Source of the DNA: an uncultured virus (IMG/VR IMGVR_UViG_3300018080_000162)
Lineage: Duplodnaviria > Heunggongvirae > Uroviricota > Caudoviricetes
Direction: 5' to 3' (one strand)
IMG/VR virus record: IMGVR_UViG_3300018080_000162
DNA: 64,000 nt
Positions within the stretch are counted from its first letter, which is position 1. The number at the start of each line of letters is the position of its first letter. Of this stretch, positions 1 through 64,000 are shown piece by piece. A program made the translations under genes and the position numbers. The notes below the pieces were generated by a model. That model saw nothing but the letters and a program-made list of their open reading frames with translations, did no database searches and was not told the origin of the DNA.

Positions 1-14
1 AAAATGAACTCGGC

Positions 15-608
15 ATGATAGATGCTTTCAACAAGCTCTATGACATTGAGCTTGCGATGAAAAAGGACAAGACTCTGAACGACGAGCAGAAAAGGTATAT
101 CGAGTCTGTTCTGAAGACCAACAAAGAGATTATTCGAACTCTCAAATATGGTACGAAAGCCGTTTCGACGCCAGCGCAGCCGTCGAAGGTGGCTCAGGCT
201 GATGACAGAGAGGAAGATAATTCGAACGGCAGTGATGTGAAAGAGGAAGAGCCGAAAGAGAAGAAAGTAAATCTCTATCGCATCAAAGTGGTGAGCACGA
301 AACCTTTGCGCGATAATCCGGGCACACCCAAAAGTGGTGGATTCGTCAAGAAAGGCTTTCTCTACGGTGTCGAATATACTGTGATGAACAAGAATAACTA
401 TTCAGTTTACGGTGTGCGAGTCCAAATCGTTGTGCATTTGAGCACCGGCATGAAAGAGGAATTCAATTGCTATATCGGCGGCAGCGATAGAAAAAACAGC
501 CACACGCTAATCGGTTCGGGTATGAGCAAAACGCAACAGTTTACGTGGGCGCACAATAATGCGCGTTCGTATACTGTGAAGGTTGTTGAAGCGAAGATTG
601 ATGAATAG
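15..608 (+). CDS. hypothetical protein
   Basis: 197-aa ORF, no recognisable family. Confidence 0.6.
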   Translation: MIDAFNKLYDIELAMKKDKTLNDEQKRYIESVLKTNKEIIRTLKYGTKAVSTPAQPSKVAQADDREEDNSNGSDVKEEEPKEKKVNLYRIKVVSTKPLRDNPGTPKSGGFVKKGFLYGVEYTVMNKNNYSVYGVRVQIVVHLSTGMKEEFNCYIGGSDRKNSHTLIGSGMSKTQQFTWAHNNARSYTVKVVEAKIDE

Positions 609-611
609 ACG

Positions 612-1241
612 ATGCCTTCTCTTTGCGAATACTTCTTCGAGAAGATTATCGAGAAGCTTAATAAAGGAGCTTTCTTGACAAAGGAGGATTTGAGTCGCTG
701 GACTTACATGGATGCGACTTTGTTCGAGCCTGCGAAGAAAGTGCCCAAGGAAATTGTGCTTCCTCCTCCTCTACAGGACTACGAGGACAAGAAGCCAGCC
801 TGTTTTGGTCGGTTTCCTTTGCCGCCATTTAACAGCAGCCATAGCCTTGGATGTTTTGCGTCCAGTGTTGATTGCAAGTACAAGGCGGTTTGCATGGCAA
901 AGAGATTGGAGGAACAAAGTAAGAACCTCCAGAAAAAAATGATGGCTCAAGTTGGCAGTGCTTATGCTGAATTTCGAGAGAGTATTCGTCATTTTCGCCA
1001 TGAATTGCCTAAGAGATATGAAATGGAGGTTTGCATTTCTTGTTGGCCGAAAGAAAAGCTCGACCTGTCTGCTTTCAAAGCTTTGTGGAAAACAGGCAAG
1101 ATTTTTTGCAGGGCTGAGCCTTTTCATTTTGTTACAGTTTATCAGAACTATCCGAGGAATTGTCCTTATGTTTTCGAACACGAGATAGCGACGAGGGAAG
1201 CACATGTTGAAGGGAATCAAGCAAGCGAAGAAGAGGCGTAA
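612..1241 (+). CDS. CFG-Cys module + C-terminal ZLEH domain protein
   Basis: CFGRF...C...C, then EVCISC...W...FC...PRNCPYVFEH. Confidence 0.7.
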   Translation: MPSLCEYFFEKIIEKLNKGAFLTKEDLSRWTYMDATLFEPAKKVPKEIVLPPPLQDYEDKKPACFGRFPLPPFNSSHSLGCFASSVDCKYKAVCMAKRLEEQSKNLQKKMMAQVGSAYAEFRESIRHFRHELPKRYEMEVCISCWPKEKLDLSAFKALWKTGKIFCRAEPFHFVTVYQNYPRNCPYVFEHEIATREAHVEGNQASEEEA

Positions 1242-1587
1242 GTGCTTCGGACTTTACGGCAACAAGGATGTGAAGTGCTCATACTGTGACGAGAGGTATC
1301 TATGCAAAGCTCAAAGCGAAGCCGAAGAAGTCATGCCGAGACTGGTCAAAAAGGCTTGTTTGCGTTGTTATATGCGGAGACACGAAAAGAAGAGCAACGA
1401 AACGGAGGAAAACTACAAGCGGAGCGTAAGAGGTATGTTTCGAAGAGATTGGAGAAGAGGGCGTGTTTGTTGTAAACGCGCAGCCAATTGGACAGAACAT
1501 GTAACCATTGGCTTTACCGATGAGCCTCCTGATTTTTGTCCTTTTCTGCTTGAACACATGATGAATCGGGCAAAGACTCATGTATAA
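1204..1587 (+). CDS. CFG-Cys module + ZLEH domain protein
   Basis: CFGLY...CSYC...LC; KKACLRC...PPDFCPFLLEH. Confidence 0.75.
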   Translation: MLKGIKQAKKRRKCFGLYGNKDVKCSYCDERYLCKAQSEAEEVMPRLVKKACLRCYMRRHEKKSNETEENYKRSVRGMFRRDWRRGRVCCKRAANWTEHVTIGFTDEPPDFCPFLLEHMMNRAKTHV

Positions 1588-2089
1588 CATTCTCTCGGCG
1601 TATAGCATTGATGATGGCATCGGAGACATGTATCAGATTATCTTTCTTTTTGAGAAGGACGGTCTATACGAAGTTTCATTGCTGACAAGGGACATTGAGC
1701 ATGAAGGCTGGCAGCGCAGTTCCATTTTCCGTTCGACTGAAAAGCAAGAAGTTGTCGCTAACATGAACAAGTTTTTAACGAGAGTCAAGGATGCAAATGA
1801 CTGTTGTTCTATTGAAGAGCCAATGGATGACGACATGCAGGTTGTTCTGGAATCTCTCAAGAAGAGGTTCCCTTCTGATAAGTGTGGAATCAATTTTTTT
1901 GGTTTTTTCGAAGTCACTTGTGTGGACAATATAGGAATGGTGGATTCGTTCGACAAGGGTGGCGAGTATCTGGCTGAGGACATAATGACAGCTATAGGTG
2001 AACAGTCAAAGCTTTTGGTCGAAGACCGCTTTGGGAAGCGTATCGAGTGCTTTGCTTGGAGATTCGTCAGGAAGTGCAGGGAGCAATGA
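1580..2089 (+). CDS. hypothetical, C-terminal 'CxDN..EY..ENxFG..CF..RF' domain
   Basis: C-terminus similar to ORFs at 8866, 9636, 10629. Confidence 0.7.
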   Translation: MYNILSAYSIDDGIGDMYQIIFLFEKDGLYEVSLLTRDIEHEGWQRSSIFRSTEKQEVVANMNKFLTRVKDANDCCSIEEPMDDDMQVVLESLKKRFPSDKCGINFFGFFEVTCVDNIGMVDSFDKGGEYLAEDIMTAIGEQSKLLVEDRFGKRIECFAWRFVRKCREQ

Positions 2090-2346
2090 TAGACAAGATG
2101 ATATGTACCAAATGCCAGCAGCACACTTACAGCAATCACGATGATTTGGTAAAGATATGGAGCTTGGAAGGCAGCAAAGTGCGTTGCATCTATTGTAGCA
2201 TTGCCGATAGACTGGAGCAAATGAAAAGGAGAAAACGGGGTACTTTTTTAGTGGAGCAAGAGCGTATTGAACTTGACCCAAGAACGGATAATCCTCCTCC
2301 GAATTGTCCGTTCTGGCTTGAACAGAGAATGGCTTTCGAATGTTGA
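2086..2346 (+). CDS. ZLEH family protein
   Basis: MIDKMICTKC...PPPNCPFWLEQ. Confidence 0.75.
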   Translation: MIDKMICTKCQQHTYSNHDDLVKIWSLEGSKVRCIYCSIADRLEQMKRRKRGTFLVEQERIELDPRTDNPPPNCPFWLEQRMAFEC

Positions 2347-2546
2347 ATATCGAAGTATGTAGAAAGTGTATTGACAATACCACGTCAGAATTCTTGATGG
2401 AGTGGAGATGGTTTGTCCTTGATATGACTCCTTGTGGAGAGAAGATTTTTGGACAGCCAAATATAAGAGAGTGTTACTGTTATCTTGAGCACAAGCTTTC
2501 GGAGTGTAGACATGCTGGTAAAGGAAATCTGTCAACGCTGCCATAG
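2340..2546 (+). CDS. ZLEH family protein
   Basis: MLNIEVCRKC...CYCYLEH. Confidence 0.7.
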   Translation: MLNIEVCRKCIDNTTSEFLMEWRWFVLDMTPCGEKIFGQPNIRECYCYLEHKLSECRHAGKGNLSTLP

Positions 2547-2889
2547 CGATGGCGGCAGAAAAAGCAAGTGGATGACTGTTAACGAGCAGGAATGGAATCT
2601 TGACAAGACGGTCATTTGTCCTCACGCGAGAGGGAATGAATGTTCGAAGCCGCCGCATTTTTCGATTGAGAGCAAAACGCCACCAAAGAGATGTCCTTAC
2701 TTCGTGGAACAGTCGATTTGCCAGCCGAAGCTGAGCACGAAGGATAATTTTCAAAATGCTTCAGATTCTTTGGTGACAAGAGACATCCTTATGGATATAA
2801 TAATACGGTTTTCCAGAGACCTTTCGGTTGAGGATGTCGTAGGAGCCTGCGAGGATGCTATCAGGGAAATCAGGCAGGAAGACCAATGA
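2512..2889 (+). CDS. ZLEH family protein with C-terminal extension
   Basis: MLVKEICQRC...PPKRCPYFVEQ. Confidence 0.75.
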   Translation: MLVKEICQRCHSDGGRKSKWMTVNEQEWNLDKTVICPHARGNECSKPPHFSIESKTPPKRCPYFVEQSICQPKLSTKDNFQNASDSLVTRDILMDIIIRFSRDLSVEDVVGACEDAIREIRQEDQ

Positions 2890-3329
2890 TTAACCTCAGG
2901 TATTGTGACAAATGCAAGTTACTGGAAAAGTGCTTTATTTGGGAGTCTGCTTACGACTCCGACAGGAAAAATGTGCCTTATCGAAACGAGAAACACTGGC
3001 ATGGATGGAGAGGCAAGCCGCCTATATGGTGTCCGAGCTTATTGTCTCATTTGAAAATCACCAAGAACTTCAGCCGGAAGAGAATACGCGGTTTGAGACG
3101 GCATCGGGATGTAAGCAATGCGAAGCTTATCTGCAAGCGTTGTTACGAAGACCACGGGATTGAATGGACATACAGTCTTAACAAGATGTGGAGGAAGCAT
3201 AGGCATTTGTTTTGCATTGTGGCTGACGGCAAGGAGTGGGGCTTGAATGAATGCGTTTTCTCTGGATTTTCGCCTCCACCTGACTGTTGTCTCTACAAGT
3301 TTGAGCATGTCATTTGTAAAGAAAGGTAA
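2886..3329 (+). CDS. tandem double ZLEH domain protein
   Basis: CDKC...PPIWCP, then ICKRC...PPPDCCLYKFEH. Confidence 0.7.
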   Translation: MINLRYCDKCKLLEKCFIWESAYDSDRKNVPYRNEKHWHGWRGKPPIWCPSLLSHLKITKNFSRKRIRGLRRHRDVSNAKLICKRCYEDHGIEWTYSLNKMWRKHRHLFCIVADGKEWGLNECVFSGFSPPPDCCLYKFEHVICKER

Positions 3330-3332
3330 CAA

Positions 3333-3746
3333 ATGCGGAAGATAACATCGGAGAACTACGTAGAGGCCGCTGTCAATACGGAATCTTGTGATTACGATGC
3401 TATTAGTAAGAGAATGGTACAACCTATCATTATCCGCTTAGACCACGCAGGGAAGGGTCTTTGCACGGAGGCGGGCGAATTTCAGGATATGCTCAAGAAG
3501 CATATCTTCTATGGCAAGCCGCTTGACTTTGTGAATCTCATGGAAGAAATCGGTGATGTCATGTGGTATGTGGCTTTGGCTGTTGATGTCCTTAAGAAAC
3601 TCGGTGTTGTGGAGAGTTTTGATGAGGTTTTGACGTTGAATATCGAGAAGCTGGCGAAACGGTATCCTGAGAAGTTCAAGGAGTGGGATGCTCTCAATCG
3701 CAATCTGGAGGGCGAACGTGCTATTCTGGAAAAGAAAGAAGAATAG
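3333..3746 (+). CDS. MazG-like nucleotide pyrophosphohydrolase
   Basis: TEAGEFQDMLKKHIFYG...EEIGDVMWY...NIEKLAKRYP. Confidence 0.85.
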   Translation: MRKITSENYVEAAVNTESCDYDAISKRMVQPIIIRLDHAGKGLCTEAGEFQDMLKKHIFYGKPLDFVNLMEEIGDVMWYVALAVDVLKKLGVVESFDEVLTLNIEKLAKRYPEKFKEWDALNRNLEGERAILEKKEE

Positions 3747-4086
3747 ATGCCCAATTTGTGGAACGGAGTCTGCTCCAAAGCATGATATTTGGCGAGAGCA
3801 CGAGTATTGCAAGGACTGTTGCAGGAATGTCGAGTTGAAGATGGCATGGGAGGAATACCGGAACACCATATCGAATGGCAGATTTTCTTTTTACATCGCT
3901 TCGCTTTGCATCCTTGCTCTTGTTGTGATTCAAGGAGGGCCTTATTCTATAGGAGAACTATGGTGGTGGCTGCTGATTATAGGGCCAAGCTTGAACGCCT
4001 GCGCGAATATGATGACGGCCATCAAGGAGAAAATCAAAGAGAGGAGTTTGCGCAACGATATATTTATTCATCTTCTGAAGGGGTAG
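3718..4086 (+). CDS. small Zn-ribbon/membrane protein
   Basis: CPICG...CKDC plus two hydrophobic segments; start uncertain. Confidence 0.5.
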   Translation: MLFWKRKKNRCPICGTESAPKHDIWREHEYCKDCCRNVELKMAWEEYRNTISNGRFSFYIASLCILALVVIQGGPYSIGELWWWLLIIGPSLNACANMMTAIKEKIKERSLRNDIFIHLLKG

Positions 4087-4089
4087 AAG

Positions 4090-4335
4090 GTGTTGAATAA
4101 AGAGGTCTGCAAGAAATGTCATCAGGAATCCGATTTCTGGTTGGGTTCAAAGCACAAGAAATGGACGGAAAGGGATGAAGAGTTTTGGAATGAAGGACAT
4201 GTTTTGTGTCCTCGGACGCAGAGTAATCTTGCGGATTATATCATTGGGGGAAAAGTGTCTATTACGGAAAGGATACCGGATGGATGTCCTTTCTTCCTTG
4301 AACACATAGTATGTCGGGAGCGTGAGGGATGTTAA
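4090..4335 (+). CDS. ZLEH family protein
   Basis: MLNKEVCKKC...LCP...PDGCPFFLEH. Confidence 0.8.
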   Translation: MLNKEVCKKCHQESDFWLGSKHKKWTERDEEFWNEGHVLCPRTQSNLADYIIGGKVSITERIPDGCPFFLEHIVCREREGC

Positions 4336-5012
4336 AATACCTATTGCCGGTTCTGCTTGCTGTTTCAATCGTGAATGGAAGGGAACGTGTTCGACGAGTC
4401 AGCGAAGCGGACTTGATAGCTAATTGGCAAAAGACAGCAGAGGAAGCCGTTGAGAAGAAAGACTGGCTCAAAGCCTTGCAGAATTACGATGCGATTCGAA
4501 GTCGGTACAAAGAGAGCAATAAGGAGAAGTATGACGTTTTGGGTTCCCACATGAATAAGATTTTCTGGTATTGCTTGATGTATTATTGTCGTGGCGAGAA
4601 AAAGGATTACAAAGAAGCCAAGTGGTACATTGACCAGCGGGTCAGTCGTAATTTGAAAGACGAGCAAGCCAGAACTTTTCAAGGATGGCTTAACAGCCAG
4701 AACAACGAAGGAAAAATCCAAGAATTTCTTGACAAGAAGTATTGGATGGTTATAAAGGAGTGTCTTGTTGCCAAGAAAAACGGGGAGGGATTTTGTGAAG
4801 CGCAGTGGTGGTTGAAAAAGAGACTGGAGATTGTTCCTGACGACGAAAAGGCACGGATGTATCTAAAAACACTCAAGGCAAATCAGAAGGCGCAAGAAGA
4901 TGAAAGTAGAACCGACTCACTACGAGAGACTGGTGAAGAACTTCCCACTGGTGGCATCCAAAGAGTACATGGAGACGATGCAGAGGGAAGCCATCAAGGA
5001 CGGCGACCCTAA
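4329..5012 (+). CDS. putative secreted helical (TPR-like) protein
   Basis: signal-like MLKYLLPVLLAVSIVNG; internal repeat EAKWY...DEQAR / EAQWW...DEKAR. Confidence 0.55.
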   Translation: MLKYLLPVLLAVSIVNGRERVRRVSEADLIANWQKTAEEAVEKKDWLKALQNYDAIRSRYKESNKEKYDVLGSHMNKIFWYCLMYYCRGEKKDYKEAKWYIDQRVSRNLKDEQARTFQGWLNSQNNEGKIQEFLDKKYWMVIKECLVAKKNGEGFCEAQWWLKKRLEIVPDDEKARMYLKTLKANQKAQEDESRTDSLRETGEELPTGGIQRVHGDDAEGSHQGRRP

Positions 5013-5955
5013 CGACCTAAAAGGCTTTGTTGAGCTTTTGTCGAAAGACGCCAACCTTGCAAATCTTTGCGCGAACAATGTTCTGCGCTACGAGGGCATT
5101 ACATCTAACGCAAACCTGTTTTACCACGTCTATCATTTCAGAGCCGAAGGAAAGCGTGTTTACGAAGTCAGCGATGGTCTTGCATGGCTGTTGCAGAACA
5201 CAAATCTGGACAATACGGAAGTCTCGCTGGTACGTCCTCCCTATCCGTCCATCTACGTGAAGATTCCGTTGGGTCTGTTTACCTTGTTAGATGCGAGAAC
5301 AGGAGAACACAAGATTGAGGGTTTCTATTTGCGTTCTTATCTCAAAAACGATAAGCGCGTGTTCAGAATCATCGCTACAGCCGTCGAGAATGACGCTTCT
5401 TCTTTTGCTCTCGATGACAGTTACTTCTTTTTCTGGATGGAGTTTGACGAGCATGGCAAAGTGAAGGAAGAGTTGAGCAGGGTCATGCGAGAAGAAGGAA
5501 AGAGATGGACGGTGATGCTGTCGGACGCGACTCAGGAGAATGCCAAGAAGATTCCTGACTTCTTCCGTTTCGTAATGAACGTGATTCTCTACAGCAACTC
5601 GGCTGACGTTGACTGCGATTGGCATCCGGCTTGGCAGAAACTTTTTGCGCAAAGACAGAAGGCTCGGAAGGAAAGGCAGAAGAAACGCCTTAGGAGGGAA
5701 CTCGATGCGTTAGGCAACCCAAGAAAGCTGCTTGGCGGGAAAATTGTCATCTTGCGGGAAGAGAAGAATGCGTATCGAGAAGCGCATAAGACCGGCAGGC
5801 AAGTTAAAGTGCGATTCAGGGTGGCAGGACATTGGAGGAGTCAGCCCTATGGCCCGAAGATGTCTTTGAGAAGGCCCAAGTGGATTAAGCCTTATTTGAA
5901 AGGGCCGGATGCGGCTGATGTTGTAAATCGCGTTCACAGGCTCGGAAAAGACTGA
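4900..5955 (+). CDS. phage hypothetical protein
   Basis: 351 aa; basic C-terminal motif VAGHWRSQPYGP...WIKPYLKGP. Confidence 0.7.
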   Translation: MKVEPTHYERLVKNFPLVASKEYMETMQREAIKDGDPNDLKGFVELLSKDANLANLCANNVLRYEGITSNANLFYHVYHFRAEGKRVYEVSDGLAWLLQNTNLDNTEVSLVRPPYPSIYVKIPLGLFTLLDARTGEHKIEGFYLRSYLKNDKRVFRIIATAVENDASSFALDDSYFFFWMEFDEHGKVKEELSRVMREEGKRWTVMLSDATQENAKKIPDFFRFVMNVILYSNSADVDCDWHPAWQKLFAQRQKARKERQKKRLRRELDALGNPRKLLGGKIVILREEKNAYREAHKTGRQVKVRFRVAGHWRSQPYGPKMSLRRPKWIKPYLKGPDAADVVNRVHRLGKD

Positions 5956-6011
5956 AAAATTCTCCAATTGAGGGTATAATGAGGAAGGATACCCTTGTTG
6001 GAGGATTTGCC

Positions 6012-6488
6012 ATGAAGAAAATATTGCCGTTGTTAGTGTTTCTGTTTTTTACAGGTGCAAAGGAGGAGAAAGAGCAGGAGACGGTCAAGGTCTTCTTGAA
6101 ATTGCCTTCAACAGTGGAGGTAAGAGCTTATTGCTGCTGTGAAAAATGTTGTGGAAAATGGGCCAAAGTGCCGAAGGAGGAGCGGAAAACGGCAGCCAAG
6201 AAGCCGCTCTATGTGGATGGAGTTTTCCAGAAAGGCATTGCCGTTCCGAAGGAAGGCCCCATTCCTTACTTCACTCGTATTTCCATTCCTGGATATGGTA
6301 ACTTCGAAGCAGATGACACAGGTGGCTGGATGAACCGCAAGTGGGAGAAGGAAGGACGTTTTTGCATAGAAGTTCGCTTTGAAGACCATGAAGAGGCAGT
6401 AGCGTGGGGAGCGAAGAAACTTCCAGTTTCTTGGTCGATTTTAGTCGAGGATTCCGAAAAGAAGGATAGAAAGGAAGAAAAGAAATGA
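6012..6488 (+). CDS. 3D-domain (lytic transglycosylase-like) protein
   Basis: signal peptide; AYCCCEKCCG, IPGYG...ADDTGG, IEVRF..HEEAVAWG. Confidence 0.75.
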   Translation: MKKILPLLVFLFFTGAKEEKEQETVKVFLKLPSTVEVRAYCCCEKCCGKWAKVPKEERKTAAKKPLYVDGVFQKGIAVPKEGPIPYFTRISIPGYGNFEADDTGGWMNRKWEKEGRFCIEVRFEDHEEAVAWGAKKLPVSWSILVEDSEKKDRKEEKK

Positions 6489-6781
6489 GCCAGTTTTCCG
6501 AGGAGTTAGCCTTTATCCTTGTCGAGACGGAGGATGGCAAATTCAGCGGCCAGACATTCACAAGCGGTTTAGATGCAGTCAAGGCTTCCTTCGACGACTG
6601 CTGGCAGATGAGCGAGAAGACAAAGAAGGGCAGAGGACTGTTTGTGCGGGTGAAATTCAACGAGCAAGGAGAAATTGTTGAACAGGAGGTCAAGTCGAAG
6701 ATGTTGGGTGTGCTCCAAAAGCGTAAACCCTTGTCAGTAAGGCTCGGAGAAGGTGAAATTGACCCTGAAAAAAAGCCATAA
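6485..6781 (+). CDS. hypothetical protein
   Basis: 98-aa ORF coupled by ATGA overlap. Confidence 0.6.
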   Translation: MSQFSEELAFILVETEDGKFSGQTFTSGLDAVKASFDDCWQMSEKTKKGRGLFVRVKFNEQGEIVEQEVKSKMLGVLQKRKPLSVRLGEGEIDPEKKP

Positions 6782-6797
6782 ATTCTTGGAAAAAGCG

Positions 6798-6827
6798 TTG
6801 AAAAAATGCGAGGCATCCGTATAGAAG
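6798..6827 (+). promoter_or_regulatory. early-type promoter motif
   Basis: TTGAAA...TCCGTATAGAAG; the same motif recurs at 53-63 kb. Confidence 0.65.
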
Positions 6828-6846
6828 GGTGGAAAGGAAAACAAGA

Positions 6847-8862
6847 ATGGCTTACTGCATGAAAGAACAAGACGCCCTTGATGCCCTTCGAGTAGTAGCG
6901 AAATTCATCTCCAAGAATCGCAAGCTGAAGGTCATCTATCACAACAAGAAGACGGCCTACGCCAAGGTTGAGAAGGGCGAAATCTACATTCCTCGCTTCG
7001 GCTACATTACTCAGGAAGCATTGATGAAGCTGCGCACTCTGGTTTATCACGAAGGAGGCGGTCATATCGCTTATACGCGGCTTTCCAAGCCTATCAAGAA
7101 CAAAGCTCTTCACACGATTTGGAACGGTCTCGAAGATTGCCGTATCGAGGAAAAGCTGCGCAAGAAATATGAAGGTTGCAAGGTTGTCTTCGATTGGGCC
7201 GACAAGTTTTACAATCAGCAGGTAGGCAACCAGATTTCGGTAGAGCACGTGAATGCTCCTCTTTGGGAAGCCATTTGCGCCATGATGTACCGCTACAAGG
7301 GTTTGTATCCTGCTTGGACTCTAACCGAGAAGGCGCAGAAGTATTTCGATGTCGCTTATCCGATGTTCCGCAAGGTTGCTGAGGCCCGTTCTGCTGATGA
7401 TGCGGTTGTAATCGCCAAGGAAATCTATGAGGCCCTGAAGGAACTCAATAAGGACATCGAGGAAGAGAAGCAGATGGACATGGGTTCTTCGATGGCAGGT
7501 TCCGATGGCGAAGAATCCGAAGACGATAGCGAAGAGGGAGAAGGCACGAAGTCGAAGAAGCGAGAACGCTCTGAATCTGAGGACGAAGAGGAAGAGGGCG
7601 AAGCTTCCGCTGCTGCCGATATGGACGATGATGATGAAGAAGGTGAAGGAGAGAGTGGAGACGACGAAGAGGGCGAAGGAGAGACTGGAGACGACGAAGA
7701 GGGTGAGAGCGAAGGAAAAGGCGAAGGAGAGACTGGAGACGACGAAGAGGGAGAGAGCGAAGGAAAAAGCGAAGGAGAAGACGAAGACGAAGGGGATGAC
7801 ACCGAGGGCGAGGCAGACAAACCGGATGGGAAGAGAAGAAAAGACGGCACGGATGACAATCATATCGCCAAGCAGATGGATGAGGAAGCTGATGGTGAAG
7901 AGCTTTCTGAAATCCTGAGAAAATCGCTTGAGGAAGACCTGAAGGACATTCCCAATGAGGATTGGGAATACACGGCGAAGCGCGACCACGACGTTTACGA
8001 AGTTCCTGAAGTCACGGTTCGTGAAAAGGCTGAATTTGCAGAGAAGCGCAATCAAATGTCTCCTTCGATTATTGGCCTGTCTCGCGCTCTGGAGCAGGCT
8101 CTCCGCGCTCTGAGCCGTTGTAAGAAGCTCCCGAACATGGAGCGAGGCCGAATTGATTTCACGAAACTGACGCATATCGCGAAGAGCCTGACGAAGAACA
8201 TCTTCTATCAGACCCGCAAGGGTATTACACTGGATACGGCTGTGACGGTGCTCGTGGATGAGAGTGGAAGCATGGGGCATTGTTATGAGAATGTTCAACT
8301 GCTGCTGATTGCTCTTTGCGAGACCCTGAATGCGGTCGGGATTCCTTTTGAGGTTATCGGACATTCCACGCGGCAATCTGTTGGTGGATACTCTTGGTAT
8401 CATTGTGCCCGTCATGGTCGTGATGGTTTCACGAGAACAATTCCGATGCTCTATAAGATTTACAAGACCTTCAGTGACGTTTGGACGAACGTTCGGGAAA
8501 GGGTGACGCAGACCCGCGCTATCGACCAGAACGTTGACGGTGAAGCTCTTGAATACTGCGTTCAGAGGATTCTTGCTCAGCGTAAAGAGCCGCGTAAGGT
8601 TGCTTTCGTTCTTTCGGATGGAGAGCCTTGCGCCGGACAGGGAAACGACAGGGATATGTGCAAGAATCTCCGCAGGGTATGCGAGAGAAGCCGCAAGATG
8701 GGAGTGGAAGTATACGCTTTTGGTCTCGGCACCAAGGGGCCTGAGAAGTATTATGGCAAAGAGAATTTCATCTATCTGGAAAACCTGAACAACATGAGCG
8801 GTCAGTTTTTCCGCGAGTTCACGGAAATGCTGACTCAGGGCAGGGTAAGGGCTTTACGGTGA
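6847..8862 (+). CDS. CobT-like protein (HExxH-like N-domain, acidic linker, C-terminal vWA)
   Basis: YHEGGGH, NGLEDCRIE, long D/E/G linker, MIDAS DESGSM, LSDGEP. Confidence 0.8.
   Translation: MAYCMKEQDALDALRVVAKFISKNRKLKVIYHNKKTAYAKVEKGEIYIPRFGYITQEALMKLRTLVYHEGGGHIAYTRLSKPIKNKALHTIWNGLEDCRIEEKLRKKYEGCKVVFDWADKFYNQQVGNQISVEHVNAPLWEAICAMMYRYKGLYPAWTLTEKAQKYFDVAYPMFRKVAEARSADDAVVIAKEIYEALKELNKDIEEEKQMDMGSSMAGSDGEESEDDSEEGEGTKSKKRERSESEDEEEEGEASAAADMDDDDEEGEGESGDDEEGEGETGDDEEGESEGKGEGETGDDEEGESEGKSEGEDEDEGDDTEGEADKPDGKRRKDGTDDNHIAKQMDEEADGEELSEILRKSLEEDLKDIPNEDWEYTAKRDHDVYEVPEVTVREKAEFAEKRNQMSPSIIGLSRALEQALRALSRCKKLPNMERGRIDFTKLTHIAKSLTKNIFYQTRKGITLDTAVTVLVDESGSMGHCYENVQLLLIALCETLNAVGIPFEVIGHSTRQSVGGYSWYHCARHGRDGFTRTIPMLYKIYKTFSDVWTNVRERVTQTRAIDQNVDGEALEYCVQRILAQRKEPRKVAFVLSDGEPCAGQGNDRDMCKNLRRVCERSRKMGVEVYAFGLGTKGPEKYYGKENFIYLENLNNMSGQFFREFTEMLTQGRVRALR
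7637..7795 (+). repeat. coding tandem repeat (GDDEEGE units)
   Basis: repeated GGAGACGACGAAGAGGG units in the acidic linker. Confidence 0.75.
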
Positions 8863-8865
8863 GAA

Positions 8866-9639
8866 ATGCGCGGAATCGACTCGAAAGTTGCAAGAGAATT
8901 ACTCGGCATGGCTGCTGGTATGGGAGGTTGGGTTGACGAAGATGGGAACCCTTTTGTCGATTTGAAAGAGAAGCGAGAGCTTTTAGAAAGAACTTGGACT
9001 GCTCTGGAAGAATTGAAGGAGAAAGACGCAAAGAAGGAAAGCAAAATGAAGATAGAAGGCGTGGCAGAGACAATCAAGGTACTTCACTGTAAGCGTGACC
9101 GCAGCAACAAGGTCTACATTCTTATTGTGCTGAAGAGACCGGATGGTAAGCACGAGGCTATCGGCTTCTATGGCAAGCGCAAGAAGCTTGCTGAGCATGA
9201 TTTGGCTATGGATTCAAAGGGCTGTTTCGGTGGCTTTTGGCAGGCCGTGGAAGCTCTGGAAAAGGTGTATCGGGAGAAAGTTGATAAGAAACGTTATATC
9301 AGCGTGGATAGCTCTGTTTACTTCGAGAAGGAAGAGCCGGTGACGATGGAAGAGGCCAGAGAGTTTTTGCGCTCGAAAGGCATTCGGGTTTCTGACGACC
9401 CTCACGAAGAGAAGCCTCGGAAGTCACGGCGCAAGGCAAAACCGGTTATTGAGCCTAAGGAAGAGGAGTCTGAAGAAATTGTGGTTGTCTGTCTGGACAA
9501 CACAGGTCTTGAAGACCAGTTTGACCGAGATGTGGAGTATGTTGGCCGGATGGCCGATGATGATGGGAAACTGATTGTCGAGAACAAGTTCGGCGAAGAG
9601 AAGGAATGTTTCGCTCAAAGATTCAAGGTGGTCGGATGA
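8866..9639 (+). CDS. WGR-like domain + shared C-terminal domain
   Basis: SNKVY...FYGKR...KVDKKRY; VVCLDNTG...ENKFGEEKECFAQRF. Confidence 0.6.
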   Translation: MRGIDSKVARELLGMAAGMGGWVDEDGNPFVDLKEKRELLERTWTALEELKEKDAKKESKMKIEGVAETIKVLHCKRDRSNKVYILIVLKRPDGKHEAIGFYGKRKKLAEHDLAMDSKGCFGGFWQAVEALEKVYREKVDKKRYISVDSSVYFEKEEPVTMEEAREFLRSKGIRVSDDPHEEKPRKSRRKAKPVIEPKEEESEEIVVVCLDNTGLEDQFDRDVEYVGRMADDDGKLIVENKFGEEKECFAQRFKVVG

Positions 9640-10250
9640 TGAAAACGTGGACGCCGGTTACTAACGACAAGAAAATCATCAAGTGGTGGGTAGGCCGCTT
9701 GTCCTTCGAGCGCGTCTGGCTTTGCTTGATTCGTTACAGCACTCAAACTAATAGTTTCTGGTTCTGCTCGATGTGGAGAAATGCCGACGACCTGTTTGAC
9801 AAGAAAGGTTTCGGACATCTCTCTTGGAGAAATTACGTTTCCAGCCGGAAGGCTGCGAAAGCTATGGAAAAGGCAGTGGCTCAGAAGAAACAAAGCGGAT
9901 ATGTAGCTGTGGACGATTATCGTTTTGGCGAAACAATCAAGATGACTCTTGTAAAGAAATGGCTTTACGAGACTTACAGCTTTTATGGTCAGTACGGAAG
10001 GTATCGCGAACAGGAAAGTTACGACGAGGAACAGGGTGATGAATTCGTCGTAAGGTGTTTGAACACTTGGCATGTGCAAGATTTTTTTGATGTAAACGGC
10101 GAATACCTTGCGAGAGAGGAAGGCGATTCTGGTATAATTATGGTAGAGAATCGTTTTGGTTTTTTCTGTCCTTGCAGGATGTCGCAATTTGAGCTTGTAG
10201 AGGGGAGTAATGCCGACTCCTTCAAACAACGAGCACTTTCAGCTACCTGA
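9636..10250 (+). CDS. hypothetical with shared C-terminal domain
   Basis: KKQSGY; VVRCLNT...GEY...ENRFG. Confidence 0.6.
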   Translation: MMKTWTPVTNDKKIIKWWVGRLSFERVWLCLIRYSTQTNSFWFCSMWRNADDLFDKKGFGHLSWRNYVSSRKAAKAMEKAVAQKKQSGYVAVDDYRFGETIKMTLVKKWLYETYSFYGQYGRYREQESYDEEQGDEFVVRCLNTWHVQDFFDVNGEYLAREEGDSGIIMVENRFGFFCPCRMSQFELVEGSNADSFKQRALSAT

Positions 10251-10632
10251 GTGTTTCGGGTTCTTTGATTCGGATGAAGTTGCGTGTCAGAGTTGCGCTT
10301 TGAGGGAGCAGTGTGACATCCAGTGTCAAAAGCTGGCGAGTATCAAGAGTCAAATTGAGAAGCCTGAAGACATCATCGCTTTTGAGAATGGCAAGGAGCA
10401 GCTTTTCAGCAAGCGCACGGTGCTGGAGCTATGCTTGAGAATCAGGAGGCTCAAAGAGGACTTGAGAAGGAAAGAAGAGGAGTTTGAAGAAGTGCAGGAA
10501 GAGTTGAACTTGAAGAAGGTTGAAGCGGAGACCATGATGAACGCTTTTCTTGTGCTGAAGAATCAGAATACGACTCTTTTGAAGGCGTTGGGACACGACC
10601 CATCAAAGGGACAGAAGGAAGGCTTAGAATGA
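10210..10632 (+). CDS. CFG-Cys module + coiled coil
   Basis: CFGFFDSDEVACQSCALREQC. Confidence 0.65.
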   Translation: MPTPSNNEHFQLPECFGFFDSDEVACQSCALREQCDIQCQKLASIKSQIEKPEDIIAFENGKEQLFSKRTVLELCLRIRRLKEDLRRKEEEFEEVQEELNLKKVEAETMMNAFLVLKNQNTTLLKALGHDPSKGQKEGLE

Positions 10633-11267
10633 TTTTCGCTCGATATGTGGGAGAAGATAACGAGAACTTCACAACTGGAAAGATTTATCTTGGGCGTGAA
10701 GTTTCCCTGCGGGACTCATGCGATTTCAGCCATATTCGTTTTACGGATGATGGAGGAGAGGAAGCCACTATAGACACGGAGGAGACTGAAGACTTTGTGT
10801 TCTTGGAAAAAGTCTATGGTGTATGGCTTGGACTGATGAAATCGAAAACTCTGCAAGCGGGAGATGTAGTAGTTCTCGACGGGGGAGACGAAGACACATT
10901 TCATGTCGATGGGAATGGCTATCTCAATGTCTCCAACTTCGAATTGCTTGATAGGACGAATGTGCGTCCTGGTTCCTTTCTGCTCGACAAGGAGACAGGG
11001 CAGTGGGAGAAAGTGCTTAGTGTTGACGGCTCAGCGTGGGTTAGTATTGGGAAAGACCCTAATAAGCGCAGGCCTCCCACGGAGTTTGCGTTTGCCGTTA
11101 TCAATGGAGCGATTGCCACAAATCCGGTGCTGACTTGCAAGGACAATACAGGAGTGAGTCTGACGCACGGCAAACAGTATCAGCTTGTGGCAAGCAAGGG
11201 TGACAAAGCTGTGGTCAAGGATGACAATGGGGAGAAAAAGGAGTTCTTCTTTGACAGGTTCGAATGA
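10629..11267 (+). CDS. hypothetical beta-rich protein
   Basis: C-terminal LTCKDNTG..LTHGKQY...DDNGEKKEFFFDRF. Confidence 0.65.
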   Translation: MIFARYVGEDNENFTTGKIYLGREVSLRDSCDFSHIRFTDDGGEEATIDTEETEDFVFLEKVYGVWLGLMKSKTLQAGDVVVLDGGDEDTFHVDGNGYLNVSNFELLDRTNVRPGSFLLDKETGQWEKVLSVDGSAWVSIGKDPNKRRPPTEFAFAVINGAIATNPVLTCKDNTGVSLTHGKQYQLVASKGDKAVVKDDNGEKKEFFFDRFE

Positions 11268-11333
11268 CGGGGGACTTCCTATTCAACACGCCAACTTCTT
11301 CTCCGCAGGAAGTCTCCCGTCCGGTTATTTGCC

Positions 11334-12221
11334 ATGAAAATACTGGAAATCTTCAAAGGCAGACACATGGAATACTTTGAACTGGCAAGGTCTACCTATA
11401 TTGAAAACTGGCCTGACAAGCTCAATCGGCTGAGTCTTGCCCAAGTGGATATTCCCTTGACTCGAATTGATGCTCTGGCTATGGGTCTGAGCATCATGGA
11501 ATGGGCCGAAGGCTTTCGACAATATCTTGGGCATGATGACATAACAGAAGTGAAGCATGGGCCTCTTGTTGTTGGAGAAGCGACGAAGCATCTTCTGCAA
11601 CAGGCGAGGGAGAGGTATTATAGGGAAATCCACAAGGCATTGGGCAAGTTTCCGAAGGGTGCGTTCATTCGTTTGGGTAGCCGGTCTCCGAAGGATTCAT
11701 GGTGGGCGCACAAGAATGGCTTCTGTATCAAGAATGTCGCACAGGCGAAGCTTCTCTTGCAGGATAGCTCGGAAAGGCTATCCGATGACCTCCACATGGC
11801 TTTACAGAATGATTATGAGCCTCATCTCTTCGTGCGCGAGTGGTTGGATTTCAAGCCGTGGCAGGAGTTTCGCTGTTTCGTCAAAGGCAGAAGGTTGATT
11901 GGAGTCAGCCAGTACAATTATGGGGGAGAGGTTCATTTTCCAGAGGTCAAGAAATACGCGGACACGATAAAGTGGGCCATCCAGCATTTTCACAGTAAGT
12001 TCTTTCTCAAGGCTATTCATTTGAAGGATGTTGTGTTTGATGTAGTTGTGTTCGTGAAAGAGCGAGGAGACGAGAGAGAGGTACAGGTCAAGCTGTTGGA
12101 AATCAATCCATTCGGAGAGTGGACAGACCCGTGTCTCTTTGACTGGAGGAAGAAGGACGAGTGGAAAGAAGAATTTCGTTACACAGAGGAGAATGGTGAT
12201 GCGCATTGCAGTGGACTTTGA
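11334..12221 (+). CDS. Cdc123/R2K-like ATP-grasp protein
   Basis: FIRLGSRSPKD, VREW, EFRCFV...IGVSQY, VFDV, LLEINPF...DPCLFDW. Confidence 0.8.
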   Translation: MKILEIFKGRHMEYFELARSTYIENWPDKLNRLSLAQVDIPLTRIDALAMGLSIMEWAEGFRQYLGHDDITEVKHGPLVVGEATKHLLQQARERYYREIHKALGKFPKGAFIRLGSRSPKDSWWAHKNGFCIKNVAQAKLLLQDSSERLSDDLHMALQNDYEPHLFVREWLDFKPWQEFRCFVKGRRLIGVSQYNYGGEVHFPEVKKYADTIKWAIQHFHSKFFLKAIHLKDVVFDVVVFVKERGDEREVQVKLLEINPFGEWTDPCLFDWRKKDEWKEEFRYTEENGDAHCSGL

Positions 12222-12588
12222 CAAGACTATCGTTGAAGACGCCTTTCCTGCGATTGGAGAGCCTCGTAAAGACGCTCTTTGGGGCATTCAAGAGCTTCAT
12301 GCAATGGGACACAAGCTTTATCTCTGGACGTGCAGGGAAGAGCAATATTTGGCAGAAGCTATCGAGTGGATTCAAGCAAACGGTTTGGGTTATTGTTTTC
12401 AGGGGTACAACGAAAACGACCCTGAAATGATTCTGGCATTCGGCCATGACTCCAGAAAACTTACAGTGGATTTGTACTTGGACGATAAGCAGATTCCTCC
12501 GTTGCCAAGCTGGAAAGAGATAGTGGAAACAATCAGGGCGATGCCGGAACCTGTTAAGGCCAGTGAGGAATTTCCTATTACCTTTTGA
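12193..12588 (+). CDS. HAD-superfamily phosphatase
   Basis: IAVDFDKTIV, LWTCRE, RK...YLDDK. Confidence 0.85.
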   Translation: MVMRIAVDFDKTIVEDAFPAIGEPRKDALWGIQELHAMGHKLYLWTCREEQYLAEAIEWIQANGLGYCFQGYNENDPEMILAFGHDSRKLTVDLYLDDKQIPPLPSWKEIVETIRAMPEPVKASEEFPITF

Positions 12589-12598
12589 GGTTTGGGAC

Positions 12599-12823
12599 AT
12601 GGCGAAAAAGGTTCTCATCGACTTCAGGATTTGCGATAAGTGCGAGAACGAGTTCTGCAAGATGGAACTGCGCAAGCACATTGCGTCCTTTACGTCTTTT
12701 GCTGCTTTGAAGAAGTTCATGGATGGAGCTATTACAAAGGAGGATTGTATCTATCACTTGGAACATGCACTGCAAACACCAGAAGAAGGTAAGGTGGTGT
12801 GTGAGAGAAGAGAAGGGAATTGA
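12599..12823 (+). CDS. ZLEH family protein
   Basis: ICDKC...DCIYHLEH. Confidence 0.65.
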   Translation: MAKKVLIDFRICDKCENEFCKMELRKHIASFTSFAALKKFMDGAITKEDCIYHLEHALQTPEEGKVVCERREGN

Positions 12824-13001
12824 CGCCACTATCTGTATTGCTTCCAGATGTCCGCGTATGTGTTGGCAAAGTGCGCTGAATGTCTACTGGATGTTTCGAG
12901 GCAAGATTTTATTTGTCGATTGTGTTAAGAGCAACATGCAGGAAGTTCCAAATGATTGCCCGTTTTACCTTGAACAGGCATTGTCAGACGAGAATGATTG
13001 A
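12801..13001 (+). CDS. ZLEH family protein (divergent)
   Basis: PNDCPFYLEQ; start uncertain. Confidence 0.55.
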   Translation: MREEKGIDATICIASRCPRMCWQSALNVYWMFRGKILFVDCVKSNMQEVPNDCPFYLEQALSDEND

Positions 13002-13015
13002 GAGGAGAGCGACCG

Positions 13016-13258
13016 ATGGAAGCGAATCTTTCGGTTTGTGTTTGCTGTATGAAAGATGTGCTGAAGGGATGGAATTGGAGAAAGGACAGTGATGGATATG
13101 TTTGCCAATGTCCCAAAGGTTTCTCGACGGGCAATCATATAAGCATGTTAGTAGTTCCAGACAAATGTCCTTATCTGAAAGAGCACGAAGCGGCAATCAA
13201 GGCAGAGAACAAGATTAAGGAGAAAAAATATGGTTCACGATTATCCACCAAAGTGTGA
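13016..13258 (+). CDS. ZLEH family protein
   Basis: VCVCC...QCP...PDKCPYLKEH. Confidence 0.65.
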   Translation: MEANLSVCVCCMKDVLKGWNWRKDSDGYVCQCPKGFSTGNHISMLVVPDKCPYLKEHEAAIKAENKIKEKKYGSRLSTKV

Positions 13259-13493
13259 TGTGGTGCTTTATAATGACTGCGAGTATCATAGCTTCAACAC
13301 GAAATGCTATGCTTGCGGTCAGAATGTGTGCCGTTCGTGTTCGGTTCTGCGCTTTGATAAGGCTACCAGAAGGAAGACGAGGGCTTGCTACAGTTGCGTA
13401 ACAGATGACCCTGAGCGTTGGGGCTTCAAGGATTTGGCCGAGGCAGAAAGCTTCTTCGATAATAGGTACTTGGGGGTTGTCAAAGATGCTTGA
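13230..13493 (+). CDS. small Cys-rich protein
   Basis: CYACG, CRSC, CYSC. Confidence 0.55.
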   Translation: MVHDYPPKCDVVLYNDCEYHSFNTKCYACGQNVCRSCSVLRFDKATRRKTRACYSCVTDDPERWGFKDLAEAESFFDNRYLGVVKDA

Positions 13494-13680
13494 AAAGAAA
13501 GTCTGCAAATATTGTCAAGCGGAGAATGGCGACCAGTGGGATTCTCGCCAAGAAGAGCTTTGGAATGAAGTCGGTCGTGTTCTTTGCCCGCAGGATTATC
13601 TCTTCGCTGACGTGCAGGGAAGACCTCCTTGCTATTGCCCCTATGACCTTGAGCATACGGTAAATCAGGATGCTGAATAA
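13486..13680 (+). CDS. ZLEH family protein
   Basis: MLEKKVCKYC...PPCYCPYDLEH. Confidence 0.8.
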   Translation: MLEKKVCKYCQAENGDQWDSRQEELWNEVGRVLCPQDYLFADVQGRPPCYCPYDLEHTVNQDAE

Positions 13681-13861
13681 ACAGGTTTGTCAAGAGTGTT
13701 GTAAGAAGTACGGCTGGAAGTGGCAACCCACGCTCTTCGAAAAGATGCGGGAGATTCGTTGTCCTTATGAAGTGGGGGCGAAGAAAGCAAACGTGAACGG
13801 GGAACCGCATGACCGCTGTCCTTTTTATCTTGAGCATAAGTTGAGTGAAAAACAATGCTGA
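13670..13861 (+). CDS. ZLEH family protein
   Basis: MLNKQVCQEC...CPFYLEH. Confidence 0.8.
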   Translation: MLNKQVCQECCKKYGWKWQPTLFEKMREIRCPYEVGAKKANVNGEPHDRCPFYLEHKLSEKQC

Positions 13862-14052
13862 TGAAAGAGATTTGTCTAAAGTGCGACCATTACTGTGCGG
13901 AGAGCCACTTAACACCGAAGCAGTGGTCTTGTGGACAAGCCATAGATAAGACGCTTACGACATATTTCAAGATTTTGTCTGAGGGCGCGATGCCTCCTGA
14001 GTGGTGTCCTTTCGACTTGGAGCACAAGATAGCGGAGAGCGTGACGGAATGA
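13855..14052 (+). CDS. ZLEH family protein
   Basis: MLMKEICLKC...PPEWCPFDLEH. Confidence 0.8.
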   Translation: MLMKEICLKCDHYCAESHLTPKQWSCGQAIDKTLTTYFKILSEGAMPPEWCPFDLEHKIAESVTE

Positions 14053-14672
14053 CCAAATTTGCTTTCAGACCGACGACCATTCGAGATGTAATTGTTGTGG
14101 ATTCGGAGCCTTTCGAAGACCATCGAGGCTGTTTTACGGAGACGTATCACACGAAGAAATTTGCGGATGCTGGTATTACGGCCACTTTCGTTCAGGAGAA
14201 TATGTCTTTTTCCAATGGTGGTGTTTTAAGGGGTCTGCATTACCAACTTCGCCATCCGCAAGCAAAGCTGGTCAGAGTAGTCGTTGGCGAGATTTTTGAT
14301 GTGGCTGTGGACATCAGGAGGAATTCTCCGACGTTTGGTGCATGGGTGGGAGAAACGCTTTCTGAGTCCAATTACAGGCAGATGTTCGCTCCTCAGGGAT
14401 TCGCGCACGGCTTTTGGGTTAAGTCGGATTACGCAGTTGTCTGTTACAAATGTTCTGACTTTTACGCGCCAGAAGACGATTACGGTATTTGTTGGAATGA
14501 TGAGGAAATAGGAATTCGATGGCCTTGGATTGACGAGCACAATTTGATAATGAGAAATTTCAAGCCGGTGGTGTCAGAGAAGGACGCAGCATTGCCGAGG
14601 CTTCGGAGTATTTCTCATCATTATCTGCCGCTTTATGAGGAGCCTACAATTGCTAAAGAAGAAGGTATGTAA
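14049..14672 (+). CDS. rmlC: dTDP-4-dehydrorhamnose 3,5-epimerase
   Basis: DHRGCFTETY, VLRGLHYQ, QAKLVRV, DVAVDIR, GFAHGF, SEKD. Confidence 0.92.
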   Translation: MTKFAFRPTTIRDVIVVDSEPFEDHRGCFTETYHTKKFADAGITATFVQENMSFSNGGVLRGLHYQLRHPQAKLVRVVVGEIFDVAVDIRRNSPTFGAWVGETLSESNYRQMFAPQGFAHGFWVKSDYAVVCYKCSDFYAPEDDYGICWNDEEIGIRWPWIDEHNLIMRNFKPVVSEKDAALPRLRSISHHYLPLYEEPTIAKEEGM

Positions 14673-14874
14673 GCTCTGCCATAAAGAGAATGGCCGTTGT
14701 TGGAATGATTTCAATGATTGGGCATGGGAAGATGGTCATGTTCGGTGTCCTGCTGTTTATTACTTTTCGCTGGCCGAGAGCTTAAAACGCAGGGGAGACA
14801 AAACTGAGATGTATGCCGAGACTGAGAAGCCTCCCCCAAAGAATTGCTTTTTCAAGCTGGAGCAGGAGTTGTAA
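14650..14874 (+). CDS. ZLEH family protein
   Basis: LKKKVCKLC...PPPKNCFFKLEQ. Confidence 0.75.
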   Translation: MLKKKVCKLCHKENGRCWNDFNDWAWEDGHVRCPAVYYFSLAESLKRRGDKTEMYAETEKPPPKNCFFKLEQEL

Positions 14875-14876
14875 TA

Positions 14877-15110
14877 ATGCTTGACCTTGGCTTGTGTCAG
14901 CGATGTCAAAAAGAAAGAGGAGAGTTCCGGCAGTCAGTAACGGCAATGCGTAATTACTGTGGCATCCATTGCCCGACGAAAGGTCAACCGTTTCGCAAGG
15001 TCAATCTTTATGATTTGCCTCCCGCAGGTTGCCCCTATGCAATGGAGCATCGAGTCAGTATGCAGGCAGAAAATAGATGTTTGGGCCAAGAAAAAGTGTC
15101 GAAAAAGTAG
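14877..15110 (+). CDS. ZLEH family protein
   Basis: LCQRC...PPAGCPYAMEH. Confidence 0.75.
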   Translation: MLDLGLCQRCQKERGEFRQSVTAMRNYCGIHCPTKGQPFRKVNLYDLPPAGCPYAMEHRVSMQAENRCLGQEKVSKK

Positions 15111-15151
15111 GTATTTGCCGTATAGAAGGATGGGACAGAAAGTAGGTCTAA

Positions 15152-15373
15152 ATGTTGAGCAAGGAAGTATGTAAGTGTTGTAATGAAAGGTTTTCTGACG
15201 TAAAGACTTCATGGGAGGAATCCGATGATGAGCTTTGGTCAGAGGGCTTTGTTTTCTGTCCATCTCCTTTTGCCGAGGGCAAGGCGACATTTTCATGCCG
15301 GTCAAACCAGACCTGTTCTGAGACCTGTCCTTTCAAGTTCGAGCACATGATTGCGGGTGAAGAATGCTCCTGA
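15152..15373 (+). CDS. ZLEH family protein
   Basis: MLSKEVCKCC...CPFKFEH. Confidence 0.8.
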   Translation: MLSKEVCKCCNERFSDVKTSWEESDDELWSEGFVFCPSPFAEGKATFSCRSNQTCSETCPFKFEHMIAGEECS

Positions 15374-15591
15374 GAGAAGTCTGTAAACACTGTAAAGAGA
15401 CAGCGAGGATGGGAAAGCTTTGGTGTGGGTCGCATGATACTCATTGGGAACGAGGTTATGTTCTCTGTCCAGAGAAATTTGGTAGTGACGGAGATGCTTT
15501 CTTGACAGTGAATGTAAGTCAGCCTCCTCCCAAATGGTGCCCATACCGGCTTGAACACGAAGTAGGAAGCCAAGAATGTGTATCTCGGTAG
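15364..15591 (+). CDS. ZLEH family protein
   Basis: MLLREVCKHC...PPPKWCPYRLEH. Confidence 0.8.
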   Translation: MLLREVCKHCKETARMGKLWCGSHDTHWERGYVLCPEKFGSDGDAFLTVNVSQPPPKWCPYRLEHEVGSQECVSR

Positions 15592-15836
15592 ACAAGCTCA
15601 GCAAAGAAGCCTGCAAGAGATGTTATTCTGACCACGGCGAAACGTGGAATGAGCAGGATGATAAATCGTGGAATGAGCATGGTATTATTCACTGCATGAA
15701 AGAACGAGAATGTGACCAGAAGAATGCTCATTTACCTTATGAGTGGCGTTTTTCGGAATATGCTGTGTTTCCTCTTGACCTATGTCCGTATATGTTCGAG
15801 CATCATATAGGAACAGGAGAGAGAATTGCCCTTTAA
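15576..15836 (+). CDS. ZLEH family protein
   Basis: LSKEACKRC...CPYMFEH. Confidence 0.75.
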   Translation: MCISVDKLSKEACKRCYSDHGETWNEQDDKSWNEHGIIHCMKERECDQKNAHLPYEWRFSEYAVFPLDLCPYMFEHHIGTGERIAL

Positions 15837-16047
15837 GCACGTTTGCCAGCAATGTCGGGATGACTGGACTGCCGTAGATGAAGAATACTGGCAGAAGCAT
15901 AAAAGGGTCTACTGCAAGGTCAAGGATGCTCTTCTGGATACCAATCAAAAGGATTTGACCTTTTGTCCTTTTGCTTCCAAGCAGAAACCGACGAAGAGCC
16001 ATTGGAGACGTATCAAACACATGAGAAAGATGAGGAGGAGGAGATGA
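15826..16047 (+). CDS. ZLEH family protein (divergent tail)
   Basis: KHVCQQC...W...VYC...FCPF. Confidence 0.65.
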   Translation: MPFKHVCQQCRDDWTAVDEEYWQKHKRVYCKVKDALLDTNQKDLTFCPFASKQKPTKSHWRRIKHMRKMRRRR

Positions 16048-16382
16048 GCGGCTGGCATTTTTCAAGTGGTGCGGCTCATCGTAGAAGAAAGAGGTATGTT
16101 GAGGAAAACAAACGCAAGATAGCTCTTACGAAAGAGATTTGCGAGAGATGCCACGTATCGAATCCTCGGTCAAAGGGCTGGACAGTTTACAAGGAAAACT
16201 TTTGGGAAAAAGAAGGCTATGTTTACTGTCCTGCTTATAGAACGAATATCTCAGTCTTCTATGTGCATCCGAATTGCTGGTATTTTCTTGAGCAGAAGCT
16301 CAAGCAGGAAGAGAGAAAGAAGGATTGGAATGCTCGTAAAGAAGCTATGCAGGGATTGCTGGAAAAGAAAGCAATGGATTGA
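16044..16382 (+). CDS. ZLEH family protein
   Basis: TKEICERC...VYCP...PNCWYFLEQ. Confidence 0.75.
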   Translation: MSGWHFSSGAAHRRRKRYVEENKRKIALTKEICERCHVSNPRSKGWTVYKENFWEKEGYVYCPAYRTNISVFYVHPNCWYFLEQKLKQEERKKDWNARKEAMQGLLEKKAMD

Positions 16383-16593
16383 GAAGCTCAAAGAGTTCGA
16401 AGAGGTCTGGTCGAAGCCCTGCGTGGCAATACTCTGTCCTGCCGTAAGAAAAGAAGGCATTAAGGGGAAGCAGCACGTTTATCTTAATGACGACCCTCCT
16501 TTGGGTTGTCCTTATTACCTTGAGCACATGGTCAGCAATTATGGCAAGGAGAATATGAATGGAACTAAAAAAAGGCGACATGTTCAGTCGTAA
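16330..16593 (+). CDS. ZLEH family protein
   Basis: MLVKKLCRDC...PPLGCPYYLEH. Confidence 0.8.
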   Translation: MLVKKLCRDCWKRKQWIEKLKEFEEVWSKPCVAILCPAVRKEGIKGKQHVYLNDDPPLGCPYYLEHMVSNYGKENMNGTKKRRHVQS

Positions 16594-17008
16594 GAACATC
16601 GAGCCTATCTTTTTTACGGCTAATTCGGTCGTGACGAAGGATGGGCGGCTTGTGATGGGTGCGGGCGCGGCTCTGGATGCGAAAAAAGCCTTTCCTAATA
16701 GCGACAAGGATTTTGGAGCACTGGTTAAGGCTTATGGCATCAAGACGGACAATGGATTGCGTTTTGGCGTTCTCTGGTCGAGAAAGAGGATGCTCGGAGC
16801 GTTTCAGACAAAGTATCATTGGAAAGAAAACTCAGACATGGATTTGATATTCTACGCGGCCATTATGCTTTCTGGATTTTCACGCAGAGTCGGAATGCTG
16901 AATGTCAACTTTCCGGGTATCAACTATGGTGGCTTACAGCGGTCTGAAGTGCTTGAGGTCATTCAGGACATCTGGAAGACTGACCCGATTGTTGTTTGGG
17001 AGAAATGA
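16559..17008 (+). CDS. macrodomain-like (ADP-ribose binding/hydrolase) protein
   Basis: TANS...VMGAGAA, FQTKYHW, FPGINYGGL. Confidence 0.7.
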   Translation: MELKKGDMFSRKNIEPIFFTANSVVTKDGRLVMGAGAALDAKKAFPNSDKDFGALVKAYGIKTDNGLRFGVLWSRKRMLGAFQTKYHWKENSDMDLIFYAAIMLSGFSRRVGMLNVNFPGINYGGLQRSEVLEVIQDIWKTDPIVVWEK

Positions 17009-17223
17009 TGCTCGTCAAAGAGATTTGCTTTGCTTGTCACGAGAGTAATGGATTTTGTTGGAGTAGCGATGAGGACGACGATTGGGACAACGATGGAATT
17101 GTTTCTTGCCACAAATATGCCACTTTCAGTTGGGGGCATGGTGTGGACATTAAGGGACGACCGCCTGAGTATTGTCCTTTTTACCTTGAGCATGAGGTTG
17201 GTGGGCAGGGAGAAATGAAGTGA
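17005..17223 (+). CDS. ZLEH family protein
   Basis: MLVKEICFAC...PPEYCPFYLEH. Confidence 0.8.
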   Translation: MMLVKEICFACHESNGFCWSSDEDDDWDNDGIVSCHKYATFSWGHGVDIKGRPPEYCPFYLEHEVGGQGEMK

Positions 17224-17474
17224 AAATCTGCGTGGGCTTATACAATGTTTTGGGTACATACAAGCAACTTCTCGAAGAAAGTAAAGGCGACCCGCAGGTG
17301 CTGGCTCTTTTGATGCTCGTGGATGTGATTTCGCAGCTTCCAGAATCAGGCATTGAGATAGAAATCAAGCAAAATTCTGAACTTGCTGAGAAGATAAGTG
17401 AACTGAACAATCTTCTTGACAACATTGGAGTCCAGCTTGAAAAAGTTGTTGACTTGCTGGAGAGACCTGTATAA
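17220..17474 (+). CDS. hypothetical protein
   Basis: 84-aa helical ORF in operon. Confidence 0.5.
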   Translation: MKICVGLYNVLGTYKQLLEESKGDPQVLALLMLVDVISQLPESGIEIEIKQNSELAEKISELNNLLDNIGVQLEKVVDLLERPV

Positions 17475-17653
17475 TGGATGTCAGAGCAAAGAAAGAAATC
17501 TGCCAGCAATGTAAAAGCAGGTGGCAAGGCATGGATGAGGAATTGTGGAGAAGGTTAGGCCGTATTCGGTGCAAGGTCAAGACTTTGGCGTCGAAACAGA
17601 AAGTGCCTTTGGATTGTCCTTTCAGAATTGAACACGCAATGGAGGAGAAATGA
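17474..17653 (+). CDS. ZLEH family protein (not in ORF track)
   Basis: manual translation: MDVRAKKEICQQC...PLDCPFRIEH. Confidence 0.7.
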   Translation: MDVRAKKEICQQCKSRWQGMDEELWRRLGRIRCKVKTLASKQKVPLDCPFRIEHAMEEK

Positions 17654-17654
17654 A

Positions 17655-18005
17655 ATGGAGCCTGCTTATTGTTACAAAGCAATGGTGACGAGCGTTTATG
17701 ATGGTGATACGGTGACGATGGCAATAGATTTGGGAATGTATACGTGGTTGCATGACCAAAAGATTCGGCTGGAAGGAATCAATACACCTGAAATTCGAGG
17801 AGCAGAAAGGGAAGCGGGTCTGAAGAGCAGAGATTTTCTAAGGGGGCTTATCTTGAACAAAGAAGTCATCGTCGAGACAGTCAAAGACAAGAAAGGAAAA
17901 TACGGTCGCTGGATAGGAAAAGTCTGGATTGTCATTGATAAAGATTGGGTCTGCGTCAACGACCTGCTTGTTAGAAAGAGACTGGCTAAACGTGTCAAAT
18001 ACTAA
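17655..18005 (+). CDS. thermonuclease (SNase) family protein
   Basis: VYDGDT, IRLEGINTPE, KGKYGRW, VNDLLV. Confidence 0.88.
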   Translation: MEPAYCYKAMVTSVYDGDTVTMAIDLGMYTWLHDQKIRLEGINTPEIRGAEREAGLKSRDFLRGLILNKEVIVETVKDKKGKYGRWIGKVWIVIDKDWVCVNDLLVRKRLAKRVKY

Positions 18006-18243
18006 GAAAATCTACAGGTCGTTAGACATCTGCAAGTATTGTTACGCGCAGAGGGTTTTGGAGAATAAGCCAAAGAATCAATACGAGGCTGCATTTGCGT
18101 TGATGGCTTTGGAGTTCGACCCTGATGACAATAAGCCTTATCTGCCGGTATTGTGCAGACATGAGATAAAGGGTTGGAGAGCTACGACGAAGCTACCGAA
18201 AGAATGTCATTATTGGCTGGAGCATCGAATTGAGCTTGAGTAA
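17992..18243 (+). CDS. ZLEH family protein
   Basis: ICKYC...PKECHYWLEH. Confidence 0.7.
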   Translation: MSNTKKIYRSLDICKYCYAQRVLENKPKNQYEAAFALMALEFDPDDNKPYLPVLCRHEIKGWRATTKLPKECHYWLEHRIELE

Positions 18244-18484
18244 GAAAATCTGCATGGCTTGTGTTGAAAAATTTTCGCCACCGGGTAGCTCGTGGCATGG
18301 AGGGTATCCCAAGCTCAAAGATTGGACATTTGAAAGGGTGTGGGTAGAAAGTAAGGAAGCTCCATGTCCTATTGAAGCAAGAAGTCATCTTCGCGTGGTG
18401 TGGTTTCCTTATATTAGTGGAGAACCTCCTCCGTGGTGCCCGTTCGCTTTGGAACATATTCTGGAAGAAGAGCATGTTGGTTAA
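18230..18484 (+). CDS. ZLEH family protein
   Basis: LSKKICMAC...PPPWCPFALEH. Confidence 0.8.
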   Translation: MSLSKKICMACVEKFSPPGSSWHGGYPKLKDWTFERVWVESKEAPCPIEARSHLRVVWFPYISGEPPPWCPFALEHILEEEHVG

Positions 18485-18716
18485 GAGTGTATGTAAAAGA
18501 TGTCACGAGGAGCACGAGGACGAGTGGGGATGCGTGGATGATATGGATTGGAGAGGAATTTATTCAATTGGTCAAAAGATGAAAAAGATTGTAGGCTGCG
18601 TTCGTTGTTATGCCGCGTTGGATGACAAGAAGAAACCAAGGAGAATTCCGATTGACAAAGGGATTCCAACGGATTGCCCTTTCCATCTTGAGCACGTGAT
18701 GACACAGACATGCTAA
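18474..18716 (+). CDS. ZLEH family protein
   Basis: MLVKSVCKRC...PTDCPFHLEH. Confidence 0.8.
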   Translation: MLVKSVCKRCHEEHEDEWGCVDDMDWRGIYSIGQKMKKIVGCVRCYAALDDKKKPRRIPIDKGIPTDCPFHLEHVMTQTC

Positions 18717-18913
18717 GCAAGAAAGTTTGCATAAACTGTCTGGTGCAAAAACAACCAGACAACTTCACGGATGCCATTGAATACGAATGGGAGCATCATC
18801 ATTCGATTCGATGTCCGGCGAAAGGCGATTACGTAAGTATCAGTTTTGGGCCTCCTGACGAATGTCCTTTTCATTTGGAGCACCAGATAAATGTTAAAGA
18901 AGGAAATTTGTAA
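18710..18913 (+). CDS. ZLEH family protein
   Basis: MLSKKVCINC...PPDECPFHLEH. Confidence 0.8.
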   Translation: MLSKKVCINCLVQKQPDNFTDAIEYEWEHHHSIRCPAKGDYVSISFGPPDECPFHLEHQINVKEGNL

Positions 18914-19136
18914 GCACTGTTTACACGAGTATTATCGTAACATCAAGAAAAATGAATGGTCGGATTATCGTGAGATACTTTGGGAAGAGGAGGGGTCGAT
19001 ACTTTGTCCTATTCATTTGCGGAGGCGTCAGCCTGTGGCGAACGCGCCTACAGATATACGGAAAATTCCATCTTATTGTCCTTTCCATTTGGAGCATCGT
19101 CTTGCTGACGAAGAGCGTGTGCAAACATTGTCTTGA
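18891..19136 (+). CDS. ZLEH family protein
   Basis: MLKKEICKHC...PSYCPFHLEH. Confidence 0.8.
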   Translation: MLKKEICKHCLHEYYRNIKKNEWSDYREILWEEEGSILCPIHLRRRQPVANAPTDIRKIPSYCPFHLEHRLADEERVQTLS

Positions 19137-19350
19137 GACGATTCCTTGTGTTTCCACGGGCACGATTCGTGGATGGGATGATTGGGACGAAGCCTACTGG
19201 ATTGGAACGAATCCGGCATCCGAGCGCGAGAACAGTCTTCGTCCTTCAGTGGCCTGTCCTATCTATAAATATAATTGGTGGAAAAGAACCGACGAGCCGC
19301 CTTCGATAGAGTGTCCTTTCTTTCTGGAGCACATGGTCAATGCTGAGTAA
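19102..19350 (+). CDS. ZLEH family protein
   Basis: LTKSVCKHC...ECPFFLEH. Confidence 0.8.
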   Translation: MLTKSVCKHCLETIPCVSTGTIRGWDDWDEAYWIGTNPASERENSLRPSVACPIYKYNWWKRTDEPPSIECPFFLEHMVNAE

Positions 19351-19639
19351 GAAAGTCTGTCAAATTTGTCATGCGAAAACGTGGGGCCGTTTAAGCAAAG
19401 CATGGGGCTGGACGGTAAGGGAACTGAAGGGTCTTGGGGCCGAGAACATACAAACGAATATTGATACGGAATGGTGGGGAGAACGTCAAGAAAAGAAATG
19501 GAATGAGGGGTGGGTTTCATGTTTTCACAGTGGTCGAACAAACTTGAATGGCGATAGAATATTGGAACAAGTCAGCACCAAAGGAGAGCCTCCTTCTGAT
19601 TGCCCTTTCTACCTTGAGCATCGAGTGGAGGTTCAATGA
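19340..19639 (+). CDS. ZLEH family protein
   Basis: MLSKKVCQIC...PPSDCPFYLEH. Confidence 0.8.
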   Translation: MLSKKVCQICHAKTWGRLSKAWGWTVRELKGLGAENIQTNIDTEWWGERQEKKWNEGWVSCFHSGRTNLNGDRILEQVSTKGEPPSDCPFYLEHRVEVQ

Positions 19640-19821
19640 GAGTCAAAGCCGATTTTGCGATATGCGGAAAATGTAAGCAATATGCCAAACGCAGAGATAA
19701 CTTCCTTGGTTGTGGAGATGTGGATTTTCTTTTCAAACCCGATGCCAAAATTTATGTTACGGAATTTTGTCCCTATCAGTTCGAGCACTTGATAAGCACG
19801 GGAGAGATAGATGCTGGTTAG
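19636..19821 (+). CDS. ZLEH family protein
   Basis: ICGKC...FCPYQFEH. Confidence 0.7.
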   Translation: MRVKADFAICGKCKQYAKRRDNFLGCGDVDFLFKPDAKIYVTEFCPYQFEHLISTGEIDAG

Positions 19822-20056
19822 CTGGAAAGAGTATTGGAAGAAGAAGCTCTCAAAAGTCTCTCCTGCTTTAAGCAAAAAGATTTGTCGGAGATGTTTGACA
19901 GAGAATGGTAGAGTATGGAGCTTGGACTGTGAACGGATGTGGCAGCGCGGGGAAGTGCCATGTGTCAAGGTAATGGCCCATAGACATCCTGTTATCATTA
20001 TTCCTGAAGGATGTCCTTTCTATTTGGAGCACCGTCTTGCCAGACACAAAGATTGA
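19811..20056 (+). CDS. ZLEH family protein
   Basis: LSKKICRRC...PEGCPFYLEH. Confidence 0.8.
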   Translation: MLVSWKEYWKKKLSKVSPALSKKICRRCLTENGRVWSLDCERMWQRGEVPCVKVMAHRHPVIIIPEGCPFYLEHRLARHKD

Positions 20057-20405
20057 TTGGAAATTCAAGGAAGCGAGAGTTTTGGCTGGTTTTACACAGG
20101 CGCAGCTTGCCAAAAAACTCAATGTTTCTCGGTCTACCATAAGCCGATGGGAGCGCACAGGTAAGGTAAAAATAAGTGATTTCATGGAATGGCTCGAAGT
20201 CTGTAATTGTCAAATGAAGATGATTCTTGTTGGTGATAATCCTGTCAAGGCAAGACCGGAAATCTGTGCGCAATGCTCTCGCGAACATTGCAATTCGAGA
20301 GCTAATGACCCTGATGAATCCAAAAGGAGAATTTTGAGAATCGTGTATGCGGAACCTGCGAAAGAGTGTCCTTTTTACTTGGAACATGTTCTTCATGTTG
20401 AGTAA
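20037..20405 (+). CDS. XRE-family HTH fused to ZLEH domain
   Basis: GFTQAQLAKKLNVSRSTISRWERTG; EICAQC...ECPFYLEH. Confidence 0.85.
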   Translation: MPDTKIDWKFKEARVLAGFTQAQLAKKLNVSRSTISRWERTGKVKISDFMEWLEVCNCQMKMILVGDNPVKARPEICAQCSREHCNSRANDPDESKRRILRIVYAEPAKECPFYLEHVLHVE

Positions 20406-20676
20406 ACAGATTTGTGAGAAGTGTTATGCCGAGGCAGGTTGGCCTTGGCGTCCAAAAGGTGTGGAGGTTCGCTATTGGAGCAAGGGTGTCGTTTATTGTC
20501 CCGAACGTTACTCTATGCGGATGCCGGATGGCACCATTGAGGAACGGGGATATATCACATCCAATTATTGTCTTGTAAGAAAAGGCCCAAGTAAACATTG
20601 TCTCTTCTTTCTTGAGCAGAAATTGCATCATCATGCTAACAAAAAGACTTTGCCAAAAATGCCTCGAAGTTCGTGA
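20395..20676 (+). CDS. ZLEH family protein
   Basis: MLSKQICEKC...HCLFFLEQ. Confidence 0.8.
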   Translation: MLSKQICEKCYAEAGWPWRPKGVEVRYWSKGVVYCPERYSMRMPDGTIEERGYITSNYCLVRKGPSKHCLFFLEQKLHHHANKKTLPKMPRSS

Positions 20677-20902
20677 TATAGATTGGCATTCTACGAAGCT
20701 TCTTTTTCTGGAAGAGAACGGAAGACGCCATTCGATGTGGACTTCGGAGGACATCTGGTGTAAGGATGGCACTGTATGCTGCCCGATGATTCAGAGAATC
20801 AAAGTCTGGAAATGGCATCGGTTACGGATTGACAGGACACCGCCGACATCATGCCCCTATTACCTTGAACATCTGTTGGAGGAAGGATATGGAAATCAGT
20901 GA
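20633..20902 (+). CDS. ZLEH family protein
   Basis: MLTKRLCQKC...PPTSCPYYLEH. Confidence 0.8.
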   Translation: MLTKRLCQKCLEVRDIDWHSTKLLFLEENGRRHSMWTSEDIWCKDGTVCCPMIQRIKVWKWHRLRIDRTPPTSCPYYLEHLLEEGYGNQ

Positions 20903-21251
20903 AGAAGATTCTCAGGTGCTTGCGAGTATAGGCATCTTGAGGGAAATCGAGGGTTATCTGCGGCTTGTGAATGTTCCTGCCAATCGGTCTCGCTTGTCCA
21001 TTTTAGAGGAATCTATTCGGGTGCTCATAAGATTTCTCAAATTATGCAGTAGATTCATAGCTGCTCCTACTCCTCAGTTATCAACGGAATGGCATGTGGT
21101 TCTCTGGTGGAACAATGCTCATGTTGAAGTAGGGGGCAGTTATTTCGTGTTCTCGTTTGATTCTCTTGGTATCAGTGATAGATGCCTTACCAGTGACTCA
21201 GAAAGGGTTCTGAGGCTGTTGAGGCAGGCGCGTTTAATGGCTATGGAATAA
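20889..21251 (+). CDS. hypothetical protein
   Basis: GGAGG-like RBS; in operon. Confidence 0.5.
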   Translation: MEISEEDSQVLASIGILREIEGYLRLVNVPANRSRLSILEESIRVLIRFLKLCSRFIAAPTPQLSTEWHVVLWWNNAHVEVGGSYFVFSFDSLGISDRCLTSDSERVLRLLRQARLMAME

Positions 21252-21263
21252 GGAGAGAAGTTT

Positions 21264-21449
21264 GTGAACAAAAAAGTGTGTCAAAGTTGCCCCTTTTTGG
21301 GTATAATGGGGAAGAATAACGAAAGGTTGGTAGCTGCGGGTGAGAGCTATTGCAGGAAATCTGGCGAAAGTTTGGAAAAGATGAGGAGTCTTCCATTCGG
21401 TTGCCCGAAGGTCATGCAACATATTGAAAGTAAGAGAGTTGCTAAATAA
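21264..21449 (+). CDS. ZLEH family protein (divergent)
   Basis: NKKVCQSC...PFGCPKVMQH. Confidence 0.65.
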   Translation: MNKKVCQSCPFLGIMGKNNERLVAAGESYCRKSGESLEKMRSLPFGCPKVMQHIESKRVAK

Positions 21450-21687
21450 GTGGATATGTGTGGAATGTTGGAAGGCTTATACAGGCGAGGACATCTCGAC
21501 TGATAGGATAGAAAAGGAGTGCTACGAAAATTGGTGGAGAAAAACTCGTGAGTGGCTTTGTCTTCTCAAAGACAAAAATGGCGACCGTCGTTTGGTGAAA
21601 GAGAAAGACAAACCTTTTGTGGACTGTTTCTATTTTCTTGAGCAGTCCTTGTACGGAGTGGAAAGGAACCTTTTGCGAAGGAGGTAA
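21439..21687 (+). CDS. ZLEH family protein
   Basis: LNKWICVEC...DCFYFLEQ. Confidence 0.75.
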   Translation: MLNKWICVECWKAYTGEDISTDRIEKECYENWWRKTREWLCLLKDKNGDRRLVKEKDKPFVDCFYFLEQSLYGVERNLLRRR

Positions 21688-21689
21688 CG

Positions 21690-22049
21690 ATGGCAGATGA
21701 TTTGACACAGAAGTTCGAGGCAATCAAAGGCGAAGTGGACGACATGATTAAGAAATGGAAAGAACAGAATCCCCAAGGGCTGACAGGCTTCTTTAGCTTC
21801 ATGTACTCCATTGTGAGCGATTTGGTGGAACTGGTAGAGGTTTCTACGGAAGTTGTCAAGACAAACAAGAAAGAGACGGTCGTGGCTGCGTTCAAGTATG
21901 CTTACGACGAAATCAATCCTGACCTGCCGTGGATTCCCGAACCGCTGGAGAGCATGATTGAAAATTGGCTTTTCAGTGCGGCATTACCTGTTTTCATTGA
22001 TTGGCTTGTTGCGCTGCTGAACAAGAAAGGCATCTTCACGCATTCTTGA
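21690..22049 (+). CDS. hypothetical helical protein
   Basis: GGAGG RBS; INPDLPWIPEPLE motif. Confidence 0.65.
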   Translation: MADDLTQKFEAIKGEVDDMIKKWKEQNPQGLTGFFSFMYSIVSDLVELVEVSTEVVKTNKKETVVAAFKYAYDEINPDLPWIPEPLESMIENWLFSAALPVFIDWLVALLNKKGIFTHS

Positions 22050-22124
22050 CCAAGATAGAAGTCCAAAGGGAGAACAGTCTTGTGATGCTGTTCTCCCTTT
22101 CTTCTCAAACTTACGGATGGAAAC

Positions 22125-23540
22125 ATGAATCATCTCAACGATGTAACCTTCACCATTCCAATCCAGTTTGAAAGCAAGGATAGGGTAAGCAACTTCAAGA
22201 TTGTGCTGGCCTATCTTCTGAAGCACATAGACGCCAGAATATTCATTCTGGAGAGTGACACAAAAGCAAGATTCTATGAGCTTATCCATGAGGATTTATC
22301 CGCAAGATGCTGGTACAAGTTCTACGAAGTCGGAAAGAATGTGGAATTCCATCGGACAAAGTTTCTCAACATCATGGCAAAAGGTTGCAGCACTCAGATT
22401 ATCGTCAACTACGATGCCGATGTTCTTTTGAAGCCAGAGCAATATGCCGAGGCGGTCGAACTCATTCTTTCCGGCAAGTGCGATATGTGCTTTCCTTATG
22501 ATGGCAAGTTTCGTGACATTCCAGAACGCTTCCATGAGAGAATCAGGCGCGAACTTTCAATTGATTTTCTCAATCCTGAAGAATGCCCTCCTCAGGCACC
22601 GAAGTCCGTGGGAGGAGCATTGTTGCTGGACAGGAAGAAGTTCATTGAAGCCGGAATGGAAAACGAGTATTTCATCTCTTGGGGTCACGAGGACAAGGAG
22701 AGGATTGCTCGTTTTCAGAAATTGGGTTTTACGGTTGGCAGGGTTGAGCAGCCGCTCTATCATCTTGTGCATCAAAAGACAAAAGGGCCTGCGGAGAATG
22801 TCGAGAGACAGAAAAATCTCTACGTCAAAATCGCGAGGATGGGAAAAGAAGAACTGAAACAGGAAGTCAGTACGTGGCATTGGGTTGATTCCAATCCTGA
22901 CCGGATACCCAAGAAGTTGCACTATTGCTGGTTTGGCGGCGAGATGGATGAGCAATCAAAACAGTGCATCGAAGGTTGGAAAAAGCTAATGCCCGACTTT
23001 GAGCTTTTTCAATGGGACGAGACAAATCTGCCTGTTCAGAATGCCTATGTCAAGATGGCGATAATGAACAAGAAATGGGCGAATCTCTCGAATTTTATTC
23101 GGCTTGAGGTTTTGGATAGGATGGGCGGCATTTATTTCGATACCGATGTGGAGGTTGTTAGGCCATTTCATCCTCTTCTGAAAAATGAGTGCTTTGCCGG
23201 ATTTCAGATTACAGGAATCAAGCATGGAACGTTGGTAAACAATGCGGTTTTCGGGGCCTGCGCAGGTCATTGGCTTGCAAGAGAAATGCGAGACCGATTA
23301 CTGCGGAAGTTTGACGCGCTGGAGGGAGCGCAGGAATCGTCTCCTCAGCTTATTACACAAGTGTTGATGGAGAAGGGCTTGAAAGATTATGACGAGCATG
23401 GGAAGATTGTCTGTGGTATGAAAATCTATCCCGTCCAGTATTTCTATCCTTATTCTTGGAGGGGACATTTTACACCATCCTGCGTCAAGCATGATACGTA
23501 TTGCATCCATCATTGGGCAAAAAGGTGGGAGCACCGATGA
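22125..23540 (+). CDS. glycosyltransferase fusion (GT7C/galactosyltransferase-like + GT32 DxD)
   Basis: YDADV, GMENEYFISWGHED; IPKKLHYCWFGG, GGIYFDTDVE, CIHHW. Confidence 0.85.
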   Translation: MNHLNDVTFTIPIQFESKDRVSNFKIVLAYLLKHIDARIFILESDTKARFYELIHEDLSARCWYKFYEVGKNVEFHRTKFLNIMAKGCSTQIIVNYDADVLLKPEQYAEAVELILSGKCDMCFPYDGKFRDIPERFHERIRRELSIDFLNPEECPPQAPKSVGGALLLDRKKFIEAGMENEYFISWGHEDKERIARFQKLGFTVGRVEQPLYHLVHQKTKGPAENVERQKNLYVKIARMGKEELKQEVSTWHWVDSNPDRIPKKLHYCWFGGEMDEQSKQCIEGWKKLMPDFELFQWDETNLPVQNAYVKMAIMNKKWANLSNFIRLEVLDRMGGIYFDTDVEVVRPFHPLLKNECFAGFQITGIKHGTLVNNAVFGACAGHWLAREMRDRLLRKFDALEGAQESSPQLITQVLMEKGLKDYDEHGKIVCGMKIYPVQYFYPYSWRGHFTPSCVKHDTYCIHHWAKRWEHR

Positions 23541-24640
23541 AGAAGCTTCTTCTCGTCCATGCTCCTCTTGTGGACGCAGGAAATCCCATAGCAATTCTGG
23601 ACATGGCTCCCTATCTCAGGCAGAGAGGATTCAAGGTGGACTGCTATTACAGCAATGACCTGCCGAAGGATGAGAACTACGATGTTGTGGGTCTATCTGC
23701 GCTTACGGCTCAAGGAGAAGCTTCTCTTTCTCTGGTCGTTCGCCTCAAACGACGTTATCCCGATTCGAAGGTCATCCTTGGGGGTAAATGGGCCGTTACG
23801 ATGGAGTCTGAAGATGAGAGGCTTTTGAGAGAGAGGGAAATAGAGATTGTGCGTGGCAGCGGTGAAACATATTTCACCGGCGAATCTTCTATAGACTATG
23901 ATTCCTATCCTTCTTGGAACGAGGACGATTTCAAGAGGCTGTTCAAGGGCTATCACGTAATGACGAGTCGTGGCTGTCCATTTCATTGTCATTTTTGCAA
24001 CAATACCGAGAAGAAGGTCAATTTCTTTTCGGCCAAGAGGTCGGTTGACAACATGGAGATAGTGCTTAGAACAGGAGCCTCCAAACTCTTCATTCTCGAT
24101 GATGTATTCTGCCTGAAGTTGAAGCACATGAAAGCGGTTTACGATGAGTGCAAGAGAAGGAGTTTGCCCATCGAGGGGAAACTGATTTTTTTTGTCCATG
24201 CAAATGTCATTAACAAAGAGCTTGTTAGAATGATTCAACTCTTTCAGCCTCATCACGTGGAGATGGGGATTGAGTCGGGCGATAACAGGATGCTTGAGGT
24301 CATGGGGAAAAACACGACGACAAGCAAAGTGGAGGAAAGTCTTTATCAGCTTTACGATGCAGACATCAAAGTAGTGGGGCTGTTCATGGTAGGATTTCCC
24401 ACGGAGAGTCTTGAAAGTCTCAAGAACACGCTCGGTTTTGCACAGAGGATTCGTCGATTGTTGACAAACAAATGGGTGAGTTTCTACCAGCCCATTCCGA
24501 ATACGGTTGGTTACGAGATGGCGAAGGAACATGGCATGATATTGAGCCGGAGGCAATGGAACAGAAACATTGCTTATCTTGACCATAATTTAACCGAAGA
24601 AGACCTTTTGACATTTAGGGAATCTATTCTCAGAGTATGA
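23537..24640 (+). CDS. B12-binding-like radical SAM protein
   Basis: TSRGCPFHCHFC, GIESG, FMVGFPTES. Confidence 0.88.
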   Translation: MKKLLLVHAPLVDAGNPIAILDMAPYLRQRGFKVDCYYSNDLPKDENYDVVGLSALTAQGEASLSLVVRLKRRYPDSKVILGGKWAVTMESEDERLLREREIEIVRGSGETYFTGESSIDYDSYPSWNEDDFKRLFKGYHVMTSRGCPFHCHFCNNTEKKVNFFSAKRSVDNMEIVLRTGASKLFILDDVFCLKLKHMKAVYDECKRRSLPIEGKLIFFVHANVINKELVRMIQLFQPHHVEMGIESGDNRMLEVMGKNTTTSKVEESLYQLYDADIKVVGLFMVGFPTESLESLKNTLGFAQRIRRLLTNKWVSFYQPIPNTVGYEMAKEHGMILSRRQWNRNIAYLDHNLTEEDLLTFRESILRV

Positions 24641-25200
24641 AGCAATTAAAGAGCAGAAACCAGTTGCCTCTTTTGCTGAATGAGCTTGGCTTGATAGGAG
24701 AGGGTGTAGAGGTCGGTGTGAGAAAAGGCGACTATTCGGTTGTACTGCTGCAAAGAAGCAAGCTTGCTCGGCTTTTCTCTGTAGACCCGTGGATGGAATT
24801 TCCCAAAGAGGAATGGGATGACAAGGCGAATGTTACGCAAGCGCAACAGGATGCCATTTACAAGCTGGCGGTGCAACAGTTGTGTCCTTTTCGATTGCGC
24901 AGTGTCATAATGAGAATGACATCAAGCGATGCGGCTTCGCACTTCAAGCATGAGGAAATGGATTTTGTTTACCTTGATGCCCAACATCATTTCTATGGAA
25001 TACAAAGCGACCTTCAGCTTTGGTATCCCATTGTCAAAAAGGGCGGTGTTCTTGCAGGGCATGATTATCTTGACGGAGAAATTGAAGGAGTAGGTAGTTT
25101 TGGTGTCAAGTCTGCTGTTGACTGGTTTCTCGGAGGCAGACTGCATAAGCTTTTTGTTACGGAAGAAGAATGGCCGACTTGGTATTTTGTCAAGGAATGA
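24637..25200 (+). CDS. class I SAM-dependent methyltransferase
   Basis: GVEVGVRKG, SVDPW, DFVYLDAQH, GGVLAGHDY. Confidence 0.88.
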   Translation: MKQLKSRNQLPLLLNELGLIGEGVEVGVRKGDYSVVLLQRSKLARLFSVDPWMEFPKEEWDDKANVTQAQQDAIYKLAVQQLCPFRLRSVIMRMTSSDAASHFKHEEMDFVYLDAQHHFYGIQSDLQLWYPIVKKGGVLAGHDYLDGEIEGVGSFGVKSAVDWFLGGRLHKLFVTEEEWPTWYFVKE

Positions 25201-25203
25201 AGC

Positions 25204-25725
25204 ATGACCGAAATAAGGATTTGCTCAACGTGCGAATACGGCAAAATGATGTGCCAGTTGGAAGCAGGCAAAGAATGCCCCTATGGTTTGGAACATGAAC
25301 TTGATAAGAATCAAGAGGAGAAGCTGTATCTCTACAATATTGGCTATGGAACGTGTGAAGAATCAGCAGACTGGCAATATTATCATCGGGAGAAGTACAC
25401 GGAAGAACAGTTGACTCAGATTGTCGAAGATTGTCTTCTTGTGGTTTTGCTGGAGAAGAAGAAGCCTTTCTCAAAATGGGAACATCAACAGCATCCTTCT
25501 TTTCAAGACCTCATGGGAGAAGAGGCTTTTCACAAAGAGCTTCAGAAGAGAGGATTTCAACATATTCGTTTTGAATCTCATTTCTACTGCTTTGGTTGGA
25601 TGCAGGCAGATGTTCCTGATAGTTGGGATGGGCACAGTTCTAACGAAGACAAGGCACTTGCCGAGAGATTGAAGAAGCGTTGGGAGGAAGCACGACATGG
25701 CAAAAGAAATTCTGGCGGTTCCTGA
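25204..25725 (+). CDS. minimal ZLEH module fused to unknown domain
   Basis: ICSTC...MC...ECPYGLEH at N-terminus. Confidence 0.7.
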   Translation: MTEIRICSTCEYGKMMCQLEAGKECPYGLEHELDKNQEEKLYLYNIGYGTCEESADWQYYHREKYTEEQLTQIVEDCLLVVLLEKKKPFSKWEHQQHPSFQDLMGEEAFHKELQKRGFQHIRFESHFYCFGWMQADVPDSWDGHSSNEDKALAERLKKRWEEARHGKRNSGGS

Positions 25726-25855
25726 AGAGTACCTGCCTGCCGTGATAGCAGTCATTCGTAATGGGCTGGCGGTGACATCTGTGCCGAAAGAAGTCAAGGA
25801 AAACTTGCTCAAGTGGTGTAAGGAAGAAGAGAAATACATGAAGGGATAGTCTACT

Positions 25856-26038
25856 ATGCACGAGAGATATGCGAGACTCAAACAGCAGTACGAGCAACTG
25901 AGCGAAGAGAAAAAAGAGAGATGGGGAAAAATGCCGCTGGAGGAAGATTTTACCTGCCATGAGTGTCTGGACAAGGACGTGTGCCAGTATTCTTTCGACC
26001 TTTACAATACGAATGGCGACTGTCTGGCATTCAAGTAG
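25856..26038 (+). CDS. small Cys-rich protein
   Basis: CHEC...C...YNTNGDCLA. Confidence 0.55.
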   Translation: MHERYARLKQQYEQLSEEKKERWGKMPLEEDFTCHECLDKDVCQYSFDLYNTNGDCLAFK

Positions 26039-26046
26039 GGGATGAT

Positions 26047-26424
26047 ATGCTATTGACGCGGTTCGAATGGAAAGAGAAAGCTATTCTGAGAGGCACTTTG
26101 AATAAAGCAATTTGCCAGCGTTGTTGGCATGAGAGCGCGGATATTCTGAGGCCGTTTGATGACCCGTATGAATCTGTCTCCCCCGGAGAGCTTGACTGGC
26201 AGATTCACAAAGGCAAGGTTTGTCCAATGAAGGCAGACTTTGCATGTTTTGGCAAGCAGTTCAGATGGGATTGCGATGGCTGTCCTTTGGAGATACAGTG
26301 CAAAGAGAAGACGCTGACAGGTAAACTCACGAAGGTGATACCTCCTCTTGGTTGTCCCTATTACTTGGAACAGATGCTCTATGTCGAGCCAAAAAACTTC
26401 AAAGCCGGTTGTCATAGCCTGTAG
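26047..26424 (+). CDS. ZLEH protein with inserted CFG-Cys module
   Basis: NKAICQRC...VCP..ACFGKQFRWDCDGC...C...PPLGCPYYLEQ. Confidence 0.75.
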   Translation: MLLTRFEWKEKAILRGTLNKAICQRCWHESADILRPFDDPYESVSPGELDWQIHKGKVCPMKADFACFGKQFRWDCDGCPLEIQCKEKTLTGKLTKVIPPLGCPYYLEQMLYVEPKNFKAGCHSL

Positions 26425-26806
26425 AGAGGCATGTAAACGATGTCAGGAAGAAATTTGGTTACAACTTTCTCCAACAAGGCGCAAATTTGAGAAGGTTCGG
26501 CAAGGTTCTGACCCATCTCTCTTTAATGAAAGATGGATGAATGGAAAAGTATGCTGTAGAGGTTTTTTGACGAGTGTTCTTGGGGATTTTGTTCCGCAGA
26601 ATTGCCCCTATCGTCTTGAACATGAGATTGCTGGAGTCTTGGATGAAGAGCAATTGAAAATCCTGAAAGCGGCAATCAACACAAGACATATCATAGACGA
26701 GTATAAGGCTGAAGAAGAGCATTACAAGCTTCTTTCAGAGCAGGCAGAACACATGGCTCCTGAAGATTATTATGAAGACTACGATGCAGAAAAGGACATG
26801 ATTTGA
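26381..26806 (+). CDS. ZLEH protein with acidic tail
   Basis: ACKRC...PQNCPYRLEH. Confidence 0.75.
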   Translation: MSSQKTSKPVVIACREACKRCQEEIWLQLSPTRRKFEKVRQGSDPSLFNERWMNGKVCCRGFLTSVLGDFVPQNCPYRLEHEIAGVLDEEQLKILKAAINTRHIIDEYKAEEEHYKLLSEQAEHMAPEDYYEDYDAEKDMI

Positions 26807-27130
26807 ATGTTTCTGGACAGACAGGTGTGTATTCATTGTTTGCGCTCTTCAAAACACCCTGAGAAAAGAAAGCTCTTAGAAGTTTTGGAGGAATGTTCTG
26901 AAGAAACATGGGCTGGTTTTACTTGTCCTTTTGTGACCGAATGGCCTTCGGGAGCCTGTTTTGGTTTCTATGTTCCAGAGTGCGAGAAGAAGTTTTGGAG
27001 CAACGTTTGTCCTTTCTGTAAGGACGTAACGCTTAATAAGATTGGAAAAGCATACAATAACCTTACCAGTCCTCCAAAAAGTTGTCCTTTCTACTTGGAA
27101 CATATTATGAAGTGCGCCTATGCTAAATAA
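26807..27130 (+). CDS. ZLEH family protein
   Basis: DRQVCIHC...PPKSCPFYLEH. Confidence 0.8.
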   Translation: MFLDRQVCIHCLRSSKHPEKRKLLEVLEECSEETWAGFTCPFVTEWPSGACFGFYVPECEKKFWSNVCPFCKDVTLNKIGKAYNNLTSPPKSCPFYLEHIMKCAYAK

Positions 27131-27416
27131 AGAGATATGCAAAAAGTGTCTTAGCGTCGTTTGGGAAACGGCGATGATGAGTCAAGATGGATGGACTTGG
27201 AGCACGACGGGTAGCGAGGCGAGATACACCTACGATGAGGTATGGGAACTCTTTCAGCACATCCGTTGCCCTAAGTCACAGTTTATGATGCACCGTATAG
27301 ACCAGTTGCCGCCTGATGATTGCCCTTTTCTGTTGGAGCACTATCTTGAAGCCGCTCCGCGTCATTATCATCTCAAACACATGCTGGTGGAAGATGTTGA
27401 GCAAAAAGATTTGTGA
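27120..27416 (+). CDS. ZLEH family protein
   Basis: MLNKEICKKC...PPDDCPFLLEH. Confidence 0.8.
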   Translation: MLNKEICKKCLSVVWETAMMSQDGWTWSTTGSEARYTYDEVWELFQHIRCPKSQFMMHRIDQLPPDDCPFLLEHYLEAAPRHYHLKHMLVEDVEQKDL

Positions 27417-27663
27417 GCAGTGTATTCGCGACAAGAGAATTCATTGGTACTACGATAAGTCGCCTGAAAAGATTTCCGATGATTTAGTAAGTGCATGGGA
27501 ACGGCATAAAATCAAGGAACTGGTGTGGGAGAAGGGAGTGGATTTTCCTTGTCCTGCTGTGGAAACATACAATGCTTATGACTGGTGGTGGTGGAATTCA
27601 TTGAGAAAACCTCCTAATGATTGTCAATTCAATCTGGAACACAAACTGGAGGCAGGCAGGTGA
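27394..27663 (+). CDS. ZLEH family protein
   Basis: MLSKKICEQC...PPNDCQFNLEH. Confidence 0.8.
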   Translation: MLSKKICEQCIRDKRIHWYYDKSPEKISDDLVSAWERHKIKELVWEKGVDFPCPAVETYNAYDWWWWNSLRKPPNDCQFNLEHKLEAGR

Positions 27664-27872
27664 TAGATTGGATATGCCGTTGGGAGTGTTACTCGCATCC
27701 TGATTATATGATTGTGACCGTCTATGACAAGTATTTTTCCGACACCGACCGAGATTATACAGAGTGGTTCTGTCCGAAGTTGAGAGTGCATGTGGAGAGT
27801 GATGGGAAGCCGCCTGAGGGTTGTCCTTTTTGGCTGGAGCATACGTTAGATGTTGAGCAAGAGAATCTGTGA
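27660..27872 (+). CDS. ZLEH family protein
   Basis: ICRWEC...PPEGCPFWLEH. Confidence 0.75.
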   Translation: MIDWICRWECYSHPDYMIVTVYDKYFSDTDRDYTEWFCPKLRVHVESDGKPPEGCPFWLEHTLDVEQENL

Positions 27873-28158
27873 ACAGTGCAACGAGATGATGGAGATTGTC
27901 GATTACGAGTTGGGGTGGATGGTGCGTTGTCGCGGGTGGATGAGATTTTTGACGCCAGTTTTCTATACGGCATTTCCTCCAAGTGGCTGCCCTTTTGACC
28001 TTGAGCATCGGGTAGAAATGGAACGAGAGAATGCTGAACAAGAAAATCTGTCAGAAGTGCTGGAAGGAAAGAAAACAGGATTGGCGACTGACTCCGGTGA
28101 GCTTGCGAGATGTGGACGGCTATCTGTCGCAGGAGGAAGCATGGGAGAAGTATCGTAA
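27850..28158 (+). CDS. ZLEH family protein (long overlap with next gene)
   Basis: MLSKRICEQC...PPSGCPFDLEH. Confidence 0.75.
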   Translation: MLSKRICEQCNEMMEIVDYELGWMVRCRGWMRFLTPVFYTAFPPSGCPFDLEHRVEMERENAEQENLSEVLEGKKTGLATDSGELARCGRLSVAGGSMGEVS

Positions 28159-28267
28159 GATATGCTGTGCCTGTATGTCGGATTTTGAGTTTCCCATTGA
28201 TGAAATACATCCTGTCGTGAGAAAGCATTGTCCTTACCTTTTGGAGCATCAGATTTGTGTTGAGTAA
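28031..28267 (+). CDS. ZLEH family protein
   Basis: MLNKKICQKC...HCPYLLEH. Confidence 0.8.
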   Translation: MLNKKICQKCWKERKQDWRLTPVSLRDVDGYLSQEEAWEKYRKICCACMSDFEFPIDEIHPVVRKHCPYLLEHQICVE

Positions 28268-28499
28268 AAAAGTTTGCATGGATTGTCATGGAAGATGGGC
28301 GAAAGGCGTGTTCCTTAATCTGTGGAAGTGGAGTAAGATTGACGAAGAGATGTGGAAAGAGGGTAGAGTTTCTTGTCCTATTTGTGATGTAGACCCAACA
28401 AGAGGAGTGATTTCGATTCAGAGTTTGCCGCCACAAGAATGTCAATACTATCTGGAACACTGTTTGGATGCTGATGATGCTGAACAAAAGAATCTGTAA
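28257..28499 (+). CDS. ZLEH family protein
   Basis: MLSKKVCMDC...PPQECQYYLEH. Confidence 0.8.
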   Translation: MLSKKVCMDCHGRWAKGVFLNLWKWSKIDEEMWKEGRVSCPICDVDPTRGVISIQSLPPQECQYYLEHCLDADDAEQKNL

Positions 28500-28743
28500 G
28501 AAGTGCTTCGAGAATAACCGCTACAGGTTTAGATGGAGAGGGGGCTATGGGTATCCGACCTGGAATCTGAGCGATGATTACTTTTGGAGAGATGGCAGAA
28601 CGCGCTGTCCTGCCAACACGGTACGAAGAGATTACGCACATGCAGCAGGTAACATGATTTCGACGAAGAAGATTCCTGATAATTGTTTCTATCATCTGGA
28701 GCAGATGTTAAGTCAAAAGAAGAAAGAATGCTCAAGAAGATAG
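28477..28743 (+). CDS. ZLEH family protein
   Basis: MLNKRICKKC...PDNCFYHLEQ. Confidence 0.8.
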   Translation: MLNKRICKKCFENNRYRFRWRGGYGYPTWNLSDDYFWRDGRTRCPANTVRRDYAHAAGNMISTKKIPDNCFYHLEQMLSQKKKECSRR

Positions 28744-28943
28744 TTTGCAAGAAGTGTCTGAAAAGCTTCGGCTATTGCTGGACAAAGATGGCAGAAGAGC
28801 ATTGGCAGGAGCAATGGGTGGAATGTCCTTATTCTGTGGAAGGAAGCGTCATGGGATGGATGGCTTCCACGGCAGATGAACCGCCTGATTTTTGCCCTTA
28901 CCATTTGGAGCATAAAATTACGGCAAGGAAAAAAGAAGCATGA
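28728..28943 (+). CDS. ZLEH family protein
   Basis: MLKKIVCKKC...PPDFCPYHLEH. Confidence 0.8.
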   Translation: MLKKIVCKKCLKSFGYCWTKMAEEHWQEQWVECPYSVEGSVMGWMASTADEPPDFCPYHLEHKITARKKEA

Positions 28944-29623
28944 GCGACATTACCTCCAACAACACAGCCGTCATTGCCAAGAGCAATGGCAATCTGCTGA
29001 TGCGCTGCCCCAACTTGATAGAGAGTGGCGCAATCGCTATAGATGCTTTCCAGACCATTCTCCAAGTTGATTTGACCAAGTATACTTTCATTGACTTCTG
29101 TCTGCTCAATAGCGATAGTGAGAGGTTTGTTTGGGAAGTGGAGTTCACGTTCTTTGGAATCACAGAACAGTGGATTGATAGCCACTATCCGAGTGACAAG
29201 TTCCCGCCGTGGTATTTTCAGAAAGACACATGGAATCCAGAGACTCTTTACGGAACACAATATGAGTTTGAAAAACAGTCTCATAACGGTTCCTTCGCTT
29301 GGTGGCCGTTGACGGGAGTCCATGACCCTTCGGACAAAACAGAAGCAGACCAAGCCGTCTCGCCGGATGGATGGAATTTCTCAGGTTGTGTGGATTATCT
29401 CATCAAGCTCTTTCAAACGATGAAAAACACAGCCGTTGTGTTTCATTGCATGTCAGGAGCCGACAGGACGGGCGCACTTCATGCTGGCTACTTGATGAGA
29501 ACAGCGGGCTTGGGAGTGACGGATGCCATTGATAAGGCGACGAGTTATGTGAAGATTGGAAAGCCCAACGTAGGGTATACGAATCTGCTCATAGCCTATG
29601 AAAACTGGCTTAAAGGAAAATAG
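28940..29623 (+). CDS. protein tyrosine/dual-specificity phosphatase
   Basis: P-loop VFHCMSGADRTG. Confidence 0.8.
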   Translation: MSDITSNNTAVIAKSNGNLLMRCPNLIESGAIAIDAFQTILQVDLTKYTFIDFCLLNSDSERFVWEVEFTFFGITEQWIDSHYPSDKFPPWYFQKDTWNPETLYGTQYEFEKQSHNGSFAWWPLTGVHDPSDKTEADQAVSPDGWNFSGCVDYLIKLFQTMKNTAVVFHCMSGADRTGALHAGYLMRTAGLGVTDAIDKATSYVKIGKPNVGYTNLLIAYENWLKGK

Positions 29624-29692
29624 CTTTTTACACTTTCGCTTCAGCCTGCGTATATTAGAGCAGAACAATGCTCTTACAAAGGAGGAAAGAAA

Positions 29693-29932
29693 ATGGCTGA
29701 AGTGGAAGCAAGATTTTCTGTGGTGCTGAAGTTGACGGACAAGGAGTATAAGCTTGTTGGGCTTGCGCTGGCATGTAAACTACCGGAGTTCTTAAAGGAA
29801 GAAGCTGCAAAGCTGAATCGGCAATTGCTTGAGCAGAAGCAGCGTTTTCTTCAACACGAGATGGAGAAAAATGCAGGAACCATGCAAAAAGCCGGTTGTA
29901 AAACCGAGCAAGAGGATTTGCATACATTGTGA
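29693..29932 (+). CDS. hypothetical protein
   Basis: AAGGAGG RBS; 79 aa. Confidence 0.55.
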   Translation: MAEVEARFSVVLKLTDKEYKLVGLALACKLPEFLKEEAAKLNRQLLEQKQRFLQHEMEKNAGTMQKAGCKTEQEDLHTL

Positions 29933-30164
29933 ATTTGCTTCGGTTCGAGGCGATGTAAGACTCGCTGAAGAATACTCGCGCATGGATTGGGAGAAAGCTT
30001 TTGTAGCAGCATGGGATGGTTCTGATTCATTTGAGGCAGGTTGTGAGTTGGAAGAAAGCCAAGGAGGATGGTTTCGGGGATTTCAGTATCCCGACGCAAA
30101 GGTTCCTGAGAAATGTCCATTTTACTTGGAGCACGTTTTCGATGCTGAGCAAGAAGCTCTGTAA
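29871..30164 (+). CDS. ZLEH family protein
   Basis: SKRICIHC...PEKCPFYLEH. Confidence 0.75.
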   Translation: MQEPCKKPVVKPSKRICIHCEFASVRGDVRLAEEYSRMDWEKAFVAAWDGSDSFEAGCELEESQGGWFRGFQYPDAKVPEKCPFYLEHVFDAEQEAL

Positions 30165-30468
30165 AAAATGCTACGAAGAGAATGGCCTTATCTGGTGCCC
30201 TTCATGGTTGAGGAAACTGCGGTATCCCGAACACCATGATGCGGATGCAGTATGGGAAGACAAAGACTATGTGAAATGTCCGGCAGGCGGCAACGATATT
30301 CACGGAGCGTATGACACGAAAGGAAACCCTCCAAGAGAGTGTCCCTATTGGTTCGAGCATATTACCGAGACTCAGCATTTTGACCCTAAACTTGGCAGAC
30401 CGGAACCGCCGCCACCGATGGAAGTTGACCCGTTGACTCTTCAAAGAATGAGAGGAATTATCCCTTGA
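30142..30468 (+). CDS. ZLEH family protein
   Basis: MLSKKLCKKC...PPRECPYWFEH. Confidence 0.8.
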   Translation: MLSKKLCKKCYEENGLIWCPSWLRKLRYPEHHDADAVWEDKDYVKCPAGGNDIHGAYDTKGNPPRECPYWFEHITETQHFDPKLGRPEPPPPMEVDPLTLQRMRGIIP

Positions 30469-30680
30469 AGAAGACAATATTGACGAAGGAACTTTGCAGG
30501 ATTTGTTACTGCAAGGGAAGTGGTAGCTATTGGACAAAAAGTGTGGAGGAAGAATGGCAAAAGGGCTGGACGCCTTGCTCTTATTCAACAGGGATGCCGC
30601 CAGAGAAAGGCTGTCAATTTTACTTGGAGCACATGGTCAATGCTGAGTCTGAGCATCTGCAAGAAGTGTATGGCGGCTAA
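30465..30680 (+). CDS. ZLEH family protein
   Basis: TKELCRIC...GCQFYLEH. Confidence 0.75.
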   Translation: MKKTILTKELCRICYCKGSGSYWTKSVEEEWQKGWTPCSYSTGMPPEKGCQFYLEHMVNAESEHLQEVYGG

Positions 30681-30825
30681 TGGCCTTGCATGGTCGAATT
30701 GGCGACTTGCGGAAGGAATCGTCAAGTGTAAGATTGGAGAAAGGGATTTTCTGTGGGCTTGGAAAAATGCTCCTCCAGAGGGATGTCCTTATTACTTGGA
30801 ACATGAGTTGGAAAATGCTGAGTAA
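30640..30825 (+). CDS. ZLEH family protein
   Basis: MLSLSICKKC...PPEGCPYYLEH. Confidence 0.8.
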   Translation: MLSLSICKKCMAANGLAWSNWRLAEGIVKCKIGERDFLWAWKNAPPEGCPYYLEHELENAE

Positions 30826-31027
30826 AGGGATTTGCATAGAATGCTGGAACACTACGAGAGCAGTTTTTTCGTGGAAAAACTGGCCGGGCAGTGAAGAATG
30901 TTGGAGCGCGGGCAGAGTTCTTTGTCCTGATTGGACATGGGCCTTTGTTGATGAAAAGCCTCCGCTTAGTTGCCCTTTTTACCTTGAACATTGTATGGCT
31001 AATTCATTAGTAACAAGTGATTTATGA
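30815..31027 (+). CDS. ZLEH family protein
   Basis: MLSKGICIEC...PPLSCPFYLEH. Confidence 0.8.
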   Translation: MLSKGICIECWNTTRAVFSWKNWPGSEECWSAGRVLCPDWTWAFVDEKPPLSCPFYLEHCMANSLVTSDL

Positions 31028-31042
31028 AGAACAAGGGTAAAA

Positions 31043-31106
31043 GTTAGAAAAAAATCTAACAAAATCTAAGTTTTTCCCTTGACTTCCTTCTCGTCCGGTG
31101 TATAAT
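31043..31106 (+). promoter_or_regulatory. sigma70-like promoter with upstream palindrome
   Basis: GTTAGA-N6-TCTAAC (31043-31060); TTGACT (31079)-16 bp-TATAAT (31101). Confidence 0.6.
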
Positions 31107-31154
31107 GCTAATGGAACGAGTTCATTCACACACACTGGAAAGGAGGGCAGTATA

Positions 31155-31955
31155 ATGCAGAACGTTCATCTCTTGGTAATCGACCCGCAAGTTGATTTCT
31201 GTGACCCGAAAGGAGCCTTGTTCGTTCCTGGCGCGGATGAGGACATGCAACGACTCGCCGCCTTCGTGAAGCGCGTTCAGGATAAACTGACCTCCATTCA
31301 CGTCACGCTTGATTCCCACCACTTTGTCGATGTCGCACATCCGATTTTCTGGAGAGACGCTAACGGAAAGCAGCCTGACCCATTTACCATCATCTCGGCA
31401 GATGATGTGAGAAACGGCGTCTGGAAAACGAAGCGTCCGAGTTGGCAGAAACGGGGGCAGGCCTACGTCGAGGAACTTGAAAAGAATGGTCGCTATCCGC
31501 TGTGCATCTGGCCTCCACACTGTTTGATTGGAAGTCCGGGCACTCAAGTGATGCCGTGTTTTTTCGAAGCCCTGACTGAATGGTCGAAGACGAGTCTCAA
31601 GACTATCGGTTGGGTGACAAAAGGCTCGAATCCGCTGACGGAACACTATAGCGGCATTCAGGCTGACGTGCCTGACCCACGCGACCCAAGCACTCAAATC
31701 AACACAGGCCTCATCGACGTGCTGACGACGGCTGACGTGATTCTGATTGCGGGAGAAGCCAGTTCGCACTGTCTGGCGAACACGGTCAGGGACATTGCCA
31801 ATAACTTCGGCGATGACAGCTATGTGCAAAAGCTGTGGCTGCTCGAAGACGCGGCCAGTCCGGTTCCGACTTTCGAGCAGTTTGCGGAGGACTTCGTGAA
31901 GGAAATGACGGGACGCGGCATGAAACTCACGAAGACGACGGAATGGATGAAATAG
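31155..31955 (+). CDS. pncA: nicotinamidase/isochorismatase family protein
   Basis: LLVIDPQVDFC, GALFVPGA, DSH, WPPHC, TKG, GEASSHC. Confidence 0.85.
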   Translation: MQNVHLLVIDPQVDFCDPKGALFVPGADEDMQRLAAFVKRVQDKLTSIHVTLDSHHFVDVAHPIFWRDANGKQPDPFTIISADDVRNGVWKTKRPSWQKRGQAYVEELEKNGRYPLCIWPPHCLIGSPGTQVMPCFFEALTEWSKTSLKTIGWVTKGSNPLTEHYSGIQADVPDPRDPSTQINTGLIDVLTTADVILIAGEASSHCLANTVRDIANNFGDDSYVQKLWLLEDAASPVPTFEQFAEDFVKEMTGRGMKLTKTTEWMK

Positions 31956-32008
31956 CGAGAGACCTGTACGAGATGCACGGGATATTACTAAGAGGAAAGG
32001 AGGAAACA

Positions 32009-32746
32009 ATGCCTTCCAGCAAAGCTCTTCAGCAACACGGCTTGACCGTTTCGAACTTTGGCTTCTCGGCTGTCAATGTCAATGAGCTTGAAGCCACGGA
32101 ATACACGCTTGTGACTATTGCCTGTGACGTGAGTTCCAGTGTCGCCAGTTTTGACAAGGACATGGAGAAGTGCCTGAAGGAGATTGTCGAGGCCTGCCGC
32201 AAATCGCCACGGGCCGATAACCTGATGCTTCGCCTGCTTGTATTCCACAGTAGTCTGGAAGAGATTCACGGGTTCAAGCCGCTTATGGATTGCAATTCGA
32301 GCGATTACACAGATTGTCTTCCCATCGGCGGCATGACGGCTCTCGTGGATGCAACGGTCAATGCCGTGGAAGCTCTGGACACCTATGGCAAAGACCTTGT
32401 GGAAAACGAGTATGACTGCAACGGAATTCTGGTAGTCATCACGGACGGCTGCGAAAACAATTCCACGAATACTGTGAATCAAGCGAAGAAGGCTGTTCAA
32501 AAGATTCTGAAACAAGAATCTCTCGAAAGCCTTGTCAGTATCCTCATTGGTGTCAATACGAAGGAAGCTGACATCGGAATCTATCTTGCCGATTACAAGG
32601 ACAAGGTAGGGTTCACACAGTACGTGGACATCGAGAAGGCCGATGCCAAGACGCTGGCGAAGCTGGCAAAATTCATCAGCCAGTCGATTTCTTCGCAGTC
32701 CCAGGCTCTTGGGACGGGTGGGCCTTCTCAATCGCTCTCTTTCTGA
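32009..32746 (+). CDS. vWA domain (TerY-like) protein
   Basis: DVSSSV, GGMTALVDA, VITDGCEN, ISQSISSQSQ tail. Confidence 0.85.
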   Translation: MPSSKALQQHGLTVSNFGFSAVNVNELEATEYTLVTIACDVSSSVASFDKDMEKCLKEIVEACRKSPRADNLMLRLLVFHSSLEEIHGFKPLMDCNSSDYTDCLPIGGMTALVDATVNAVEALDTYGKDLVENEYDCNGILVVITDGCENNSTNTVNQAKKAVQKILKQESLESLVSILIGVNTKEADIGIYLADYKDKVGFTQYVDIEKADAKTLAKLAKFISQSISSQSQALGTGGPSQSLSF

Positions 32747-32755
32747 GGATTTGAG

Positions 32756-33541
32756 ATGCACAGCGACGTTTACTTTGCGACGGGCAAGATTCATTCGGCC
32801 TGTCAGGATTATGCGTTTGCAGCGGAGATAAAGGGACAGCCGTTCATTGTTCTTGCGGATGGCTGTTCCTCTTCTCCGCATACCGATGTGGGAGCGAGAA
32901 TTCTTGCACATCGGCTTATTTCGGATTTGAGAAAAGGTGTTGTGAAAAATACTTCGCCAGACCAGCAGCAGCTTCTTTCCGTGGTGAGCAGCGGGCAATG
33001 TGTTGTGGAGATGCTGTCTCTTCCTCCTGCTTGCATGGATGCTACGCTTCTTTTCACGACATTTCTCAATGATGGAATTGCTCTTGCTCATGTTGTCGGG
33101 GATGGCGTAGTGGCGTCTCTGAAAAAATCAGGGGCTATTTACATGATGTCATTCGAGTGTCCGGCAGGTGCTCCCGAATACGTGAATTATCTGACGGATG
33201 CGAAGAGGCACGAAAAATTCTTGAGAGAGTTCGGTTCCAAGCGTATACTTCGTACTTCCATTTTGCAGCCGGACGGAGCAGTAGAAGTAATAGAAGAGCT
33301 TGCTTTTGAAGCAATGCTCTATAGCCGTTGTTTCACGATTCCCGACAGCAAAGTCTTGGCTCTCTTTTCAGACGGCATCAGAACATTTCATGGTTTGAAA
33401 ACCGAGCAAGTAGTCCGAGAATTGATGGCTTTCAAGAATCTCAAAGGCAGTTTTGTCCAAAGGCGCATGAAACGATTTCTCAAGACCTGCGAAACAGAGC
33501 ATGATGACGACGTGGCTATGGCAGCGATTTGCCTCGACTGA
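32756..33541 (+). CDS. PP2C-like phosphatase
   Basis: CQDY, LADGCSSS, DATLL, VGDG, FSDG, DDD. Confidence 0.85.
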   Translation: MHSDVYFATGKIHSACQDYAFAAEIKGQPFIVLADGCSSSPHTDVGARILAHRLISDLRKGVVKNTSPDQQQLLSVVSSGQCVVEMLSLPPACMDATLLFTTFLNDGIALAHVVGDGVVASLKKSGAIYMMSFECPAGAPEYVNYLTDAKRHEKFLREFGSKRILRTSILQPDGAVEVIEELAFEAMLYSRCFTIPDSKVLALFSDGIRTFHGLKTEQVVRELMAFKNLKGSFVQRRMKRFLKTCETEHDDDVAMAAICLD

Positions 33542-33550
33542 GGAAAAACA

Positions 33551-35203
33551 ATGCGAGTTCAGGTCAATGGCAAGGCAATTGAGTTGACAAGGCGTGATTT
33601 CTTGGCGCAAGGCGGGGAAGGCGCGGTATATGTCAAGAATCGCAAGGCCTACAAAATCTACTCGGACACAAAGGCTGTCATACCCGAAGGGAAAGTTCAA
33701 GAGCTTTCCGTTCTCTCCGACTCGAAGATTATCCGGCCAGAAGCCCTTATCTATGAGAAGGGTAAAGCTGTCGGTTACGTGATGCGATACATTTCCAAGA
33801 CTCACGCTCTCTGCCGTCTATTCACGCAAGCTTTCAGGTCGAGGAATGGCATGACTGCGGACATGTCGCTGCATCTGGTCAGAGACATGCAGAAGACGGT
33901 CGAGTTTATCCATAAGAACAGTATTCTCATTGTTGACCTGAACGAGATGAACTTTCTTGTCGATAAGAAGTTCAACGAGGTCTATTTCATCGACGTGGAC
34001 AGTTATCAGACACCGCATTATCCAGCCACGGCAATTATGGAATCCATCCGAGACCGTCACGCCAGCCGTTTCAGCGAACTGACGGACTGGTTCTCATTCG
34101 CTGTCGTTAGCTTTCAAGTCCTGATTGGCATTCATCCGTACAAGGGAAAACACCCGAAACTGAAAGGGCTGGACGAGCGGATGCAGGCAAACGTGTCTGT
34201 TTTCAATAAGGGAGTGAAAATTCCTCATTGTTGTGTTCCTTTGACTGCGCTTCCTCCGCTTTATCGAAGCTGGTTTGAGGATGTGCTGGAGAAAGGAAAG
34301 CGAGAAGAGCCTCCATTCGACATCAGCAAGGCAATCGTGGTGAAGGTGGCTCTCAAGAAAATTGCAGGAAGCGACAATTTCACCATCGAGGAAATCGCTG
34401 AATGCGATTGGGACATTGATAGCTATTCTCAAAGTGCTTTCCTGCGTTCAGGTGGAGGAGTGCTTTACAAGAAGCGTTTCACGGACTGGAATCAGCCGAG
34501 CGCGATTTGCCGTTATGGAAATGCAAGAATAGCGGTAGGAACGGACGCCCATGACAAGCTGCTTCTTTTCAATCTTGGGATGCAGCAGCCTATCGACAAT
34601 GGTGTGATTGAAGCGGATGCTTTCATGGTTTCGGATGGACGGCTATATTTGAAGTCTGGCGAACACTTGCTGGAGACCTGCTTTCACGGGCCGGAGATGA
34701 AGCCGATTGTTTCGACAAAGTTAGTTGGAAACGTATTAGAGCGGGCTACAAAGCTTTTTGAAGGTGTCGTGATTCAAGACCTGTTGGAGGCTTGGTACGC
34801 TTCGGTTTTTCCCGAAAGTGGTATCTGTATTCAGGTCAAGCTTGATACGCTGAAGGGATACAAAGTCATCGAGGCCAAATACGAAAAGGGCCTGCTTATG
34901 GTAGTCGGGACAAAGAAGGGAAAGTACGACCGTTTCATTTTCAGCATCCGAGAAGGTAAGATAGGACAGACGCGCAAGATTGAAGACGTTTCTTACAGCG
35001 GGTTGAATTTCACGGTGCTGGACAATGGCCTCTGTGCCTGCTTGACAGAGCAGACAGAGATGGAAGTTTTCGCGGTCAAGAATATCCTGAAGGTGAAGAC
35101 GATTCAAGACCCTGTTCTACATGGCGGGATGAAGCTCACGAACGATGGCGGCAGAGTTCTGTTTGTTGACGGAAAGAAACTCTATAGCATGAGGATGAAA
35201 TGA
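33551..35203 (+). CDS. Ser/Thr kinase-like protein (TerY-P type)
   Basis: QGGEGAVY, AYKIY, DLNEMNFLV, IDVDSYQ, DWFSFA, HPYKG. Confidence 0.85.
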   Translation: MRVQVNGKAIELTRRDFLAQGGEGAVYVKNRKAYKIYSDTKAVIPEGKVQELSVLSDSKIIRPEALIYEKGKAVGYVMRYISKTHALCRLFTQAFRSRNGMTADMSLHLVRDMQKTVEFIHKNSILIVDLNEMNFLVDKKFNEVYFIDVDSYQTPHYPATAIMESIRDRHASRFSELTDWFSFAVVSFQVLIGIHPYKGKHPKLKGLDERMQANVSVFNKGVKIPHCCVPLTALPPLYRSWFEDVLEKGKREEPPFDISKAIVVKVALKKIAGSDNFTIEEIAECDWDIDSYSQSAFLRSGGGVLYKKRFTDWNQPSAICRYGNARIAVGTDAHDKLLLFNLGMQQPIDNGVIEADAFMVSDGRLYLKSGEHLLETCFHGPEMKPIVSTKLVGNVLERATKLFEGVVIQDLLEAWYASVFPESGICIQVKLDTLKGYKVIEAKYEKGLLMVVGTKKGKYDRFIFSIREGKIGQTRKIEDVSYSGLNFTVLDNGLCACLTEQTEMEVFAVKNILKVKTIQDPVLHGGMKLTNDGGRVLFVDGKKLYSMRMK

Positions 35204-36366
35204 TGAAAAGCATACTCGACAATGATTTGTATAAACTGACGATGCAACAAGCTGTCTGCCAAAATTATCCACGCGCTTGGGCGAAGTACGAGTTTGTCAA
35301 CAGGGGAGGCACGAAGTTTCCAGAAGGGTTCTCCAAGGCTCTTTACTCAGCGATTTCTGAGATGACCACGATGAGTTTGAGCAAAGAGGAAAAGGAGTGG
35401 TTGCAAAACACCTGTCCTTTTCTGACTCCTGTCTATTTGGATTTCCTGAGAGGCTATCATTTTGACCCTGCGGAGGTTCAAGTATCGAATGAAGAAGGCA
35501 ATCTGCGGGTGAAGATAATCGGCCCGTGGTATCGCACCATCCTATGGGAAGTTCCTTTGATGGCGGCGATTTCCGAGCTTTATTTCAGGTTGACAGGCCA
35601 AAAGGGTAATGACTCTCTATGGCGGCACAACCACAATATGGAAAAAGCTGCTGAACTCGAAGGCATGAATGCAAAGTTTGCCGATTTTGGAACTCGGCGT
35701 CGATACTCCTTCGAGAACCACGACAGGGTGGTCGAGGAGATGAAACGTTACGCCCCAAAGGGATTCATAGGCTCCAGCAATGTTTACTTGGCTAAGAAAC
35801 ACGGCGTCAAGCCCATAGGCACAATGGCTCACGAATGGATTATGGCTCACGCGGCCATGTATGGATTCGAAGAAGCTAACAGAGCGGCAATGGAACAGTG
35901 GCTCAATATCTATGGAGGCAGTTTGGGAATTGCCCTGACGGATACTTTTACAACGCTTGTTTTTTTGGAATCATTTGGCCCGAAGCTGGCAAGGCTTTTC
36001 GATGGAGTAAGGCAAGATAGTGGGGAACCTTTGAATTTTATTGACATGATGGAAAGGCATTATAAGGCACTTGGCATTCCGCTTAACTCCAAAACACTCA
36101 TTTTCTCTGATGCCTTGAATGTGGACAGGGTGCGCACAATTCTGAAATACTGCGACCGAAAAGGAGCTAAGGCGTCGTTCGGGATAGGAACGAATTTGAC
36201 GAACGATGTGGGCGTAGAGCCGCTGAATATCGTTATCAAGATGTTCAGTTTCATGCCTCAATGGAGGGATTGGACTCCGACCATAAAGCTGTCGGACGAT
36301 AGGGGAAAGCACACTGGCGACGAAAAAATGTTGCAATTGTGTCAAGAAACTCTGAACTTAGCCTGA
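35200..36366 (+). CDS. pncB: nicotinate phosphoribosyltransferase
   Basis: DLYKLTMQQAV, DFGTRRR, GTMAHEW, GVRQDSG, FSDAL, FGIGTNLTND, KLSD. Confidence 0.93.
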   Translation: MMKSILDNDLYKLTMQQAVCQNYPRAWAKYEFVNRGGTKFPEGFSKALYSAISEMTTMSLSKEEKEWLQNTCPFLTPVYLDFLRGYHFDPAEVQVSNEEGNLRVKIIGPWYRTILWEVPLMAAISELYFRLTGQKGNDSLWRHNHNMEKAAELEGMNAKFADFGTRRRYSFENHDRVVEEMKRYAPKGFIGSSNVYLAKKHGVKPIGTMAHEWIMAHAAMYGFEEANRAAMEQWLNIYGGSLGIALTDTFTTLVFLESFGPKLARLFDGVRQDSGEPLNFIDMMERHYKALGIPLNSKTLIFSDALNVDRVRTILKYCDRKGAKASFGIGTNLTNDVGVEPLNIVIKMFSFMPQWRDWTPTIKLSDDRGKHTGDEKMLQLCQETLNLA

Positions 36367-36379
36367 AGGGGGTATAATA

Positions 36380-36577
36380 ATGAGCGACGAGAAGTGGTTG
36401 AAGGTAGCTGTCAGCGACCAAGCCAGAAACAATTTGAACGCTTTGAGGCACATGCTCGGAGGCATCAAGCAGCAGGAGGCCTTGGATAGAATCCTGCGTG
36501 GCGAAGAGGAAGCCATTGAGATGTTGAAGACGATTGCCGAAAAGAGCAGCAAGCTTATCGAGAATGACGGGAAATAG
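36380..36577 (+). CDS. hypothetical (possibly RHH-like) protein
   Basis: 65 aa, short strand-helix-helix appearance. Confidence 0.45.
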   Translation: MSDEKWLKVAVSDQARNNLNALRHMLGGIKQQEALDRILRGEEEAIEMLKTIAEKSSKLIENDGK

Positions 36578-36581
36578 TAGC

Positions 36582-36821
36582 ATGTGGTGGAAGAAGAAAA
36601 AGTTCTTGACCTCCAAGCGAATCTGCCAGAGATGCTACGAAGCGCATTGTCTCACGTGGTCAGAGGCAGATGAGCATTTTTGGGAGACAGACAAGGGCAT
36701 CTATTGTCCTCATAATAAAATTGACCGGGACACTTATCAGAAGGTGAAAATGACATTGGAGCCACCGCCTAATTGCCCATACTTTTTGGAACACAAACTT
36801 GAAGGAGATACCCATGCCTGA
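36582..36821 (+). CDS. ZLEH family protein
   Basis: SKRICQRC...PPPNCPYFLEH. Confidence 0.8.
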   Translation: MWWKKKKFLTSKRICQRCYEAHCLTWSEADEHFWETDKGIYCPHNKIDRDTYQKVKMTLEPPPNCPYFLEHKLEGDTHA

Positions 36822-37317
36822 ACGCATCGAGAAGCCGGAAATTTGCTACAAGTTGACGACCAAGACAATGCGCACTCGTAACAATTGTCAATGGAAGCTT
36901 GGCATTTGGAAAGAAACTTCAGGCGCAGGCCCTCTCTGCACGAATGGTTGGCTCCATGCCTATACTGACCCGAATGTAGCCGTGCTTCTCAATCCCATTC
37001 ATGCTCAGGTGAAAGAATCAAGACTCTTTCAGGCAGAAGGAATGGGTTTGAAGGAAATCGACTTCGGGAGAAAGGTTGGTTACACGAAATTGCGACTGGT
37101 CAAGGAGCTTTCCGTGCCTGAAGTTACTGCCGATTTTCTTCGCAAATATGCTGACAGGCTCATTGCGACATTTACGGAGAGCCTTAATTTCGAAAGACGT
37201 TCTCTGGAGAGAATGTTTGCAGACCACAAAGAAGGCAAACTATCTTTGGACAAACTACACTATGAGATAGCCAGAGTGTTCGAATGGTGGGTTCCCAAGG
37301 GAGTGCTTTGTGCTTAG
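36814..37317 (+). CDS. phage hypothetical protein
   Basis: YKLT...GPLCTNGWLHAY...LNPIHA. Confidence 0.65.
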   Translation: MPERIEKPEICYKLTTKTMRTRNNCQWKLGIWKETSGAGPLCTNGWLHAYTDPNVAVLLNPIHAQVKESRLFQAEGMGLKEIDFGRKVGYTKLRLVKELSVPEVTADFLRKYADRLIATFTESLNFERRSLERMFADHKEGKLSLDKLHYEIARVFEWWVPKGVLCA

Positions 37318-37510
37318 CAAGCGTGTTTGCCAGAAGTGCCAGAAGGACATTTGGGGCTATTATGACGAGCTTTGCTGGAAACAACACAAAGTCATCTATT
37401 GTCCTGTGAAACTTCGGAAAAGCAATTATTCCGGCACTAAGATTTCTGGCGAACCTCCCAAATGGTGTCCTTTTGAGTTGGAGCATGTGTTAGATGCACA
37501 AGAGGTTTGA
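37310..37510 (+). CDS. ZLEH family protein
   Basis: MLSKRVCQKC...PPKWCPFELEH. Confidence 0.8.
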   Translation: MLSKRVCQKCQKDIWGYYDELCWKQHKVIYCPVKLRKSNYSGTKISGEPPKWCPFELEHVLDAQEV

Positions 37511-37661
37511 TAAGGAGATTTGCAAACGATGTGTTCAAGAAAGAGAAGGCGAATGGACAGCTATTGACGATACAGCTTTTGAGTTTGGCATCATTCGTTG
37601 TCCTGTTGGCGAATGCCCTTATGACCTCGAACAAAAATTGAGTCAGGGGAGAAAAGAATGA
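37494..37661 (+). CDS. ZLEH family protein (not in ORF track)
   Basis: manual translation: KEICKRC...IRCPVGECPYDLEQ. Confidence 0.7.
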   Translation: MHKRFDKEICKRCVQEREGEWTAIDDTAFEFGIIRCPVGECPYDLEQKLSQGRKE

Positions 37662-38353
37662 AACTGCCGGTGATTAAGAGTATTTTTCAAGCGGAGGCAT
37701 GGAGTGTCTATGCTGTGAAGAGAATCAACGATTATCGCAAAGAGCACGGTTCCGATGCCTGTGACAGCGAAACTGCCGAGAGGAAACAGAAGAAGCTTTC
37801 GGAAGAGAAGAAGCAGGAAATCCTTGAAGGTCTCAAAAAGCTCCAAAGCTGGCAGAAAAGGCTTGGCGAGATACTTTACGCTCATCCGCTGACTCGGCAT
37901 CTGATGCACACGTGGATGGTCGATGTCAAGGGAGCAGGAGGGTTTGGTTTCAAGTCCGAAAGCAAGATGAAGGAAGCTCTTGAGGAGCTTGCGGATGGAA
38001 GAAAAGGCGATTTCATTTCTCGGCAGGGAGCTTTGCCAAAATCCATTCACGATGCCATAGTCAAGGCTGGCTTTCATATCACGGATGCAGGAGGAGGTTG
38101 TGGAGGCTGGCATATTGGCGTTCCGGGCAACGATACCGAGGCTGACCGATTCTGCGATTTCATGCACTGGAAGTTCAAGAAGGCCATAGAAGTCGGCATG
38201 ATACGCATTCATAAGATGTTTTGGGGCTATCCGAGACTTTACAATCTGCGCAATGAGGGTGACTGTGAAAAATGGATTAAGAAACATGGCGACCCTGTGG
38301 AAGTGCTCAAGAAAGAAGGCTTCGAGATTGAGGAAGATGAAATTGCTGAGTAG
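37658..38353 (+). CDS. hypothetical protein
   Basis: 231-aa ORF, ATGA coupling. Confidence 0.65.
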   Translation: MKLPVIKSIFQAEAWSVYAVKRINDYRKEHGSDACDSETAERKQKKLSEEKKQEILEGLKKLQSWQKRLGEILYAHPLTRHLMHTWMVDVKGAGGFGFKSESKMKEALEELADGRKGDFISRQGALPKSIHDAIVKAGFHITDAGGGCGGWHIGVPGNDTEADRFCDFMHWKFKKAIEVGMIRIHKMFWGYPRLYNLRNEGDCEKWIKKHGDPVEVLKKEGFEIEEDEIAE

Positions 38354-38567
38354 ACATATTTGCCGACGCTGCCAAGAGGAATATTGCAGGTATGTTGAGA
38401 GCATTCACGATGGAAGTTTAGTTGCGAACTGGCCCAAGGCAATAAGCATCTGGAGTCAATATATCGAGGATGAGTCAAGTGTTTTCTGCTTTCATTTGAG
38501 CAGAAGAGTAAAGGAGATTCCAAAAGAATGTCTGTACCGTCTGGAGCATTTGCTGGAGATGCAATGA
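38337..38567 (+). CDS. ZLEH family protein
   Basis: SRHICRRC...PKECLYRLEH. Confidence 0.75.
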   Translation: MKLLSRHICRRCQEEYCRYVESIHDGSLVANWPKAISIWSQYIEDESSVFCFHLSRRVKEIPKECLYRLEHLLEMQ

Positions 38568-38740
38568 AGCGCAATAATGAGATTTGCGATGCTCATTGCA
38601 AGAAGACAAATCCCGTGAAATGGAAATTTTGTCGGGATTGGGTTCTGATTGACATGAGAGTGGACAATCCGAGATTTGTTCCTCGGACTTGCCCCTTCTG
38701 GCTGGAACAGGTGATGGATGCTGAATCTCGAAGTATGTAG
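38564..38740 (+). CDS. ZLEH family protein
   Basis: EICDAHC...PRTCPFWLEQ. Confidence 0.7.
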   Translation: MKRNNEICDAHCKKTNPVKWKFCRDWVLIDMRVDNPRFVPRTCPFWLEQVMDAESRSM

Positions 38741-38903
38741 GCACTGCGAATACTGGAGACCGAAGTTGTCGTGGGAAAATGTGGAATGGGTTTGCGCACG
38801 GCTTTCAATGCCTTATGTGAGGAATCGTAGAAGTGATTGTCCTTCTAATTGCCCTTTCGAATTGGAGCACAAAATCAGTGTTGCAGAACAAAGAAGTCTC
38901 TAA
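38718..38903 (+). CDS. ZLEH family protein
   Basis: MLNLEVCRHC...PSNCPFELEH. Confidence 0.8.
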   Translation: MLNLEVCRHCEYWRPKLSWENVEWVCARLSMPYVRNRRSDCPSNCPFELEHKISVAEQRSL

Positions 38904-39312
38904 AGAAATTGCGGAGTTCTATCACAAGCAGACCGACTTAGACCCGCAACAGACAAGAAAATGTCTGGCGGCGATTCAACAGGCATTGGATGTCTGGAAA
39001 TTGTCGGTCGAACAGGTCAAGATTGAAAATCATCATAGCGGTGACTGGAACAAATATCGTAATCGCACCGAGCTTGAAAAGATGTCTATCTGTATTGGCG
39101 GGAGCTACAAGAAAAAGCGAAGGCTCTGGTTGGTTCCCAAGGTTATGCCAGTGCTCAAGGAATCGGAAGTCTGTAAAAAATGCACTGAATGGAAGGCTGA
39201 ATATCACTGTACTCGTTGGCTGCATCGGTATCATTGCTCTTATCCTGAATGGTGTCCTTACGCTTTTGAGAAGCGCGTAGAATACGGCCATGCTGAAGAA
39301 AGAGATTTGTAA
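38878..39312 (+). CDS. protein with C-terminal ZLEH domain
   Basis: EVCKKC...PEWCPYAFE; start uncertain. Confidence 0.6.
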   Translation: MLQNKEVSKEIAEFYHKQTDLDPQQTRKCLAAIQQALDVWKLSVEQVKIENHHSGDWNKYRNRTELEKMSICIGGSYKKKRRLWLVPKVMPVLKESEVCKKCTEWKAEYHCTRWLHRYHCSYPEWCPYAFEKRVEYGHAEERDL

Positions 39313-39502
39313 GCGATGTGTTGAGGGCGCGGGTTTGGAATGGTCGGAGATGACGGAACATTTCTTTACTCGGCAGTATGACCCTCTTATTGTCTGTCCT
39401 CCTTATTACACTACGAGAGACAGCAGGTATGGCAGGGTGAATAAGCCGCCGCCGAAACATTGTCATTTCTATCTGGAGCATGTTCTGGAGACTCAAATAT
39501 GA
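39290..39502 (+). CDS. ZLEH family protein
   Basis: MLKKEICKRC...PPPKHCHFYLEH. Confidence 0.8.
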   Translation: MLKKEICKRCVEGAGLEWSEMTEHFFTRQYDPLIVCPPYYTTRDSRYGRVNKPPPKHCHFYLEHVLETQI

Positions 39503-39750
39503 AATACTATGTCGAAAGCGGAGAGTTGCAGGAAGTAGTCGATGCCGAGAATTCATTCGAAGCCGCGAAGAAAGCCCTGCTTCAGGCAAAAGAAGGGAGG
39601 AAAAGCTTGGCGGTGAGTCGGGTCTTCACCACCAGCGAACAGGGATTTCTTACCGACCCGAAAAAAGATGAGAGTTGGCGCATCGGGAGCATGGAGGGAG
39701 TCTTGGAATCATTGGGTTGCCGATTCATAGGAAACAACGATGCTGAATAA
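39499..39750 (+). CDS. hypothetical protein
   Basis: MKYYVESGEL..., ATGA coupling. Confidence 0.6.
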   Translation: MKYYVESGELQEVVDAENSFEAAKKALLQAKEGRKSLAVSRVFTTSEQGFLTDPKKDESWRIGSMEGVLESLGCRFIGNNDAE

Positions 39751-39976
39751 GCAGATTTGCATTCATTGTCACGAGACCTACATGAGGGAACAGTGCCTTA
39801 TCGAACATAAGGTTTGTTCTCCTGATACTCATAAATGGAAGGAATATGACGAGGAACATTGGAAGGACGAGAAATGGCCGCATGTGGTTTGCTGGAGCGG
39901 TTCGACCAGCATCCATAAGCCGCCTCCTGAGTGGTGTCCTTTTCAATTGGAGCATTTGCTGAAAAATGCTGAGTAA
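39740..39976 (+). CDS. ZLEH family protein
   Basis: MLNKQICIHC...PPPEWCPFQLEH. Confidence 0.8.
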   Translation: MLNKQICIHCHETYMREQCLIEHKVCSPDTHKWKEYDEEHWKDEKWPHVVCWSGSTSIHKPPPEWCPFQLEHLLKNAE

Positions 39977-40211
39977 GAAAGTCTGCATGTACTGTACCAA
40001 TCACGCTGACCGCCAAAACTATCGTCCTTGGTTTGCGGGAGAAAAGGAACACAGGTACGATGAGACTTGGGAACATACTCGAAAGGTATGCTGTTTTCCT
40101 CGGCCTATTTCTCCGATGGAAAAAGCAGGCTGGTATTTTGCGAAGATTGACGAGCCGCCACCCAAGGATTGTCCCTATTTCTTGGAGCACATGATTGAGC
40201 AAGGTGCATAG
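39966..40211 (+). CDS. ZLEH family protein
   Basis: MLSKKVCMYC...PPPKDCPYFLEH. Confidence 0.8.
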   Translation: MLSKKVCMYCTNHADRQNYRPWFAGEKEHRYDETWEHTRKVCCFPRPISPMEKAGWYFAKIDEPPPKDCPYFLEHMIEQGA

Positions 40212-40392
40212 CAAGAAAATCTGCAAGCTCTGCGAGTACGGGCCGAAGAACTATCCGAAGGATGACCCGTGGGAATGTCATCTCTTCATTTTTAATTTCG
40301 ACAGGGAGAATCAAGGAGAAAGGCATTTAGACTGCCCTTACTGGCTTGAGCACAAAATGGAGATGAAGGATGTTAAACAGAAAAATCTGTAA
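40195..40392 (+). CDS. ZLEH family protein
   Basis: SKKICKLC...DCPYWLEH. Confidence 0.75.
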   Translation: MSKVHSKKICKLCEYGPKNYPKDDPWECHLFIFNFDRENQGERHLDCPYWLEHKMEMKDVKQKNL

Positions 40393-40609
40393 GCGGTGTT
40401 ACAATAAATACTCGCCAATGTTGTGGGGCACAAGCATGTATAATGCGTGGAAGAGAAATAATCTTGTGTATTGTCCTATGGAGCGAGATAAAACTAATGG
40501 TGAGCATTGGGCTTGGATTTCGACCAAAGAAAATCCTCCTACGGAATGCCCTTTTGCTCTTGAACATCAATTGGAAATGCAAGATGCCCAAAATCAGGAT
40601 GAACCATGA
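40370..40609 (+). CDS. ZLEH family protein
   Basis: MLNRKICKRC...PPTECPFALEH. Confidence 0.8.
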   Translation: MLNRKICKRCYNKYSPMLWGTSMYNAWKRNNLVYCPMERDKTNGEHWAWISTKENPPTECPFALEHQLEMQDAQNQDEP

Positions 40610-40781
40610 AGTCTGCAAGAAGTGCAGGCATTATGGAGGGAAAGCGTATCAGAATCGCAAGGAGCATTACTGGTTCTGTCGAAATCCTTCTATCATAGGC
40701 CCATCATCAAGAGTGTATTCTCGGTTCACGAAACCTGAGTTTTGCGAATATGAATTTGAGCATGAGGTAACGGCGACATGA
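40584..40781 (+). CDS. ZLEH family protein
   Basis: EVCKKC...PEFCEYEFEH. Confidence 0.75.
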   Translation: MPKIRMNHEVCKKCRHYGGKAYQNRKEHYWFCRNPSIIGPSSRVYSRFTKPEFCEYEFEHEVTAT

Positions 40782-41074
40782 ACAAAGATTGGATAATGGT
40801 CAACGAACAGGTCTGCAAGAAATGCGAGAGGCAGCATCAATGTTACAAGAAGCGCATTGAGAGAACTGTCCAGGTGGGTTCGACCGCCACGGTGCTTACT
40901 CACTATAACCCGTTCAACTCTACGTACTCGCCGCCACCACTGGATACGCGCTCACTGACAAGGCTGCTTGTGGCCCATGTCGTGCCCGAACATTGCCAGT
41001 ATTTCTTCGAACATCAGGTCACGGAAGACCTTGCCAAGAAAGGAGTTATGGAAAGCGGAATGATTTTCGAGTAA
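40778..41074 (+). CDS. ZLEH family protein
   Basis: QVCKKC...PEHCQYFFEH. Confidence 0.75.
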   Translation: MNKDWIMVNEQVCKKCERQHQCYKKRIERTVQVGSTATVLTHYNPFNSTYSPPPLDTRSLTRLLVAHVVPEHCQYFFEHQVTEDLAKKGVMESGMIFE

Positions 41075-41157
41075 TTTTTTCAAAAAGGTTATCGAAATTC
41101 TCCGCGAATGCCGTATGATAGGTTAGTTGAAGGCATCTGCGAAAGCAGGTTAAAAAC

Positions 41158-42978
41158 ATGAATGAATTAGTCAAGAGCGAGATTAAAATAAAAAGCCACC
41201 CGAAGGCAAAGAAGGAGACGGTAGAACACTTGCCATCTGGAGAGCAGGTATTCTGCCGTCAACAGCATTTGACACAAGAGGCGGTTACGATTGTTCGTGA
41301 AGAGATTCCTGAAGATTGGTCATGGTTTGACAAGATTCCTCCAGACCTTTGCTTCTGCCGTTGTGGTTCCCAATATCACAGCCATGTCATTTTACATCGC
41401 AACAGAAAACAGTATATCAAAAAGCTGTTTTCAAGATTGGCTTGTCCAAATTGTGGAAGCCATGACAATCTTGAAGGCAGTTCGAACGGCAGTCTTTTTT
41501 TGATTCGACAAATGAGCGAGGAGGCTGGCAGTAAGGTGTGGAACAACACCATAATCGCTCATGGTGTTCTCAGAGACAAGCGAAAGAAATTCGAAGAAAA
41601 AGTTGCGGCAGCGGGGTTGGATTTGAAGAAGATAGCCAAAGAGTCTAACGACTTCATAGAGCAAAGAAGAAAAATCAAACGGAAAATCAGGCAGAAAATT
41701 GCCAAATTCAAAGAGCACTTGAATAAAGACGAGACGGCAAAAGCAAAAACTGCTGAGGTCAGATACAGCAAACTCAAACAATGGCTTTTTCAAAGAATCG
41801 AAGATGCCAGAAACGATTGGCACAGAGAATATGACGCTACAAGAACCAGTGATGTTTATACGAAGGCTTATATGCGGCAGCAAGGACAGCAGAAGCTTGA
41901 TTTCTTATGTTCCAACACTTTCGAAGGCGTTATAAGAAGCCAGTATGGTCATTGGAAGACATACAATGCCCTTCGCAAAAGCGGTGACGAAAACGCAAAG
42001 CCTCCCTACAGGGAAAAAAAGTATTTCATGCTGAGTTGGGACAAAACGTGCATAACCTTTGAGAATGGTTGCATTCTCTTGAGAACGTCTCAGAATTGTC
42101 CAGTGCAACCAGCGTTTCCATGTTCTCATAGTCAAAGGGTTCAGTCTGTTACCATAACCTTTAACAGGCAGCTATGGTGCAACATATTGACACTCTCCTA
42201 TAAGAAGGAAACACCAAAAAAGCCGCCAGGAGAAGGGATTGCAAGTATTGATATGGGGGAGCGTTATCTCTTTGCTATCTACGATGGAGAAACTGTGTTG
42301 CTTGTCGATGGAAAAAGTTTGCGCAACAAACGGCAATACCAAAATAAGGTGAAGGCAAAATCAGCCAAGAAACTGACCGTTGACCACAGGAAGCTTACCA
42401 AGAAGCAGAAGAGAAAGGGTTTCAAACCTCGCAGGAAAGATTCCAGACGGCGAGTAAAAGCATTGCAGGGCCAGCGACGGAGCTTGTATTCCGTGGATAA
42501 CCAGATTGAAGACGAGGAGAGAAAAGCTGTTGCCACTGCACTGTCGCATCTCGTAGAAAGAAAGATAGGGACTGTGTTTATTGGTGCATTGTCTGGAATT
42601 CGAGACAGTCACATCAGCAAAAAAAGGGCTAAGAAAGAAGCAAGGCCAAGAGATTACAAAGGGTCTGTTCAAAACCAGCGAATGAATCAGTTTCCAGCGG
42701 GCAAGCTGACGCAGATGCTAAGAATAAAATGCAACGAGCATGGTATTGTGCTCAATGTTGTCGAAGAGTCTTATACTTCGAAAACATGCCCAAAGTGTGG
42801 TACGATAAACAATCCAGGGAAAAATAACTACGTCTGTAAGAAATGCAAACATTCTGGACATCGTGATGCAGTGGGAGCGATAAACATTATGGTGAGAGGG
42901 ATTGGCAAACACGGTTCGCTCCATCCGATTATTCAAGGTAGAAAGTTCAACCCTCAAAGAAAGTGCTACGCTTTCTGA
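41158..42978 (+). CDS. CRISPR-adjacent TnpB/Cas12-like RNA-guided RuvC nuclease, rearranged catalytic Glu
   Basis: RuvC-I GIASIDMG (D365); RuvC-II position VFIGAL lacks Glu; EESYTSKTCPKCG (E537); CKKC; RuvC-III RDAVGAINI (D570); 606 aa. Confidence 0.88.
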   Translation: MNELVKSEIKIKSHPKAKKETVEHLPSGEQVFCRQQHLTQEAVTIVREEIPEDWSWFDKIPPDLCFCRCGSQYHSHVILHRNRKQYIKKLFSRLACPNCGSHDNLEGSSNGSLFLIRQMSEEAGSKVWNNTIIAHGVLRDKRKKFEEKVAAAGLDLKKIAKESNDFIEQRRKIKRKIRQKIAKFKEHLNKDETAKAKTAEVRYSKLKQWLFQRIEDARNDWHREYDATRTSDVYTKAYMRQQGQQKLDFLCSNTFEGVIRSQYGHWKTYNALRKSGDENAKPPYREKKYFMLSWDKTCITFENGCILLRTSQNCPVQPAFPCSHSQRVQSVTITFNRQLWCNILTLSYKKETPKKPPGEGIASIDMGERYLFAIYDGETVLLVDGKSLRNKRQYQNKVKAKSAKKLTVDHRKLTKKQKRKGFKPRRKDSRRRVKALQGQRRSLYSVDNQIEDEERKAVATALSHLVERKIGTVFIGALSGIRDSHISKKRAKKEARPRDYKGSVQNQRMNQFPAGKLTQMLRIKCNEHGIVLNVVEESYTSKTCPKCGTINNPGKNNYVCKKCKHSGHRDAVGAINIMVRGIGKHGSLHPIIQGRKFNPQRKCYAF

Positions 42979-42989
42979 AGGGGAAAATG

Positions 42990-43170
42990 TGAAGTAGCTG
43001 TATCGCTCTTTGACAATTGAATAAAGAGCCTGTGCAGGCTAAAAGCAGCTACCGGATAGATACCTGTATATCTGGTCAGCAGAGTGGCGAAACAATCACG
43101 CCGCCAAATGCGGGTAACGCCGCATTCTGGTAAAGGCCATGACAGCTTACAGGGCTGTCTCTGTATTTCA
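42990..43170 (+). ncRNA. candidate tracr/omega-like scaffold RNA
   Basis: several complementary stems (GTAGCTG/CAGCTAC, GCTCTTT/AAAGAGC, AATGCGG/CCGCATT, GACAGC/GCTGTC) between effector and array. Confidence 0.45.
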
Positions 43171-43372
43171 TGTTTCTTTGGATTCATGGAATGCAGATGG
43201 CTCGTGTCCGTTTGGTAGATGGAATTGGTTGTTTAGCTGAGAGTCTGACTCTTGGTGATTCTGTCTTTTGGACTGAACGTGACAATTATAAAACTCTACA
43301 TGCGCAGGTCAGGGACGGACTTCGGACACTATACGTTGTGGGCAATTTTGTTCTTTCGTACAGGATTTTGGT

Positions 43373-44019
43373 GTCTGTCCCACGTATGCAGGGATGGATT
43401 GCATCTCATTGACAATGTTTCCAACCATGACTACGTCTGTCCCACGTATGCAGGGATGGATTGGCAAAGGTCATCGGCGAACGCGCCAGCGAGGAGTCTG
43501 TCCCACGTATGCAGGGATGGATTGCCAAGTGTTTCTCGAACTCGCTTCCGTGCGAGTCTGTCCCACGTATGCAGGGATGGATTGAGCTACGGAGGCCAAA
43601 GAGATGCCTACGGATTCGTCTGTCCCACGTATGCAGGGATGGATTGAGCTACGGAGGCCAAAGAGATGCCTACGGATTCGTCTGTCCCACGTATGCAGGG
43701 ATGGATTGGGCCTCCGCTGTATCGGCGTGGTGCCCGACTCGTCTGTCCCACGTATGCAGGGATGGATTGCAAAGTCAGATAGCATAAATATCATATTCAT
43801 AGTCTGTCCCACGTATGCAGGGATGGATTGCACGGGCTTACCACGGCCCACCCATGAGCATAGTCTGTCCCACGTATGCAGGGATGGATTGGCGACGGAA
43901 GAAACACTCGTGGGCCTATCACGTTCGTTTGTCCCACGTATGCAGGGATGGATTGGCGACGGAAGAAACACTCGTGGGCCTATCACGTTCGTTTGTCCCA
44001 CGTATGCAGGGATGGACTG
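43373..44019 (+). CRISPR. CRISPR array, 11 repeats / 10 spacers
   Basis: 29-nt repeat GTCTGTCCCACGTATGCAGGGATGGATTG at 43373, 43435, 43496, 43556, 43618, 43680, 43741, 43802, 43863, 43927, 43991; spacers 31-35 nt; last two repeats degenerate, so leader is on the left. Confidence 0.97.
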
Positions 44020-44079
44020 ACGCTTACAGCTTAGGCTACGGTTTTATTGTTGAGGATGTCTGGCACTTGGAGCCTGAAC

Positions 44080-44337
44080 ATGCTAAACAAAAACGTCTGT
44101 AACAAATGTTGGAAAAGAAAGACAGGTCGGTCGATGTCGAGGATATGCAGGCCTTGTTATTTTCCCGCCAATGTTGTTTCTCCAAGTCTTTCTACGCTTT
44201 GGAAAAACCATAATCTGACGCTGTGTGTCGAGCTATATGAACCCAAGAAGAAGGCTGCGTCTTTTCTCCTGTCAACAATGGGAGAGCCGCCTGAAAAATG
44301 TCCCTTCCGTCTCGAACACGCTTTGGGAACGCAATAA
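44080..44337 (+). CDS. ZLEH family protein
   Basis: MLNKNVCNKC...PPEKCPFRLEH. Confidence 0.8.
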   Translation: MLNKNVCNKCWKRKTGRSMSRICRPCYFPANVVSPSLSTLWKNHNLTLCVELYEPKKKAASFLLSTMGEPPEKCPFRLEHALGTQ

Positions 44338-44829
44338 ATGCTCAGTAGAAAAGTCTGCAAAGCCTGTAGATATTTCGCACCCAACAAGCTCATTCAAAAG
44401 AACTTTTCATGGGTATGGACTGGTGAGCTTCCATGCTCTTTGAAACAGTATGAAGCAAAGATAAAGGAATTGCCACCAGAAGACTGCCCTCTCAAACTGG
44501 AACACACGCTGGCATTGACTGGCTTTGTGGAAAAAGCCAAGATGCTTTTTGCTGCTTGGCTACAGCCTGTCGTTACAAGCATCGGTATTGGACTTTTCGC
44601 TTCTCTCATCTTGCTGCTCATCCTGGTTGACATGATGCAGAGCTACGATGACAAGAAAGAAAAGTGCGAGAAAGTCAGTCAGCAGGAAACGGTGAAATTC
44701 CTCAGAAGAGAGGTTCATCGTCTGAAGGAAAAGCTCAAAAATGCTGAACAAGAAAATCTGCAAACGATGTATTCGAGAAACAGGGAAAGCGTGGACTCAC
44801 CACATGAGTTTGGAGTGGAATGGAGATGA
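44338..44829 (+). CDS. ZLEH domain + transmembrane helix + coiled coil
   Basis: MLSRKVCKAC...PPEDCPLKLEH; IGIGLFASLILLLILV. Confidence 0.75.
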   Translation: MLSRKVCKACRYFAPNKLIQKNFSWVWTGELPCSLKQYEAKIKELPPEDCPLKLEHTLALTGFVEKAKMLFAAWLQPVVTSIGIGLFASLILLLILVDMMQSYDDKKEKCEKVSQQETVKFLRREVHRLKEKLKNAEQENLQTMYSRNRESVDSPHEFGVEWR

Positions 44830-44977
44830 ATCCATTGACGGTCACGACCCCGCTATGTCTCATGTTCATTGTCTCAAACAACCTCCGCTCCATAATAATG
44901 TCGCTCTGGTGAATCGACCTCCTCCTCCTTGGTGTCCCTATTTTCTCGAACATCAAATGGAGGCTGAAAGATGCTGA
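44741..44977 (+). CDS. ZLEH family protein
   Basis: MLNKKICKRC...PPPPWCPYFLEH. Confidence 0.8.
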   Translation: MLNKKICKRCIRETGKAWTHHMSLEWNGDESIDGHDPAMSHVHCLKQPPLHNNVALVNRPPPPWCPYFLEHQMEAERC

Positions 44978-45201
44978 GCAAGGAAGTCTGTAAACAATGC
45001 TATGACCGTGTGCCAAATATTCAATGGCATTGGAAGGCACTCCATGAAGGAGACTGGAAAAAAGGATGGGTTTGGTGCTTTCACGATTTCAAGGCTACGG
45101 CCAGCGCAGTCTACGTTCGTGAAGACCCTCCTGAAGATTGCCCTTTTACTCTTGAACACAAAATGGCGACTCAGGACTTGGAGCCTCGAAATGCACCCTG
45201 A
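44971..45201 (+). CDS. ZLEH family protein
   Basis: MLSKEVCKQC...PPEDCPFTLEH. Confidence 0.8.
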   Translation: MLSKEVCKQCYDRVPNIQWHWKALHEGDWKKGWVWCFHDFKATASAVYVREDPPEDCPFTLEHKMATQDLEPRNAP

Positions 45202-45463
45202 TACCAAATGGATGATTCAGGAAAACCTGTCCCTTAGCTCCGAAGAGAAGCTTTTTGGACAATTGGAATTTTGGAGTCAAGTAGCCATCAAGGAAGAAAA
45301 GGCCCGTGACATGATTTCGCTTGACTTCTCCAAGGAAGTTGTGGAATTGATAAAGGAAGAATGCGACAAAAGAGGAGGAGTTATAGCACTTGCCGAAAAA
45401 GTGAGGAAACCAAAACCATCATGGTGGAAGAAGTTCTGGAAGCGCAGAGGAGATAGAAAATGA
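45191..45463 (+). CDS. hypothetical protein
   Basis: MHPDTKW...; overlap coupling. Confidence 0.55.
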   Translation: MHPDTKWMIQENLSLSSEEKLFGQLEFWSQVAIKEEKARDMISLDFSKEVVELIKEECDKRGGVIALAEKVRKPKPSWWKKFWKRRGDRK

Positions 45464-45729
45464 CCGCAAAAACCCTGTCCGTGGGCCAAAATGTCTTCAT
45501 CCTTGACGGTGCCAGCATCCGTGAGGCCCAAGTGGTCTCCAGTGACGCCAAAACCGTCTGTGTGCTGCAACAGAGTCGTATCAGGTTCTTCGAAAGGAAA
45601 TATGTCTTCTTGACCGAAAAAGCCGCTGAAAAAGCCCAAGAAGGCGTCTATAATAGGTATAATAGGGAGTTGAAGCGAGTTGCCAAACAGTTGCGGGAAG
45701 AACAGGACGAGCGGCCTGTAAGAGTGTGA
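45460..45729 (+). CDS. hypothetical protein
   Basis: 89 aa, RBS and ATGA coupling. Confidence 0.6.
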   Translation: MTAKTLSVGQNVFILDGASIREAQVVSSDAKTVCVLQQSRIRFFERKYVFLTEKAAEKAQEGVYNRYNRELKRVAKQLREEQDERPVRV

Positions 45730-45733
45730 TGAA

Positions 45734-45949
45734 TTGAAAATGGAAATCTGTAAACGCTGCATTGCCGATTACGCTGTGGAACAACTGCGTCAGTATCCTG
45801 CGGTTCGTAAGGTCTCATGGAATTCAAGAGATGAGGAAGCATGGAAAAACATCCATCGAGTTTATTGCTATCCCCTCCGTCTCATTATTGATACTCTTAA
45901 GGGGCCTCCTGAACAATGTCCTTTCCATCTGGAACATGTGATGAAGTAA
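45734..45949 (+). CDS. ZLEH family protein
   Basis: EICKRC...PPEQCPFHLEH. Confidence 0.8.
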   Translation: MKMEICKRCIADYAVEQLRQYPAVRKVSWNSRDEEAWKNIHRVYCYPLRLIIDTLKGPPEQCPFHLEHVMK

Positions 45950-45968
45950 CATATCTTGGAGAAAACCA

Positions 45969-46481
45969 ATGTCTAAAACGCCCTGGAGATGTATCCACGA
46001 CAAATGCGGAAAACTTGCCTATTATATCACCGATGTAAATTGGTGGGATGAGAAAAAAGGCATTGGAGGAACGGTCTCAAACCCCACAGCAATTCCTGAA
46101 GGCTCTGTCATTTCTTTCAACCCGACCGCCTATCGAGAATATCCAGACAAACCAGCACCAAAAATGAAAGAATGCCCCTGCTATTCCTGTGGCGAACTCA
46201 TTCCCATGTATCCCGATAAAGGCGTTATCACCGTGGAATGGGACGAGCCGGACTGGTATGGCTATTTCTGTGATGTCCTGAAACATAGAGCTTGGGTTGC
46301 CGCCGATGCAGTCCATGACCTCGTTCTCCTGACCATGCGCAAACAGTTCGCGAAGATGCCGGAATCGTTGAAGGAGAAATTCGAAGCAGTCAAGGAAGTA
46401 GAAAGAACAATGATTATGCACTCGAAGGTTTTCAAGCACAAAGGCTACATCGAGCATGATGAGAGAAAGAATGCTGAATAG
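45969..46481 (+). CDS. hypothetical Zn-ribbon protein
   Basis: CIHDKCG...CYSCG. Confidence 0.6.
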   Translation: MSKTPWRCIHDKCGKLAYYITDVNWWDEKKGIGGTVSNPTAIPEGSVISFNPTAYREYPDKPAPKMKECPCYSCGELIPMYPDKGVITVEWDEPDWYGYFCDVLKHRAWVAADAVHDLVLLTMRKQFAKMPESLKEKFEAVKEVERTMIMHSKVFKHKGYIEHDERKNAE

Positions 46482-46692
46482 GGAAATCTGTCAAGGATGC
46501 CAGCACTTTCGGAATATCTATACCGACCTTCACCACAAGGCCATAAACTCCGAATGCTGGCACTGTTCGCATCCGGCAAACTGGCATCGTCCGGCTGTGG
46601 ATGCGATGTCCATGAGATTGACAGAGAAAGACTACGTTCCTGAGTATTGCCCCTTCTATCTGGAACATTGCTTGAAGGCTCAAAAATGCTGA
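46471..46692 (+). CDS. ZLEH family protein
   Basis: MLNREICQGC...PEYCPFYLEH. Confidence 0.8.
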   Translation: MLNREICQGCQHFRNIYTDLHHKAINSECWHCSHPANWHRPAVDAMSMRLTEKDYVPEYCPFYLEHCLKAQKC

Positions 46693-46907
46693 ACAAGAAA
46701 ATCTGCAAGCAATGCCGGAACAAGTGGGGAATGGTATGGCAGTGGGACGACAGGGATGAAAAACTGTGGGAACAGAAACTTGTCGATTGTCCACATCAGG
46801 ATAGCGAGTATCGAATCAGTAGGATGGGTAAGCCGCCTGCAAACTGTCAATACTTTCTGGAGCATGAAATCAGTGTTGAACAAGAAAATCTGCCAGAAAT
46901 GCTATGA
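46686..46907 (+). CDS. ZLEH family protein
   Basis: MLNKKICKQC...PPANCQYFLEH. Confidence 0.8.
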   Translation: MLNKKICKQCRNKWGMVWQWDDRDEKLWEQKLVDCPHQDSEYRISRMGKPPANCQYFLEHEISVEQENLPEML

Positions 46908-47127
46908 AGCAAACGGCGAGACATGGAGTGACTATCAAGACCAGTTATGGGAAGGCAAGATGTCTTGGACGGGAATATCAATCGGTCGGAGAGTATCGTG
47001 CCCTTTTCATATCTTTGCGTCTGCCGATAGCAAAATTCCCATCGGCAAGGTAAGCCAGAATGTCGAGAAACCCAATTACAACCGCTGTCCCTATCATCTG
47101 GAACACGAGTTGGAAAATGCTGAGTAA
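46873..47127 (+). CDS. ZLEH family protein
   Basis: LNKKICQKC...RCPYHLEH. Confidence 0.8.
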   Translation: MLNKKICQKCYEANGETWSDYQDQLWEGKMSWTGISIGRRVSCPFHIFASADSKIPIGKVSQNVEKPNYNRCPYHLEHELENAE

Positions 47128-47341
47128 GGAATTCTGCAAATAGTGTCTTAAGGAACATGGCTCTAACTGGACGGTGAGCCTCGAATGGTGCTGGACAAAA
47201 GCAGGCATGATTCATTGTCCGCATAGAAGCTTGCAAAAAGAAGTCAAGGCCTGCGGCCATCCGATTGATTCGATTCCTGAAGACTGTTACTATGCCCTTG
47301 AACAGGTGCTGATTCGCAATGCTGAGCAAAAAGGTCTGTAG
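47117..47341 (+). pseudogene. ZLEH family gene with in-frame TAG
   Basis: MLSKEFCK*CLKEH...IHCP...PEDCYYALEQ; TAG at 47141-47143. Confidence 0.75.
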
Positions 47342-47597
47342 AAATTGCGCGGAAACCCATCTCCTGCTGAATGAACGCAGGAAGGAATGGAATGGATACG
47401 ATGAAATACGATGGGAGAAAGGATACGTCATCTGTGGTTTTTGTGAGCCGATGATACACAGTGCGGCGAATCGAATGCCTATTGATATTCCGCTCATGGC
47501 AATCAGTTCCGTGTGCCCTTATTTTCTGGAGCATGTGATGGAGGCTCAAAATGCTGAGCATGAAAATTTGCCAGAAATGCTGGCAAAGCCTGAATAA
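47319..47597 (+). CDS. ZLEH family protein
   Basis: MLSKKVCRNC...VCPYFLEH. Confidence 0.8.
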   Translation: MLSKKVCRNCAETHLLLNERRKEWNGYDEIRWEKGYVICGFCEPMIHSAANRMPIDIPLMAISSVCPYFLEHVMEAQNAEHENLPEMLAKPE

Positions 47598-47757
47598 GAC
47601 ATACTGGCCGTCAGAGAAGAAATCCGAGTCCCGATGGAATTGTTCTCTATGGGTGACGAGATTCGAATATGACCCGATGAATCTAAGCACGAGGTCAAAA
47701 CCGCCCAAGGATTGCCCTTATGCCTTAGAACACCAACTGGAAACTCAAAAGTGTTGA
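47551..47757 (+). CDS. ZLEH family protein
   Basis: MLSMKICQKC...PPKDCPYALEH. Confidence 0.8.
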   Translation: MLSMKICQKCWQSLNKTYWPSEKKSESRWNCSLWVTRFEYDPMNLSTRSKPPKDCPYALEHQLETQKC

Positions 47758-47981
47758 GTAAGAAAATCTGTAAACAATGCGAGTGGCGTAGAACTTCAAA
47801 CAAGTATTTTCCCTACTTGCTAAAATGGCCGAAAGGAAAGTGGTTCTGTATGTGGTCGGGCTATTATCTGGAAGTTAAGAGTAAACTGATTCCCGATTGT
47901 ATCTATGCCCTCGAACATTTGATGGAGAATCAAACAGCAAATGATGAACAAGAAAATCTGCAAGCAATGCGGAAGGTTTAA
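47751..47981 (+). CDS. ZLEH family protein
   Basis: LSKKICKQC...PDCIYALEH. Confidence 0.8.
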   Translation: MLSKKICKQCEWRRTSNKYFPYLLKWPKGKWFCMWSGYYLEVKSKLIPDCIYALEHLMENQTANDEQENLQAMRKV

Positions 47982-48117
47982 TCAATATTACCGCCAAAGA
48001 AAAGCTTGGTCTTGTAGCGTTCCTGATGGAGGAGCTTGGATGATTTTTACGCATAGCGACGTTCCGTATTTTTGCCCGTTCTACCTCGAACACCAACTGG
48101 AAACTCAAAAGTGTTGA
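47941..48117 (+). CDS. ZLEH family protein (not in ORF track)
   Basis: manual translation: MMNKKICKQC...PYFCPFYLEH. Confidence 0.75.
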   Translation: MMNKKICKQCGRFNQYYRQRKAWSCSVPDGGAWMIFTHSDVPYFCPFYLEHQLETQKC

Positions 48118-48359
48118 ACAAGCGGCTCTGTAAACGCTGTTGGCAGGAAGCCATCCGTAATTCTGCACTCTGGAAGGATTATGTCCGAGGACTGAAATGG
48201 ATGGAAAAAGCCATGTGGGATGATGATACTGAAATTGCCTGCGTGGTGCAGGGACAAGACCCGAATCTTTCACCCTTTCGTATTCCGGTGGATTCATCGC
48301 CGCCGAAACATTGCCCGTTCTACCTCGAACACCTGATGGAAAACAAAAATGCCCGCTGA
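48111..48359 (+). CDS. ZLEH family protein
   Basis: LNKRLCKRC...PPKHCPFYLEH. Confidence 0.8.
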   Translation: MLNKRLCKRCWQEAIRNSALWKDYVRGLKWMEKAMWDDDTEIACVVQGQDPNLSPFRIPVDSSPPKHCPFYLEHLMENKNAR

Positions 48360-48714
48360 AGTATGCACTGTGCTCGACCCGAAATACTGGCTGGCCTACA
48401 AGCCAACTTCATGGTGGCAGCGTTGGCTGTACGAAAGAGAACTGGAAAAGAATGGAGGCGATTGGGATTTCAGCAATTATGAGCCTCTCGAAAAGTGGGA
48501 TAGAAACCTGTGCTTCCAATGCTATCGAAAACAGAACCCTCCCGACATCTGGCAGTCAGAATTGATTCGGAACAAAAGGATTCGCATGATGCCTTGCTGC
48601 GTAACCAATTCGCACATACCCGTTAGAAACGGCCCTCCAGACGAGTGCCCTTTCCATCTTGAGCATTATCTGAAAACCCAAGGAGAACAAAAACATGTCC
48701 CCTTGTGTCAATGA
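48349..48714 (+). CDS. protein with C-terminal ZLEH domain
   Basis: LCFQC...PPDECPFHLEH. Confidence 0.75.
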   Translation: MPAEVCTVLDPKYWLAYKPTSWWQRWLYERELEKNGGDWDFSNYEPLEKWDRNLCFQCYRKQNPPDIWQSELIRNKRIRMMPCCVTNSHIPVRNGPPDECPFHLEHYLKTQGEQKHVPLCQ

Positions 48715-48889
48715 AAACTGCCGAAAAGACCCTCTGAATTCCCTGAAGGCCGTTATCGTCAACATCGACGGCGATATGGCCTGCTGCCCTGAATGCAGAG
48801 ATGAGTACGAAAAACAGAAGCAATACTTTTTTGACCATATTGTGCATGATGAAGCCAAATGCGAAAAATGGTTGAAAGGAGAAATCTGA
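48695..48889 (+). CDS. small Cys-rich protein
   Basis: CVNENC...CCPEC. Confidence 0.55.
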   Translation: MSPCVNENCRKDPLNSLKAVIVNIDGDMACCPECRDEYEKQKQYFFDHIVHDEAKCEKWLKGEI

Positions 48890-48892
48890 CAC

Positions 48893-49159
48893 ATGGATGA
48901 CGAACTCAACAACATCGTGCATGGACTCGGTTCTGTCCCCCTGCCAGCCCTTATCGAAGAAATCAAAAAACGCTTCGATGTGGCTATTTTTTATGGCATC
49001 GCCCGCACACGGTCGAAAGAAGGCAACTTCGCCATCGACCTTAAAGGCGAACCGTGGCAAGTCAGAGGACTGATTGCCGAATTGCAGGACTATATCCGCA
49101 GAAATACTCCCACAATGCCCGAACTATCCGAGGATGATGAGGAAGATGATGAGGACTGA
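48893..49159 (+). CDS. hypothetical protein
   Basis: 88 aa, acidic tail. Confidence 0.6.
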   Translation: MDDELNNIVHGLGSVPLPALIEEIKKRFDVAIFYGIARTRSKEGNFAIDLKGEPWQVRGLIAELQDYIRRNTPTMPELSEDDEEDDED

Positions 49160-49171
49160 AGGAAAACGACA

Positions 49172-49426
49172 ATGAAAATCAAAACTGTTATTGTCAAAAA
49201 AGACGAGCACCCGCTCTTCAGCATAGAAACAGGCGAACTTGTCGAGAAAGGATTCACAGGACAGCATTCAAAATGCCTGCTCTATCCTATCTCGCCCGAA
49301 CAATTGGAACGGACGGCAAAAATGCTCCGAAATGCTCAAGAATACGATATGAACTTCGTCTTCTTTGTCAATCCCTCTAAAAATTCCATCGGTGCCGGTT
49401 ATACAGAAACAAAAAATGCCCAATAG
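49172..49426 (+). CDS. hypothetical protein
   Basis: 84 aa with RBS. Confidence 0.55.
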   Translation: MKIKTVIVKKDEHPLFSIETGELVEKGFTGQHSKCLLYPISPEQLERTAKMLRNAQEYDMNFVFFVNPSKNSIGAGYTETKNAQ

Positions 49427-49640
49427 AAAAATCTGCGGCAAATGCTGGTATGAGTATAATAGACTGGTGGGAATGAGCGGCTTCTATGGCCTGCTTGGAA
49501 ATCGGTGGAATTGTTCCCGACGATGGGAAAGTCCTACCAGTAGTGAGCAACCTGAACTCTGGCTCACGGAAAAAGATAAACCACCTGAGCAATGCCCGTT
49601 TTACCTGGAACACGTGCTGGAAGTGCAAAATGCTGAGTAA
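49416..49640 (+). CDS. ZLEH family protein
   Basis: NRKICGKC...PPEQCPFYLEH. Confidence 0.8.
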   Translation: MPNRKICGKCWYEYNRLVGMSGFYGLLGNRWNCSRRWESPTSSEQPELWLTEKDKPPEQCPFYLEHVLEVQNAE

Positions 49641-49857
49641 GGAGATTTGCAGACGCTGTTGGCAGAAAAATCGCTCTCATCATTTGATAGAGATTAAAAA
49701 ATGCAGCTTTGAATATCTATGGACACGCGATTTGTTGTTGTGGATTATTCCGAGGCGGGGTGAGAAGTGGTCTTGTAAGAAATCAGAAGATGCCCCGATG
49801 CAGTGCCCGTTCTACCTTGAGCACATGATGGAAACGTTCGAAGGGAATGTGAAATGA
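49630..49857 (+). CDS. ZLEH family protein
   Basis: MLSKEICRRC...PMQCPFYLEH. Confidence 0.8.
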   Translation: MLSKEICRRCWQKNRSHHLIEIKKCSFEYLWTRDLLLWIIPRRGEKWSCKKSEDAPMQCPFYLEHMMETFEGNVK

Positions 49858-50066
49858 ACTGCCGATTCTGTGGGGTTGAATTGCAGGAGCCTGAAGAGCT
49901 TGAAGAGGAAATCTGTAAACACTGTATGTTCAAATGCGAAAAATGCGGGAGCAGAGATTACACGGATTCCGACATGGGAAACAGATACAAAGGCCCTCTT
50001 ACTTACTGCCCTGCTTGCAATCATTGGACAGACCAATGGAAAGCTTATGAAAGGGCTAACAAATGA
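49854..50066 (+). CDS. small Zn-ribbon protein
   Basis: four CxxC motifs. Confidence 0.6.
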   Translation: MNCRFCGVELQEPEELEEEICKHCMFKCEKCGSRDYTDSDMGNRYKGPLTYCPACNHWTDQWKAYERANK

Positions 50067-50560
50067 TTCTCTTCAAAAAACAAACGTATGATGAATACAT
50101 GGACTCCGAAATCATTGAACTCTGTGACGCCATGAACTGCCTGTGGGGAATCCGAACGATAGATTCATGCTCAGGACACGGCAAAAACCCTCTCACGATT
50201 TTCTTCGAAGTCCGTGACCCCGTTGGCATCTTTTTCCTGACCCGCTGCGTGGATAAAAGATACTTCAAGTACGGCGGCTCTTGGTCAATCACGCTCTCTG
50301 TCGGAGACCAAAAAGGCGAAGACGGCTATCTGCCAACAACCTATCTCCTGCAAAATACGACCTGCGGAAAACAAGCCTGCAAGGAAGCGAATGCCCTGAT
50401 TGCCAATATCGTCCACCACCTGAATCACAAAAACTTCCTCAAAGGCTATTCCATCGACCTCAGCAGATTCGATGTGGAAGGCGAAGAGCTTGGAGATGAC
50501 TGGTGGGAGAAAATAAAGGGGCTGGAGTATGCTGACCTGCGGGAGATGCAAAAATGCTGA
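50063..50560 (+). CDS. hypothetical protein
   Basis: DSEIIELCDAMN...TIDSCSGHG motif. Confidence 0.65.
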   Translation: MILFKKQTYDEYMDSEIIELCDAMNCLWGIRTIDSCSGHGKNPLTIFFEVRDPVGIFFLTRCVDKRYFKYGGSWSITLSVGDQKGEDGYLPTTYLLQNTTCGKQACKEANALIANIVHHLNHKNFLKGYSIDLSRFDVEGEELGDDWWEKIKGLEYADLREMQKC

Positions 50561-50796
50561 GCAAAAAAGTCTGTCAACGATGTTACCGAACTACGGGCTT
50601 CATTCATTTTAAGAAATATAGGAATTGGACGGAAATGGACGAGAAACACTGGAAGCAAGGGCATCTATTTTGTGTGCTTGCGCTAAGAAAGGAATTCGAG
50701 GCAACCAAGGCGAACTTGTCTATTGAGAATGACCCTCCTCTCTATTGCCCTTTTCATCTGGAACACATGATGGAGACCCCAAATGCCCAAATGTGA
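50554..50796 (+). CDS. ZLEH family protein
   Basis: MLSKKVCQRC...PPLYCPFHLEH. Confidence 0.8.
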   Translation: MLSKKVCQRCYRTTGFIHFKKYRNWTEMDEKHWKQGHLFCVLALRKEFEATKANLSIENDPPLYCPFHLEHMMETPNAQM

Positions 50797-51055
50797 ACAC
50801 CCTTGTGTCGTCTGCGGAAAATCCACCTTTATGGAAAACTACATGGTTCACAATAAGGTCTGGTTCAAGGAAGCCGGACTGAGAAAAGGCCATTGCCACC
50901 TGAAATGCCTCGAAAAACTGCTGAAAAGAAAACTGACTCCCAAAGACTTCTACCGACGACTGCCCGTCAATCACCAGTTCTTCTTCGGACTCAAAATGGC
51001 AAAAAGAGAGAAAATACCCAACAATGCTAAACAAAAAAATCTGCCAAAAGTGTAA
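50783..51055 (+). CDS. small Zn-binding protein
   Basis: CVVCG...YMVHNKVW...CHLKCLEKLL...DF. Confidence 0.6.
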   Translation: MPKCEHPCVVCGKSTFMENYMVHNKVWFKEAGLRKGHCHLKCLEKLLKRKLTPKDFYRRLPVNHQFFFGLKMAKREKIPNNAKQKNLPKV

Positions 51056-51218
51056 AATGACATGGGATGAGTTCGATGAAGAATGCTGGACTCTCAATGC
51101 CGTCTACTGCCCCCTCCACTATGGAAAACCCCGCCCCGCTTCCATGAACGATAACCGTTATATCCCTGACCATTGCTATTTCGCACTGGAACAGACTATA
51201 GAGACCCAAAATGACTGA
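51024..51218 (+). CDS. ZLEH family protein
   Basis: MLNKKICQKC...PDHCYFALEQ. Confidence 0.8.
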   Translation: MLNKKICQKCKMTWDEFDEECWTLNAVYCPLHYGKPRPASMNDNRYIPDHCYFALEQTIETQND

Positions 51219-51495
51219 AAACAGCCTCAACCCCCTTATCTGCCTCAAATGCCTCTGTACGCGCCCTACAGATAAAAAAACATGGACTGAGAAGAACAAA
51301 GCCTTCTTCATGGAAAACTGGCATGTTTACAAAAAAGTCTTCTGCGAGAAAAACGGCAGCAATGTCAATGTCACTCAACCAGCACCCCCCTGCTGCCCCT
51401 TCCATCTGGAACATAACCTCAGCGATAAAGAAGATAAACCCGAAAACCAATGGAGATTGCTCCAAAAAGTCTTCGAGAAAGAAAGAAACCCGTAA
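51211..51495 (+). CDS. ZLEH family protein
   Basis: ICLKC...PPCCPFHLEH. Confidence 0.75.
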   Translation: MTENSLNPLICLKCLCTRPTDKKTWTEKNKAFFMENWHVYKKVFCEKNGSNVNVTQPAPPCCPFHLEHNLSDKEDKPENQWRLLQKVFEKERNP

Positions 51496-51498
51496 CCC

Positions 51499-51687
51499 AT
51501 GCCGAATAAAGAACTCTGTAAACGATGTACTGTGGAATTCGGTTATAAATGGCGTCCCGATGACGATGAAAAATGGGATAAATTCCAAGTCTTCGCCTGC
51601 GTTGTCGAAGAAAGATATATGAAAACAGAAACCGACCCTCCTCCCTCATGCCCCTACTATTTGGAACATCTGCTGCAATTTCATTAA
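51499..51687 (+). CDS. ZLEH family protein
   Basis: NKELCKRC...PPPSCPYYLEH. Confidence 0.8.
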   Translation: MPNKELCKRCTVEFGYKWRPDDDEKWDKFQVFACVVEERYMKTETDPPPSCPYYLEHLLQFH

Positions 51688-51746
51688 GTTCATTAAGTAA
51701 CGAGGGAGGAGAAGATATAGAATGCTCAAGGAAGAGGAAAGAATAA

Positions 51747-51965
51747 ATGATTCATAGAACCATCTGCAACCAATGCCAATGGAACCTCCTCAGTAAACAT
51801 AAAGAGAAAAGAAACTACCCCAAGTTCTATATCCCATGCAATGTAGTACACCCCGAAGCCCAATCCAGACCCGTCTACCTCTCCTCCGAAAGCAATCCCC
51901 CCTCCACCTGCCCCTTCTACCTCGAACATCACCTGCAATCCCAAGAAAAAGAGAAAAGTGGATAG
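51747..51965 (+). CDS. ZLEH family protein (last in window)
   Basis: ICNQC...PPSTCPFYLEH. Confidence 0.8.
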   Translation: MIHRTICNQCQWNLLSKHKEKRNYPKFYIPCNVVHPEAQSRPVYLSSESNPPSTCPFYLEHHLQSQEKEKSG

Positions 51966-52402
51966 CGTCGTACCAAAGGAGCCAGATAAAAGAACAGGAA
52001 GTAAGAAAAGTGGGCAGCGTCGTACCAAAGGATAACCTGCCCCCTGCCTCATGTCCCATGTCAGCACACCTAATCCCAATCCCCCTCTCCCCCCTCATAA
52101 ACAAAGCCACTTTTATCGGTAGGAAGTTCGTTTTTCTACGAAAGAACCCGTGGAGTGTGTACGTTTAAGCCTCTAATTAAGGTTTGGAAAAAAGTAACGT
52201 ATGTACTTTTTCGATAATAGAGTGACTTCTCTACCGATAATTTGAGGCCGAGGGAGGGGTTTGGAAAGGTCTTCCCTAAGTACAAAAAGCCAGCCAAACG
52301 CGACAGAAAAAATCCTCACGCGCCAAAAAGAAATTTAGTCAGAGCAAAAAAGTTGCCCCGTGGAAAGAGCACGGGGCAAAGAGGGAGGAAGAGGGGAGGA
52401 AT

Positions 52403-52966
52403 TTACTCGGCGGCGGCTTTAGCTTCGGCCTTGCAGTAGTTGAAGCCGTAATATCCCCAACAGGAATCCACGACTTCTTCTTCTGTGTTTCCGCAGGAGT
52501 CGCAGGTTTCTTTCGTGGAGATTGTGTAGCCGTAGATGTCGCCGCAGAAGTAGCGGTCGTAGGTTTCGATTTCAGCCGCGAGGATTTCAGCGGTTTTCTC
52601 ACGGAGCTTTTTCGTGAGGAGTTTCTTGCCGAAGTTTTTCAGGATGGTTTCACGGTCGGCGTAGATGATTCCGCGCATGCCGGAGTCGAATTCCGCATGA
52701 CCTTGGGGGAGCAGGCCGTGGAAGGAAGCGGTGCGGAGCCGAGTGCCGGAATGGATATAGGCATAGACGGGGAGCCACACCACGTCTTTGCGTTCGGTGA
52801 TTTCGCGGATTTCTTCGGGTGTGACTTGTTCGTCGCCGAGAACATAGCGAGACGACGTATAGAGGATGGTGCCGAGATTATCGTCGTCACGGGGGGAAGT
52901 GGGGTTTTCGTCTTGGAAGATGCGAACGATTTTGTTTCCGACTTCGAAGGTTTCGATGGTGTCCAT
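52403..52966 (-). CDS. phage hypothetical protein
   Basis: SPRDDDNLG, LPVYAYIHSG, DSG, GDIYGY, DSCWGYYG; has its own promoter motif. Confidence 0.75.
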   Translation of the reverse strand: MDTIETFEVGNKIVRIFQDENPTSPRDDDNLGTILYTSSRYVLGDEQVTPEEIREITERKDVVWLPVYAYIHSGTRLRTASFHGLLPQGHAEFDSGMRGIIYADRETILKNFGKKLLTKKLREKTAEILAAEIETYDRYFCGDIYGYTISTKETCDSCGNTEEEVVDSCWGYYGFNYCKAEAKAAAE

Positions 52967-53000
52967 TGATTTCTCCTTTCGTTTCTGTTTCGTTTCCACT

Positions 53001-53011
53001 ATTCTATACGG
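53001..53011 (-). promoter_or_regulatory. early-type promoter motif (minus strand)
   Basis: reverse complement reads CCGTATAGAAT, upstream of the 52966 gene. Confidence 0.6.
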
Positions 53012-53099
53012 TTTGCGCGAAAAAAATCAATACTCAAAATCTAAAAATCGCAAAAAAGTTTTGGGTGTTCCAGAAAGGCAGGAGACGGCGTAAAGGGGT

Positions 53100-53126
53100 T
53101 TAACAGAATGCCCTGCGAGATTTTTT
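53100..53126 (+). repeat. dispersed intergenic motif TAACAGAATGCCCTGYGAGATTTTT
   Basis: other copies at 56698, 60561, 63101; reverse copies at 55363, 55466, 56575. Confidence 0.8.
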
Positions 53127-53209
53127 CTGAAACGATTATCGGCAGGAATTTCGTTTTTCTATGAAAAAATTATCGGTAGGAATTTCGTTTTTCTATGAAA
53201 AATAAGTGC

Positions 53210-53238
53210 TTGAAAATTACGAGGATTCCGTATAGAAG
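53210..53238 (+). promoter_or_regulatory. early-type promoter motif
   Basis: TTGAAA...TCCGTATAGAAG. Confidence 0.65.
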
Positions 53239-53256
53239 GGTGGAAAGGAAAGAGAG

Positions 53257-53448
53257 ATGAGCAAAGTCAGAAAACACCATGATGAGCGGGATGACGAGAT
53301 GGCTCGGAAGTTCATGGTTGCGGCTCGGTTGAAGGAATACCAGCCGCACAAGCCGATGGGCAAGGGGCAGGTGAAGGACAAGCAGAGAATCAAGGCGAAC
53401 GAGAGCATGATAGAGCGGAAAATCTATCTGAGGAACGTGATAGGATGA
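53257..53448 (+). CDS. hypothetical protein
   Basis: follows promoter and RBS. Confidence 0.55.
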   Translation: MSKVRKHHDERDDEMARKFMVAARLKEYQPHKPMGKGQVKDKQRIKANESMIERKIYLRNVIG

Positions 53449-53681
53449 GCGGACACGAGTTTTGCCGGATATTGCTCAGGGAGACGATGAAGACGGTTCG
53501 GAAGCACGTCTCTTCTGAGGAAATTAAGAAGGCTTGGGCATACAAGACGGGTTTTGGCGATTTCGAGTTTCACGGGCCTGAGGATTTTTACGCTTACAGT
53601 CTGCATGGTGCTGACTGTCTGTGGTCGGCCAAGGCTGAGGGTTGGCAGAAGTATTTGGAATCGAAAGGAGTGGAGGAATGA
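53445..53681 (+). CDS. hypothetical protein
   Basis: 78 aa, overlap coupling. Confidence 0.6.
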   Translation: MSGHEFCRILLRETMKTVRKHVSSEEIKKAWAYKTGFGDFEFHGPEDFYAYSLHGADCLWSAKAEGWQKYLESKGVEE

Positions 53682-53929
53682 GCAAGGTGGATTACGATGT
53701 AGTCGGGCCTGAGTTGTATAGTGCGTTGAAGGCCATTCTTGATTGTGAGCTTGTCGAGTGTGGAGAGCACGGAGACGGCCCTTGTTGCGTATTGTGTGGT
53801 GGGTTGCAGACGTATCGGCGTGGTGCTCATGGGATTTATCTTGACATTGACCACGATTCTGATTGCCCGATACACGCTGCCAAGGCTGCTGTTGCCAAGG
53901 TTGATGAAGTCAAGGCGAAGTCTGAGTAA
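53678..53929 (+). CDS. small Cys/His protein
   Basis: CVLCG...HDSDCP. Confidence 0.55.
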   Translation: MSKVDYDVVGPELYSALKAILDCELVECGEHGDGPCCVLCGGLQTYRRGAHGIYLDIDHDSDCPIHAAKAAVAKVDEVKAKSE

Positions 53930-54259
53930 CAGCGAAGCACAATTCGCTGGAAATCCCCTGTAAGTGTCTGAAACATAGGCATTTATGAGGGGATTTTTTT
54001 TGATTTTTCTTCAAAAGCTTCAAAAAACGCAAAAAAACGCTTAAAAAGTGCTTTTTTTCTTCTATAGGGCCTGAAAACGGCTTTTTTCTTAAAAGTACGG
54101 TTTTTGGGTGTGTTTTGGGAGAAAAGTTGCAGGAAATGGAGTTTGATGGCATTTTGGACTGATTGAAGCGAAAACGGGACGAAAGGCTGGATTGGGCTGA
54201 TTTGGGGAAATTGGGCAGGAATGCGGATTTTGCTTGAAAACGGGCATTTTCGGGGTATA

Positions 54260-55276
54260 ATGAAAGTGGAGGTTTGGGACGATATTGGGACGAAAGGGCA
54301 GAAAGTGGAGTTTTTGATTGCACAGGAGCCGGTGGTAAAAGAGGGTGACGGGCCGTTGGTGGTCAAGCTGGCGGCTCCGAGTCCACCGAAGCGCAAGGAT
54401 GCTTGGTTGGCGAAGATTGTGGGCGAGGATGCGGCTTACACATTCAGGAGGGAGTTCATAAAGAAGAGCGATTCGGAGGTTGCTGAGCATTTTTATCATG
54501 TTTTCAAGGGTTTGAAGGATGGAGTTTACGAAGCGCACACGGAATTGAGGTCGGGGAAGAACAAGCGGACGTTTTTTGAAATCAGGAAGGGCGAAGTGGA
54601 TTGGATGGAGTTCGAGAGGGAGAAGGTTTTGGACATCATAAGGGGCGGTGAGAGGACAGAGGAGGAGAAAGAAGAGGTTGACGAGGCTGAGGAGCGGCAT
54701 TTTAGGGAGTACATACGGTTGCAGGAGCAGAGTGAGTTTGTTGGGTTGCCGTCTTTGGTGGGGAGTGAGCGTCAAGTCAGGTGGGGAGAGAAAATCAGGC
54801 ATGACCATATTGAACGGCTGGCGATAAACGGGCAATTGACGGATTCGGTGTTGCGTTATTTGTGGCGTTATGATGCTGCGGACTGGTGGATTTCGCGCAA
54901 GCGTTACGACGAGTTCATTGACAAGGTGCATGGGGACATTGTGCGCGAGAGTGGGGAGTTGGACAAGGAAAATGCAGAGTTGGGGATGAAGAAAGGCGGT
55001 TTGGAGGATGCGTTGAAGGCGGTGCGGGAGTTGAAGCATGGTTTTGACGCGGGTGTTTTGTCGATGAAGGATTATCAGTCGGGTTTGGAAATTATTGGCG
55101 ATTTATTGAAAAAGTTCAAGACTGGTGGATTTGATGACAAGTCGGATTTTGATGACGAGTCGGATTCTGAGGTTTTGAAAAAAGTAGAGAAGTTAAGAGA
55201 CGAGAGGAAGAAAAGGGTACATGATGAAGAGGATGGCATGATTTACGATTATTGCGACGATGACCCGCCTTTCTGA
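54260..55276 (+). CDS. hypothetical protein
   Basis: long ORF with LPSLVGSERQVRWGEKIR...AADWWI motif; start uncertain. Confidence 0.7.
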   Translation: MKVEVWDDIGTKGQKVEFLIAQEPVVKEGDGPLVVKLAAPSPPKRKDAWLAKIVGEDAAYTFRREFIKKSDSEVAEHFYHVFKGLKDGVYEAHTELRSGKNKRTFFEIRKGEVDWMEFEREKVLDIIRGGERTEEEKEEVDEAEERHFREYIRLQEQSEFVGLPSLVGSERQVRWGEKIRHDHIERLAINGQLTDSVLRYLWRYDAADWWISRKRYDEFIDKVHGDIVRESGELDKENAELGMKKGGLEDALKAVRELKHGFDAGVLSMKDYQSGLEIIGDLLKKFKTGGFDDKSDFDDESDSEVLKKVEKLRDERKKRVHDEEDGMIYDYCDDDPPF

Positions 55277-55834
55277 TTTCGGCACATCTTTTTAGGCATA
55301 TCCTGTAGACCCCTGTAGAAGGCATCGAGAGGCTGTTTCGAGGCGGTTTAGGTTTCGGGTGGAAAAATCTCAGGGGGCATTCTGTTAAGCCGTTTTTGAC
55401 TCAAAACTGGATTTTTGCGCGAGTAGTGAAACTACCCAAAAAAGTACCTGTCCCCAATTTTGCCGAAAAATCTCATGGCGCATTTTGTTGGGAATTCTTG
55501 CATTTCGGGTTTTTCTGGATTTTCAGGCATTTCTTGCATTTCGGGCATTTTGGCATTTTTGGTGAATTTTGAGTTTGAGAGGAATCGGCATTTTTTGGCT
55601 CCATTCAAAAATGGAATTTTTCGCGGGAGCGTGATTCAGGTCGAAAAGTGGATTTTTGCTGATTTTGGCTTGTAAAGCCATGATGTTCAAAAGTCCCTAT
55701 TCAGAAGTGGAAAGTCATAAGTCACGAAGTTTGCTGCATTCCAAAAAGTGCCCTTATATTGCATCGAGAGTAGGCTTTCGAGGCATTCTGAGGGGGTCTC
55801 GGAAAAGAAAGACACCATAATATATTTTATCGGA

Positions 55835-56341
55835 CTATAGTTTTTTCCCTTGTTTTTTGAGAAATCTATAAAAGAGTTCGGGTCTGGAAGTTTTGAGGCG
55901 ATGACAATTGACACAGAGAGTCCAAAGATTTGTGACATCATTATTGTTTTTATCGTTATCTTTGTGGTCAACGTCGAGTTGGCAAGGGTCAAGTGCGATG
56001 AATCCGCAGGCTTGACAACAGTCTGCCTTCACAGCCCGATAAGGTTCCATTGTTATTTTATGGCATGTTTTGCAATAGCTGTAGAGTTCTTCTCGTCCAT
56101 AGCGTTTGCCTTTATAGAATTCATCTGGAGGCAGATACCGGCGGCATTTTGCGCATCTTTTTAGGTCGTTTTTTCTTTGTAGCCTTTTCCCTTTTCCATG
56201 TTTGGCATATTCGGCTATTCTGTGAGGGTCAGTAGCACAGGTCTTGCAGTATCCCACATAGCCGCTTCTGACAGAATTTCGTTTGTGAAAATGGCTTAGC
56301 GGTTTTTCTTGATGACACCACTTGCAGGTCAAGGTTTTCAT
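55835..56341 (-). CDS. HNH endonuclease with N-terminal Zn fingers
   Basis: CQACG...LDVDHKDNDKNNNDVTNLWTLCVNCHRLKT; two N-terminal CxxC...CxxC units. Confidence 0.85.
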   Translation of the reverse strand: MKTLTCKWCHQEKPLSHFHKRNSVRSGYVGYCKTCATDPHRIAEYAKHGKGKRLQRKNDLKRCAKCRRYLPPDEFYKGKRYGREELYSYCKTCHKITMEPYRAVKADCCQACGFIALDPCQLDVDHKDNDKNNNDVTNLWTLCVNCHRLKTSRPELFYRFLKKQGKKL

Positions 56342-56927
56342 TGTGATTATCCTTTCTTTGCTAACAGTCTGTGTATGTATAAGGGGAATATAAAAGAATT
56401 ATGTAACGTTATTGAACGTTGATTCAAAGTCACTGATTGAAAATTATCCATTTCTATGCAGTAGTTTTTCTACTGTAAAAATTCTACCGAAAATGGGAAG
56501 AAAGTGGCAGTCAAAAATTGATGGGTCAGTCAGAAATTGACTGTCAAAAATTGATGGGTCGAAAACTGGATTTTTCTCATGGCGCATTCTGTTAGGGAAA
56601 ATCGGCTTGTTTCTCTTTTTGGCGAAAAACGCAGGATGGGTCGTTTTTCAGAAATTGACTTAACAGAATCTTTTTTGCTGTTAGGAGCAAAAGCGAGTAA
56701 CAGAATGCCCTGTGAGATTTTTTGATTTGGGCGCGGGTCGCAGGAGACGGCGGCTCCATGCGTTCTAAGGCATCAAGACGGACAGTTTTGTAACTATTTG
56801 TAATGGAGGGTTGAAATGGCTGGAATCACTCACAACAGAACGGTTACAAGCGGTTACAAAATTCAGGTAAATTATCGGTGGCAGGACATTTTTTCTTTCA
56901 AAAAGTTTGCTGGATTTTTTCGCGAAA

Positions 56928-56939
56928 TCCGTATAGAAT
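56928..56939 (+). promoter_or_regulatory. early-type promoter motif
   Basis: TCCGTATAGAAT. Confidence 0.6.
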
Positions 56940-56959
56940 AGTGCAAGGAGACAGGCACT

Positions 56960-57577
56960 ATGGAAAGCAGACTCAAAGCCGCTTACCAATTCGCTTCCGA
57001 GGCCCATGAGGGCCAGAAGCGAAAGGATACCGGCGACGATTATTTCACGCATCCGATTCGGGTTTCCGCAGCGGTTTGCGCTTATGCTGGTTCGACCGTG
57101 GACATGGCTGTGGCAGCTATGCTTCACGATGTTCTGGAAGACACAAAGGTGACGTTAGAGCAGTTGGAGGAGAGGTTTGGCACGGAGGTCGCTAATCTCT
57201 GTGTGCAGTTGACGAATCCTTCAGTGAATCTTTCGCCGCATGATGGAACACGGGCCAAGCGCAAGGAAATGGACAGGGAGTATTTGGCGACGGTTTCCCG
57301 CGAAGCCAAGATAATCAAGCTGTTCGACCGCATCGACAACGTGATAGATATACGCAAGGTTGACCCGAAGCGCATGGATTGGGCCTTGATGTATCTGGAG
57401 GAGTCGTGGCTGCTGGCTGAAGTGCTCAAGGATGCGGACGAGAAGCTCTATCGGACGCTTCTGGAGACGATTGACGGGACAGCGGAATTCCTGTTCTGCA
57501 CCAGCGACAGGGACAAGCTGGCAGAGTTGAAGGAACGGCATAAAGAAATCCGAAGAAATCTGGAAAAAGAGTGCTGA
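56960..57577 (+). CDS. HD-domain hydrolase (RelA/SpoT small alarmone hydrolase-like)
   Basis: AHEGQKRK..G..YFTHPIRV, AAMLHDVLEDT, IKLFDRIDN. Confidence 0.85.
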   Translation: MESRLKAAYQFASEAHEGQKRKDTGDDYFTHPIRVSAAVCAYAGSTVDMAVAAMLHDVLEDTKVTLEQLEERFGTEVANLCVQLTNPSVNLSPHDGTRAKRKEMDREYLATVSREAKIIKLFDRIDNVIDIRKVDPKRMDWALMYLEESWLLAEVLKDADEKLYRTLLETIDGTAEFLFCTSDRDKLAELKERHKEIRRNLEKEC

Positions 57578-57591
57578 AAATTTCCGAGGGT

Positions 57592-57603
57592 TCCGTATAG
57601 AAG
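57592..57603 (+). promoter_or_regulatory. early-type promoter motif
   Basis: CTGAAA...TCCGTATAGAAG. Confidence 0.6.
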
Positions 57604-57627
57604 GGAAAGCGGAAACAAGCGGAGAAC

Positions 57628-58860
57628 ATGAAAATGGACATTAAGGCAATTGTTGAAAAAGTCGCTCCGGTACTGGAAAAGGTACTTGGGGCCGATTCAT
57701 TTGTGGAGGCGTCTTTCGATGACCCGCGCATCGAGCCTATCAAAGAGCATTTGATGGTGGCGCGGGTCAAGTCGCGTCTGGTGAAAGACCACAATCTCGT
57801 CCTGCATATCAAGATGGAGGAAGAGGTTGTGGGCATCCAGCGTTTCGGGGTCGAGGAGCGCGAGGCCAAGAAAGAGGAGCCGAAGGAAGAGCAGAAGGCC
57901 AAGGCCAAGCCGAAGGCCAAGAGCAAGCCCATTGACCGCAGCAAGCACCAAATCTACGTCCCCAAGGTTTGCGAGAAAATCGAGCAGGTCGTTCTGGACG
58001 TGAATCCCAAGAACGTTATGATTTACGGGCCTACGGGCTGCGGCAAAACCCTGCTGGTGACGCATCTGGCGAAGAAGCACAATGCGGAGTTGTTCCGCTT
58101 CCAGTGCCGTCCTGATTCCGATTCCCGTCTATTCTTTGGTGACAAGACTGTGGAAGTGGACGAGAAGACCGGACAGAATTTCATTAAGTTCATTAAGGGC
58201 CTTGTGGTCAAGGCTATGCAGCATGGGATTGACGAGAAGGGCAACGAGACCGAGAAGTTCGGCTGGCTGCTTTTGGACGAGGTTGGTGTGCTTCCGGCGC
58301 AGGTGTTTGTGAGCTTGAACAGCGTTCTGGAGACGTTCAACGACCGTCGAGAGATTATCATCGAGGAGACGGGCGAGAGAATCAAGAGTCACAGCAAGTT
58401 TCGGATTTTCGCAACGGCGAACACACAGTTGCGCGGCCAGACTTCGCTGGCAATGGCCGGTTACATGGCGCAGACCGAAGCGGCTGATGCTTCCACGATT
58501 GACCGTTTCGGCGCATGGTTCCGGTTCGGCTATTCGAAGCTGGCCGAGCTTCATATCTGCATGGAGAAGCTCGGTGACGACAAGTTGGTCGATTGCCTGT
58601 TGAAGTTTCGTGATGGCGTTCGTGACGGAATCAAGCAGAACACCTTGCACACGCCGTTTTCCACGAGAGACCTTGTGGAAATCTGTGACCATTATCGCAT
58701 CTATGGGAACATGGCTGACGCGCTCTATTACTCTGTGTTCACGCGCCTGCCGGACGAAGAGGTTCCGAAGTACAATGAGTTGGCGACGGTGGCGTTCGGG
58801 CTGGACAGGGGCAAGAGCGTGGTGCAGCAATGCGAAGACGATGACATGGATTACATGTAA
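57628..58860 (+). CDS. MoxR/CobS-like AAA+ ATPase
   Basis: Walker A GPTGCGKT, Walker B LLLDE, IFATANT, STIDRF, FSTR. Confidence 0.88.
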   Translation: MKMDIKAIVEKVAPVLEKVLGADSFVEASFDDPRIEPIKEHLMVARVKSRLVKDHNLVLHIKMEEEVVGIQRFGVEEREAKKEEPKEEQKAKAKPKAKSKPIDRSKHQIYVPKVCEKIEQVVLDVNPKNVMIYGPTGCGKTLLVTHLAKKHNAELFRFQCRPDSDSRLFFGDKTVEVDEKTGQNFIKFIKGLVVKAMQHGIDEKGNETEKFGWLLLDEVGVLPAQVFVSLNSVLETFNDRREIIIEETGERIKSHSKFRIFATANTQLRGQTSLAMAGYMAQTEAADASTIDRFGAWFRFGYSKLAELHICMEKLGDDKLVDCLLKFRDGVRDGIKQNTLHTPFSTRDLVEICDHYRIYGNMADALYYSVFTRLPDEEVPKYNELATVAFGLDRGKSVVQQCEDDDMDYM

Positions 58861-58941
58861 AGGAGTCGTGTTCTCCGCAATAGGGAAGGGAGGAATGTCC
58901 CGCCTCCCTTCCCGCCCTTCGGGGTTTGAAAGGAAAGACCG

Positions 58942-59157
58942 ATGAAGAGCAAGTTGGACAAAGCGATTGAAATGACGGAGCATGAGCTTCAGAAGATGCC
59001 TAACGAGCAGCGCAAGCATATTGAAGTGTTGCTTCAGGCGGCGAAGCTGCTTCCGACATTTGTGGAAGATTTGAGGAGTCGGGATGTTGGTGAAAGATGG
59101 GCGCAGCTTATGGATTTGACCCGTGAACGGACTCCAGAGGAAGTGAGCAATGATTGA
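58942..59157 (+). CDS. hypothetical protein
   Basis: 71 aa with RBS. Confidence 0.55.
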   Translation: MKSKLDKAIEMTEHELQKMPNEQRKHIEVLLQAAKLLPTFVEDLRSRDVGERWAQLMDLTRERTPEEVSND

Positions 59158-59416
59158 CCTTCAGGAAGTCAAACAAGGTGGCGTTTTCAAGTTTGTGCGC
59201 ATTGACGGCATGTATCGTTTTGTGCCGCCTGAAGGCTGTCACGCCGATGCAGTTAAGGAAGGCGAGAAAGCGGAGTCGGCGGGTTTGATTGGGATTCGGG
59301 ATGACTTCTGGAAGTTTCTGGATACGTGGTCGATTAGCCTGAGGGTGGGCACGAGCATTTGGGATGTTGATGGCCTGACGAGGCTGCTGGAAAGACCGCA
59401 TCAGAGCCGATACTGA
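59150..59416 (+). CDS. hypothetical protein
   Basis: 88 aa. Confidence 0.55.
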   Translation: MIDLQEVKQGGVFKFVRIDGMYRFVPPEGCHADAVKEGEKAESAGLIGIRDDFWKFLDTWSISLRVGTSIWDVDGLTRLLERPHQSRY

Positions 59417-59536
59417 TTCCTCTTGTAGGGGGAAGACCAATGTAAAACTTAAATCTTTTGGATAATATTGAGGAACGATTTTCGAATTGTGTATAATAGG
59501 GTAGGAGACTCGAAAGTCTTTTGCCCTATTTCTATT

Positions 59537-60115
59537 ATGACCGAAGAAAGCAATCGTTATCTTGTTTACGCCTTGAAGCATCATTACGTCCATGCGGATG
59601 CTCCGAAGAAGTTGGGCGGTTACAAGATTCGGGGATGGGTCGATGAGATTTACCGAGACGTTATCAACCGGCATATCGAGATTCAGGTTGGCAAGAACAA
59701 GTACGTTTTCGAGGAGCCGAACAGGATTGTGGAAGTGGACGGCGACGTGCTTTTCGTCTACGGTGGTGATAACGTTCGGGACGATGACGAGAGTTTGCTG
59801 AGAGAGTTTCGTGAAGTGACCATACGTGGCGGCGGGTTTGACCGCGCCATGAAAAACTTGGAGCGCGGCTCCATTCTCCTTGTGCATTTCGAGGTTGCCC
59901 ATGACCGCAAGAGACCTAAAACGAGACAGAAACCGGGGAGGCCTAAAAAGCGCGGCGTTAAAAAAGGGAGCACTCGAAAAAATAAAGCAACCAAGCGAAA
60001 AGCAGTACCAAAGCGCAAAGCAGCTACGAAGAAACTACGAAATCACACCGCAGGGAATTCGAAGAAAAAGGCCAAGTGTGGGTCGAAACGAAAAGTGTCC
60101 ATGCGGAAGTGTTGA
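59537..60115 (+). CDS. hypothetical protein
   Basis: follows TATAAT; basic tail overlaps SEC-C ORF. Confidence 0.55.
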   Translation: MTEESNRYLVYALKHHYVHADAPKKLGGYKIRGWVDEIYRDVINRHIEIQVGKNKYVFEEPNRIVEVDGDVLFVYGGDNVRDDDESLLREFREVTIRGGGFDRAMKNLERGSILLVHFEVAHDRKRPKTRQKPGRPKKRGVKKGSTRKNKATKRKAVPKRKAATKKLRNHTAGNSKKKAKCGSKRKVSMRKC

Positions 60116-60170
60116 TGAGAAGGGCAAGAGAAAAAAGTATAAGCATTGTTGCGGGAGGACGGAAACATGA
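59901..60170 (+). CDS. SEC-C motif protein
   Basis: VGRNEKCPCGS...KKYKHCCG. Confidence 0.75.
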   Translation: MTARDLKRDRNRGGLKSAALKKGALEKIKQPSEKQYQSAKQLRRNYEITPQGIRRKRPSVGRNEKCPCGSVDEKGKRKKYKHCCGRTET

Positions 60171-60538
60171 AACGTATCTGGATTACATTCCATCACAATC
60201 ATTCCGAGTTTTACGGACAGGTCGAGGAGGAGCAGTTTCACTTGATTGGGCAGCGGCCCTTGGAGTTCCACAACGTTTTTCTCTTGAGGCAGTTTCCGCA
60301 GAAGTCAAATGTATCGGGCGCGGACGGTCGGCAGATGCAGGGGATGGGTTTGGGGTTCTCGCCGTTCGAGAGTCCGCTGGAGTCGAAAGTGGAAAAGCCC
60401 GTTACGTTCAACACTTCTCAATTTCTCTGCTGGAGCAAAGTCGAATCGCGAACGATTATCGAGACTTTGGCCCAAGCCTTGCTGACCGCCAAGCAGACTC
60501 GAACCGGCAAAAACCCGCCAAAAGCCGAAACCCGCTAA
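60167..60538 (+). CDS. hypothetical protein
   Basis: GGAGG RBS, ATGA coupling. Confidence 0.6.
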   Translation: MKRIWITFHHNHSEFYGQVEEEQFHLIGQRPLEFHNVFLLRQFPQKSNVSGADGRQMQGMGLGFSPFESPLESKVEKPVTFNTSQFLCWSKVESRTIIETLAQALLTAKQTRTGKNPPKAETR

Positions 60539-60670
60539 ATCGCCGTTCTGCGCGGTTTGTTTAACAGAATGCCCTGCGAGATTTTTCAAAGCAGGGCATT
60601 TTCATGCCTGAGAATTATCGGTGGCAGGTCATTTTTTCTTTGAAAAAGTTTGCCGAGAATTTCCGAGCAA

Positions 60671-60682
60671 TCCGTATAGAAG
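60671..60682 (+). promoter_or_regulatory. early-type promoter motif
   Basis: TCCGTATAGAAG. Confidence 0.6.
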
Positions 60683-60699
60683 GTTGAAAGGATAGAACG

Positions 60700-61050
60700 A
60701 TGTGTCGCTATAGTCCCGATAATCCCAAAAACCACTATGCTTGTCTGGATTGCCGAATCACGTTCAAGAAGCATGGCGGCGAGTATCCTTGTCCCAAGTG
60801 CGGCAAGATAATGGTCGCCTTGGGCAGGGATTTCAAGGCACCGCGCAAACAGAACAAAGCGCAGTGGGATAAGGTGCGCAAGCTGTTTGAAGCGGGTTTC
60901 GATTTTGATTCCTGCGGATGCGACGGCCCTGGTTATCGTCCGAAGTATCGGGCTGACGTGAAGCGGTTTCTGAAAGAGTCTCAAGAGGATGGCTACAGGT
61001 TTATACGTCCTGTTCAGAGTCATCGGCGAACGAAGAAATATCAATGGTAA
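60700..61050 (+). CDS. Zn-ribbon hypothetical protein
   Basis: YACLDCR...CPKCG...LGRDFKAPRK. Confidence 0.7.
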   Translation: MCRYSPDNPKNHYACLDCRITFKKHGGEYPCPKCGKIMVALGRDFKAPRKQNKAQWDKVRKLFEAGFDFDSCGCDGPGYRPKYRADVKRFLKESQEDGYRFIRPVQSHRRTKKYQW

Positions 61051-61056
61051 TATTGA

Positions 61057-61135
61057 CAGGGTGTGGGGAAGTCTGGCCTAACCCGCTTGGTTTGGAACCA
61101 AGAGAACGCTGGTTCGAATCCAGCCGCCCTGACCA
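61057..61135 (+). tRNA. tRNA-Pro(TGG)
   Basis: acceptor CAGGGTG/CGCCCTG, anticodon arm CTTGG-TTTGGAA-CCAAG, T-arm GCTGG-TTCGAAT-CCAGC, encoded CCA. Confidence 0.92.
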
Positions 61136-61153
61136 ATTGAAAGGAGAGATGAC

Positions 61154-61621
61154 ATGAAGATGGAATGCAGCGAGTGTGGTGCCGTCATGGAAGTCGGGAA
61201 GGATGTTGTGTCGGTTCTTTGCAGTCTTTGCACCTGCCACGTGAAGGGCATTGCGGCTCCTTCGATGACGACTCCCAAACGGGCCGATGGGAGCTATCCT
61301 GTCCCCGTGGGCAAGGTGGTCGATGTTGCAAAGCCGGTTGAGGAGGAGAAGCCGAAACGCAAGCGGCAAAAGCGTGAGTCGAATCCCACGTATCGGGTGG
61401 TGATTCAGAAGAGTTCACAAAAGCCGAAGCGCGGAAAGAAGTCGATTTACGGCGCGATGATTCTGAGCTATCTCAGGGAACACCAGACGGCTGAGTTCAA
61501 CGAGTTGCTGGCCCTGTACGAGCAGAAGAAGAACGGCAGCGGCAACGGTCGGCAGTTGATGAATTTCCGCGCTCTGATGTACTCGATGGAAAAGAGCGGC
61601 AAAGTTCAAGTGGTGGCATAG
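61154..61621 (+). CDS. Zn-ribbon + basic/wHTH-like hypothetical
   Basis: CSECG...CSLC. Confidence 0.65.
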   Translation: MKMECSECGAVMEVGKDVVSVLCSLCTCHVKGIAAPSMTTPKRADGSYPVPVGKVVDVAKPVEEEKPKRKRQKRESNPTYRVVIQKSSQKPKRGKKSIYGAMILSYLREHQTAEFNELLALYEQKKNGSGNGRQLMNFRALMYSMEKSGKVQVVA

Positions 61622-61635
61622 AAAGGAAGTGTATC

Positions 61636-61911
61636 ATGGGCAGAATGTATGAAGCCGGAATCGCTGAAGCGGTGGGAGAGGGTTACATTGACCGAGAGCA
61701 GGGGTTGCGCCTGCATCTGAGCGCGAATTTTTATCCTCCGCATCCGAGCTACGTGATTGACAGCACGGTGGAAGGGTTCAAGAAGTATTGGGCTGGAGAA
61801 ATCAGTCTGGACGAGCTTCGAGAAGCCTGCTATCTGCGTGATACGGCAGGCCTCTACAAGTATTTCCACTGCTTCCTGCGTGAGGAAGACGGTGGTTTGA
61901 TGGAAGACTGA
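61636..61911 (+). CDS. hypothetical protein
   Basis: HLSANFYPPHP motif. Confidence 0.65.
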   Translation: MGRMYEAGIAEAVGEGYIDREQGLRLHLSANFYPPHPSYVIDSTVEGFKKYWAGEISLDELREACYLRDTAGLYKYFHCFLREEDGGLMED

Positions 61912-61940
61912 GTGCATTCCCGTTCGTTCTCCTTTCACGT

Positions 61941-61972
61941 GTCCCCGACTGCAATGGTCGGGGACTTTTTTT
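61941..61972 (+). terminator. intrinsic terminator
   Basis: GTCCCCGAC-loop-GTCGGGGAC followed by T7. Confidence 0.85.
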
Positions 61973-62010
61973 CAGTTCTTAGAAAATAAGTGCTGAAATT
62001 CTACGAGCAA

Positions 62011-62022
62011 TCCGTATAGAAG
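62011..62022 (+). promoter_or_regulatory. early-type promoter motif
   Basis: CTGAAA...TCCGTATAGAAG. Confidence 0.6.
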
Positions 62023-62037
62023 AGTGGATAGGAAACT

Positions 62038-62979
62038 ATGACAGAAAAGGAGAACGCTATGGGTTACGAGGATGCACCTGCAACGCGAATGCTGGCGACT
62101 CATTGCATCATTTGTGGCAGGCCGCTGGTGGACGCAACGAGTGTGGAAGTAGGCATGGGGCCTGAGTGCAGGGGCTACGCTCCTGACAGCGGCCCTGAGC
62201 ATGAGAAGGCCAACAAGCTGGTGTTCGAAGCGGCTCTGGCTGCACAGGCTGGACGCATCGAGGACGTGCTGGCTGCTGCTGACGAAATCGAGAAGGCGGG
62301 CTACGCGAAGCTGGCCGAGAAGGTGCGTAGGCGGTTCAAGAAGGGCGCGGCCAAGGCCCGTCGCAATCCTGACATCGAAATCGTCGTGGATGGTGACACG
62401 CTGCTTGTCAAAACCCCTTATCGCAGAAAGGGTTCTGACGAGTTCGTGCAGGCGTGGCGCGACATCCCCGGTCGGCGTTACGACCGCAATTCCAATCGCA
62501 ACCGTATTCCCGTGACTGAGAAGGCCGCGCTGTGGGCATTGCTGCGGAAGTTCTTCGCAGGCAAGTACGGTATCGGCCCAAAGGGTGTCTTCCGCGTGGA
62601 GACCCCTGAGGCTGCGTCTGAGGCCTCTGAGGAGGCTTCCGAGGCGAAATCCGAGTCCAAGCCTGCGGCTCCCAAGAAACGCTCTTTACACGCGCTTCTG
62701 GCTGAGCGTGGGCATGAGCACGTGGGTTGCACGGAGTTCGAGATTTGGGTGGAGTCCGAGCATGACGTGTGGGTGTGGGGATTCGGAACGTATCCGCGCT
62801 GGTCGGTGTTGGCTGGACAGGACATGCAGAAGCGCATCGAGGGTTTCGATTCTCTGGAAGAGGCCAAGGCGGTTTATCCGATGCTGCCTGTGGTTGATGG
62901 CAAGCCGATGAGGGTGGCGGCTTCGTCCGATGTGGCTCCTGACTGGTTCGACCCGATGGCTGCTGGCGAAGAGTGGTAA
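62038..62979 (+). CDS. DUF6011-like Zn-finger multi-domain protein
   Basis: CIICGRPLVDATSVEVGMGPEC; middle IPGRRYD segment. Confidence 0.7.
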   Translation: MTEKENAMGYEDAPATRMLATHCIICGRPLVDATSVEVGMGPECRGYAPDSGPEHEKANKLVFEAALAAQAGRIEDVLAAADEIEKAGYAKLAEKVRRRFKKGAAKARRNPDIEIVVDGDTLLVKTPYRRKGSDEFVQAWRDIPGRRYDRNSNRNRIPVTEKAALWALLRKFFAGKYGIGPKGVFRVETPEAASEASEEASEAKSESKPAAPKKRSLHALLAERGHEHVGCTEFEIWVESEHDVWVWGFGTYPRWSVLAGQDMQKRIEGFDSLEEAKAVYPMLPVVDGKPMRVAASSDVAPDWFDPMAAGEEW

Positions 62980-63007
62980 AGCGTTTTCCGTTGTTCTCCT
63001 TTCATGC

Positions 63008-63036
63008 GCCCGACTCTTGTGAGTCGGGCTTTTTTT
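63008..63036 (+). terminator. intrinsic terminator
   Basis: GCCCGACTC-TTGT-GAGTCGGGC followed by T-run. Confidence 0.85.
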
Positions 63037-63182
63037 ATGGTGTAACACTGTAACGGTGTAACAGGCGAAACTGGCGAAAACCCCGTTCTGCGCGGTTTGT
63101 TTAACAGAATGACCAGTGAGATTTTTCGCTTAGAAACCATTTCGAGAAATTCAGAAAAATAGTGCTGAGAATTTTCGAGGCT

Positions 63183-63194
63183 TCCGTATAGAAG
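63183..63194 (+). promoter_or_regulatory. early-type promoter motif
   Basis: TCCGTATAGAAG. Confidence 0.6.
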
Positions 63195-63212
63195 AGTGAA
63201 AGGAGAAACGAA

Positions 63213-63551
63213 ATGAAACCGAGCAGGTGTCCCAAGTGCGGCAAGCGAAAGAGCAGGGATGCAATCCTGTGCAGAAAGTGTTTTGACAAAGCCATGTCGA
63301 ACAAGAACCATGACTGGCGCGGCTTGTGGGCCGAGTTCAACAAAGCCACTGAAGAGCGTTGGGTGACGTGGCGATTCCAGCGCGGGAGAATCAAGAAGCT
63401 GGTGGAAAAGAAGTACCGGCGCAAAATTAACTGGCTCAAAGTCTGGCGCGAGTTCAACGACTGGTACAGGCAAGAAGCATGGTACAGCGGTTGGACGGCT
63501 CAGAAGAACAAAATCCGGCGCATCATAATCAGGCACGTTGAAGGTTGGTAA
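63213..63551 (+). CDS. hypothetical Zn-ribbon, Trp-rich protein
   Basis: CPKCG...CRKC; duplicated WxxxWxEFN motif. Confidence 0.65.
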   Translation: MKPSRCPKCGKRKSRDAILCRKCFDKAMSNKNHDWRGLWAEFNKATEERWVTWRFQRGRIKKLVEKKYRRKINWLKVWREFNDWYRQEAWYSGWTAQKNKIRRIIIRHVEGW

Positions 63552-63582
63552 GGGAACAGAGAACGCGAAAGGAGAGAAGTTT

Positions 63583-64000
63583 ATGACAATCACAGAGCGA
63601 AAAGTGGTTGAAATGCTGAGGGAAAACACAGGGGTTGCCATGTGCGATTCCGGTGGGACTCCGAAGTACGACAAGGACGGGAAGTACATCGGCAGCGAGT
63701 ACGGCTACGGGCGAAGCTACGAGCGGAACCGTGGTCGGAAATTCAAGGATGAGCCTGCTGCGGTGCTTGAGGGCGGCTACGGCGAAATCAGTGTGACCCG
63801 AAACGTTTTCCACTTCATCGTGGAAAATGCCACGTATGACGCCAAAGAGACGAAGCGGTTCAATCGGTGGGCCAAGCGCGTGGACAAAAACAATCACAAG
63901 GGCTGGCTTGAATTGATGGAAGCCTATCCCTACTGGCTGAGGGATGACAGGGGCCATGAGGTCGGCGGTCTGTACGGGGATGGCGAACCCTGCACGGTCA
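63583..64000 (+). CDS. hypothetical protein (partial, runs off window)
   Basis: MTITERKVVEMLRENTGVAMCDSGG..., no in-frame stop noticed before the window end. Confidence 0.6.
   Translation, partial: MTITERKVVEMLRENTGVAMCDSGGTPKYDKDGKYIGSEYGYGRSYERNRGRKFKDEPAAVLEGGYGEISVTRNVFHFIVENATYDAKETKRFNRWAKRVDKNNHKGWLELMEAYPYWLRDDRGHEVGGLYGDGEPCTV

Follow-up and report, generated by a model that had tools for sequence, protein, structure and literature searches.

The 64-kb window, which is the whole stretch of DNA analysed here, carries on its + strand a gene for a 606-aa TnpB-family nuclease of the rearranged-glutamate clade (41158..42978), recognised from its open reading frame and its profile and fold matches, together with a CRISPR array (43373..44019). 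Between them lies a predicted structured non-coding region (42979..43300), which is provisionally listed on the + strand. Gene, RNA and array occupy one intergenic gap, with the flanking genes 83 nt to the left and ~60 nt to the right, and the single RuvC effector gene adjoins the array on the same strand, as in the layout of type V loci. Upstream of the nuclease gene there is a weak sigma-70-like promoter match (TCGAAA-16-TATGAT, 9/12; 41092..41119, + strand), a consensus match only, in a region that gave 8 such matches versus 4.3 expected. The consensus scan found no promoter-like site on the + strand between the nuclease gene and the array.

Translation of the nuclease gene gave every active-site residue named in a preliminary description of this DNA, all encoded on the + strand. 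These are RuvC-I Asp365 (ASIDMGER; codon at 42250..42252), Gly476 in place of the canonical RuvC-II Glu (VFIGALSG; 42583..42585), the alternative catalytic Glu537 (VVEESYTS; 42766..42768), a C4 zinc finger of C544/C547 (CPKC) and C560/C563 (CKKC) (42787..42846), which is also seen in the alignments and is matched at 68.5 bits by the Pfam model Cas12f1-like_TNB, and RuvC-III Asp570 (GHRDAVGA; 42865..42867). Among 100 aligned family members, Asp is found at the first of these positions in all rows and at the last in 98, Gly476 is Gly in 95 and Glu in 3, and Glu537 is Glu in 95, in agreement with the earlier assignment to TnpB derivatives of the rearranged-site clade; both the Gly476 and the Glu537 columns are invariant in a 30-row alignment of the protein with 29 relatives. 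Glu537 ends the strand of residues 531-536 in an AlphaFold2 model. Judged by these residues, the relocated-glutamate RuvC triad D365/E537/D570 and the zinc finger are intact. The TnpB2 clade, to which this arrangement belongs, gave rise to the eukaryotic Fanzors. TnpB2 / RIIr-5 and Fanzors share with the present protein the replacement of the RuvC-II Glu by Gly, compensated by a Glu that lies one strand further on, just ahead of YTS and the zinc finger. That this arrangement is known and active, as had been stated, agrees with the literature: the cited sections of PMC10530073 and PMC10691335 describe TnpB2 / RIIr-5 and Fanzors as active, and those of PMC10530073 report that such enzymes cut DNA, require the alternative Glu and show no collateral cleavage.

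The profile matches also point to the TnpB family. The protein scores 122.8 bits against NCBIfam guided_TnpB (NF040570; cut-off 100) over residues 204-578 and 68.5 bits against Pfam PF07282 (cut-off 26.3), and it matches PHROG 506 'transposase' (E 1.2e-32). On this sequence evidence, it is a TnpB-family member of the rearranged-site clade (TnpB2 / RIIr-5), a clade already described. The closest folds of the model are Cas12f, TnpB and Fanzor2. Cas12f chains are the best structural matches (TM-score up to 0.70, normalised to target length), ApmFanzor2 (chain 9b0l_P) has the highest identity, 18%, among the fold matches listed, and the ISFba1 and ISDra2 TnpB structures were also matched, the core fold being common; PDB sequence matches span only residues ~500-585. 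Membership of the Cas12f, Cas12n or Cas12m families was considered and rejected, since the PADLOC models for Cas12f, Cas12u3, Cas12u4 and Cas12u1 gave partial matches of 63, 38, 37 and 27 bits and the NCBIfam Cas12f2 model gave 22.4 bits against a cut-off of 450. Cas12f, Cas12n and the TranC intermediates resemble the present locus in that a TnpB-sized effector and its array are separated by a gene for a non-coding RNA. The Cas12f, Cas12n and TranC-type families generally keep the canonical RuvC-II Glu.

Judged by sequence searches, the protein is an orphan. Its nearest relatives are 32-38% identical, ~400 aa long and cover only residues ~210-600 (HMMER), and among the best 150 HMMER matches no best matched stretch begins before residue 212. 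A word-based search of a 5.8-billion-protein index returned only the protein itself and one weak match, and no close relative was found in viral contigs. Alignment with the 29 relatives revealed four insertions confined to this protein. The long helical insertion after the 'KVWN' motif, noted in the preliminary description of a protein larger than the ~400-aa TnpBs, is borne out as a block of residues ~135-215 in the REC region (listed as ~135-217; 41560..41808, + strand) that is a gap in 29/29 aligned relatives, the AlphaFold2 model having helices at 111-151, 156-185 and 190-217. The alternative Glu lies 61 residues past the Gly, versus ~45 in the clade as described in the cited parts of PMC10530073 and PMC10691335, and this wider distance is due to a basic insertion found only here. 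The N-terminal residues 1-77 (41158..41388, + strand) form an orphan extension that contains Cys65/67/69, with Cys96/99 just downstream; it lies outside the best matched stretch in all of the best 150 HMMER matches and is modelled with low confidence (pLDDT <50 for residues 1-75), and an Atlas search with residues 1-245 gave scores of at most 0.81, which is chance level. In a tree with LalCas12r as outgroup, where its clade comprises 41 rows, the protein sits on a long branch (terminal length 1.27 versus a median of 0.65) among ~400-aa proteins. Compared with its clade relatives, it is ~200 aa longer, present as a single copy in the 64-kb window, without a transposase found and with an array downstream. 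Its size, private insertions, long branch and single copy without TnpA were counted as signs of exaptation.

The preliminary description had found no tnpA, cas1, cas2 or cas4 in the window, and PADLOC and Pfam likewise found none (- strand ORFs of at least 150 aa). Among 136 + strand ORFs of at least 60 aa, PADLOC matched only the 606-aa protein to Cas12-type models, and Pfam gave nothing relevant for 65 + strand ORFs and 29 - strand ORFs of at least 150 aa. No Y1 or serine recombinase, as expected in a TnpB transposon context, was present among the same 65 and 29 ORFs. The absence of cas genes holds for 64 kb of a larger contig (77.6 kb on record), and such genes may lie elsewhere in the phage.

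The array, found by repeat search on the + strand, consists of 11 repeats, each 29 nt long, separated by 10 spacers that measure 31-35 nt, mostly 32-33 nt, with a start-to-start spacing of 60-64 nt, and its first repeat lies 394 nt past the stop codon of the nuclease gene, exactly as first described. Nine of the 11 repeats match the unit exactly and the other two differ from it by 1 and 2 mismatches, whereas dinucleotide shuffles of the window lead one to expect 0.00 repeat matches. Because the last two repeats are degenerate, the gene-proximal end is likely the leader end. Spacer 4 equals spacer 5 and spacer 9 equals spacer 10, leaving 8 unique spacers out of 10, and these two tandem duplications point to recombination, while the spread of spacer GC content (0.25-0.72) fits capture from diverse sources. 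The repeat is predicted to fold into a 9-bp stem closed by a 9-nt loop, with 2 nt left as a 3' tail (-10.7 kcal/mol). Searches for protospacers were negative in the window, where up to 7 substitutions were tolerated, in a set of 50,697 phage records and in one of 72,556 plasmids, and the first 24 nt of spacer 1 were not found in viral contigs. The exact repeat had no match in viral, genome or metagenome collections. A two-copy scan for its 3' motif in 185,579 species genomes gave 25 loci and no related array, and a relaxed motif scan of viral contigs gave 12 loci, of which all those examined were 60-nt tandem repeats of another kind; as these scans demand exact motif identity, they are weak negatives. 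The stretch is present in no listed RNA sequencing run and in three DNA sequencing runs, two of them with only identical low-depth fragments, and no spacer variants can be read from these runs because the contigs break at the first repeat.

Folding analysis singles out the DNA between gene and array. The region 42979-43401 has a minimum free energy of -153.8 kcal/mol (z -5.37), and none of 100 shuffles folds as well; 200-nt segments of the gap have z-scores of -5.0 and -3.6, compared with a mean of -0.6 (sd 1.4, minimum -4.85) for 48 background segments. In 25 relatives, the 200 nt after the stop codon have a mean z of -1.6, with 5/25 at or below -3, versus -0.6 and 1/25 for controls taken within ORFs. 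The region at 42979..43300 is listed as a candidate omega-RNA-derived or tracr-like scaffold. Rfam gave no match over 40500-44500 at E up to 1, phage records gave only a chance 29-nt match to the folded RNA, and blastn and nhmmer against all retrieved loci gave nothing meaningful. Near the end of the gap, an anti-repeat-like element (43294..43322, + strand) is predicted to pair through 9+6+4 bp with repeat positions 1-21 (dG -25.8 kcal/mol), a value in the tail of the window background (mean -13.3, sd 3.6, minimum -31.6). The element is equally readable as a degenerate 'repeat 0', since by our own count it matches the repeat at 14/29 positions in direct register. The minimum-free-energy fold pairs 43312-43320 with 43373-43381. 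Downstream of 30 relatives' genes, the best repeat-like motif matched 12-17 of 29 positions, which is no signal.

Array association recurs within the rearranged-site clade. Besides the present locus, the clade contains an array-bearing sub-lineage (L006 and L180, which are proviruses, and L089, a metagenome contig), in which the array directly follows the stop codon in 3/3 evaluable loci. The proteins of this sub-lineage (479-520 aa for L006, L089 and L180, 479-533 aa for the lineage) have the same D/G/E/D and C4 pattern, and their arrays, with 5-6 repeats of type I-E-like form and a period of 61 nt, begin 3-20 nt past the stop codon. Between L089 and L180, protein identity is 94%, yet their arrays have 0/4 spacers in common. 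No Cas1 match was found in the L006 and L180 proviruses. Although they fall in the same 41-row clade, these proteins are only 25-27% identical to ours and carry a C-terminal extension rather than N-terminal and REC insertions; there is no long RNA before their arrays, and the central stem-loop that is classical for type I-E is preserved in their repeats but not in ours. The shared synteny of the three may reflect common descent of related proviruses instead of independent events. Most distant relatives lack an adjacent array, which is present in only 1/59 viral loci and in 1/53 of the metagenome loci that extend 300 nt or more past the gene. Whether homologues are array-adjacent, a check proposed earlier, thus has a divided answer, affirmative for the sub-lineage and negative for most others, with no close homologues to consult. 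For the same reason, the objection that close homologues might be ordinary IS-associated TnpBs without arrays is neither borne out nor cleanly dispelled, as there are no close homologues and most distant ones lack arrays.

A phage nuclease of comparable layout has already been described experimentally. According to the cited parts of bioRxiv 10.64898/2026.04.20.719267, Cas12r is a TnpB-like phage nuclease with 29-bp type I-E-like repeats that acts without tracrRNA or adaptation genes, interferes with plasmids and phages, and is proposed to obtain its spacers from the host type I-E adaptation module. The Cas12r of Thermus phages Lalka (PQ109076.1 51815-53614) is of similar size (564 aa versus 606 aa), and in the same account it likewise lacks adaptation genes and is followed on its own strand by a short array whose repeats measure 29 bp and whose spacers measure ~32-33 bp. 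For the repeats of both systems, the predicted hairpin spans the whole unit apart from 2 nt left over at the 3' end. In contrast, LalCas12r and LlkCas12r have no detectable sequence similarity to our protein (BLASTP best E 0.58), and LalCas12r keeps the canonical RuvC-II Glu (E/P versus G/E) and lacks the C4 finger pattern. Identity with Cas12r was rejected on these grounds of sequence and RuvC-II arrangement. As described in that preprint, Cas12r also has a gap of 15 bp and needs no tracrRNA, whereas the present gap is 394 nt of predicted structured RNA, and Cas12r comes from a thermophile-only TnpB branch, unlike our protein. TnpB2 / RIIr-5 and Fanzors, for their part, are transposon-borne or eukaryotic in the cited literature and use a single omega-RNA guide.

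Taken together, the cassette at 41.1-44.0 kb is probably a compact TnpB-derived type V-like CRISPR unit on what is probably a large phage. A working joint unit of nuclease and array is favoured by the structured RNA in the gap, the array-linked sub-lineage and the precedent of Cas12r, with which there is no sequence similarity. The cited part of PMC10691335 describes size increase and a downstream array as a recurrent TnpB-to-Cas12 route, in line with the earlier statement that Cas12 lineages arose repeatedly in this way. Transcription of the array would start at the side nearer the gene, and the transcript would be processed into guides in which ~18-20 nt of spacer follow a hairpin handle derived from the repeat. 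These guides would be bound by the nuclease, possibly aided by the upstream folded RNA, whose element at 43294-43320 could base-pair with each repeat along its 5' half. The guided complex would then recognise a motif 5' of its target and cut the DNA of rival mobile elements or phages. Spacers may be supplied by recombination or, as has been proposed for Cas12r, in trans by type I-E-like Cas1-Cas2 of the host.

The main rival, which we consider unlikely, is that the phage array is an orphan of type I-E-like kind, whose transcripts the Cascade/Cas3 of the host would process and use, and that the TnpB-like gene is independent, has its own omega RNA and merely shares a cargo slot. Canonical type I-E arrays have a central GC stem-loop, an 8-nt 3' handle and 32-nt spacers, with cas3/cse/cas1-2 nearby, and it is well established that phages can carry arrays lacking cas genes, which counts for this explanation. 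In its dimensions the array is like those of type I-E (repeats of 29 nt, most spacers of 32-33 nt, a period of 60-64 nt), so that host Cascade could be its real user. Furthermore, the repeat matches the type I-E-like L006/L089 repeats at 16/28 positions, including their CCC...GGGAT signature, no adaptation or effector cas genes, type I genes included, were found in the window, and most TnpB relatives have no array. However, read in the type I-E register, the repeat does not preserve the stem-loop and keeps only a 3-bp inner stem, and the predicted hairpin instead runs end to end, as in Cas12r. Gene and array are on the same strand and tightly packed, with structured RNA between them, their pairing recurs in L006, L089 and L180, and no related array was found in the collections scanned, although these exact-motif scans are weak negatives. 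The same layout also works with a TnpB-like protein in Cas12r, according to the cited part of bioRxiv 10.64898/2026.04.20.719267.

Less likely still is a mobile or recently immobilised OMEGA element, in which the folded 3' region would be an omega RNA with a single guide, and the array would be unrelated, possibly decaying, and adjacent by chance. The generic TnpB model does score best (122.8 bits versus at most 63 bits for any Cas12 model), and the structured RNA is located where omega RNAs sit. In addition, the last two repeats are degenerate, spacers are duplicated, and the huge phage LR756508.1 has 3 places matching our protein and 10 matching the L006 protein, which indicates that the family is mobile in phages. 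Yet 606 aa with lineage-specific insertions is atypical of mobile TnpBs in this clade, the gene is single-copy in the window with no TnpA found, and the identity of 9/11 repeats argues for maintenance over decay. Such an element would also require two independent insertions in one intergenic gap, and an array-linked sister lineage exists. Finally, a domesticated RNA-guided DNA binder, TldR- or Cas12m-like, that silences host or rival genes without cutting is very improbable, for although such TnpB domestications are documented in the cited parts of PMC10691335 and 10.1101/2023.11.30.569447, the three catalytic residues and the four zinc-finger Cys are intact and match the clade consensus.

If the compact type V-like unit is accepted, the locus may tentatively be viewed as a case in which phages arrived at the Cas12r idea a second time and independently, starting from the TnpB2 clade. 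In such a history, the ~320 nt ancestral omega-type scaffold would have been kept as a trans-acting RNA and a type I-E-derived array captured, with host class 1 adaptation supplying spacers, giving a class 1 / class 2 chimera formed by array capture and not by omega-RNA duplication. The earlier suggestion of a possibly undescribed effector stands only in part, since the catalytic rearrangement is known and phage Cas12r has, in the cited preprint, already been described; the origin from this clade, the enlargement of the protein and the recurrence of arrays within the clade are what remain in its favour. A CRISPR effector with a relocated-glutamate site was not found in print, though the V-U6 to V-U45 tables of PMC10691335 (Zenodo) may already list one.

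Should the host explanation be correct, the locus would be an ordinary TnpB beside an ordinary orphan phage array. If, on the other hand, the nuclease uses the array, the locus would represent a CRISPR effector built on a relocated-glutamate active site, and a compact array-programmed member could interest builders of editing tools because this type of active site is reported, in the cited part of PMC10530073, to lack collateral cleavage. It would also bear on the origin of type V systems, by array capture versus omega-RNA duplication. Together with L006, L089, L180 and Cas12r, it would further suggest that transposon nucleases have been joined to type I-E-style arrays time and again in phages, with the host supplying the spacers.

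The nuclease gene, the folded RNA and the CRISPR array at 41.1-44.0 kb lie packed together as one compact cassette with other genes on either side, which favours the reading that we consider probable, namely a type V-like unit in which the nuclease works with the array. As originally counted, the array (43373-44019) has 11 copies of a 29-nt unit, and its first repeat lies exactly 394 nt from the stop codon of the checked translation. Nine repeats are exact, one has one mismatch, and one has two (0.00 copies expected from shuffles). Among the 10 spacers, length varies from 31 to 35 nt and GC content from 0.25 to 0.72; eight are unique, spacer 4 being the same as 5 and spacer 9 the same as 10. 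Because the two degenerate repeats sit at the distal end, the leader probably lies on the side nearest the gene. The repeat alone is predicted to form a hairpin with 9 bp in the stem (three of them G-U), 9 nt in the loop and a tail of 2 nt. Two tandem duplications of the whole repeat-spacer unit are present (43556-43679 and 43863-43990), the latter, which holds spacers 9 and 10, including a GTTTG repeat variant, and they suggest that the array grew through recombination or slippage rather than Cas1-Cas2 integration. In the 3'-terminal part of the nuclease ORF, a 22-nt stretch (42888-42909) resembles the junction at which the repeat ends and spacer 2 begins (18 of 22 positions identical), which may be chance. 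No spacer target was found in the window, phage records, or plasmids, and this counts against the type V-like unit.

The array geometry is type I-E-like, which also weakens the type V-like reading and supports a host hijack of the array, an explanation that we regard as possible but unlikely. By analogy, the closest functional counterpart of the window system would be Cas12r, a 564-aa TnpB-like nuclease of Thermus phages Lalka. According to its preprint (bioRxiv 10.64898/2026.04.20.719267), Cas12r has degenerate 29-bp repeats that have elements in common with the host type I-E repeat, spacers of 32-33 bp, no tracrRNA, and a 5' ARG PAM overlapping the type I-E AAG PAM, and its spacer uptake is credited to the host type I-E adaptation module. 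Cas12r and the window nuclease show no significant similarity (BLASTP E 0.58). Furthermore, LalCas12r, individually checked, keeps the canonical Glu at RuvC-II, with Pro at the ExYTS position, and lacks the cysteine pattern, whereas our protein has the Gly/Glu arrangement and four cysteines. Thus, the window system is Cas12r-like on paper but outside the Cas12r family.

The region just past the stop codon is the expected place of omega RNAs. The segment 42979-43401 folds at -153.8 kcal/mol as compared to -123.8 +/- 5.6 kcal/mol for shuffles (z -5.37), and the signal is located in 42979-43278, where 200-nt segments have z of -5.0 and -3.6; z was +0.6 for the final 200 nt of the nuclease ORF. 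Among 48 background window segments, mean z was -0.6 (sd 1.4), with one reaching -4.85. In 25 relatives, the 200 nt past the stop codon had a mean z of -1.6 with five at or below -3, as against -0.6 and one of 25 for in-ORF controls. The gap RNA had no match in Rfam, and no similarity to the non-coding regions of relatives was found. Such a folded RNA, lying where an omega or tracr RNA would sit, favours the type V-like unit. The strongest promoter-like match of the region (CTGACC-16-TATAAT, 10/12, 43312-43285, - strand) faces away from the array and into the folded region, and therefore the structured RNA could be a - strand product. Near the locus, the repeat finds its best partner in the same-strand element 43294-43320, with 19 pairs over repeat positions 1-21 and an energy of -25.8 kcal/mol, which is ~3.5 sd from the window mean yet inside the background tail (minimum -31.6). 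In the minimum-free-energy fold, 43312-43320 is paired with the opening 9 nt of repeat 1. In register, this element is identical to the repeat at 14 of 29 positions, mostly in the 3' half, so that an anti-repeat is suggestive only and a decayed repeat is equally allowed; this weak anti-repeat weakens the type V-like reading.

Homologues are mostly not array-adjacent, the exceptions being one sub-lineage (L006, L089, and L180). With a k-mer array finder, an array within 1.5 kb downstream was found in only one (L006, 4731-6490) of 59 viral-contig loci encoding relatives (best-segment identity 24-46%); in six others (L005, L019, L029, L036, L037, and L050) the repeats were upstream or more distant. 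An L006-group alignment retrieved 80 metagenome loci, 53 of which extend at least 300 nt past the stop codon, and one of these 53 (L089, 74-1922) is array-adjacent; in L124 and L125, three repeats lie ~2.6-2.8 kb off. Outside this count are L090, which ends within the gene, and L088 (533 aa, 76% identical to L006), which stops 11 nt past the stop codon. The array-bearing exceptions, including L180 (3001-4849), form one sub-lineage in a FastTree tree of 100 rows. Their proteins are 479 aa (L006) and 520 aa (L089 and L180), and their arrays have 5-6 repeats of ~28 nt with a 61-nt period, 3-20 nt past the stop codon. All four complete proteins, including L088, keep D/G/E/D and the four cysteines. 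L089 and L180 are 94% identical in protein and share none of four spacers. The L006 and L180 records carry a provirus classification, and no Cas1 match was found in either. The repeats are predicted to form a classical central stem-loop and are identical to the window repeat at 16 of 28 aligned positions, including CCC...GGGAT. Rearranged-site TnpB derivatives whose arrays turn over are thus present in (pro)phages; the synteny may reflect common descent, and the three loci resemble a separate array-linked type V-like group, with putative nuclease use of the arrays. Such an array-linked sister lineage favours the type V-like unit, as does the proven analogue; we consider an ordinary TnpB with an array adjacent by chance improbable. 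According to PMC10691335, Cas12 arose from TnpB ~50 times independently, with the array nearly always downstream and growing protein size, and the paper leaves 'insertion near a pre-existing array' as an open alternative to omega RNA duplication. The uncultured phage record LR756508.1 (484 kb) matches our protein in three places and the L006 protein in 10, so that at least one huge phage carries the TnpB clade in several copies, presumably as mobile elements.

The 606-aa nuclease (41158..42978, + strand) contains every motif named in the preliminary description: D365 in ASIDMGER, G476 in VFIGALSG, E537 in VVEESYTS, D570 in GHRDAVGA, and zinc-finger cysteines C544/C547 and C560/C563. It passed the NCBIfam TnpB model (122.8 bits, cut-off 100, residues 204-578) and none of the Cas12 subtype models of NCBIfam and PADLOC. 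The four active-site residues are invariant in an alignment with 29 relatives; among 100 aligned rows, Gly at RuvC-II and Glu at ExYTS each occur in 95, and the canonical RuvC-II Glu and Pro at ExYTS each in three. This arrangement is described for RIIr-5, the largest rearranged group of PMC10691335; PMC10530073 names it TnpB2/Fanzor and shows that it is active and needs the alternative Glu. Exhaustive HMMER searching of 1.84 billion representatives gave 1722 matches at E <= 0.001 and only six, including the query, at E <= 1e-30. The best relatives are 32-38% identical and mostly 370-430 aa long, and no best matched stretch among the matches listed starts before residue 212. Four extra pieces are unique to the query in the 29-relative alignment: an N-terminal extension, the helical insertion noted earlier after KVWN (~80 aa), and two basic insertions (~residues 405-425 and ~483-500). 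Its AlphaFold2 model (mean pLDDT 73; residues 1-75 poor) has a predicted TnpB/Cas12f fold, and Foldseek ranked Cas12f chains best, then ISFba1/ISDra2 TnpB structures, mimivirus Fanzor2, and Cas12m. In the quick tree of 100 rows, the query, on a long terminal branch (1.27; median 0.65), joins a 41-row clade of ~400-aa proteins at its base, with fork support of only 85. The intact active site and the enlargement of the protein by lineage-specific insertions favour the type V-like unit, and its orphan lineage weakens this reading; that the protein is a non-cutting regulator is very improbable.

The window is likely from a phage, but is not proof by itself because it has no structural genes, and this partial view of the phage genome weakens the type V-like reading. 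The reported absence of cas1, cas2, cas4, and tnpA was borne out among the ORFs scanned (136 + strand with PADLOC; 65 + strand and 29 - strand with Pfam). Coding is almost wholly on the + strand with steadily positive GC skew, and 19 of 38 proteins scanned matched a PHROG family. Genes nameable by Pfam/PHROG encode MazG, a CobT-like VWA protein, a CobS-like AAA_5 ATPase, nicotinate/nicotinamide phosphoribosyltransferase, dTDP-4-dehydrorhamnose epimerase, a radical SAM enzyme, glycosyltransferases, a kinase, and a PP2C phosphatase, auxiliary functions frequent in large phages. Three metagenome runs (two sediment, one seawater) contain the stretch. A very large expansion of small ORFs (~60-100 aa; 1032-51929, + strand), typically beginning MLNKxIC..C and finishing PPxxCP[FY]xLEH (68 loose regex matches, all + strand), has a member on each side of the cassette; members scanned had no Pfam/PHROG match. 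A 149-aa ORF (16559-17005, +) matches the macrodomain part of the PADLOC DarG model (E 5.7e-10) and could serve phage counter-defence against DarT-type toxins. The sole Pfam match among - strand ORFs of at least 150 aa is an HNH endonuclease (55835-56338; E 7.2e-5), possibly a homing endonuclease, and the only tRNA is tRNA-Pro (anticodon TGG, 61057-61135, +).

Earlier work already covers the active-site rearrangement, the passage from TnpB to Cas12, and miniature type V systems carried by phages. For the present combination, the literature, as far as its available parts go, yielded only a general PNAS survey, whose V-U tables lie outside the comparison, and Fanzor papers, so that the combination may already have been reported. 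If true, what would be new is such an effector from the relocated-glutamate clade, with its particular insertions, and a long folded RNA together with type I-E-style repeats.
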